From positions 1-34,369 of the forward strand of contig LVAZ01000176.1 in assembly GCA_001603055.1 (NCBI GenBank): 34,369 nt of DNA, in the 5' to 3' direction. Positions 1 to 34,369 of the stretch are shown one piece after another (the first letter of the stretch is position 1; each line of letters begins with the position of its first letter). Under the pieces are notes generated by a model, which was given only the letters and a program-made list of their open reading frames with translations, was not told the origin of the DNA and did not search any database. A program made the position numbers and the translations under genes. The DNA is from Victivallales bacterium Lenti_02 (GTDB lineage: Bacteria > Verrucomicrobiota > Lentisphaeria > Oligosphaerales > Lenti-02).

Positions 1-1
1 C

Positions 2-271
2 CGGAAACCCCGTTTCGCGGTCGAGAACCGCCAGCGGGTGGCCGCTTTGCTGGCCGAGTTCGAGCCGGTGCGGGCGAAGCACGGCATCGATTTCGCGCAG
101 TTGGCCATTGCCTGGACGGTGGCCCAGCGCGGCTGTAGCCATGCCCTGGTCGGCGCCCGCAATCCCGAGCAGGCGGTGGCCAATGCCAAGGCCGGCTCGG
201 TGCAGCTCGACCGCGAGGATTTGGCCCTGCTCGACCGCGCCCTGGCCGTCCACGGCCCCGCCATCGTCTAG
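2..271 (+). CDS. aldo/keto reductase family oxidoreductase, C-terminal fragment (5' end outside window)
   Basis: The frame is open from the window edge to TAG 269-271. The tail HGIDFAQLAIAWTVAQRGCSHALVGARNPEQAVANAKA...LDREDLALLD resembles the conserved C-terminal segment of AKR proteins. Confidence 0.6.
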   Translation, partial: RKPRFAVENRQRVAALLAEFEPVRAKHGIDFAQLAIAWTVAQRGCSHALVGARNPEQAVANAKAGSVQLDREDLALLDRALAVHGPAIV

Positions 272-292
272 CCGCACTTCCGGAGACCCGCC

Positions 293-1027
293 ATGCACCA
301 GCTTGTCTCGCTCACCGTCGCCGAATCCAAGCGCCTTATCGCCAAGGGAATCGTCCGCTGGGAAGTGGTCCGCCACGCCCTCGATCACGGGATCGTGGCG
401 GTGGGGTCCGGCACCACCAACGGCTATATCATCGAGGAACTGACCGGCCAGCCGTTCGACAAGAAGTCGCTGGTCACGGGGCGCACCCTCCCCGCCAACT
501 ACAACGGGCCGAAAATCAGCTATAGCGGTTCCGATCTGGTGCTGCGCAAAGGGGAGCGCCTGGCGGTGGCCGCCAAGGAGATTCTCGAGGAGATGGGGCC
601 GGGCGATGTGTTCATGAAGGGGGCGAACGCCCTCAACTACGAACGGCGGCAGGCGGGGGTGCTCATCGGCCACCCCACCGGCGGCAACGTGGGCATGGCC
701 ATCGGCCCCTGCGTGGGGCGGCGCATCCGCTTTGTCCATCCCGTGGGCCTCGAAAAATCCGTGAGCACCGACCTGGTCGAGGCGGCGGCGATGATCAACC
801 GGGACCCGGCGGGCAAGGGCTGCACGCTGTGGGTGGTGCCCGGGGACATCTTCACCGAGATCGAGGCGCTGGACGTGCTCACCGGGGTCCGGGCGGTGCA
901 GGTGGGCGCGGGCGGCATCGGCGGGGCCGAGGGCGCGGTCTGGCTGGCCTTGTTCGGCACGGCCAAGCAACTGGCCGCCGCCGAGGAACTGCTCGCGGGC
1001 CTGCGCAACGAGCCACCCTTCGTCTGA
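293..1027 (+). CDS. conserved-looking hypothetical protein (possible ISOCOT-like sugar-phosphate binding fold, weak)
   Basis: 244-aa ORF with GC3-rich coding bias, 21 nt after the AKR gene. The GSGTTNGY and KGANAL motifs are reminiscent of RpiA/DeoR-C type folds, but I recognise no family with certainty. Confidence 0.55.
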   Translation: MHQLVSLTVAESKRLIAKGIVRWEVVRHALDHGIVAVGSGTTNGYIIEELTGQPFDKKSLVTGRTLPANYNGPKISYSGSDLVLRKGERLAVAAKEILEEMGPGDVFMKGANALNYERRQAGVLIGHPTGGNVGMAIGPCVGRRIRFVHPVGLEKSVSTDLVEAAAMINRDPAGKGCTLWVVPGDIFTEIEALDVLTGVRAVQVGAGGIGGAEGAVWLALFGTAKQLAAAEELLAGLRNEPPFV

Positions 1028-1076
1028 GCCTGACGGGACGGCGCCGGAAAAATTCACCAATCCTTCACACGAGGGG

Positions 1077-1105
1077 TTGACTCGGCGAACCCGGACGATT
1101 ATATC
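1077..1105 (+). promoter_or_regulatory. sigma70-like promoter candidate (TTGACT-N17-TATATC)
   Basis: TTGACT at 1077-1082 and TATATC at 1100-1105 with a 17-nt spacer. It sits in the 171-nt intergenic gap about 94 nt upstream of the ATG at 1199. Confidence 0.45.
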
Positions 1106-1198
1106 AGTTCCAGGAATCTCCTCCGTTCGGGGGAATTGCGACCGGGATCGGTCGCCCCCGGTGGTTCGGGAGCAGGCTTGGTTACGGGAGTTCGGGTC

Positions 1199-1864
1199 AT
1201 GGGCAGAAACCGGGACACGAGAGGGCGCTTCACACTGATCGAGTTACTGGTGGTGATCGCCATCATCGCCATCCTGGCCTCGATGCTCCTGCCGGCCCTG
1301 CAGCAGGCGCGGGCCAAGGCCAGGCAGATTTCCTGCACCTCGAATCTCAAGCAGTTGGGCTTGGGATTGTTCATGTACCAGAACGACAGCAACGGCTACT
1401 ACGTGAACAAGTGCGTCAACCGCAGTGCCGACGACATGCAACTGTACTGGTACAAGAAGACCGAGTCCTACTACAACGATCCGAAGGTGCTGCTGTGCCC
1501 GGACCGCCCCTGGGCCGGCGGCAAATGCGCGTGCGGCAGTTCGGAGGACCGACCCAGCAACCCCTCCTACGACATGCCCTGCTCGGGCACGTCCGCCAGC
1601 AGTTTCTCGATGGGCTACGCCAACAGCACCACCCACCGCGCGGATGCCCAGATCATCGTTCCCAGCGCCACCATCTACATCTCCGACATCTATTGCTCCG
1701 CCACCAACATGGCCGTCGGCACCACCTCCCCGGCGATCGAGTACCGGATGCTCCAGGCCACCTCGATGCGCCACAACAATGGTTTCAACGCTCTCTGGGT
1801 GGATGGCCACGCCGAGTGGAAGAACTATCCGCGCTACAGCTACTGGACCATCGCGGACGACTGA
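1199..1864 (+). CDS. prepilin-type N-terminal cleavage/methylation domain protein, DUF1559 / H-X9-DG type (copy 1)
   Basis: N-terminus [34 protein letters not shown] (class III signal-like hydrophobic helix with Glu at +5). C-terminal [11 protein letters not shown] matches the H-X9-DG style ending. I chose the internal ATG at 1199 (GGGAG 7 nt upstream) rather than the ORF-track start at 1136. Confidence 0.85.
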
Positions 1865-1950
1865 GCTGGCGGAACCGGGTGCCAGGGCGCATATTGCTGG
1901 AATAGGCGGCGGGTTTGCCGCCCGGCTGTTCCATCCGGGGTGAAACCGTT

Positions 1951-2529
1951 ATGCGATCTTCACTATGCGCCTGCGCGAAACGGATTATGGGCCGGGATGG
2001 GGGATTGCTGGCGATGCTGGGGCTGCTGGTGGGGTGCGGGGGCGGGGGAATGCCCTCGGGCCTGACGCCGGTTACCGGTTTCCAACTGGACCGCTATCTC
2101 GGCACCTGGTACGAAATCGCCCGGCTCGACCATTCCTTCGAGCGGGGCCTGACCCATGTCAGCGCCGCCTACAGCCTGAACGGGGACGGCACGGTGCGGG
2201 TGGTCAACCGGGGCTATGATCCCGCGAAGCGGGAATGGCGGCAGGCGGTCGGTCGCGCCAAATTCGTCGGCGACCCGGCGACGGGCCGACTCAAGGTCTC
2301 CTTCTTCGGCCCCTTCTACGGCGGCTACAACATCATCGCCCTCGATCCCGACTATGGCCACGCCGTCGTCTGCGGCCCCACGCGCGGCTATTTCTGGATT
2401 CTGGCGCGGGAGCCCCGCCTGCCCGACGAGGTCTTGGCAGGATTGGTCGAGCAGGCGAAACGCTGGAATTTCGCGGCCGACGAGCTGATTTTCGTCCAGC
2501 AGGACAATCCCCCGCCCGCCGAACCGTAG
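1951..2529 (+). CDS. blc: bacterial lipocalin (outer-membrane lipoprotein Blc)
   Basis: Lipobox LLVGC in the N-terminal signal. Core FQLDRYLGTWYEIARLDHSFERG ... GYFWILAREP is the characteristic Blc lipocalin signature. The start is uncertain among several in-frame Met codons. Confidence 0.85.
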   Translation: MRSSLCACAKRIMGRDGGLLAMLGLLVGCGGGGMPSGLTPVTGFQLDRYLGTWYEIARLDHSFERGLTHVSAAYSLNGDGTVRVVNRGYDPAKREWRQAVGRAKFVGDPATGRLKVSFFGPFYGGYNIIALDPDYGHAVVCGPTRGYFWILAREPRLPDEVLAGLVEQAKRWNFAADELIFVQQDNPPPAEP

Positions 2530-2543
2530 CGCCGGAGCCCGCC

Positions 2544-3689
2544 ATGCTGCCGAAAGAACGTGTCCAGGCCGCCTTCGAGCATCGCCCCAGCGACAAGGTC
2601 CCCGTCTACCAGGCCGGGTTCTCCTCCTACGCCGGGTCCATCGTGCTGGGCCGCGAGGCCTATACCGGGGGCGGCATCCAGCAGTACCGCGAGGCGCGCG
2701 CCCTGTGGAACGGCCCCGACGCCCATGCCGAATTCCTCGCCCGGAGCCGGGCGGACGCCTTCGAGATCGCCGAGGTGCTCGACCTCGACCTCATCCGCCC
2801 CTCGTACTGGCGGATGAACGAGAAGCCTACCCGCAAGATCGACGAACTCACCTACGTCTACGGCGACGAGGCGGGGGACAAGTGGCGGATCATGAGCTTC
2901 GATCCCACCACCGAACTCTACCAGATCGTCGCCAGGGCCCCCGCGCCCGAGCCGACGCTGGCGAGCCTCGAACGCTCCCTGCCCGCCGGACCGTCCGATC
3001 CCGCCGCCCATCGTCCCCAACCCTCGAACTGGCCCGATCTGGTGGCGGCGGTGGAGCGGTTCGGCAACCATCGCGCCATTCCCGGCACCGGCACCAGCCT
3101 CTGCATCCCCCGCGAAACCATCTGGCTGGAGGCTTGCCTGCTGCGTCCCGAGCTGGTGGCGCGGCATCTGGACCGGCAGGTGGCGCGGGTGGCCGGAAAC
3201 GTGGCCGCTATGGCCGAGCTGGGATTGACCTATCTCTGCGGCGGCGGGGATTTCGCGGGGCCGCAGGGACCGATGTACTCGCCGCGTGTCTTCCATGATC
3301 TCATGGCCCCCAGACTGGCGGAAATCTCGCGGCTCTGCCATGCCGGCGGCTGCTATCACGGATTTGCCAGCGACGGGAATCTGTGGCCGGTGGCGGACGA
3401 TTTGTTCGGCCGGTCGGGCGTGGATTTCTTCTACGAGCTGGACCGCCGGGCGGGTATGGACCTGCGCCGCATGCGCCAGACGTTCCCGCGTCTCACCCTC
3501 TGGGGCGGAATCTGTTCCGAAACCCTGCATCTGGGCACCCCCGAGGAGGTCCGCACCGAAACCCTGACCGCCCTCGAGGTGGCCCGGGAATTTGGCGGCA
3601 TGGTGGTGGGCTGCTCGAACCAGATTGTCATCGGCACGCCGCCCCGCAATCTCGACGTGATGCTGGAAACCCTGCGCGACCAGCGCTGA
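2544..3689 (+). CDS. uroporphyrinogen decarboxylase (URO-D/MtaA-like) family protein, copy A
   Basis: Begins MLPKERVQAAFEHRPSDKVPVY, the typical N-terminus of URO-D family proteins. It also has a later GGGDFAGPQGPMYSPRVF block. It lies 14 nt after blc. The upstream part of the 2235 ORF is Arg/Pro-rich non-coding-looking read-through. Confidence 0.6.
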   Translation: MLPKERVQAAFEHRPSDKVPVYQAGFSSYAGSIVLGREAYTGGGIQQYREARALWNGPDAHAEFLARSRADAFEIAEVLDLDLIRPSYWRMNEKPTRKIDELTYVYGDEAGDKWRIMSFDPTTELYQIVARAPAPEPTLASLERSLPAGPSDPAAHRPQPSNWPDLVAAVERFGNHRAIPGTGTSLCIPRETIWLEACLLRPELVARHLDRQVARVAGNVAAMAELGLTYLCGGGDFAGPQGPMYSPRVFHDLMAPRLAEISRLCHAGGCYHGFASDGNLWPVADDLFGRSGVDFFYELDRRAGMDLRRMRQTFPRLTLWGGICSETLHLGTPEEVRTETLTALEVAREFGGMVVGCSNQIVIGTPPRNLDVMLETLRDQR

Positions 3690-3711
3690 AGCGGCTTGGA
3701 GATGTCCCCCC

Positions 3712-4518
3712 ATGTTCAGGGTGCTGCCGGAAATCACCAGCGTCGGCGAAATGATCTTCGACCCGCACTGGGCCACCAAACCCCATGCCGACGCCGCCCA
3801 TGAGCTGCTCCATGTCATCAAGGGCAGCATGGTGCTGACCTATCCGGCCGGACCCAAATTCCGGGCCGAGAGCGGTGACACGCTCTTCAACCCGGCTGGC
3901 TGCGAGCATCGCGATGTCTTCGACCTCGACGACGAGCTGGATATTTTCTTCGTCCAGTTCAAGTGGGAGCATGCCGGGGAGTTCTTCCGCCAGGTGGACA
4001 ACCGGTCCCTGAAAAACCTGCCCCCCGAGACCGATTCGGAAATCCGGCGGATTTTCGACGCCATGCGCGGCGATTATGGTTCGGGGGAGGGCGACCGGGC
4101 GGTCGCCAACGCCCGGCTCATGAATATCCTGCTGCTCATCCACCGCGCCGTGACCGCCCCCCGTCCCGGGCCGGAGGCGGGCGGCGGCAAGCGGAAACGC
4201 CTGGTGAACCGGGCCAGGGCCTACATCGACCGGTTCTTCCGCAACTCCATCCGCCTCGAGGACGTGGCCGAGGATTTGCAGGTCAGCCCCTTCTACCTCT
4301 CGCGTGTCTTCAGCCGCGAAAGCGACTTCTCGCTGGTCGAGTATCTGACCGAGAAACGGCTCGGCGAGGCCAAGAAACTGCTGGCCGAGGGGCGCTTCCA
4401 GGTGGCCGAGGTGGCCCGGATGGTGGGCTACGAGGACGCCAACTATTTCTCGAAGGTTTTCAAGCGTCGGGTCGGCTGTCCCCCCGGAATCTATCGGCGA
4501 GGGCAAAATCCTACCTGA
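3712..4518 (+). CDS. AraC family transcriptional regulator (cupin-like N-domain + HTH)
   Basis: C-terminal LEDVAEDLQVSPFYLSRVFSRESDFSLVEYLTEKRLGEAKKLL...VARMVGYEDANYFSKVFKRRVGCPPGIYRR is a textbook AraC double HTH. GGAGA lies 9 nt upstream of the ATG. Confidence 0.9.
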   Translation: MFRVLPEITSVGEMIFDPHWATKPHADAAHELLHVIKGSMVLTYPAGPKFRAESGDTLFNPAGCEHRDVFDLDDELDIFFVQFKWEHAGEFFRQVDNRSLKNLPPETDSEIRRIFDAMRGDYGSGEGDRAVANARLMNILLLIHRAVTAPRPGPEAGGGKRKRLVNRARAYIDRFFRNSIRLEDVAEDLQVSPFYLSRVFSRESDFSLVEYLTEKRLGEAKKLLAEGRFQVAEVARMVGYEDANYFSKVFKRRVGCPPGIYRRGQNPT

Positions 4519-4547
4519 ATGAGCAAAAAGTTCCCCCTGCACCCCCC

Positions 4548-4575
4548 TTGTGGGTTGGTCTGGATCGCCTAGAAT
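4548..4575 (+). promoter_or_regulatory. sigma70-like promoter candidate (TTGTGG-N16-TAGAAT)
   Basis: TTGTGG at 4548-4553 and TAGAAT at 4570-4575 in the gap between araC-like and degT-like genes. The downstream AAGGAG (4614-4619) and ATG 4628 fit a leader of about 45 nt. Confidence 0.35.
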
Positions 4576-4627
4576 GATGGTGTGCATCGAGTTCCGGCGA
4601 TTCAACCAGTCCGACAAGGAGCGTTCC

Positions 4628-5914
4628 ATGAGCGAGTTGGCGGTGTATGGCGGCCCGAAGACGATCCAGCCCGGCGAGGTGAAACCCTGGCCCCCGATTG
4701 ATAAGAGCGACGAGGAGATGGTGCTGGACGCCCTCTACTCCCCGGTCCAGACGCGGGGCAAGCACAGCATCGAGTTCGAGAAGGAGTTCGCCGCCTGGAA
4801 CGGCAACCAGTACGCGGTGTTTACCAACAGCGGCACCGCCGCCCTGCACATGGGCATCGCCGGCTGCGGCGTCGGGGCCGGCGACCATGTGCTGGTCACC
4901 GCCTACACCTGGAGTTCCAGCGCCACCTGCATCCTCCATCACGACGCCATCCCCATCTTCGTGGACATCGATTTCGACACCTTCCTGATGGACCCGGCCA
5001 AGATCGAGGCGGCGATCACCCCGCGGACCAAGGCCATCGTGGTGGTCCACCTGCACGGGCTGTGCGTGGACATGGATGCGGTGATGGACATCGCCAAACG
5101 CCACAACCTCCGCGTCATCGAGGACGCCTGCCAGGCGCACGGGGCCACCTTCAAGGGCCGCAAGGCCGGCAGCATGGGCCATTGCGCGGCCTTCTCCCTG
5201 AACCAGAACAAATGCCTGTGCAGCGGCGAGGGCGGCATCTTCGTCACCAATGACGAGGCCATCTACCGCAACGCCTGCAAGCTCTGGAGCTTCGGCGAGA
5301 CCGCCCGGCCCGAGGAATCCCGCGACTTCCACGCCTACGCCCTCGGCTGGATGTACCGCAACAACGAACTGACCGCCGCCCTGGCCCGCAGCCAGTTCCG
5401 CAAGTACGGCTACTATTTCGACAATCTCCGCGCCAATGGCGAGCACCTGCTCGCGAATCTCGGCGGCATCAAGGGACTGCTGCTGCCCCAGGTGCCGGCG
5501 GACTGCGTCCACAACTGGTACAACTTCAACCTGAGGATTGACTTCGACGCTCTGGGCATGGGCGGGGACGTTGCCGCGAAGGTGCGGTTCCGCGACGCGG
5601 TCTGCAAGGCGATAGCGGCCGAGGGGGTGGCGGTCTCCGTCTGGCAACGCTTCATCCTGCCGGAAATGACTGTCTTCCGGGCGAAAAACGCCTACGGCGG
5701 CGGCTATCCGTGGAGCATCCCCGGTGCCGACGACGGCGTGACCTACAACCCGGAGGACTACCCCAACGCCCTCCGCTACAGCAGGTGCCACATGTCCATC
5801 GTGCAGACCCTCCGCGCCCCGAACGGCCTGGACATCGCCCAGAAGGTCGTCGAGGCCGTGCGCAAGGTCTTCGCCAACATCGGCCGGATCGAGCCGGACA
5901 GGATTCTCGGCTGA
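4628..5914 (+). CDS. DegT/DnrJ/EryC1/StrS family PLP-dependent aminotransferase
   Basis: Family-typical blocks: FEKEFAAWNGNQYAVFTNSGTAALHMG, IEDACQAHGA, and SLNQNKCLCSGEGG (PLP-lysine context). Start chosen at ATG 4628 with AAGGAG 8 nt upstream. Confidence 0.85.
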   Translation: MSELAVYGGPKTIQPGEVKPWPPIDKSDEEMVLDALYSPVQTRGKHSIEFEKEFAAWNGNQYAVFTNSGTAALHMGIAGCGVGAGDHVLVTAYTWSSSATCILHHDAIPIFVDIDFDTFLMDPAKIEAAITPRTKAIVVVHLHGLCVDMDAVMDIAKRHNLRVIEDACQAHGATFKGRKAGSMGHCAAFSLNQNKCLCSGEGGIFVTNDEAIYRNACKLWSFGETARPEESRDFHAYALGWMYRNNELTAALARSQFRKYGYYFDNLRANGEHLLANLGGIKGLLLPQVPADCVHNWYNFNLRIDFDALGMGGDVAAKVRFRDAVCKAIAAEGVAVSVWQRFILPEMTVFRAKNAYGGGYPWSIPGADDGVTYNPEDYPNALRYSRCHMSIVQTLRAPNGLDIAQKVVEAVRKVFANIGRIEPDRILG

Positions 5915-5942
5915 GTTGGCCGCTGCCGTCGAGTTTGGCTTT

Positions 5943-5999
5943 GCAGGCTACCGGTGGGGAAGTTACGGTAGGGCGGAATGCCCGGTAGCCTGCTTATTT
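5943..5999 (+). terminator. long perfect inverted repeat followed by TTATTT (putative terminator or structured RNA element)
   Basis: GCAGGCTACCGG (5943-5954) and CCGGTAGCCTGC (5982-5993) are exact reverse complements, followed by TTATTT. The element starts 29 nt after the degT-like stop. The 27-nt loop contains a second CGGTAG (5966-5971) that can pair alternatively with the left arm. Confidence 0.4.
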
Positions 6000-6015
6000 C
6001 CCCAAACAGGATGGT

Positions 6016-6966
6016 GTGGCCATGATGACGGTGCGGTGGCGGTCGGTTTGCGCGTGGCTGTTGGTTCTGGTCCCGGTTCTGGCTCAGGAAACCTACGACT
6101 GGAGCCAGGCCACCGAACTGGTCCCCGGTATCCGCCACACCAGCGCCGTGGTCGAACTGCCGAACGCGGTCGGCCTGAATGGCCCCTATCTGCGCGATTT
6201 CGACCCCGAGAAGCCCCGGCCGATCCGCATGCAGGTGGCCCGCATCGACACGCGGCAGCCGGGACTGCGCTTCACCGCCACCGGCCGCGCCGAGGGCTGG
6301 GGCGAACCGATTCCCGAGATTCCGGAGGACAAGAACGGCCCCTTTCTCATCCGCACTCTGCGGCAGACCACCCGGCAGTTCGCGCAGGCGGAACGGGCGG
6401 CGGGGAGGCCGGTCGTGCTGGCCATCAACACGGCACCCTGGAGTCCCTTCGGCGGCACGTCCACTCCCTACGCGGACCGCATGGGCCTGGCAGTCAGCGG
6501 CGGTCTGCTGGTCGCGCCCGCCAACGGCCGTCCCTCGCTGGTGGTCCGCGCCGACGGCAGCGTCGATCTCGTGGCGACCACTGCCGAGACCGACACTGCC
6601 GGAATCCAGGTCGCGGCCAGCGGCTTCCAGTTCTGTCTGGTCAAGGGGGAGCCAGTGGCCCCGGACAAGGTGTTGCATCCGCGCACGGGCATCGGATTGT
6701 GCGCGGAGAAACGGTTTCTGATCTTTCTGGTGGTGGACGGGCGGCAGGCGGATACCCACGGCGTCACCGTGCGGGAAGTGGGCGAATGGCTGCGCCACTA
6801 CGGGGCCAGCGACGGGCTGAACATGGACGGTGGCGGCTCCACCACCATGGTCCTCTGGAACCCCAGGCGCAATGCCTACGGGGTCGCCAACAAGCCCTCC
6901 GACGGCGAACGGAAAAACGGTAGCAACCTCGGTGTCTTTTTCGCCAGGGAACCCGCCGCCGAATAG
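6016..6966 (+). CDS. secreted phosphodiester glycosidase family protein (NAGPA/DUF2233-like)
   Basis: Signal peptide MMTVRWRSVCAWLLVLVPVLAQE. GLNMDGGGSTTMV is the hallmark motif of this family. GTG 6016 or ATG 6022/6025 are possible starts. Confidence 0.7.
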   Translation: MAMMTVRWRSVCAWLLVLVPVLAQETYDWSQATELVPGIRHTSAVVELPNAVGLNGPYLRDFDPEKPRPIRMQVARIDTRQPGLRFTATGRAEGWGEPIPEIPEDKNGPFLIRTLRQTTRQFAQAERAAGRPVVLAINTAPWSPFGGTSTPYADRMGLAVSGGLLVAPANGRPSLVVRADGSVDLVATTAETDTAGIQVAASGFQFCLVKGEPVAPDKVLHPRTGIGLCAEKRFLIFLVVDGRQADTHGVTVREVGEWLRHYGASDGLNMDGGGSTTMVLWNPRRNAYGVANKPSDGERKNGSNLGVFFAREPAAE

Positions 6967-7066
6967 GTGAACCTGGCGTTGCAACTTCGTGCTATCGGAA
7001 TAGCGGCCACGGGGGTCTTGGGCTAGGCTCTCCCCCGTTCCTATCCACGTAATTGGAGATGTCACC

Positions 7067-9802
7067 ATGCGCACGGGACGTTGCTTCGCCTTGCTGCTTT
7101 GCGGTCTTTCCCTGGCCTGGGCGGGGGAGGGGACTCTGGTGGCGCGGTACGGGTTTGCCGGGGCGGACGTGGGGAAGGACGAGCTGGGGAACCACGATTT
7201 GACCTGCACCGGGGGCGGGCGGATCGAGAGTCCCGCCGGGCCAGGTGTGGTTTTCGCGGGGGACGGGGGATTGGAACTGGCCGCCGAGCGCTGTCCGGAT
7301 TTCCGCGCGGGTTTCGGCCTGGATTTCCGGCTGCGGCTCGATTCCCTCGAGGGGCCGATGGTGATCGCCGCCCGCGACGGGCAGTTCCTGCTGCGCCTGG
7401 ACCCGGAACGGGAACAGGGCTCTCTTTCCTTTTTCGTCCGCGACCACAATTGGGAACCGCGTCTGCGGGGACCGCGCCTGGAAGCCGGGAAATGGTATCA
7501 TGTGCGGGCGGGGTGGAATGGTCGGCAGATGGTCCTGCAGGTGGACGAGGCGGTGGCGCGGCAGGCGCGCCGGGTCCGGCAAGGAACCTCGCCCCAGCCG
7601 TTGCAGTTCGGGCAACGGCTCGAATGGGGCGGTCCCTTGCAGGGGGCGCTGGCCGCGTTGCAGATACATGCCCCCGCACCGGACGACTGGTTCGAGGCGG
7701 AAGGCGAGGAACGGCTCGCGGGTTGTCCGGTCGAGTTGTTCGAGGTGGACAATGCCTACCCCCGCGCGGGACGGCCGGAAACGGTCAATCTCTGGCTGCG
7801 GGCCGACCAGGCTTTGCCGGGCGGCACTGTGACTTTGGAGTTGGGGGACGGGCTGCGGTTGGCCGGGGACGAAGCGACCCGCGCCGTTCCCGCCCTGGTC
7901 GCCGGGGAGACGGTGGAATGGACCTGGCGGGTGCAGGCCGACCAGCCTGGTACATATGCCATCGCCGCGACCGACGGGGCTGGCGCAGCCGTCCGGCGAC
8001 AGGTGGTTTTCCAGCCGCCCGCCGCCTGGGGACGCCATGGCTACGTGCCGCCGCCCGAGCCGGTGCGGACCGAGGTGTTGGTCGGAGCGCAGATGTGCCC
8101 GCTCTGGAAAGAGGGCGCGCGCCGTTCCGTCTGGCAGCCCATCGTGCCCTGGTACGACCGCAAGCCGGTGCTGGGCTGGTACGACGAGGGGAATCCGGAA
8201 GTGACGGACTGGGAGATCAAATGGTGCCTGGACCACGGCATTTCTTTCTTCGTCTATTGCTGGTACCGGGCCAACCAAGGCGGGCCGGTCGACCAGCGGC
8301 TGGGCCATGCCATCCACGAGGGCCTGTTCCACGCCCGCTACCGGGACCAGTTCCAATTCGCCATCATGTGGGAGAATCAGCAGAAGGGTTCCTCGGGGGT
8401 GGCGTCCGAAGAGGATTTCCTGGAAAATCTGCTGCCCTTCTGGATCGAGAACTACTTCCAGCATCCGAGCTATCTGGTGCTCGACGGCAAACCCTTGCTC
8501 TACATCTATCGCCCGGAATATCTGGTGAACGACCTAGGCAGCGTGGCGCTGGCCCGGCAGGCGCTCGACAAGGCGCGCGCCGCCTGCGTCGCGGCCGGTT
8601 TCAAGGGGTTGATTCTGCTCGGCGAATACCGGGGGAGCGATCCCAACCACCTGCGTCGGCTGGTCGAATTGGGGATGGACCACAGCTTCGCCTACTGCTG
8701 GCCCCTGCCGGGCAGTCCCGCCTCCGCCAAGGCCGTGGACATGCAGGAGGAAATCTGGCAGGGACGGCGGGAGATGGCCATTCTGCCCGAGCAGATCAAT
8801 GTCTCGATGGGCTGGGACTCGCGGCCCTGGCATCCGTCCTCCTCGATCTGGCGGCATACCCCGGCGGATTTCGCCGAAGCCTGCCGCCGCGCCCTCGCCG
8901 CCGCCAAGCAGTATCCCGAGGGCAGTATTTCCCGGCGCGTGGTCCTGCTCGACAACTGGAACGAATTCGGCGAGGGGCACTATCTCATGCCCCATCGCGA
9001 ATACGGCTTCGGCTATCTCGAAGCCGTGCGCGAAGCCTTCGCGCCGAATGCGCCGAAACGGAAACAAGACGTGACTCCGGCGGACGTGGGCCTGGGCCCC
9101 TACGACAGCCGCTACCGGCAGGTGCGCAGCGAGGAACGGCGTTTCCGGGTGCTGCTGGCTGCGGTGCCGGCGACTCCCGTCCGCGAGGAGGGACTGGCGG
9201 CCTTCTGGACCTTCGACGACCCGCCCGAGGCGGAAGTGGCGGTGGATCAGACGGGGAACGGCATGGGTGCCCGTCTCCGGCAGGCCCGGCGCGCGCCGGG
9301 TATTCGGGGACAGGCTCTGCTCTGCGACGGTGGCATCGGCCAAGTCCTGCCCGATCCCCGGCTTTTCCCGCGCAGCCTCACCTTTTCCTGCTGGATCTAC
9401 GCCGAGCAGGAAGGGCAGAGCGACCGCTGGTTCGCCAACTCGATCTACGGCGGCACGACCGATGCGGGCTACCGTTTCGGCCTTTCCGGTGGACGACTGA
9501 GTTGGGGAGTCCCCGAAACGGCCTGGAGCCACCATCTCCGCGCCAGCGAACCGCTCCCCGCCGGGCGCTGGGTGCATGTGGCGGCGACGGCCGACGACAA
9601 GGCGATGCGCATCTACCAGGACAGCCGCGAAGTGGCCTATACCAGCCGCACCCTCCCGGTGCGGGAGCCCGAGAACCGCCCCCTCACCCTGGGCAATTTC
9701 GAGGGCCAGCACCGCGCCCACTTCCAGGGCCTGCTCGACGAAGTCCGCATCTACGACCGCATCCTCACCCCCGAACAAATCGCCGAACTGGCCAGACCGT
9801 AG
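7067..9802 (+). CDS. large secreted multidomain protein: LamG-like / Ig-like (CARDB/NEW3-like) / glycoside-hydrolase-like TIM region / LamG-like
   Basis: Signal peptide MRTGRCFALLLCGLSLAWA. The N- and C-terminal concanavalin/LamG-type modules include a C-terminal GLLDEVRIYDRILTPEQIAELA ending. The central region has LGWYDEG...DHGISFFVYCWY and LLDNWNEFGEGHYLMP, resembling the NEW-x-EG motif of GH99/WbsX-like TIM enzymes. GGAGA lies 8 nt upstream. Confidence 0.7.
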   Translation: MRTGRCFALLLCGLSLAWAGEGTLVARYGFAGADVGKDELGNHDLTCTGGGRIESPAGPGVVFAGDGGLELAAERCPDFRAGFGLDFRLRLDSLEGPMVIAARDGQFLLRLDPEREQGSLSFFVRDHNWEPRLRGPRLEAGKWYHVRAGWNGRQMVLQVDEAVARQARRVRQGTSPQPLQFGQRLEWGGPLQGALAALQIHAPAPDDWFEAEGEERLAGCPVELFEVDNAYPRAGRPETVNLWLRADQALPGGTVTLELGDGLRLAGDEATRAVPALVAGETVEWTWRVQADQPGTYAIAATDGAGAAVRRQVVFQPPAAWGRHGYVPPPEPVRTEVLVGAQMCPLWKEGARRSVWQPIVPWYDRKPVLGWYDEGNPEVTDWEIKWCLDHGISFFVYCWYRANQGGPVDQRLGHAIHEGLFHARYRDQFQFAIMWENQQKGSSGVASEEDFLENLLPFWIENYFQHPSYLVLDGKPLLYIYRPEYLVNDLGSVALARQALDKARAACVAAGFKGLILLGEYRGSDPNHLRRLVELGMDHSFAYCWPLPGSPASAKAVDMQEEIWQGRREMAILPEQINVSMGWDSRPWHPSSSIWRHTPADFAEACRRALAAAKQYPEGSISRRVVLLDNWNEFGEGHYLMPHREYGFGYLEAVREAFAPNAPKRKQDVTPADVGLGPYDSRYRQVRSEERRFRVLLAAVPATPVREEGLAAFWTFDDPPEAEVAVDQTGNGMGARLRQARRAPGIRGQALLCDGGIGQVLPDPRLFPRSLTFSCWIYAEQEGQSDRWFANSIYGGTTDAGYRFGLSGGRLSWGVPETAWSHHLRASEPLPAGRWVHVAATADDKAMRIYQDSREVAYTSRTLPVREPENRPLTLGNFEGQHRAHFQGLLDEVRIYDRILTPEQIAELARP

Positions 9803-9815
9803 GCGTGTCGGCTTT

Positions 9816-10703
9816 TCAATTCTCGAGTGTGGCCATGTACTCGGAAAACCAATCCGGCCTCAGCGATTGCATGGCCTTGCGCCAGGCCAGGGCGTTGCTG
9901 GTGGAGTCGTGGCGGGCGCGGGCGGCTTCGGCCAGATAGAGCGAACGCAGAAAACGTTGCTCGGGCGAACCGGAGGAGGAAGCCGCCATACGTTGGGCAA
10001 GGAATGCCTCGAAGGCGGAGTTGGCGGGAGCAATCGGCAATATTCCTTTTTGCCAGGTCCGGAAGGCCAGAGAGGTCCACGCCTCGGCATCGCTCTCGCT
10101 TTGCTGGCGCATGTGTTGATACTCAGGAACAAGTTCCGGGAAAAGGAAATCGACCTGGCAGGCTGCGGCATCGTGGAACAGGGCTAGGCTCAGGAAATTC
10201 CAGGCAGCGCTAATCTGGTTCTTTCGGTAGGCCGTGAAGGCTTGCAGTTGACGGAGGAGGGCATGTTCTCCCAGGTCGCGCAGGGAATTGGCGATGCGAG
10301 TTTCAACCAGCGGCCAGTTGCCGTTGCGGGCGACGATCTCGGCGGGTAGCAGGCCGTTGGCAAACGGCGCGGTGCGTTCTGGGACAAGGCGCTTGCCCAG
10401 CAACGCCCACAGCCCTTGTTGGATGGCCTGAGCATCCGACTGCAAACCGGAGATGGAAGCTGGGACATCCGGCATGCGGACCAGGATGGCCAACTGCGCC
10501 GCGTCTTCCTCCGGGGGCAGGGTCAGGATTGTGCGCAAGGCGGCCATCGCCTCCCGTTTGGCGATGAGGCCGGGTTGATTGGGGAAAAGACTCGCCTGCT
10601 CCTGCAGAGCGTTCTCCAGGCCGGCGAACTCACCGGCTCGCAGGCACTTGTCCCAACGGCAACGGAAGACGTTTTCGTCGGAGAAAAGGAGCATCTGTTC
10701 CAT
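9816..10703 (-). CDS. hypothetical all-helical protein (orphan, lower GC)
   Basis: This is the only long ORF in a lower-GC stretch. It is convergent with the LamG gene across a 13-nt gap. The track start at 10721 is a TTG, so ATG 10703 (MEQMLLF) is used here. No SD is evident and I recognise no family motif. Confidence 0.5.
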   Translation of the reverse strand: MEQMLLFSDENVFRCRWDKCLRAGEFAGLENALQEQASLFPNQPGLIAKREAMAALRTILTLPPEEDAAQLAILVRMPDVPASISGLQSDAQAIQQGLWALLGKRLVPERTAPFANGLLPAEIVARNGNWPLVETRIANSLRDLGEHALLRQLQAFTAYRKNQISAAWNFLSLALFHDAAACQVDFLFPELVPEYQHMRQQSESDAEAWTSLAFRTWQKGILPIAPANSAFEAFLAQRMAASSSGSPEQRFLRSLYLAEAARARHDSTSNALAWRKAMQSLRPDWFSEYMATLEN

Positions 10704-11041
10704 AGAGGGGCCGATCAGCAAGGCATGATTGTGGCAGCAAGTCTCGCCCGCATGTCACCAATGGAACATGGGACGTGAGAAGCGCTTCCCAGATGGCGCA
10801 GTGTAAGTGCGGCAGGATTGGATTACAAACGGATGGGCATGGGGTTGTGGCGGCGGAAGTCACGGACCGGGGGACGGCGTCACCCTCCTGCAAGGTGGGT
10901 GGAACGCGCGAAAACCCCGCCTGTGTCCCGTCTTGAGGCGGAAGCGGCGCACAGTTTCAGCGCATGGAGCACGTTGGGATACACGGTGGCATTCCGGAAA
11001 CCCGTTCCCGGCGTCCAAGTTTCGCCTCAAGGAGATGCGTT

Positions 11042-11070
11042 TTGTTTGCAGTCTTGACGGAGCGTATTAT
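11042..11070 (+). promoter_or_regulatory. weak sigma70-like promoter candidate (TTGTTT-N17-TATTAT)
   Basis: TTGTTT at 11042-11047 and TATTAT at 11065-11070, about 75 nt upstream of ATG 11145, in an AT-richer intergenic stretch. Confidence 0.3.
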
Positions 11071-11144
11071 TTTCGTTCGAAACGAGCGTCGAAATTTTGT
11101 TCGCCTCCCATCTCGTATCACGACTGCAACTAGGAGTCCGGCAA

Positions 11145-11816
11145 ATGTCCAAGCAAAAATCCCGTTTCACCCTGATCGAGTTGCTGGTAGTCATCGCCAT
11201 CATCGCAATTTTGGCATCCATGCTTCTGCCGGCCCTGAGTCGGGCGCGCGAGAAAGCCCGGCAGATCAGTTGCACTAGCAATCTCAAGCAGATTTCCCTC
11301 GGCTACCTCATGTATGCATCGGACAACAAGGACTACTGGGTCCGCGACAATCTGGGCGGCTGGGGAACCCACTGGACGTGGCGCGCCCTGATCTACAACT
11401 ACATCAACTCGACCGAAGTCTTCAACTGCCCGAGCGCCACCTTCAACTACTCCGGCGCCCTGGCGGGGCAACCGGTGTCGGGCGAGGGCGCCATCCTGGG
11501 CGGCTACGGCAACAACACCGTTCATTGGCAACCCGGCGCGCCCGAGCCGCCCCATGCCGTGCTTTCCTCCGTCCGGTTCGCGAGGCCCTCCTCCCTCATC
11601 ATCTGCGGCGACTCCCACAACGGCGGCACCCAGATTTCCATCGAGAGCAACGCCCCCGGCTTCAACCGGATCGTTGCGGGACAGGCGGCGGGTGCCGAGC
11701 GCCACGGTGGCATGGCCAACTACGCCTTCGCCGACGGGCATGTGGAGTCCCTCCGACCCCACAACATCCCCTGCACAACCACTGATTGCTGGTGGGCGGC
11801 TGAAGGCAGGCATTAA
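11145..11816 (+). CDS. prepilin-type N-terminal cleavage/methylation domain protein, DUF1559 / H-X9-DG type (copy 2)
   Basis: [49 protein letters not shown] is nearly identical at protein level to copy 1 over about 45 residues. C-terminal [12 protein letters not shown] has the H-X9-DG style. AGGAG (11133-11137) lies 7 nt before the ATG. Confidence 0.85.
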
Positions 11817-12065
11817 GCCGGAGGTCGGTTCCTCGGTCCTGTGCGCGACCTGGCAAAGCCGGGGACGGTTCACCATCTGATTGAGAGACGGCGGGGAGGA
11901 TATATGTGCCCCCCCCCCAGTCCTTCGCACAGGTGGGTCGTTCCCGTGTTTCGTTCTTTTTTGGCGGCTGGCAGAGTGTTTTTCTTTGGCGGTGCTACGG
12001 TGTGGGAAGACAATCGGAATGAATGAGCTACCGCAGCCTGCGGGAAAAGTTGCCGGAGTCGGAAT

Positions 12066-13073
12066 GTGATGAACAGCTTCGAGCGCTATGCCGCGACCAT
12101 CGCCGGGAAACCGGTGGATTTCCTGCCCCGCGTGCCCATTCTCATGCAGTTCGCTGCCGAGCACATCGGTTCAAACTACGGGGCTTTCGCGGCGGACTAC
12201 CGGGTGCTCGCGGAGGCCAATCTGCGCTGCCGGGAGGAGTTTGGCTTCGAGCAGGTGAGCTGCATTTCCGATCCGTACCGGGAGACGCAGGGGTTCGGGG
12301 CCGAGATCGAGTATCTGCGGGACGCCGTGCCCCGATGTCTGGCCCATCCGCTGGAAGAGAGCAAGGATTTGGGTTTGCTCAAGACCCCCGATCCGCTGGG
12401 GTCGGAACGGATGCGGGACCGGGTCGAGGCGGCCCGCGAGATGCGCCGCCGGGTCGGGCGCGAGGCGTCGGTGCTTGGCTGGATCGAGGGGCCGGGGGCC
12501 GAGGCGGCGGATTTGCGCGGGGTGATGAATTTCCTGATCGACACGATGGACGATGTGCCCTTCTGCCGGGAGCTGATGGACCGCTGCGTCGAGGTGGGGA
12601 TCGCCTTCGCGGAGGCGCAGATCGCGGCGGGGGCGGACACGGTGGGCATCGGCGACGCCATCGCCAGCCAGGTGACGCCCGATTTCTACCATGCCGAAAT
12701 CCAACCGCGCGAGGCGCGTCTGGTCCGCGCCATCCAGGCCAGGGGTGCCTGGGCCAAGCTGCACATCTGCGGGGATATCACGAAACTGCTGCCGGGAATC
12801 GCCGGGCTGGGGTTGGACATTCTCGATGTGGACCACATGGTGGACCTGCGCGCGGTGCGGTCGGCGGTCGGTCCGCGGGTGGTGATCGCGGGCAATGTCG
12901 ATCCGGTGGCGGTGGTGAGCCGGGGCACGCCTGCGGGCATCCGCGCGGCTCTGGAGCGGTGCTATGCGGCGGCGGGCAATCCCTTCATGGTGAACGCTGG
13001 CTGCGAAATCCCGCCGGGTACCCCGCCCACGAACCTCCACGCCTTCTGCGAGCCTTTGGCCTACCGGCCCTGA
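12066..13073 (+). CDS. uroporphyrinogen decarboxylase (URO-D/MtaA-like) family protein, copy B
   Basis: 335 aa. The sequence (M)MNSFERYAATIAGKPVDFLPRVPILMQFAAEHIG...ISDPYRETQGFGAEI...IGDAIASQV...NAGCEIPPGTPPTNL fits the URO-D/methylcobamide:CoM methyltransferase-like TIM family. GTG 12066 or ATG 12069 is the start. Confidence 0.7.
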   Translation: MMNSFERYAATIAGKPVDFLPRVPILMQFAAEHIGSNYGAFAADYRVLAEANLRCREEFGFEQVSCISDPYRETQGFGAEIEYLRDAVPRCLAHPLEESKDLGLLKTPDPLGSERMRDRVEAAREMRRRVGREASVLGWIEGPGAEAADLRGVMNFLIDTMDDVPFCRELMDRCVEVGIAFAEAQIAAGADTVGIGDAIASQVTPDFYHAEIQPREARLVRAIQARGAWAKLHICGDITKLLPGIAGLGLDILDVDHMVDLRAVRSAVGPRVVIAGNVDPVAVVSRGTPAGIRAALERCYAAAGNPFMVNAGCEIPPGTPPTNLHAFCEPLAYRP

Positions 13074-13771
13074 GGCGGGTATTCGCGGGACCACTCGGGG
13101 TCGTGCCCGGTGCGCAGAAAGCGAATCCAGCGCTGGCGGAAGGATTCCTCCAGACTAATCGCGTCAAGGTCGGCGACCACCCGCTCGATGTCGTAGGCGA
13201 CAAACCGGAATTCGAGGTTGCCGTTCTCCTCGACGGCATAGCCCGCGCGCGGGTCGCGATTGCGGGGCTGGCCGACGGCGGGGAGGCAGACCAGCCTGCG
13301 GTCTCCCAGCGTCCGGTCGATGGCCCGATGGCAATGGCCGCAGATCAGGAAACGGTCGGCTACGGCCGCGAGATGCCGTTCGAGGACATCGTCGGGCATG
13401 GCGGGGTGGAGGTAGGGCGCGCCGGGGACGAGGTGGCGGATTGTGGCGACGCCTTGGCCGAAGGGCAGTTCCCGTTCCTGAGGAAGATGTTTCAAATAGG
13501 CGATGTGGCCTTCGCTGAGCCGGTCGCGGGTCCATTGGTCCCAGTTGCCGGGCAGAGCGCCTTTGGCGCGGGCGAGAATGCTTTCGTCGTGGTTGCCGAG
13601 GATGGCCTTGGGGACCAGCGCCGCCAGCAGGTCGACGCACTCGCCGGGATGGGGGCCGAAGCCGACGACATCGCCCAGAAAGACGATTTCGTCCACGGTC
13701 CCCGCGTCCCGGAGCACCGCCGCGAAGGCGGGAAGGTTCGCGTGCACGTCCGCTATCCAGAGCCGTTTCAT
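13061..13771 (-). CDS. metallophosphoesterase (calcineurin-like, YfcE/MJ0936-type)
   Basis: MKRLWIADVHANL...IVFLGDVVGFGP...LGNHD...ICGHCH carries the D-x-H, GD, GNH[DE] and GH-x-H motifs. I chose the internal ATG at 13771. The 3' end overlaps the convergent URO-D gene by 13 nt. Confidence 0.85.
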   Translation of the reverse strand: MKRLWIADVHANLPAFAAVLRDAGTVDEIVFLGDVVGFGPHPGECVDLLAALVPKAILGNHDESILARAKGALPGNWDQWTRDRLSEGHIAYLKHLPQERELPFGQGVATIRHLVPGAPYLHPAMPDDVLERHLAAVADRFLICGHCHRAIDRTLGDRRLVCLPAVGQPRNRDPRAGYAVEENGNLEFRFVAYDIERVVADLDAISLEESFRQRWIRFLRTGHDPEWSREYPPQGR

Positions 13772-13988
13772 GGGGCGGCAGTCTCCAGTTTCCGGTCGGT
13801 TGCTGACCGGGAAAGGTACTGCGGAGTTCTCCGGATTTCCCGGCGGCGGGGGTGCGGACTTGCAAAACGTTTTTCGCTGTATATGTATTGCCTCGATTCC
13901 TCTCCCGAAGAGCGGGGCCTTTCCAGGGCGGCGGTGCCGGGAAAGGGTGGGACAACCGCACCATGAACGTACATCACTTGGAGACTGT

Positions 13989-14375
13989 ATGCCGATGAAG
14001 AGATATTCCGAAGACCACCAGTGGGTGAAGTACGAGAATGGGCGGGCGACCGTGGGGATCACCGCCTACGCGGCCGACGAGCTGGGCGACATCACCTTCG
14101 TGGAACTGCCCGAGGTGGGCCTGGTGGTGAGCCAGGGCGATGTGCTCTGCGTCGTGGAGTCGGCCAAGGCCGCCTCCGACGTCTACGCCCCGGTCGGGGG
14201 CACGGTGGTGGACGTGAACCGGGCGCTCGACGCGAGCCCCATCACGGTGAGCGACTCGCCCGAGTCCCGAGGCTGGATTTGCCGGCTCGAGGAAGTGGAC
14301 GAGAGCGAGCTGGAGAATCTGATGTCGGACGCCCAGTACGAAGAGTTTCTGGACGAAGACGAGACCGAAGAGTGA
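13989..14375 (+). CDS. gcvH: glycine cleavage system H protein (lipoyl carrier)
   Basis: Canonical GcvH sequence: YSEDHQWVKYENGRATVGITAYAADELGDITFVELPEVG...VESAKAASDVYAPVGG, with the lipoyl-lysine in ESAKA. GGAGA lies just upstream of ATG 13989. It has an acidic tail, EEFLDEDETEE. Confidence 0.9.
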   Translation: MPMKRYSEDHQWVKYENGRATVGITAYAADELGDITFVELPEVGLVVSQGDVLCVVESAKAASDVYAPVGGTVVDVNRALDASPITVSDSPESRGWICRLEEVDESELENLMSDAQYEEFLDEDETEE

Positions 14376-15697
14376 AGCCAGGCCGTCGCCGTTCCGATTT
14401 CCCGCCGCCCCGTCCAGCCACTCTCCCGTCCCCGACTCCGGGCGAGCCGGATGTGGTGGTGGTCGGCGGCGGCGCGGCGGGCTTGATGGCCGGGGCCTGC
14501 GCGGCTGAATTGGGCTTGCGCTGCGTGGTGCTCGAACGGCGCCATCGCCCCGGACTCAAGTTGCTGCTGTGCGGCAACAACCGCTGCAATGTGACCCATC
14601 GGGCCACGGTCGAGGAGATGCTCGCCGCCTACGGCGAGCCGGTCGCCGGTTTCCTGCGTCCCGCGCTGACGGCGTTTCCCCCCGAGGAACTCCGGCGCTG
14701 GTTCGCGGACCGGGGCCTGCGGACCACGGTCCACGAGGACGGCCGGGTCTTTCCGGCCAGCGAGCAGGCCGACGATGTGGTCCACTGTTTCCGGGACGTG
14801 TTCCGCGACCGTGAAATACCGCTGGTGCATCAGAGTCCCGTGCAGGGCATCGAGCGGGAGGGGAACGGCTACCGGGTGCGGACCCTGCATTTCTCCCTGG
14901 TGGCGCCCCGTGTGCTGGTGGCGACCGGCGGGGTGAGCTATCCGAAAACCGGTTCGGTGGGCGACGGGCAGCGTTTCGCGCGGGAGCTGGGGCATCGGGT
15001 GCTGCCGTTCCGTCCGGGGCTGGCGGGGCTTGAGCTGGATGCCTGCAAACTGGTGCAGGGCGAGCCGGTGAGCCTGCCGGACACGGCGGTCGGTCTGTTC
15101 TGCGGAGGTCGCGAAATGGCGCGGACCGAGGGCGAGATACTGCTCGACCGGACCTGTGCGCGGGGACCGGCCATGGTCAACGCCAGCCGCATCATGGCCC
15201 GCGAGAATCTGCGGGACGTGGAACTGCGCATCGATCTTTTCCCCGCCCTGCAACTGGCCGATTTGGCGCGCCGTCTGATGGAATCGCCGCGCGCCCGCCG
15301 GGGCCGGAAGGAAGCCTCCCCGCTTGCCCCCGGCGAGGTCTTCGCCTTTCTGGCCGGGCAGCTTCCTGCCGCCGCCTCGCCCGAGGCCAAGGCCAAGCTG
15401 CTCAAGGACTGGCGGATTCCCGTGCGGGGGGTGCGCCCGCTCAAGGAGGCGATGGTGACCGTGGGCGGAGTCGATCTGGCGGACATCGATCCGGAGACCA
15501 TGCAGTCCCGGCGCTGTCCGGGGCTGTATTTCGCGGGCGAGGTGATGGATGTGGACGGGCCGACCGGGGGCTACAATCTGCATGCCGCCTTCGCCACGGC
15601 CCGGCTGGCCATTTCCGCCATCGCCCGCGAGGCCGGTTCCGGCCTCGCGCAACCGCCGCCGCCCCGTCCGCCGCGCCCGTTCCGGAACCGCCGCTGA
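14372..15697 (+). CDS. HI0933/YhiN (BaiN-like) family NAD(P)/FAD-dependent flavoprotein
   Basis: DVVVVGGGAAGLMAG dinucleotide fold, GNNRCNVTH, and C-terminal TVGGVDLADIDPETMQSRRCPGLYFAGEVMDVDGPTGGYNL are typical of this family. Start proposed at GTG 14372, overlapping the gcvH stop (GTGA). GTG 14453, directly before the GGGAAG motif, is an alternative. Confidence 0.75.
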   Translation: MKPGRRRSDFPPPRPATLPSPTPGEPDVVVVGGGAAGLMAGACAAELGLRCVVLERRHRPGLKLLLCGNNRCNVTHRATVEEMLAAYGEPVAGFLRPALTAFPPEELRRWFADRGLRTTVHEDGRVFPASEQADDVVHCFRDVFRDREIPLVHQSPVQGIEREGNGYRVRTLHFSLVAPRVLVATGGVSYPKTGSVGDGQRFARELGHRVLPFRPGLAGLELDACKLVQGEPVSLPDTAVGLFCGGREMARTEGEILLDRTCARGPAMVNASRIMARENLRDVELRIDLFPALQLADLARRLMESPRARRGRKEASPLAPGEVFAFLAGQLPAAASPEAKAKLLKDWRIPVRGVRPLKEAMVTVGGVDLADIDPETMQSRRCPGLYFAGEVMDVDGPTGGYNLHAAFATARLAISAIAREAGSGLAQPPPPRPPRPFRNRR

Positions 15698-15796
15698 CCG
15701 CCGGGTTTCCGGGTGGTTCCACAGGTGGCGAAGAGAAGCGGTTGGGGGTATGTTCCCCGCTGCCTCATTCCGTCTTTCCATCCGAAGGGGTAATGC

Positions 15797-16717
15797 ATGC
15801 GCGTTCTGGTCACCGGCGGCGCCGGATTCATCGGCAGCCACATCGTCGAGCACTTCCAGGGCCGGGCCGAGGTCCGGGTGCTGGACAACCTGCGTTCCGG
15901 CTACCGCGAGAACCTGGCCGGCTTCGAGGTCGAGTTCGTCGAGGGCTCGATTCTTGATCGCGAGACGCTGGCGCGGGCCATGCGCGGGGTGGACTATGTG
16001 TTCCATCTGGCGGCGATGGTGAGCGTGCCCGAGTCCATGCACGCGCCGGTCGAATGCGTGGAGATCAACACGGTGGGCACGCTGAACGTGCTGCGCGCGG
16101 CGGCGGATGCCGGGGCGCGGAAGCTGTGTCTGAGCACGTCGGCGGCGATCTACGGGGACAACCCCGAGGTGCCCAAGCGCGAGACCATGATTCCCGAGCC
16201 GAAGAGCCCCTACGCGGTGACCAAGCTGGACGGCGAGTACTACTGCGGGATGTTCACCCGCGAGGGCTGGCTGGAGACGGCCTGCCTGCGCTATTTCAAT
16301 GTGTTCGGGCCGCGCCAGGACCCGAAGAGCCAGTACGCGGCGGCGGTGCCGATCTTCATCGCCAAGGCGCTGGCGAACGAGCCGATCACGATATTCGGCG
16401 ACGGCGGGCAGACGCGGGACTTCATCTACGTGAAGGACATCGTGGCCGCCAACGCGCATTTCGCTTTGGGCCAGGGGACCGGCGTGTACAACGTGGCCTA
16501 CGGCGGCAGGATCACGATCAGCGATCTGGCCGAGACGATTGTCCGGCTGACGGGTTCCTCTTCCGAGATTGTCCACCTGCCCGAGCGGGCGGGGGACGTG
16601 CGGCATTCCCAGGCGGCGGTGGACAAGCTGGCCGCCACCGGTTTCCGTCCCACCAGTGATTTCGCCGCCGGCCTGGCGGCGACCATCGACTTCTTTTCCC
16701 AGCGGAGGACCCGGTAA
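15797..16717 (+). CDS. NAD-dependent sugar-nucleotide epimerase/dehydratase (extended SDR, UDP-hexose 4-epimerase-like)
   Basis: MRVLVTGGAGFIGSH Rossmann motif, the catalytic context SPYAVTKLDGE (Y-x-x-x-K), and LRYFNVFGPRQ. Confidence 0.9.
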   Translation: MRVLVTGGAGFIGSHIVEHFQGRAEVRVLDNLRSGYRENLAGFEVEFVEGSILDRETLARAMRGVDYVFHLAAMVSVPESMHAPVECVEINTVGTLNVLRAAADAGARKLCLSTSAAIYGDNPEVPKRETMIPEPKSPYAVTKLDGEYYCGMFTREGWLETACLRYFNVFGPRQDPKSQYAAAVPIFIAKALANEPITIFGDGGQTRDFIYVKDIVAANAHFALGQGTGVYNVAYGGRITISDLAETIVRLTGSSSEIVHLPERAGDVRHSQAAVDKLAATGFRPTSDFAAGLAATIDFFSQRRTR

Positions 16718-16744
16718 GTGTCGAGAGCCTACGAAACGGACACC

Positions 16745-17191
16745 ATGCGGATACTATTCGTCTGCACCGGCAACACCTGCCGCAGCCCGATGGCGGCGGC
16801 CTGGTTCAAGAAGCTGTGCGACGACCAGGGCCTCGGGCACATCGAGGTGGATTCGGCGGGCCTGTCGGTGCGGAAGAACGATTCGGTGAGCGAAAATGCC
16901 CGCGCCGTGCTGGCCGAGAGTGGTCTGATTCCCCTGCGTCTGGGCAGTGTGCTGGTGACGTCGCGGATGGTGGGGACGGCGGATTTGGTGATGACGATGA
17001 CCTTTCAGCACTACGAGACACTGGTCGAGCGTTTCCCTTTCGCCGAGGGCAAGTCGCGGCCGCTGATGGCGGTGCTGCACCAGCATGGCCGCGATGTCTT
17101 CGATCCCTACGGCGGCACGCTGCAAGACTACCGCCGCTGCCTCGACATGATGAAGCCGGCCCTGGCCGCCCTGCTCGAACGTATCCGCTAA
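16745..17191 (+). CDS. low-molecular-weight protein tyrosine/arginine phosphatase
   Basis: MRILFVCTGNTCRSPMA contains the C-X5-R-S P-loop at the canonical N-terminal position. DPYGG near the C-terminus supplies the general-acid Asp. ATG 16745 is preferred over GTG 16718. Confidence 0.85.
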   Translation: MRILFVCTGNTCRSPMAAAWFKKLCDDQGLGHIEVDSAGLSVRKNDSVSENARAVLAESGLIPLRLGSVLVTSRMVGTADLVMTMTFQHYETLVERFPFAEGKSRPLMAVLHQHGRDVFDPYGGTLQDYRRCLDMMKPALAALLERIR

Positions 17192-17212
17192 CCCCTTCGG
17201 AGAGAGCCTGCC

Positions 17213-18508
17213 ATGAGCACGAAGATTGTCCGCACCGACTGCAATTTCGAGCGCGAGCCGCTGATTCGGCCGTTTGGTTTCAAGGGTGGGTATCTGACGG
17301 AAATCTGGCAGACGGTGGCGGGGATCGCGACCGCGCAGGGGGCCAAGGCGGCCTGCCTGAACTCGCAGAGCGTGCTGTGGAGCGACGCGGCGGTTTTCGC
17401 CGCCCATTCCGAGTCGGCCGGCAACAGTCTGATGTTCGCGATGACGGAGTTCGCCCTGAAGCGGGCCGAGGGGCTGAGTTTCGACACGCCGATGGACCTG
17501 CTCGACCAGTTGCTGCCCGCGACCTACGAGTACGGCAAGGCGATCACCGGCAAGGATGATCTGCGCTTGACCTTCGCCCTGAACGCCCTGGTGGGCGTGG
17601 ACGCGGCGGCCTGGGTGGTCTATGCCCGCGAGCACGGTTTCGCCACCTTCGACGAGATGATTCCGGCGGCCTACCGGGCGGCGCTGGGGCATCGCCACGA
17701 CCAATTGGCCTGCATTCCCCTGATGGCCTACGCCATTCCCATGAGCGAGATCGTCGGGCATGCCGAGCAGGGCTATTTCTTCATGAAGGTGAAGATCGGC
17801 TCCGATCCCGAGCACGACGGCGACCGCGAGAAGATGCTGCAATGGGACATGGCCCGGGTCGCGGCCATCCACCAGGCCATCGGCCATTTCGAGACGCCCT
17901 ACACCGCCAACGGCAAGATTCCCTACTACTTCGACGCCAACGGCCGCTACGACTCGAAGGAACGTCTCCAGCGCTTCCTCGACCATTGCGCGAAGATCGG
18001 GGCGCTCGACCAGATCGCGGTCATCGAGGAGCCCTTCCCCGAGGAATACAAGGTGCCGGTGGGCGACCTCGGCGTCCGCATCGCGGCGGACGAGAGCGCG
18101 CACTGCGACCACGATGTCGAGGAGCGGATCGCCCTGGGCTACGGGGCCATCGCCCTCAAGCCCATCGCCAAGACCCTGAGCATGACCCTGAAGATCGCCG
18201 ACGTGGCCCACCGGGCCGGGGTGCCCATGTTCTGCGCCGACCTCACGGTCGGCCCCTTGCAGGTGGACTGGAACAAGACCTTCGCCAGCCGGATCGCGCC
18301 CCTGCCGGGCATCAAGGTGGGGGTGGTGGAGACCAACGGCCACCAGAACTACCGACGCTGGGCGGAACTCCAGTCCTTCCATCCCTGCGCGGGCAGCCCG
18401 TGGATGCAGGTGCAGGACGGCTGCTTCCCGCTCGATGCGGATTTCTATGCGCGCAGCGGCGGCATCCTCCAGGATTCGGCCCACTATCTCGGTATGGTTC
18501 TCAAGTAG
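17213..18508 (+). CDS. enolase superfamily enzyme (mandelate racemase / muconate lactonizing enzyme-like)
   Basis: The ordered motifs FMKVKIG (KxK), YFDANG, VIEEP, AADES and AIALKPIAK match the metal-ligand and acid-base pattern of MLE-subgroup barrels. Specific function is unknown. Confidence 0.7.
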   Translation: MSTKIVRTDCNFEREPLIRPFGFKGGYLTEIWQTVAGIATAQGAKAACLNSQSVLWSDAAVFAAHSESAGNSLMFAMTEFALKRAEGLSFDTPMDLLDQLLPATYEYGKAITGKDDLRLTFALNALVGVDAAAWVVYAREHGFATFDEMIPAAYRAALGHRHDQLACIPLMAYAIPMSEIVGHAEQGYFFMKVKIGSDPEHDGDREKMLQWDMARVAAIHQAIGHFETPYTANGKIPYYFDANGRYDSKERLQRFLDHCAKIGALDQIAVIEEPFPEEYKVPVGDLGVRIAADESAHCDHDVEERIALGYGAIALKPIAKTLSMTLKIADVAHRAGVPMFCADLTVGPLQVDWNKTFASRIAPLPGIKVGVVETNGHQNYRRWAELQSFHPCAGSPWMQVQDGCFPLDADFYARSGGILQDSAHYLGMVLK

Positions 18509-18510
18509 CC

Positions 18511-18828
18511 ATGCGCCATCCGGATCCAGAGAGGCATCGGCTGCTGTTCCGGATCGGGCTGGCGCTGGTGGTGGCCAATTTCCCGGTCGGGTATGGGGGG
18601 ATCGCGGTGTTCGCCGTGCTGGCGGTGGTCAGCGACAATCCCGCCTGGCTATGGGGGGGCGCAGCCTGCTATCTGCTCTCGTGGCTCATGCTGGGGATCG
18701 GGTTCTGGCTGGGGGGCCGTCCCGCCTACGACTACGCCCGCCGGTTCTGGCATCTGCGGCGGCGGCGCAGCCGCCTGATCCTGCTTCGGCGGACCCGCGC
18801 CGACCGAGGGAAAGAGGACAGGGGCTGA
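18511..18828 (+). CDS. small integral membrane protein
   Basis: 105 aa, starting 2 nt after the enolase-family stop. Three hydrophobic segments are followed by an Arg-rich tail. No family recognised. Confidence 0.45.
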   Translation: MRHPDPERHRLLFRIGLALVVANFPVGYGGIAVFAVLAVVSDNPAWLWGGAACYLLSWLMLGIGFWLGGRPAYDYARRFWHLRRRRSRLILLRRTRADRGKEDRG

Positions 18829-18831
18829 GCG

Positions 18832-19479
18832 TCAGAATTCCGCCTGGATGCCGCGTTTGCGGAGTTTGAGGCGGGCGTCGCGCTCGATCCAGAGGCGGTA
18901 GAGGCGCTCCTGCTCGGCGGGATCGAGCAGGACTCCGGGGCCGCCGCGCTGCCGGCAGGCTTCGGCGAAATGGCGGACGAGGATGGCGGCGGCGGTGGCG
19001 AGATTCAGGCTGTCCGCGAAGCCGCAGGTGGGGATGGTGACCAGATGGTCGCAGGCGGCGCGCATTTCGGGGGTGAGGCCGTCGTGCTCGCTGCCGAGGA
19101 CCAGGGCGGTTCGGGGCGGCGGTTCGAGTTGGTCGAAGGGAATGGCGGCGGGATCGTCGACGACGGTGCCGACAAGGGCGAAGCCGTCGCGGCGGACCCG
19201 GTCCACGGTGTCCTCGAAGCGCTGATAATTGAGCACATCCACCCAGAGGTCGCTGTGCATGCTGATCTGGTGGTTGCGGTGGTAGCGCCCGTCGGCGTAG
19301 TGAATCACACGGCCCAGGCCGAAGGCGTCGGCGACCCGGAGGCAGGCGCTGACGTTGCGGGGGTCGCCCACATGCTCGAAGACGAGGGTGAGGCAGTCGA
19401 GCCGCCGGGCCAGGACCTCGCGGAACCGCCGCCGCCGGTCCTCGCTGACGTAGACTTGGGCCCAGTCGTCCAGATTCAT
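18832..19479 (-). CDS. trmH: SpoU/TrmH family RNA 2'-O-methyltransferase
   Basis: LTLVFEHVGDPRNVSACLRVADAFG, LVLGSEHDGLTPEM and VTIPTCGFADSLNLATAAAIL are SPOUT motifs 1-3. Start at ATG 19479, in an ATGA overlap with the upstream membrane-protein gene. Confidence 0.85.
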   Translation of the reverse strand: MNLDDWAQVYVSEDRRRRFREVLARRLDCLTLVFEHVGDPRNVSACLRVADAFGLGRVIHYADGRYHRNHQISMHSDLWVDVLNYQRFEDTVDRVRRDGFALVGTVVDDPAAIPFDQLEPPPRTALVLGSEHDGLTPEMRAACDHLVTIPTCGFADSLNLATAAAILVRHFAEACRQRGGPGVLLDPAEQERLYRLWIERDARLKLRKRGIQAEF

Positions 19480-19829
19480 GCGCGCGGTGGTGGGTAGAAG
19501 ATGTCGAATTCGGTGGCGCTGACGGCCAAGGGCAGAACGACGCCGTGGTGGACCAGGTCGGACAGGAAGAGCGTCAGGCCCAGGATGGCCAGCAGATGGC
19601 GGGGGAGGGGGGCGCAGGGCAGGGCGGCCAGCAATAGGCAGACCAGGCCGACATAGCCGTGGTGGATGCGCAGGCCGAAGGTGAGGGGGGCCAGCCAGGA
19701 GGTCTGTCGGGCGGCTTGCAGGCTGAGACCGAAGCGGCAGAGGCAGGTGGCAAGCTCGAACAGCACCGCTCCGGCCACCCCGGTCAGCAGGAGTTGACGG
19801 AACGATGCATGTTCGAGCCATTCACGCAT
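19476..19829 (-). CDS. small integral membrane protein
   Basis: 117 aa with 3-4 hydrophobic helices. It lies 5 nt downstream of glnS and overlaps the trmH start by 4 nt, so it appears co-transcribed. Confidence 0.5.
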   Translation of the reverse strand: MREWLEHASFRQLLLTGVAGAVLFELATCLCRFGLSLQAARQTSWLAPLTFGLRIHHGYVGLVCLLLAALPCAPLPRHLLAILGLTLFLSDLVHHGVVLPLAVSATEFDIFYPPPRA

Positions 19830-19834
19830 TGGGG

Positions 19835-21925
<2,091 letters not shown>

Positions 21926-21953
21926 CGGGCATTCTCCTTGGGTTCGCATCTGG

Positions 21954-21980
21954 AAAAAACGCGCGACCACCCGGTCGCGC
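21954..21980 (-). terminator. intrinsic-terminator-like hairpin inside the glnS 5' leader
   Basis: On the minus strand the sequence reads GCGCGACC-GGGT-GGTCGCGC followed by G-TTTTTT. The U-tract ends 28 nt upstream of the glnS ATG and lies downstream of the promoter candidate. Confidence 0.5.
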
Positions 21981-21994
21981 CAAAGCAAACCTAT

Positions 21995-22022
21995 ACTATA
22001 CGGGGTCGGCACGGCCCTGCAA
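21995..22022 (-). promoter_or_regulatory. sigma70-like promoter candidate for glnS (TTGCAG-N16-TATAGT)
   Basis: Minus-strand TTGCAG (22022-22017) and TATAGT (22000-21995). It lies in the 335-bp divergent intergenic region. Confidence 0.45.
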
Positions 22023-22053
22023 CGCTGGTCGCGACGAAGAGACGAGCCAGACG

Positions 22054-22098
22054 AACTGCGCAAAAATTGCGCAGTTGGACGGGCCGGATTGCGCAGTT
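22054..22098. promoter_or_regulatory. three copies of a 10-mer: perfect 23-bp palindrome plus a third half-site (operator / enhancer-like UAS)
   Basis: AACTGCGCAA-AAA-TTGCGCAGTT (22054-22076) is a perfect inverted repeat. The exact 10-mer TTGCGCAGTT recurs at 22089-22098, 22 bp (about two helical turns) from the right arm. Confidence 0.55.
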
Positions 22099-22148
22099 TT
22101 GGTACGGCGGACAGGGAACCGGGGGTCTTTTGGGCTTTGGCCAGAGCT

Positions 22149-22164
22149 TGGCACAGGGTCTGCA
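22149..22164 (+). promoter_or_regulatory. sigma54 (-24/-12) promoter candidate
   Basis: TGGCAC-AGGGT-CTGCA against the consensus TGGCAC-N5-TTGCA, with the GG-N10-GC spacing preserved. It lies about 97 nt upstream of ATG 22261 and 50-100 bp downstream of the 10-mer repeats. Confidence 0.55.
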
Positions 22165-22260
22165 ATAGGCTTGTCATGAACCGCCCGCCAGATCGGGCGG
22201 ATGGGTCGGACCAAGCAACCGGTGGCCGGCAAGGCCACCAAATCAACCAGGAGCATTCCG

Positions 22261-22824
22261 ATGATGAACGCGAAAAAGATCAAGCAGTTGACGGCGGTTG
22301 TGGTCGCTCTGTTCGTGGGGCTGGGCAGTGTGGCTCTGGCCCAGGCACCCGGCGGCGGTCGCGGCGAGCGCGGCGAGCGCGGCGAGCGCGGCGAGCGCGG
22401 CGAGCGTGGCGAGCGTCCCAATTTCAACCCCGAGCAGATGCGCGCCCGGATGGATGCCATCATGCGCGAGCAGCTCGGCGCCACCGAGGAGGAGTGGGAG
22501 GTTCTCGGGCCGCTGGTGCGGGAAGTGAGCGAGAAGCGCCGGGAAATGATGGGCGGAATGGGCCGGATGATGGGTCGCCGCGGCCCTGGCGCTCCCGAGG
22601 GCCCGGAAGGCCCCGAGGCCGAGGCGAATCCCGAAGCCGCCGCCTTGCAGAAGGCGTTGGCCGACGAGAACACCCCGGCGGCCGACATCCAGGCCAAGCT
22701 CGATGCCTTCCGCAAGAGCCGGACGGCCAAGGAGGCCGAACTGAAGGAAGTGCGCGACAAGCTGCGGGCCGCCGTCACCGCCCGCCAGGAAGCCCGGCTG
22801 GTGCTGATGGGCATCCTGGACTAG
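22261..22824 (+). CDS. secreted low-complexity helical protein with (Gly-Glu-Arg)x6 repeat (possibly Spy/CpxP-like periplasmic protein)
   Basis: AGGAG lies 7 nt upstream. Signal peptide [29 protein letters not shown]. This is followed by [23 protein letters not shown], then charged helical segments and a Met/Gly/Arg-rich patch, [15 protein letters not shown]. It lies 22 nt upstream of gspE. Confidence 0.7.
22363..22416 (+). repeat. 9-bp tandem repeat x6 (GGCGAGCGC/T), in frame
   Basis: Four perfect GGCGAGCGC units (22363-22398) are followed by two GGCGAGCGT units (22399-22416). They are codon-aligned as Gly-Glu-Arg. Confidence 0.95.
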
Positions 22825-22846
22825 AACCGGCCGCTCCCCTACGGAC

Positions 22847-24490
22847 ATGACGGAAATTCTGGACCAACTGATCGACGAAGGGCGAGTCGCCGCGAGTGAT
22901 CGCGCGCGGCTCGCCCGCTTCCTTGCCGACCAGGCCGGGGCCGGCGTCGGCGACTGCCTGCGCTGGACGGCCGAACGGTACGGCGTGCGCTACTCGGATT
23001 TGCGCGGCGAGGAGCCGGATTCGGCCCTGCTGGCCCGTTTCCCGGCGGCCGTGCTCTGGCGCGAGGAACTGCTGCCCCTGCACCAGACCGAGGTGGGCAT
23101 CGAGGTGGCGACCGCCGCCCTGTTCCGCACCGAGGGACTGGACGCCCTGCGCCGGCTGGCCGGCGAGGAGCTGGTCCCCGTGGTGGTGCCCGACGCGGCC
23201 CTGCGCGAGGCGCTGAAAACCCATCTGGGAATCGGGGCGGACACGCTGGACTCGCTGGGTGACCGCGGGGTCTTCGCCAGCGCCGAGACGGATGCGGGCG
23301 TGGACCTCGAGGAGGCCGCCCACGACGCCACCATCATCCGCTTCGTCAACCAGATTTTCACCGACGCGATCCGCCAGCGGGCCACCGACATCCACCTGGA
23401 GCCCTTCGAGGACGAGTTCCGCGTCCGCTACCGCATCGACGGGGTGTTGCAGGATGTGCCCGTCCCGGCGACGATGAAACGCTACCAGCCCGCGATTGTC
23501 TCGCGCATCAAGATTCTGGCCAATCTGGACATCGCCGAGAAGCGTCTGCCCCAGGATGGGCGGGTGAAGCTGCGGCTGGCCGGCAGCCAGATCGACGTGC
23601 GCGTGTCCGTGATTCCGATGGTGCATGGCGAGGCGGTGGTGATGCGTCTGCTGCGCCAGGACGGGACGGTGATCGGGCTGGACCGTCTGGCGATGGGCGA
23701 ACGGGAGCTGCGGCTGTTCCGCGAGACCCTCGGCCTGTCCCACGGCATCGTGCTGGTGACCGGCCCGACCGGCAGCGGCAAGACCACCACGCTCTACGCC
23801 GCGCTCCAGGAAATCAACGACTCGGAGCGCAAGATCATCACCATCGAGGACCCGGTGGAGTACCAGGTGAAAGGCGTCAACCAGATTCAGGTGAACGAGA
23901 AGACCGCGCTCACCTTCGCCCGCGGCCTGCGCTCGATTCTGCGCCACGACCCCGACGTGGTGCTGGTGGGCGAAATCCGCGACGCCGAGACGGCCGCCAT
24001 CGCCGTCCAGGCCTCGCTCACCGGGCATCTGGTGTTCTCGACCCTGCACACCAACGATTCGCCGAGCGCTCTCACCCGGCTGGTGGACATGGGGGTCGAG
24101 CCCTATCTCGTGGCCTCGTCGGTGGACGCGATTCTGTCCCAGCGCCTGGTGCGGGTGCTGTGCCCGCACTGCAAGGAGCCGGACGATTCGGCGGAAACCC
24201 GGCGGGTGCTGAAAGGGATGGCCGGGGTGTACCGGGCGGTGGGCTGCGAAGCCTGCCGGCAGACCGGTTTCAGCGGCCGGCGCGGCATTTTCGAGCTGCT
24301 CGACATGCGCGAGGAGCTGCGCCGCCTGATTATGGACGGGTGTTCGGCGGGGCAACTGCGCGAGGCGGCGCGGGGGTTCGGCTGGCGTTCCCTCTACGAG
24401 GATGGCCTGCGGGTGATCGGGGAGGGTGACACCACCCTGGCCGAGGTGCTGCGCGTGAGCAAGGCCGGGCTGACGGGAGGCGAGGAATGA
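22847..24490 (+). CDS. gspE: type II secretion system ATPase GspE (PilB/GspE family)
   Basis: Walker A GPTGSGKTTT, the Asp box IITIEDPVEY, Walker B DPDVVLVGEIRD, the His box TGHLVFSTLHTN, and the tetracysteine CPHC...CEAC motif. It has an N-terminal T2SSE_N-like domain. Confidence 0.95.
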   Translation: MTEILDQLIDEGRVAASDRARLARFLADQAGAGVGDCLRWTAERYGVRYSDLRGEEPDSALLARFPAAVLWREELLPLHQTEVGIEVATAALFRTEGLDALRRLAGEELVPVVVPDAALREALKTHLGIGADTLDSLGDRGVFASAETDAGVDLEEAAHDATIIRFVNQIFTDAIRQRATDIHLEPFEDEFRVRYRIDGVLQDVPVPATMKRYQPAIVSRIKILANLDIAEKRLPQDGRVKLRLAGSQIDVRVSVIPMVHGEAVVMRLLRQDGTVIGLDRLAMGERELRLFRETLGLSHGIVLVTGPTGSGKTTTLYAALQEINDSERKIITIEDPVEYQVKGVNQIQVNEKTALTFARGLRSILRHDPDVVLVGEIRDAETAAIAVQASLTGHLVFSTLHTNDSPSALTRLVDMGVEPYLVASSVDAILSQRLVRVLCPHCKEPDDSAETRRVLKGMAGVYRAVGCEACRQTGFSGRRGIFELLDMREELRRLIMDGCSAGQLREAARGFGWRSLYEDGLRVIGEGDTTLAEVLRVSKAGLTGGEE

Positions 24491-25704
24491 ACCTGGTCTA
24501 CCGGGCACTTGCCGCCGACGGCACCATGCAGGAGGGGCGCCTCGAGGCGTCCAGCCGGGCCGAGGCGCTGCGGCGGCTGGCCGAGCGCGGTCTGCGCCCC
24601 CTGCACATGGCCGAGAACGTGGCCGATGCCGCCGCAGTGGAGAGCCATGCCGCCCAGATGCGCGGCCGCGTCTCCCAGGCGGAACTGGAGACCTTCACCC
24701 GGCAACTGGCCGCGCTGCTGGCGGCGGGGATTCCCCTGGCCCGGTCGTTGGAACGGCTGGCGGGCGAGGCCGGTTCGGCCAATGCCAGAGCCCAGTGGCG
24801 GGCCGTGCATGGCCTGGTGATCGACGGGGCCTCCCTGGCGGAGGCGATGGGACAATTTCCCCGGACCTTCCCCCGCGTCTACATCGCGATGGTCAAGGCG
24901 GGCGAGGCCGGCGGGTTTCTGGACGTGGTGCTGAACCAGGTGGCCGAATTCCAGTCGCGCGAGCGGGACTTGCGGGGCAAGGTGACGGCGGCGCTGGTCT
25001 ATCCGTTGGCCCTGGCCAGCCTGGCCACGGTGGTGGTGACCTTTCTGCTGGTCTACTTCATCCCCCGGTTCAAGACCATCTTCGACGACTTCGGGGCGGA
25101 ACTGCCGAGGCTGACGCAGGCGATCGTGGCCCTGGGGGACGGGGTGCGCCACTATGGCCTGGCCCTGGTGGCTCTGGCCGGCGTGGGGGGCGTGTTTTTC
25201 CTGCGCTGGTGGAACACGCCCGCAGGGCGTTTCCGCTGGGAGCAGTGGACGCTGCGGCAACCCCTGATCGGGGTGCTGGTCTCGCGTTTCGCCATGATCC
25301 GGTTCTGCCGGATGCTGGGGACGCTGGTGGGGGCGGGAGTGCCCCTGCTCGCCGCCCTGCGCGTGGCCCGCGAATCCCTCGGCAACCAGGTGCTGACCCG
25401 CGCGGCGGACCAGAGCGTCGAGCGCCTGAGCCAGGGCGGCAGGCTGGCCGACAGCCTCCAGGCCTGCGGCGGGCTCTTCCCCGGCTCGGCCCTCGAAATC
25501 ATCTCGGTGGCCGAGGAGACCGGGCGGCTGGAACAGGAACTGGTGCGGTTGGCCGACACCACGGAGGGCGAGCTGGACCGGCGGCTGCGCATGGCGGTGT
25601 CGCTGGCCGAGCCGGCCATGCTGGTGCTGATGGCCGGCGTGGTGGGAGGGATCGTGGTCGGCATGGTGCTGCCGATCTTCGCATTGCAGGATTACATCCG
25701 CTGA
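24487..25704 (+). CDS. gspF: type II secretion system inner-membrane platform protein GspF
   Basis: 405 aa with the duplicated GspF/PilC domain architecture: FTRQLAALLAAGIPLARSL and FCRMLGTLVGAGVPLLAAL, each followed by TM segments. It has an ATGA overlap with gspE. Confidence 0.9.
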   Translation: MNLVYRALAADGTMQEGRLEASSRAEALRRLAERGLRPLHMAENVADAAAVESHAAQMRGRVSQAELETFTRQLAALLAAGIPLARSLERLAGEAGSANARAQWRAVHGLVIDGASLAEAMGQFPRTFPRVYIAMVKAGEAGGFLDVVLNQVAEFQSRERDLRGKVTAALVYPLALASLATVVVTFLLVYFIPRFKTIFDDFGAELPRLTQAIVALGDGVRHYGLALVALAGVGGVFFLRWWNTPAGRFRWEQWTLRQPLIGVLVSRFAMIRFCRMLGTLVGAGVPLLAALRVARESLGNQVLTRAADQSVERLSQGGRLADSLQACGGLFPGSALEIISVAEETGRLEQELVRLADTTEGELDRRLRMAVSLAEPAMLVLMAGVVGGIVVGMVLPIFALQDYIR

Positions 25705-25732
25705 ATAGGGCGTCAAGCAAGAGGTGAAAAAC

Positions 25733-26161
25733 ATGAAACAACGAATCGAGAGACGGCGAACAACCCGCAACTTCACCATGGTCGAGCTGCTCCTGGTGCT
25801 GGTCATCCTGGCCACGCTGGCGGCCATCGTGGTGCCGAAATTCACCGGCCGGTCCGAGCAGGCCCGCGAAACGGCGGCCCGGACCGAGATCGCCGGACTC
25901 GAAACGGCGCTGGACGCCTTCGAGGTGGACCATGGCTTCTACCCCAGCTCCGACCAGGGACTCAAGGCCCTCGTCGAGGAGCCGTCCGGGGTGAAGAACT
26001 GGCGCCCCTACCTCCGCAAGCCGGCCGACAGCGACCCCTGGGGCAATCCGTACATCTATGTGTATCCGGGGAAAAACAACACCTACGGCTACGATCTGAG
26101 TTCGCGGGGAGCGGACGGGCGCGAGGGGACGGACGACGACATCACGAACTGGAAAAAATAA
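25733..26161 (+). CDS. gspG: type II secretion major pseudopilin GspG
   Basis: NFTMVELLLVLVILATLAAIVVPKF...ARTEIAGLETALDAFEVDHGFYPSSDQGLKALV...DPWGNPYIYVYPG...GYDLSSRGADGREGTDDDITNW is the classic GspG fold sequence, including the calcium-loop-like DGxxGTDDDI. AAGAGGTG lies upstream of ATG 25733. Confidence 0.9.
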   Translation: MKQRIERRRTTRNFTMVELLLVLVILATLAAIVVPKFTGRSEQARETAARTEIAGLETALDAFEVDHGFYPSSDQGLKALVEEPSGVKNWRPYLRKPADSDPWGNPYIYVYPGKNNTYGYDLSSRGADGREGTDDDITNWKK

Positions 26162-26164
26162 CCC

Positions 26165-26668
26165 GTGCGGCGTGGACGGCACAATTTGCGGTTCAGTCTG
26201 CTTGAACTGGTGATCGTCATGGCGGTCATGGCCACGATTCTGGCGGTGACGGCTCCCAGCCTGGCGGGTTTCGTCCATGGCCGGAGCGTGCGGGAGGAGG
26301 CCCGGCGGCTGGTGGCGCTGACCCAGCGGGCCGCTGCCGTGTCCGGAGCCCAGTCCTGCCGCACGCGCCTGTGGGTCGAGCCCGCGACCGGCACCTACGG
26401 CTGGCGGCTGGTCGAGACCTTCGCGACGGAAACGGTGGACGGGGCCCAGTTCACCGCGGCGTCCGGGATCACCATCGAGGTCGAGCCGTCCCCCGCTTCG
26501 GGAGTGCTGGAACTGACCTTCCGGCCCGACGGGGGAATCGAGGGCGCGGACGGGAATCTGCGCATCCGGTTCGTTTCCGGCGGCAACCGCGAGGCGAGCG
26601 AAGTGCGCCTGCTCACGGCGCGCGGGGTGTTCGCGGTGGCCGAGGAAGTGGCGGAGGACGCGGAATGA
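26165..26668 (+). CDS. gspH: minor pseudopilin, GspH/FimT-like
   Basis: GTG start. The N-terminus RFSLLELVIVMAVMATILAVTAPSL is prepilin-like. Size and its position after gspG fit GspH. Confidence 0.6.
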   Translation: MRRGRHNLRFSLLELVIVMAVMATILAVTAPSLAGFVHGRSVREEARRLVALTQRAAAVSGAQSCRTRLWVEPATGTYGWRLVETFATETVDGAQFTAASGITIEVEPSPASGVLELTFRPDGGIEGADGNLRIRFVSGGNREASEVRLLTARGVFAVAEEVAEDAE

Positions 26669-27045
26669 GACGGCACCCCTTCACCTTCGCCGAAGTCCTG
26701 GTGGCCGTGCTGGTGGTGGCCCTGGTGGTGCCGGTGGCCGTGCGCGGCATCGCCCTGGCCCGCCGGTTGGTCGGCGACGACGTGCAGCTCGAATGGACGG
26801 TCCGGCTGGCCGACGAGAAGCTGAACGAGCTGCAAGTCACCGGCGAGTGGGAGAACGGCGACAGCGAAGGCACCTTCGCGGACGAGCCCGAGTACCGCTG
26901 GGTGCTGAGAACCGAGAGCTTCGAGCCGGATACCAGCCTGCCCGTGACCGTGCTTCGCCTGACGGTTTCCCGGACCGACGCCGTCCGTCCCACCGAAGCC
27001 ACCCTGGTCGCCCTGGCGGCCAATCCCACGGTAATGGAGGAATGA
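26665..27045 (+). CDS. gspI: minor pseudopilin, GspI-like
   Basis: MRRHPFTFAEVLVAVLVVALVVPVAV has a prepilin-like N-terminus with Glu +5. It is 126 aa, with an ATGA overlap with gspH, and its position fits GspI. Confidence 0.6.
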   Translation: MRRHPFTFAEVLVAVLVVALVVPVAVRGIALARRLVGDDVQLEWTVRLADEKLNELQVTGEWENGDSEGTFADEPEYRWVLRTESFEPDTSLPVTVLRLTVSRTDAVRPTEATLVALAANPTVMEE

Positions 27046-27677
27046 CCATGCGGCATCGTCATTTCTTCACCCTGCTCGAACTGCTGGTGGCCTGCTTTTC
27101 GATGGCGGTGCTGCTGGCGGCGCTGGCGGTGCCGGTGCAGGGCGCGCTGCGCGAGCGCGAGCGGGCCAACGAGGCGGCGGCGGAGACCTTCCGCCTCCGC
27201 CGGGCCATGGACCTGGTCCTGGACGATCTGACCGGCCTGCTGCTGCCGGGCGGCGATCTGACGGGCCAGTTCACGGGTACCAAGAGCGAGACCCGCGACG
27301 GTCGCCGCGACACTCTCGCCTTCGCCACCAACGCGACCGGGGCTTGCGTCCGGGTCGTCTACGAGCTGTCCGAGAATTCCGACGACACGCTCGACTGGTT
27401 GCGGACGGCGACGGTGAACCCGCTTTCGACCGACGACTCGGCCACCGTCGAGACCGTCCTGCTGGCCGGGGTGGGCTCGCTGGAGATCACCTACTACGAC
27501 GGGACGGTCTGGCAGGATGTGTGGGACAGCACGGGCGGGCTGGGGCTGCCCCAGGCCGTGGCGCTGTCCTTCACCCTGGACGATGGAACCGAGAATCCGC
27601 CCGTCCGCCGCCTGCTCGTGCCGGTGCGGATCGAGCCGGCCAGCGCCGGGCAGGGCGGTGGGGGAGGGCGGCAATGA
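27042..27677 (+). CDS. gspJ: minor pseudopilin, GspJ-like
   Basis: MTMRHRHFFTLLELLVACFSMAVLLAAL has a prepilin-like N-terminus. It is about 211 aa, with ATGA overlaps on both sides, and its position fits GspJ. Confidence 0.6.
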   Translation: MTMRHRHFFTLLELLVACFSMAVLLAALAVPVQGALRERERANEAAAETFRLRRAMDLVLDDLTGLLLPGGDLTGQFTGTKSETRDGRRDTLAFATNATGACVRVVYELSENSDDTLDWLRTATVNPLSTDDSATVETVLLAGVGSLEITYYDGTVWQDVWDSTGGLGLPQAVALSFTLDDGTENPPVRRLLVPVRIEPASAGQGGGGGRQ

Positions 27678-28969
27678 AATCCGCCTCCCAGCATGGTTTC
27701 GCCCTGATTCTGGTGCTGTGGCTGGCGCTGGCGCTGGCTGCGACGGCCCTCTGTTTCGGCCAGGTCGCCGTGCTGGGCTACCGGACCCGGAGCGGGGCGC
27801 GGGCGAATCTGCAATGCCGCCACACGGAGCAGGCCGCCGCCGTCTATGTCAAAGCCCTGCTGGCGACGGTGGAGGCCGGGGAGATGCCGGAACTGGAGAG
27901 CGAGGACGTGAAGGAAATCCCGGTCGGCGGCAGCGCCTTCTGGCTGCTGGCCCCGATCTGGAACGAAAGTCCCGAGCTGTCCTACGGCCTGGTCTCCGAG
28001 GCGGGGAAACTGAATCTGAACACCGCCGGCAAGGCGATGCTCCAGGCGCTGCCGGGGATGACCGAGGCGCTCGCGGCGGCCATCGTCGACTGGCGGGACG
28101 CGGATTCGGAACCGCAGCCCTACGGCGCGGAGGACGAGACCTATTCCCGCAAGAAGCCCCCCTACCGGGCCAAAAACGCGCCCTTCGACAGCATCGAGGA
28201 ACTGCTGCTGGTCGAGGGGATGACCGAGGATATCCTCTACGGCAAGGACCGCAACCGGAACGGGGAGATCGACCCCTGGGAGGGGGATGGCACAGGGGGC
28301 AACCTGGCCGATTACGGCATCTATCATCTGGTCACGGTCCATAGCGCCGAACCGAACGGGACCGGCGGCGGCGGCGAGGGCAGGACCAATGTCACCGACG
28401 CCCAGGCTCTGCGCCGCTTTCTGGCCCGGACCTTCGATCCCCAGACGGCCAGCCGGGCGGAAAGCGCCGGCCCCTACCGGAGCGTGCTCGAATTCGCCGC
28501 CCGCAGCGGGCTGGAGCGCGAGCAGTTCGAGCGGATCGCCAAGGAGTTGACCATGTCGGACGAGGAGACAGTGCCGGGGCTGGTGAACGTGAATGTGGCC
28601 CCCCTCGCGGTGCTGCGTTGTCTCCCGGGGATCGGCGACGGCGACGCGGAAAAGCTGATCGCCTACCGGGTCGCCAATTCCAGTAGCTTGACCAGCATCG
28701 CCTGGGTGCTGGACGCGCTGGGCGACGACCGCGCCCGCGAGCTGGGACCCAGGGTGACCACCCGGACCTATCAGATTTCCGCCGACGTGGTGGTGGTGGC
28801 CGACTATCGCCGGGCCGTGCGGCGGGTCCGTCTGGTTTTCGATTTGTCCTCCGGATCCCCCTTGCTGGTGGCCCGGCGGGACCTGAGCGGCATGGCGTGG
28901 CCGCTGGGCGAGGATATGTGGAACGAATGGATAACGAAAACTCTGGCCGACAGCGACGAAGGATCATGA
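27674..28969 (+). CDS. gspK: minor pseudopilin GspK
   Basis: N-terminus HGFALILVLWLALAL lacks Glu +5, as GspK does. GKLNLNTAGKAMLQALPGMTEALAAAIVDWRD and a second LVNVNVAPLAVLRCLPGIGDGDAEKLIAYR (paired helix-hairpin-helix-like modules) are typical of T2SSK. Confidence 0.8.
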   Translation: MKSASQHGFALILVLWLALALAATALCFGQVAVLGYRTRSGARANLQCRHTEQAAAVYVKALLATVEAGEMPELESEDVKEIPVGGSAFWLLAPIWNESPELSYGLVSEAGKLNLNTAGKAMLQALPGMTEALAAAIVDWRDADSEPQPYGAEDETYSRKKPPYRAKNAPFDSIEELLLVEGMTEDILYGKDRNRNGEIDPWEGDGTGGNLADYGIYHLVTVHSAEPNGTGGGGEGRTNVTDAQALRRFLARTFDPQTASRAESAGPYRSVLEFAARSGLEREQFERIAKELTMSDEETVPGLVNVNVAPLAVLRCLPGIGDGDAEKLIAYRVANSSSLTSIAWVLDALGDDRARELGPRVTTRTYQISADVVVVADYRRAVRRVRLVFDLSSGSPLLVARRDLSGMAWPLGEDMWNEWITKTLADSDEGS

Positions 28970-30348
28970 ATACCGTGAGTCATACCAGCAAATCAGCGGC
29001 CACGCTCGGTCTCTTCCTTGGCGGGGGACGACTGGCCTATGCCGTGGTCCGCGCGGGCGCGGTCGAGGCGCAGGACTGCGTTCCCTTCGCTCTGGACCCC
29101 GGCCGGGACGAGGCGGAGGTGATCGCGGCCAAACTGCGCGAGGTTCTGGCAAGCGCCCGGATTTCGGCCCGGAATTGCCGCTTGGCCCTGCCGTTGAACT
29201 GGGTGGTGGGCAGCCGCTTCTCGTCCGTCGGCCTGCCGCCGGAGGCGTTGGTCGCCACGGCGGCGCTCGAACTGGAGCGGCAGTGCGGGGCACCGGTCCC
29301 GGCGGCGGGTCTGCTGTGCCAGCCCCCGGACGCCGCCGGCCAGGTTCTGGCTGTGGCGGTGGAGCCGGGCGTGGCCCGCCAGTTGGCCGAGGCCTGCCGT
29401 CTGGCCGGTCTGCGGCTCGAAGCCTTGCTGCCCGCCGTGGCCGGCGCGCTCCCGTTGGAGACGGTCGGAACGGAGGTGGACATTCTGCCGCTGCCCGAGC
29501 AGATGGACGCCCTGGTCCGCCGCCAGGGGCGGCCGGCGGTTCTGCGCCAGCTCGCGCTGTATCGCGACAGTTCCGGTCCGCATCTCGACGAGTGTCTGAC
29601 GACGGCCATGCGCAACCTGCTGGTGACGCTGTCCGCGTTTTCCGGCGAGGAAGCCGAGCGGGTGTCGGTCCGGGTGCTCGGCACCGGCCAACTGGCCGAG
29701 GGGCTGACGGCGCGGATTCGCGAGCGGGCGGAGTGGCAGTGCGTCCCGGCCCAGCCGGGGGGGCACCAGCCGGCCGTCCAGGCGGCGCTCATGGCCGCGC
29801 GGCATCCCGGATTCGGCGACGATGCGCTCTGCCTGGTTCCCCCCGAGCGGGAGCGGTCTTCCCGCTGGTGGGCGACGCGGGCGGGCCGTCCCCTGGTTGC
29901 CGCCGGGGTCGCGCTGGCGCTGGCCGGTCTGGCCTTCGGCGGGGCGTTTCTGGCCCGGCGGCTGGAAATCCGGCGGCTGGAGGACGGTCTGGCCCGGCTC
30001 GCCGATCAGCGGCGGGAGGCGGAGGAACTGCGCGACGAACTGCGCTCGACGGCCCCCTGGTTCCGCCAGGAACCCGAGCGGCTGACGGTGCTGCTGGTCG
30101 TGGCCGAGGCGTTCCCGGAACGGGGGACAGTCTGGGTGACCGATTTGGCGATCGAGCCCGACGGCACGGTGTCGCTCACGGGCTGCGCACGGGACCAGAA
30201 CAGCCTGTTCCAGGTGACGGAGGCGCTCGGCAAGCGGACCCGGAATCTGGGTGTGCTGCGCACTCGGCAAGGCACCAAGACAGGCGATCCCATGACCTTC
30301 TCGATTTCGTTTTCGCTGCCCTCGGCAACCCGCAGCGGAGGTGCCTGA
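28966..30348 (+). CDS. gspL: GspL-like assembly protein (PilM-like cytoplasmic domain + TM + PilN-like periplasmic domain)
   Basis: 460 aa with a single TM (LVAAGVALALAGLAFGGAFLA) near residue 310, followed by a coiled segment RRLEIRRLEDGLARLADQRREAEELRDEL. It has an ATGA overlap with gspK, and its position fits GspL. Confidence 0.55.
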   Translation: MNTVSHTSKSAATLGLFLGGGRLAYAVVRAGAVEAQDCVPFALDPGRDEAEVIAAKLREVLASARISARNCRLALPLNWVVGSRFSSVGLPPEALVATAALELERQCGAPVPAAGLLCQPPDAAGQVLAVAVEPGVARQLAEACRLAGLRLEALLPAVAGALPLETVGTEVDILPLPEQMDALVRRQGRPAVLRQLALYRDSSGPHLDECLTTAMRNLLVTLSAFSGEEAERVSVRVLGTGQLAEGLTARIRERAEWQCVPAQPGGHQPAVQAALMAARHPGFGDDALCLVPPERERSSRWWATRAGRPLVAAGVALALAGLAFGGAFLARRLEIRRLEDGLARLADQRREAEELRDELRSTAPWFRQEPERLTVLLVVAEAFPERGTVWVTDLAIEPDGTVSLTGCARDQNSLFQVTEALGKRTRNLGVLRTRQGTKTGDPMTFSISFSLPSATRSGGA

Positions 30349-30350
30349 CC

Positions 30351-30902
30351 ATGTTTGGAAGACGTGAACGATACTTGGCGGTGGTGGGGCTGGTGTTCCT
30401 GTTTGCCTTTGTGGGCGACCGGATGCTGCTGCCCCCGCTGCGGGCCGCCTGGCGGGCGGACGGCGAACGGGCGGCGGTCCTGCGGGGCGAACTGACGGCG
30501 GTGGAACGCCTTGCCGACTCCCTGCCGAACTGGCGCCGGGAAAGCGAGCGCCGCCGCGAGCTGTCCTTCCCCAGCCGGCGAACCGAAGCCGAAAACGAGG
30601 TGCTGAAGACGGTGGCAGCCCATGCCGTCGAGCGCGGGGTTCTGCTCAAGGGTCTGCGTCCCGCCTGGCGCGAAAATGCGGACCGGGACCGGAACTCCCT
30701 GCCGCTGCTGGAACTGGCGGTGTCGGCCGAGGGCAATCTGACGGCGGTGGCCGGTTTCCTCTACGATCTGGAAACCATGCCCGCCCCGGTGCGCCTGGAA
30801 CGGACCCGTCTGCATTCGCGGGCCGAGAACGGTCGCGCGCTGGATGTGGAACTGGTGCTGACGGCGCTGCCGGGCACCGTGGCGGCGGAGGCGGCGCGAT
30901 GA
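30351..30902 (+). CDS. gspM: GspM/PilO-like bitopic assembly protein
   Basis: 183 aa with an N-terminal TM (YLAVVGLVFLFAFVG) and a periplasmic domain. It starts 2 nt after the gspL-like stop. The assignment rests on position and topology only. Confidence 0.45.
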   Translation: MFGRRERYLAVVGLVFLFAFVGDRMLLPPLRAAWRADGERAAVLRGELTAVERLADSLPNWRRESERRRELSFPSRRTEAENEVLKTVAAHAVERGVLLKGLRPAWRENADRDRNSLPLLELAVSAEGNLTAVAGFLYDLETMPAPVRLERTRLHSRAENGRALDVELVLTALPGTVAAEAAR

Positions 30903-31423
30903 TCGGGAAAACGGCATTGGCTTGGCTTCTTTTCGGCTTGGCGGTCGTCGCCGACCCGCCGCCCTTCAGCGCGTACCGGCTGGTGGTCGAGCGCAACATC
31001 TTCGATGCCACCCGGCAGCCGCAGCGGGAGGCCACGCCCCGCGAGCCCGAGGTCCGGCCCCCGCCGCCGGTGGCGAAGACCCTGGCCCTGGCCGGTGTCT
31101 TCATCGCCGACGACCGGGCCGTGGCTCTGTTTGCCGACGCGCGGCAGGCGGTCGTTGCCGTGGCCGTCGGCCAGGCGGTCGAGGGACTGACCGTCGCGCT
31201 GGTGGATTCCACCGGGGCGGAGCTGGCCCTCGGCGGGGAGCGCCGGTTGCGCGTGGCGGTGGGGGAACGGCTCAGCGACGGCGGCGAGGGCGTCTGGACG
31301 GTGGTCGGCCGGGCCGCGCAGGCCCCCTCGGTGCAGCAGGAAAAGACGGAACGGCAGACCGCCAGCCAGGCGGAGTTGTTGCAGCGGCTCATGGAACGCA
31401 GAAAACGGGAACTCGGACAATGA
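30899..31423 (+). CDS. gspC: GspC/PilP-like protein
   Basis: 174 aa with an N-terminal TM or signal (TALAWLLFGLAVVA), an ERNIFD motif, a Pro-rich linker, then a small beta domain (LALAGVFIADDRAVALF...). It lies immediately upstream of the secretin, with ATGA overlaps on both sides. Confidence 0.45.
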   Translation: MIGKTALAWLLFGLAVVADPPPFSAYRLVVERNIFDATRQPQREATPREPEVRPPPPVAKTLALAGVFIADDRAVALFADARQAVVAVAVGQAVEGLTVALVDSTGAELALGGERRLRVAVGERLSDGGEGVWTVVGRAAQAPSVQQEKTERQTASQAELLQRLMERRKRELGQ

Positions 31424-33006
31424 ACACCTTTTTCACTCGCAGGCTGGTTTTGTCGCTGGCGGCCGCCGGGCTGCTTCACGCTCCGTTGCGGGGCTGGTCC
31501 CAGGAGGAGGGTGGCTTGCCCGAGGCCGTCGTCGAGGCGCTGGTCGCCGAAGCGGTGGCACCCGAGGCCGAGGCCCCGGCGCGGGATGCTCCCGAGGCCG
31601 GGAAGCCGGTCGAGGTCCGGCCCTTTGCCCCGCCGCCGCCGCCCGCCCCGTTGCCGGACGCCCCGCCGCCGGTGCCCGCCGGGAAGATTCTGTTCAATTT
31701 CCGCAGTGCCCCGGTGGATGCGGTGCTGGACCATCTCAGCCAGGCGGCCGGCTTCATCATCGTCAAGGACGTGCCGGTGAGCGGCAGCGTGGATGTGTGG
31801 AGCCATCAGCCGCTCGATCCGGACGAGGCGGTGGAACTGCTGAACACCGTGCTGGCCCGGCAGGGGCTGGCGGCGGTGCGGACCGAGCGGGTGCTGCGGA
31901 TCGTCTCGCGCTCGGCGGCTCTGGCGGCCGACCTGCCGGTGGCGGCGGGGGCCGATCCCGATAAAATCAATCGGTCCGACAGCATGGCCACCCAGATCAT
32001 CCCCGTCAAATATGCCGATGCGGCGAAGCTGGTGGAGAATCTCCGCCCGCTGCTGGGCGAGGGCTCCCAGCTCTCGGCCAACGCCTCGAGCAATTCGCTG
32101 ATTCTCACCGACACCCGGACGAACATCCGGCGCATGGTGCTGATCGTCAAGGCCCTTGACACCTCGATCTCGAACATCACCGAAATCCGCGTGTTCCCGC
32201 TCGAACATGCCAAGGCCACGGATTTGGCCGAGGTGGTGAACAAGGTGTTCGCCAAGCCCGACCAGAACCAGAGCACCAATCGGGGCGGCCCGATGGAGTT
32301 CATCGCCCGGATGCGCCGGGGCGGGCCGGGCGGCATGCCGGGCGGGGGCGAACAGACGGAAGGGGGAACCAGCGAGGCGAAGCTGGCCACCGCCAGCGTG
32401 ACCGCCGTGGGCGACGAGCGCAGCAACTCGCTGGTGGTCAGCGCCTCCGACGAATTGATGCCGCAGGTGGCCGCCCTGGTCAAGCAGGTGGACGTGCCGA
32501 CGGAGGACGCGGCGGTGGTCGAGGTCTATTTCCTGCGCTACGCGGACGCCGCCGACGTGGCCGAGATTCTCCAGAAGGTCTACACCACCAGCACCACCAG
32601 CAGCAACCAGAACGCCTCCACCCAGCGCCAGTTCGGCATGTTCGGCGGGCGGATGATGCCCGGCGGTTCCCAGCAACAGCAGCAAACCAGCACCAGCCGC
32701 TCGCTCGGGGAGGCCGAGGTGAAGGTGGTGGCGGACACGCGGACCAACGCCCTGATCGTCAGCGCCTCGCCCACCACGCTCGCTTCGGTGGGCAAGGTGA
32801 TCGAGAAGCTCGACGAGACCCCGAAGAACGTGAACCAAATCTACATCTACCGGATCGAGAACGCCGATCTCGAGAATCTCAAGACCATCCTGCAGGGGCT
32901 GTTCGACGACATCGAGAGCACCGGCACCACCACCACCCTGGCCCCGACCGGCGGCACCCGCACGGGCACCACGACCGGCACCGGCACCGGCAGAACCAGA
33001 AACTAG
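31420..33006 (+). CDS. gspD: secretin GspD, N-terminal part only (signal peptide + N0-N3-like domains, no beta-barrel domain)
   Basis: Signal peptide MNTFFTRRLVLSLAAAGLLHA. It has N-domain repeats: FNFRSAPVDAVLDHLS..., IIPVKYADAAKLVENLRPLL...SNSLILTDTRTNIRRMVLIVKALD, IRVFPLEHAKATDLAEVVNKVF...SNSLVVSASDELMPQVAALVKQVD, VYFLRYADAADVAEILQKVY...TNALIVSASPTTLASVGKVIEKLD, and a final half-repeat IYIYRIENADLENLKTILQGLF. It ends in a Thr/Gly-rich tail and TAG 33004-33006. Confidence 0.85.
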   Translation: MNTFFTRRLVLSLAAAGLLHAPLRGWSQEEGGLPEAVVEALVAEAVAPEAEAPARDAPEAGKPVEVRPFAPPPPPAPLPDAPPPVPAGKILFNFRSAPVDAVLDHLSQAAGFIIVKDVPVSGSVDVWSHQPLDPDEAVELLNTVLARQGLAAVRTERVLRIVSRSAALAADLPVAAGADPDKINRSDSMATQIIPVKYADAAKLVENLRPLLGEGSQLSANASSNSLILTDTRTNIRRMVLIVKALDTSISNITEIRVFPLEHAKATDLAEVVNKVFAKPDQNQSTNRGGPMEFIARMRRGGPGGMPGGGEQTEGGTSEAKLATASVTAVGDERSNSLVVSASDELMPQVAALVKQVDVPTEDAAVVEVYFLRYADAADVAEILQKVYTTSTTSSNQNASTQRQFGMFGGRMMPGGSQQQQQTSTSRSLGEAEVKVVADTRTNALIVSASPTTLASVGKVIEKLDETPKNVNQIYIYRIENADLENLKTILQGLFDDIESTGTTTTLAPTGGTRTGTTTGTGTGRTRN

Positions 33007-33027
33007 GCCAGATCGGGAGCGAAACCC

Positions 33028-34095
33028 ATGAAACACCCTATCGCCATTCTTATCGCCTTCCTCGCCGCGGCCGCCGTCCTGGCCCAGACCCCCGCCTCCC
33101 GTCCGGCTTCCTTTCTGGAGGCGTCGGAGCAGCGCAAGCTGGGCACCGCCCATTTCGAGATCGATCTCGACTCGAACACCCTGATCGTCACCACCGACCA
33201 GGAGACCAACGAGACGATCAAGCGGCTGGTGGCCGAGCTGGACCGGCCCATTCCCCAGGTGCTCATCAACGTCCTCTTTCTCGAAGTCACCTATGGCGAC
33301 GATCTGGATCTGGGCACCGAGATCACCTACACCTCGGTTTCCGGCGACGGGGATACCCGGACCCTCGGCTCGCTCTTCAATCTGGGCGGTCTTGCCCAGG
33401 GCGGTTCGCTCACCCTTGCCAAGGGCGAGCTGGACGTGGTCTTCAAGGCCCTCGCCACGAAGACCAAGACCGAGGTGCTGTCGCGGCCCTCGATCATGGC
33501 CCGCAACAACCAGGAATCCACCATCACCATCGGTTCGGAAGTGCCTTTCATCCGCAACAGCCAGGTGACGGACTCGGGCGGGGTGCTGAACACCATCGAG
33601 TACGAGGACGTGGGCATCATCCTCAAAGTCACCCCCCGGATCAACGCCGACGGCCTGGTGGAGATGACCGTGGCCCCGGAGATTTCCGCGATTTCGGCGG
33701 AAACGGTGCCGATTTCCGAAAGCGTCACCGCGCCCACCTTCGTCAAGCGTTCCGCCGAGACCCGGGTCATGGTGCAGAGCGGCCGGACCGTGGTGATCGG
33801 CGGCCTGATGGAGGACCAGGAAAACCGGGAGGTGCGCAAGGTGCCGCTGCTCGGCGACATCCCGCTCGTGGGCGCGCTCTTCCGGCGCACGATCATCGAG
33901 AAATCCAAAACCGAACTGCTGATTTTCCTGACCCCCCACGTGGTCACCGGCAACACGGCCGACTCCCTGGTGGAAATGGAGAAACGGGCGGTCGGGATCG
34001 CCGGGTCGGTCGACGCCGAGCGGCTCCAGCGGTATTTTGAGAGCACCGGCGGCAGCAACGGGCCGGCCGCCGTCCCTGCGGCACCCCGTCCCTGA
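33028..34095 (+). CDS. gspD: secretin GspD, C-terminal part (own signal peptide + half N-domain + secretin beta-barrel domain)
   Basis: GGGAG lies 9 nt upstream. Signal peptide MKHPIAILIAFLAAAAVLAQ, then NTLIVTTDQETNETIKRLVAELDRPIPQVLINVLFLEV. The secretin core follows: KTEVLSRPSIMARNNQESTITIGSEVPF, YEDVGIILKVTPRINADGLV, RTVVIGGLMED, KVPLLGDIPLVGALFR, ELLIFLTPHVV. Confidence 0.9.
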   Translation: MKHPIAILIAFLAAAAVLAQTPASRPASFLEASEQRKLGTAHFEIDLDSNTLIVTTDQETNETIKRLVAELDRPIPQVLINVLFLEVTYGDDLDLGTEITYTSVSGDGDTRTLGSLFNLGGLAQGGSLTLAKGELDVVFKALATKTKTEVLSRPSIMARNNQESTITIGSEVPFIRNSQVTDSGGVLNTIEYEDVGIILKVTPRINADGLVEMTVAPEISAISAETVPISESVTAPTFVKRSAETRVMVQSGRTVVIGGLMEDQENREVRKVPLLGDIPLVGALFRRTIIEKSKTELLIFLTPHVVTGNTADSLVEMEKRAVGIAGSVDAERLQRYFESTGGSNGPAAVPAAPRP

Positions 34096-34106
34096 GGAGT
34101 CGTTCC

Positions 34107-34369
34107 ATGAACCGACGCAATGGCCTCATCTACCTGCTTCTGCTCGTCGTCTGGCTGGCGCTGGTGGCGTTGCAGATGGCCGAGCATCGCGGCTTCGAGC
34201 GTTCCAGCCGGGAGTCCCTGCTGCGCCATGCCCGCGACCTGTCCAACTCCCTGGGCGTGGTTATCCGTTCGCAGCGGCGTTTCGGCACGGTGCCGAAGAA
34301 CCGGCTGGAAGGCGCGTTGCAGGGACTGGCCGAGTCCCAGGAAATGCTGGGCATTGTGCTGTTCAACCC
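34107..34369 (+). CDS. membrane-anchored protein, N-terminal fragment (3' end outside window; possibly a sensor protein)
   Basis: GAGGAG lies 8 nt upstream of ATG 34107. The frame is open to the window end, reading MNRRNGLIYLLLLVVWLALVALQMAEH..., which is one TM helix followed by a soluble segment. The function is a guess. Confidence 0.4.
   Translation, partial: MNRRNGLIYLLLLVVWLALVALQMAEHRGFERSSRESLLRHARDLSNSLGVVIRSQRRFGTVPKNRLEGALQGLAESQEMLGIVLFN

What the first reader, a model, noticed from the sequence alone, without database searches (positions are those of the whole stretch)
31420..34095. Secretin split into two same-frame ORFs by a single TAG, with a second signal peptide and a break inside an N-domain
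Seen in sequence:
- The GspD N-domain part (31420-33006) and the beta-barrel part (33028-34095) are in the same reading frame, separated only by TAG 33004-33006 and 21 nt.
- The downstream piece has its own SD (GGGAG 33014-33018) and a clean cleavable-looking signal peptide (MKHPIAILIAFLAAAAVLAQ).
- The upstream piece ends in a Thr/Gly-rich tail.
- The break does not fall between domains. The first half of an N-domain repeat (IYIYRIENADLENLKTILQGLF) ends ORF1, and the complementary half (NTLIVTTDQETNETIKRLVAELD) opens ORF2.

Established knowledge: secretins are normally single polypeptides whose N-domains stack under the barrel.

Inference: this is either a genuinely two-chain secretin, with both chains exported independently and the split N-domain reconstituted in trans, or a recent nonsense lesion. 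The acquired signal peptide argues for a functional split, which I have not seen described.
Basis: partly seen in the sequence, partly recalled or inferred. Interest (0 to 1): 0.7.

Follow-up and report, generated by a model that had tools for sequence, protein, structure and literature searches.

The report
Conserved two-gene type II secretin
The outer-membrane channel protein (secretin) of this bacterium's type II secretion system is encoded as two adjacent genes, each with its own export signal, that break inside one small domain; this split is old and conserved across many PVC-group and related bacteria, so it is not a mutation or a sequencing error.

Summary
ORF1 (31420-33006, N0 plus three Secretin_N domains) and ORF2 (33028-34095, secretin barrel) are in one frame, separated by TAG and 21 nt, and ORF2 starts with a signal-peptide-like segment.

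It is not a recent lesion. The same adjacent gene pair occurs in 52 species-level genomes (Lentisphaeria, Verrucomicrobiota including Akkermansia, Kiritimatiellota, Sumerlaeota, Omnitrophota) and in more than 100 metagenome protein clusters.

- The split forms separate cleanly from single-chain planctomycete GspD (bootstrap 100/100).
- Both genes are under purifying selection.
- All 166 ORF1-type proteins end in an orphan beta1-alpha1.
- Every ORF2 starts with a hydrophobic leader followed by beta2-beta3-alpha2.
- Only the two pieces joined pass Pfam's Secretin_N threshold.
- In fused relatives the break maps to the disordered alpha1-beta2 loop of the N domain next to the barrel.

The shared frame is incidental. 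The three closest relatives have gaps of 20, 32 and 25 nt, and all three stop codons are used.

Best explanation: an obligate two-chain GspD, with both chains Sec-exported and the N domain rebuilt in trans. That last step is inferred.

Precedents are the rhizobial T3SS pair RhcC1/RhcC2 and the mitochondrial GspD fragments. I found no description for bacterial T2SS.

The parts
22847..25704 (+). gspE (22847-24490) and gspF (24487-25704): the ATPase and the inner-membrane platform of the same T2SS operon
   Evidence: Pfam T2SSE 462 bits and T2SSF 188 bits
26793..28969 (+). Minor pseudopilin genes: gspJ-like (ends 27677) and gspK-like (ends 28969)
   Evidence: Pfam T2SSJ, T2SSK_1st and T2SSK. The same order is seen in L001 and L003.
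28897..31423 (+). Three genes with no Pfam match, in the positions of gspL, gspM and gspC: 28897-30348, 30351-30902 (GspM-like) and 30899-31423 (GspC-like). The last stop overlaps the ORF1 start (ATGA).
   Evidence: NCBIfam GspM 28.7 bits and GspC_delta 24.7 bits, both below cut-off. Syntenic genes of the same sizes occur in L001, L003 and L086.
31420..33006 (+). ORF1, the periplasmic chain of the secretin (gspD-N, 528 aa). It has an N-terminal signal-peptide-like segment, a Pro/Ala-rich linker, N0 and three complete Secretin_N domains.
   Evidence: Pfam N0 and Secretin_N x3. TIGR02517 GspD positions 1-338 of 600, 222 bits. The 120 listed homologs are 351-894 aa (median about 524), and all but one lack PF00263.
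32839..32904 (+). Orphan first half (beta1-alpha1, aa 474-495) of the last N domain
   Evidence: Secretin_N positions 3-26. It aligns to beta1-alpha1 of the last N domain of fused GspD. It is present at the C-terminus of 166 of 166 ORF1-type proteins and is never followed by beta2-beta3-alpha2. dN is 0.03 against relatives that are 80-89% identical.
32905..33003 (+). Acidic turn and Thr/Gly-rich low-complexity C-terminal tail of ORF1. It derives from the alpha1-beta2 loop.
   Evidence: It aligns with the low-complexity loop of fused homologs. pLDDT is below 50 in the model.
33004..33027 (+). TAG stop (33004-33006) and a 21-nt spacer carrying the GGAG Shine-Dalgarno (33016-33019)
   Evidence: No promoter-like or terminator-like site lies between the ORFs.
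33028..33084 (+). ORF2 signal-peptide-like leader (aa 1-19). The predicted SPase I site is VLA|QT.
   Evidence: Of 119 homologs, 117 have a hydrophobic N-terminus, 112 have K/R before it and 90 have an A(x)Q motif after it. The leader is absent from the equivalent loop of fused homologs. No SignalP run was possible.
33145..33243 (+). Second half (beta2-beta3-alpha2, aa 40-72) of the same N domain, directly before the barrel
   Evidence: Secretin_N positions 34-69. It aligns to the second half of N3 of E. coli GspD 5wq7. The model gives beta 42-46, beta 51-56 and helix 58-71, with pLDDT 82-88.
33028..34095 (+). ORF2, the outer-membrane chain (gspD-C, 355 aa): leader, linker, half N domain, secretin core (Pfam aa 141-306, nt 33448-33945) and short C-terminal helices
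   Evidence: Pfam Secretin 173 bits. TIGR02517 positions 291-593, 243 bits. The best PDB matches are T2SS GspD, by sequence and by fold.

Best explanation
This is an ancient, functional gene fission of a type II secretion secretin (GspD), not a lesion. The two genes are co-transcribed and translated separately.

ORF1 is exported to the periplasm by its own signal peptide. It carries N0, three N domains and the first half (beta1-alpha1) of a final N domain.

ORF2 is exported by a second signal peptide that sits where fused relatives have a disordered loop. It carries the second half (beta2-beta3-alpha2) of that N domain and the secretin core that multimerises in the outer membrane.

The two halves then complement each other non-covalently and rebuild the N domain adjacent to the barrel. 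Each protomer of the channel would therefore be a 1:1 pair of chains, and the ORF1 chain would link the pore to the inner-membrane platform through N0.

What is shown:
- conservation of the split;
- a single clade of split forms;
- purifying selection on both genes;
- tiling of the domain by the two pieces;
- the position of the break in a loop.

What is inferred:
- export and cleavage of both chains;
- 1:1 complementation in trans;
- any selective advantage of the split.
For: Conservation:
- The 119 full-length ORF2 homologs among the 120 listed are 306-431 aa, down to about 46% identity, and start with a hydrophobic leader.
- 119 of 120 ORF1 homologs lack the secretin domain.

Synteny and adjacency:
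- In 52 split loci from GTDB species representatives, and in JGI/Logan contigs, an ORF1-type reading frame lies directly upstream of ORF2. Where both ends could be placed (47 loci) the gap is 3-159 nt. The T2SS operon order is the same in the JGI contigs.

Single clade:
- In a neighbour-joining tree of the barrel region, 47 split and 27 fused loci form one bipartition with bootstrap 100/100.

Break point:
- In a MAFFT alignment, the stop plus the leader is an insertion in the alpha1-beta2 loop of the last N domain of fused planctomycete GspD.
- That loop is 32-189 aa (median 45) in fused proteins as measured; the longest values include a whole missed N domain. It has no genuine hydrophobic segment.

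Half domains:
- Pfam scores are 13.2 and 23.3 bits separately and 33.4 bits joined, against a cut-off of 28.2.
- TIGR02517 is tiled over positions 1-338 and 291-593.
- 166 of 166 ORF1-type proteins end in an orphan beta1-alpha1.

Selection:
- dN/dS is 0.21-0.36 for both ORFs, and the half-domain segments are among the most conserved.

Model:
- In an AlphaFold2 model of the ORF1 tail fused to ORF2 (mean pLDDT 78), the ORF1-derived beta1-alpha1 reaches pLDDT 71-79 although no alignment row covers it. The same segment scored about 30 when folded from a single sequence.
- Fold matches are T2SS GspD, with E around 1e-25.
Against: - There is no direct evidence that either chain is made, exported, cleaved or bound to the other.
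- The model is an artificial single-chain fusion that still contains the leader, and inter-residue contacts could not be inspected. The pLDDT rise is therefore only suggestive.
- Alignments that paired both chains could not be used, and MAFFT misaligned mixed sets.
- The clade result comes from an unrooted neighbour-joining tree without classical GspD outgroups. 'Single origin' is the parsimonious reading, not a proven one.
- The leader could be an uncleaved anchor in some members, and 2 of 119 look like lipoproteins.
Confidence: 0.78

Rival explanations
1. Recent nonsense mutation or pseudogene: a single-chain gspD was broken by a TAG and is decaying.
For: In the window the two ORFs share a frame and are separated by one stop and 21 nt.
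Against: - The interruption is shared by 52 species-level genomes in at least five phylum-level groups, and by all close relatives.
- Both ORFs are under purifying selection.
- The SD, the ATG and the leader are conserved.
- Relatives have other frames and other stop codons.
Confidence: 0.01
2. Sequencing or assembly error created the stop.
For: None beyond the in-frame arrangement.
Against: The same 355-aa protein (exact or at least 90% identical) is found on three assemblies (NCBI 34,369 bp; Logan 12,179 bp; Logan 3,934 bp), and the 528-aa ORF1 on two. Dozens of independent assemblies show the same architecture.
Confidence: 0.01
3. Programmed stop-codon read-through or recoding yields a single-chain secretin, at least as a minor product. 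The in-frame arrangement is kept for that reason.
For: In-frame spacing is over-represented: 29 of 47 split loci against 1/3 expected. The binomial P is 6e-5 if loci are treated as independent. The inferred ancestral state is in-frame.
Against: - 18 of 47 loci, and the three closest relatives, are out of frame.
- TAA, TAG and TGA are all used.
- A read-through product would carry an internal hydrophobic segment in a periplasmic loop.
- The excess is explained more simply as a decaying trace of an in-frame origin. Point mutations that move the stop or the start keep the frame, and only indels change it.
Confidence: 0.04
4. Two independent proteins: ORF2 alone forms a short secretin (like phage pIV or RcpA). 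ORF1 is a separate periplasmic ring protein that associates, if at all, by ring stacking. The half-domain ends are vestigial.
For: Short secretins exist: pIV, 414 aa, and RcpA are among the PDB matches. No contact data are available for the two halves.
Against: - The two half-domain segments are the most conserved parts near the junction (dN 0.03 against 0.05-0.14 for the whole genes).
- They are retained in all 166 ORF1-type proteins and in all aligned ORF2s. That is not expected of vestiges.
- An isolated beta-beta-alpha or beta-alpha piece is not a stable fold (established knowledge of the N-domain/KH-like fold).
- The model places beta1-alpha1 with moderate confidence.
Confidence: 0.14

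Closest known systems
Single-chain T2SS secretin GspD (E. coli GspD 5wq7, P. aeruginosa XcpQ 5wln, Klebsiella PulD 6hcg; NCBIfam TIGR02517). The nearest fused relatives are planctomycete GspD.
   Same: - The domain set and order are the same: N0, Secretin_N repeats and the secretin core.
- It sits in a gspE-F-pseudopilin-J-K-(L/M/C-like) operon.
- These are the best sequence and fold matches.
- Fused planctomycete proteins align colinearly across the junction.
   Different: - It is encoded and made as two polypeptides, each with its own leader.
- Neither ORF reaches the TIGR02517 cut-off (222 and 243 bits against 351).
- The break lies inside the N domain next to the barrel.
[quoted passage not shown]
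Split T3SS secretin of the Rhc family (RhcC1/NolW and RhcC2; HrcIIC1/HrcIIC2 of P. syringae T3SS-2)
   Same: The secretin is encoded as separate N-terminal and C-terminal ORFs, conserved within a lineage, and the functional significance is unknown (PMC3574062).
   Different: - It belongs to a different machine (T3SS SctC). Here TIGR02516 scores only 57 and 114 bits.
- The Rhc genes are separated by other genes or lie in different segments, whereas here they are adjacent (21 nt).
- Where the Rhc break falls relative to the domains was not examined here.
Mitochondrial T2SS remnants of some protists (GspD, GspDL, GspDN1-3)
   Same: GspD is broken into several polypeptides. [quoted passage not shown]
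   Different: - These are eukaryotic and nuclear-encoded, lack N0, and the barrel protein keeps only part of the C domain.
Accessory periplasmic ring proteins under secretins (for example TsaP with PilQ, RcpC with RcpA)
   Same: A separate periplasmic chain associates with a secretin barrel chain.
   Different: Those partners are unrelated folds that bind complete secretins. Here the partner is the secretin's own N-terminal region and shares a split domain. This comparison rests on general knowledge and was not tested here.

Membership tests
Secretin superfamily / T2SS GspD | C-terminal secretin pore domain (PF00263) | tested here: met
   ORF2 aa 141-306, 173 bits against a cut-off of 27.5.
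Secretin superfamily / T2SS GspD | Periplasmic N0 domain followed by Secretin_N (N1-N3 type) repeats | tested here: met
   ORF1 has N0 at 40 bits and Secretin_N at 160 bits over 3 stretches. A fourth repeat is completed only by joining the ORF1 tail to the ORF2 head.
Secretin superfamily / T2SS GspD | One polypeptide that spans N domains and pore and reaches the curated full-length score (TIGR02517 equivalog, 351 bits) | tested here: not met
   ORF1 scores 222 bits over model positions 1-338. ORF2 scores 243 bits over positions 291-593. Each is below the cut-off, and together they tile the model.
Secretin superfamily / T2SS GspD | Encoded with T2SS core genes (GspE, GspF, pseudopilins including GspJ/K, GspL/M/C) | tested here: met
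   GspE, GspF, GspJ and GspK are found by Pfam. The GspM and GspC matches are weak. The same order is seen in relatives.
Secretin superfamily / T2SS GspD | Closest solved structures are T2SS secretins | tested here: met
   hmmsearch against the PDB gives 5wq7 at 9e-65. Foldseek gives 5zdh, 5wq8 and 5wq7 at E around 1e-25.
Secretin superfamily / T2SS GspD | Forms a 12-16-mer outer-membrane channel that exports folded proteins | not testable with these tools
   This needs biochemistry or cryo-EM.
Rhc-type split T3SS secretin (RhcC1/RhcC2) | Secretin encoded as separate N-part and C-part genes | tested here: met
   The description of the Rhc family is in PMC3574062.
Rhc-type split T3SS secretin (RhcC1/RhcC2) | SctC-type secretin within a T3SS gene cluster | tested here: not met
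   TIGR02516 scores 57 and 114 bits, against 222 and 243 bits for GspD. The neighbours are T2SS genes.
Pseudogene / nonsense lesion | The interruption is absent from relatives, and constraint is relaxed | tested here: not met
   The interruption is present in all relatives examined. dN/dS is 0.21-0.36.
Programmed read-through / recoded stop | Conserved stop-codon identity and a conserved reading frame across the stop | tested here: not met
   TAA, TAG and TGA are all used, and 18 of 47 loci plus the 3 closest relatives are out of frame.
Sec-exported protein with cleavable signal peptide (ORF2) | N-terminal positive n-region, a hydrophobic h-region of 10-16 residues, and small residues at -3/-1 | tested here: inconclusive
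   The pattern is present (MKH / PIAILIAFLAAAAVLA / VLA|Q) and is conserved in 117 of 119 homologs. No dedicated predictor and no N-terminal sequencing were available.

The most novel reading that the evidence does not exclude
The fission inside a Secretin_N domain seen in this PVC/Sumerlaeota clade may be the bacterial antecedent of the fragmented mitochondrial GspD. In protists, GspDN3 and GspDN2 are the N-terminal and C-terminal halves of such a domain, and a co-occurring protein family (Gcp16) is otherwise found only in PVC bacteria. If so, it would point to the lineage that donated the mitochondrial T2SS. A more modest version is that the non-covalent joint acts as a releasable coupling between the pore and the inner-membrane platform.
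Probability: 0.06. Interest if true: 0.85.

Novelty: new variant of a known kind. Interest (0 to 1): 0.62.

Why it matters
Secretins are treated as homo-oligomers of one chain. The N domain next to the barrel is regarded as part of the stable assembly core.

A large natural clade in which that domain is split between two separately exported chains has three uses:

1. It is a ready-made fragment-complementation system for studying the order of secretin assembly, meaning which part reaches the outer membrane first and what the N domains contribute.
2. It warns that annotation and system-detection pipelines will under-call T2SS in PVC bacteria, Sumerlaeota and Omnitrophota. Neither half reaches the GspD equivalog threshold. 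NCBI names the first half only 'secretin N-terminal domain-containing protein'.
3. It gives a bacterial parallel for the fragmented mitochondrial GspD.

The clade includes Akkermansia, so the arrangement is accessible in a cultivable organism.

Tried and rejected
Structure prediction
- AlphaFold2 on a single-sequence chimera (ORF1 363-528 plus mature ORF2) gave a mean pLDDT of 30.7 and was uninformative.
- Four MAFFT alignments that mixed the chimera with ORF1 homologs, ORF2 homologs and fused homologs were inspected and discarded. The repeated N domains and the leaders were misaligned.
- Only an alignment restricted to ORF2 homologs was clean and was used.
- Foldseek gave no per-residue ranges, so docking of beta1-alpha1 could not be verified from contacts.

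Akkermansia leads
- I suspected that Akkermansia Amuc_1098/1099 was this pair. It is not: Amuc_1098 is a 907-aa single-chain PilQ.
[quoted passage not shown] I could not map it to L049.

Scripts
- A hand-written motif for beta1-alpha1 found nothing and was replaced by small HMMs.
- Five to ten fused proteins appeared to have hydrophobic loops. This was an artefact of a missed N domain.

Literature
- Literature searches for a split bacterial T2SS secretin found none.
- The library does not cover most subscription journals.


Full report
**1. The observation**

The window (67% G+C) carries two ORFs on the + strand.
- ORF1 runs 31420-33006 (528 aa) and ORF2 runs 33028-34095 (355 aa).
- Both start at positions equal to 1 mod 3. 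They are separated by TAG (33004-33006) and 21 nt.
- A GGAG lies at 33016-33019, 8 nt before the ATG.
- Pfam finds N0 and three Secretin_N stretches in ORF1.
- Pfam finds the Secretin pore domain (aa 141-306) in ORF2, plus a match to only the second half of Secretin_N (profile positions 34-69 of 69).
- ORF1 ends with IYIYRIENADLENLKTILQGLF and a Thr/Gly-rich tail.
- ORF2 opens with MKHPIAILIAFLAAAAVLAQ.

**2. The break really is inside a domain**

Pfam Secretin_N:
- The ORF1 tail alone matches positions 3-26 (13.2 bits).
- The ORF2 head alone matches positions 34-69 (23.3 bits).
- The two joined match positions 3-69 at 33.4 bits, above the curated 28.2-bit cut-off.

NCBIfam's GspD equivalog (TIGR02517, 600 positions, cut-off 351 bits) is tiled in the same way. 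ORF1 covers positions 1-338 (222 bits) and ORF2 covers 291-593 (243 bits).

Against solved structures, the ORF2 family profile aligns to E. coli GspD 5wq7 from residue 267. That is from the second half of N3 onwards.

**3. Context**

The pair closes a T2SS operon:
- gspE at 22847-24490;
- gspF at 24487-25704;
- pseudopilins, including GspJ-like and GspK-like genes;
- three genes without Pfam hits, two of which give weak GspM and GspC matches;
- then ORF1, whose ATG overlaps the previous stop, and ORF2.

No promoter-like or terminator-like site separates the two ORFs.

**4. It is not a lesion or an error**

- The 120 best homologs of ORF2 are 234-431 aa (one is a partial entry; the other 119 are 306-431 aa). 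They run from 99% down to about 46% identity and come from Lentisphaeria, Sumerlaeota (BRC1), Hydrogenedentes and unnamed metagenomes.
- In a 29-sequence alignment every one begins with Met, a basic residue, a hydrophobic stretch and usually A-Q. A variable linker follows, and then the conserved beta2-beta3-alpha2.
- 117 of 119 full-length homologs have the hydrophobic N-terminus.
- The 120 best homologs of ORF1 are 351-894 aa. All but one lack the pore domain, and NCBI calls them 'secretin N-terminal domain-containing protein'.
- On long contigs the pair is adjacent and follows the same T2SS genes. It is followed by a histidine kinase and a sigma-54 response regulator.
- A scan of one genome per GTDB species returned 80 loci: 52 split, 24 fused and 4 cut by contig ends.
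  - The split loci come from Lentisphaeria, Verrucomicrobiota including Opitutaceae, Limisphaerales, Pedosphaera and an Akkermansia MAG, a Kiritimatiellota isolate, Sumerlaeota and Omnitrophota.
  - The fused loci are mostly Planctomycetota.
- The window's own ORF2 cluster holds three assemblies, and its ORF1 cluster holds two.
- Against relatives of 89%, 80%, 71% and 66% identity, dN/dS is 0.21-0.32 for ORF1 and 0.23-0.36 for ORF2.
- The two half-domain segments are among the most conserved. Their dN is about 0.03 at a divergence where the whole genes show 0.05-0.14.

**5. The shared frame is incidental**

- The three closest relatives whose DNA was fetched have gaps of 20, 32 and 25 nt. They keep the GGAG and the ATG.
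- Across 47 split loci where both ends could be placed, 29 are in frame and 18 are not. TAA, TAG and TGA all occur.
- This rules out read-through or recoding as the general mechanism.
- The in-frame excess (29 of 47 against 1/3; binomial 6e-5 if loci are independent, which they are not fully) fits an origin by an in-frame event. A parsimony reconstruction also puts 'in frame' at the base of the clade. The frame relation has since been eroding through indels. This is an inference.

**6. Where the break lies in fused relatives**

- A MAFFT L-INS-i alignment of concatenated split pairs with fused planctomycete proteins is colinear.
- The ORF1 tail aligns to beta1-alpha1 of the last N domain (for example SIFVYPLKNARADNLKTVLNNLF). 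The ORF2 head aligns to its beta2-beta3-alpha2 (AVYIESDEDTNSLLVMTSSKNFEKIKKIIEGLD).
- The stop, spacer and leader appear as an insertion in the low-complexity loop between them.
- In 141 fused proteins that loop measures 32-189 aa (median 45) and has no genuine hydrophobic segment. The few apparent cases, which are also the longest loops, came from a missed domain.
- All 47 split ORF2s have a hydrophobic 12-mer before beta2.
- With small HMMs, 166 of 166 ORF1-type proteins end in a beta1-alpha1. It lies a median of 44 residues from the C-terminus and is never followed by a beta2-beta3-alpha2.
- The number of complete N domains varies. ORF1-type proteins reach 894 aa and fused ones 1350 aa. The orphan half at the end is constant.

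**7. One clade**

On 323 well-aligned columns of the barrel region, a neighbour-joining tree separates all 47 split loci from all 27 fused loci by one branch with 100/100 bootstrap. The 27 comprise the 24 fused loci above plus three extra stored records of them. The tree is unrooted with respect to classical GspD, so a single fission is the parsimonious reading rather than a proven one.

**8. Structure**

- A single-sequence AlphaFold2 run was useless, with a mean pLDDT of 30.7.
- A second run used ORF1 aa 467-528 joined to full ORF2, with a clean alignment of 116 ORF2 homologs that leaves the ORF1 piece uncovered. It gave a mean pLDDT of 78.
  - ORF1-derived beta1 (IYIYRI) and alpha1: pLDDT 71-79.
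  - Thr/Gly tail and post-leader linker: below 50.
  - Leader, modelled as an isolated helix: 51-69.
  - beta2-beta3-alpha2: 82-88.
  - Barrel: 80-96.
- Foldseek's best matches are T2SS GspD structures, with E around 1e-25.
- I could not inspect contacts. This supports but does not prove that the two halves pack as one domain.

**9. Mechanism proposed**

Both chains are exported by Sec. ORF2 multimerises and inserts in the outer membrane. ORF1 docks by supplying beta1-alpha1 to the incomplete N domain under the barrel, which gives two chains per protomer, and it links to the inner-membrane platform through N0.

- Shown: conservation, selection, tiling and the loop position of the break.
- Inferred: export, cleavage, stoichiometry, complementation in trans, and any benefit of the split. 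Possible benefits are easier export or assembly of two smaller chains, a releasable joint, or none at all, in which case this is a neutral fission in a tolerant loop.

**10. What is known**

- 'Split secretin' is an established feature of the rhizobial (Rhc) T3SS family. There RhcC1 and RhcC2 are separate and usually distant genes of unknown significance (PMC3574062).
- In the mitochondrial T2SS of some protists, GspD is broken into several proteins. Two of them are the N-terminal and C-terminal halves of a Secretin_N domain (PMC8134430).
- For bacterial T2SS, a 2023 review states that the pore is an oligomer of a single polypeptide (PMC10128026).
- A large comparative study of type IV filament systems does not mention a split secretin (PMC6668835).
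- My other full-text searches found nothing. The library lacks most subscription journals, so I cannot exclude an earlier mention.
- The genes are present and separately named in public annotation.

**11. Verdict**

This is a real, ancient and conserved two-gene GspD, broken in the alpha1-beta2 loop of the barrel-proximal N domain, with a second leader acquired there.
- It is a new variant of a known kind.
- Its main interest is for secretin assembly, for annotation of T2SS outside Proteobacteria, and as a parallel to the mitochondrial system.

Noticed in passing
Split loci L001-L083 and window 33004-33027: The stop-to-start spacing is a multiple of 3 in 29 of 47 split loci (expected 1/3). Parsimony on the barrel tree puts 'in frame' at the root, with at least 13 later changes. 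This may be a fossil of an in-frame origin. Selection for rare read-through is not excluded.
   Followed up: partly
Window 34107-34369 (runs off the end); L001:7074-10129, L003:7170-10169, L085:3149-5652, L086:3573-6062: A histidine kinase (HisKA/HATPase_c) and a sigma-54-dependent response regulator follow the secretin pair in the four related loci whose downstream genes were annotated. In the window, an ORF starting MNRRNGLIYLLLLVVWLALVAL begins 11 nt after the ORF2 stop and is presumably that kinase.
   Followed up: partly
P0139 (894 aa), P0163 (812 aa); fused P0256/P0258 (about 1350 aa): The number of Secretin_N repeats varies widely in both the split and the fused clades, from about 3 to 7 or more. 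The periplasmic stalk length is therefore very plastic in these phyla, while the orphan half-domain end is constant.
   Followed up: partly
L049:2093-5047 (MAG labelled Akkermansia muciniphila): Akkermansia carries the split pair: ORF1 of 562 aa, then TGA, a 39-nt spacer, and ORF2 of 408 aa starting at ATG 3821. [quoted passage not shown] It may be the barrel chain. I could not establish the mapping.
   Followed up: partly
L031, L036 (fused) against L007, L009-L012, L016, L020, L023 (split), all labelled Sumerlaeota or BRC1: Sumerlaeota genomes contribute both split and fused secretins. Either some carry two T2SS of different ancestry, or one type was transferred between phyla.
   Followed up: no
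L030 ORF2 N-terminus (…LLIGCSAPQS); 2 of 119 ORF2 homologs: A few barrel chains have a lipobox-like motif instead of an SPase I site. Some members may be lipidated, which would make them self-piloting secretins.
   Followed up: no
Window 19805-22168 (+): A 787-aa ORF immediately upstream of the T2SS genes has no Pfam match.
   Followed up: no
Window 28897-31423: The three genes between gspK and the secretin pair have no Pfam hits. They give only sub-threshold NCBIfam matches (GspM 28.7 bits, GspC_delta 24.7 bits), and the 483-aa protein in the GspL position matches nothing. The inner-membrane platform of this clade is highly divergent.
   Followed up: partly
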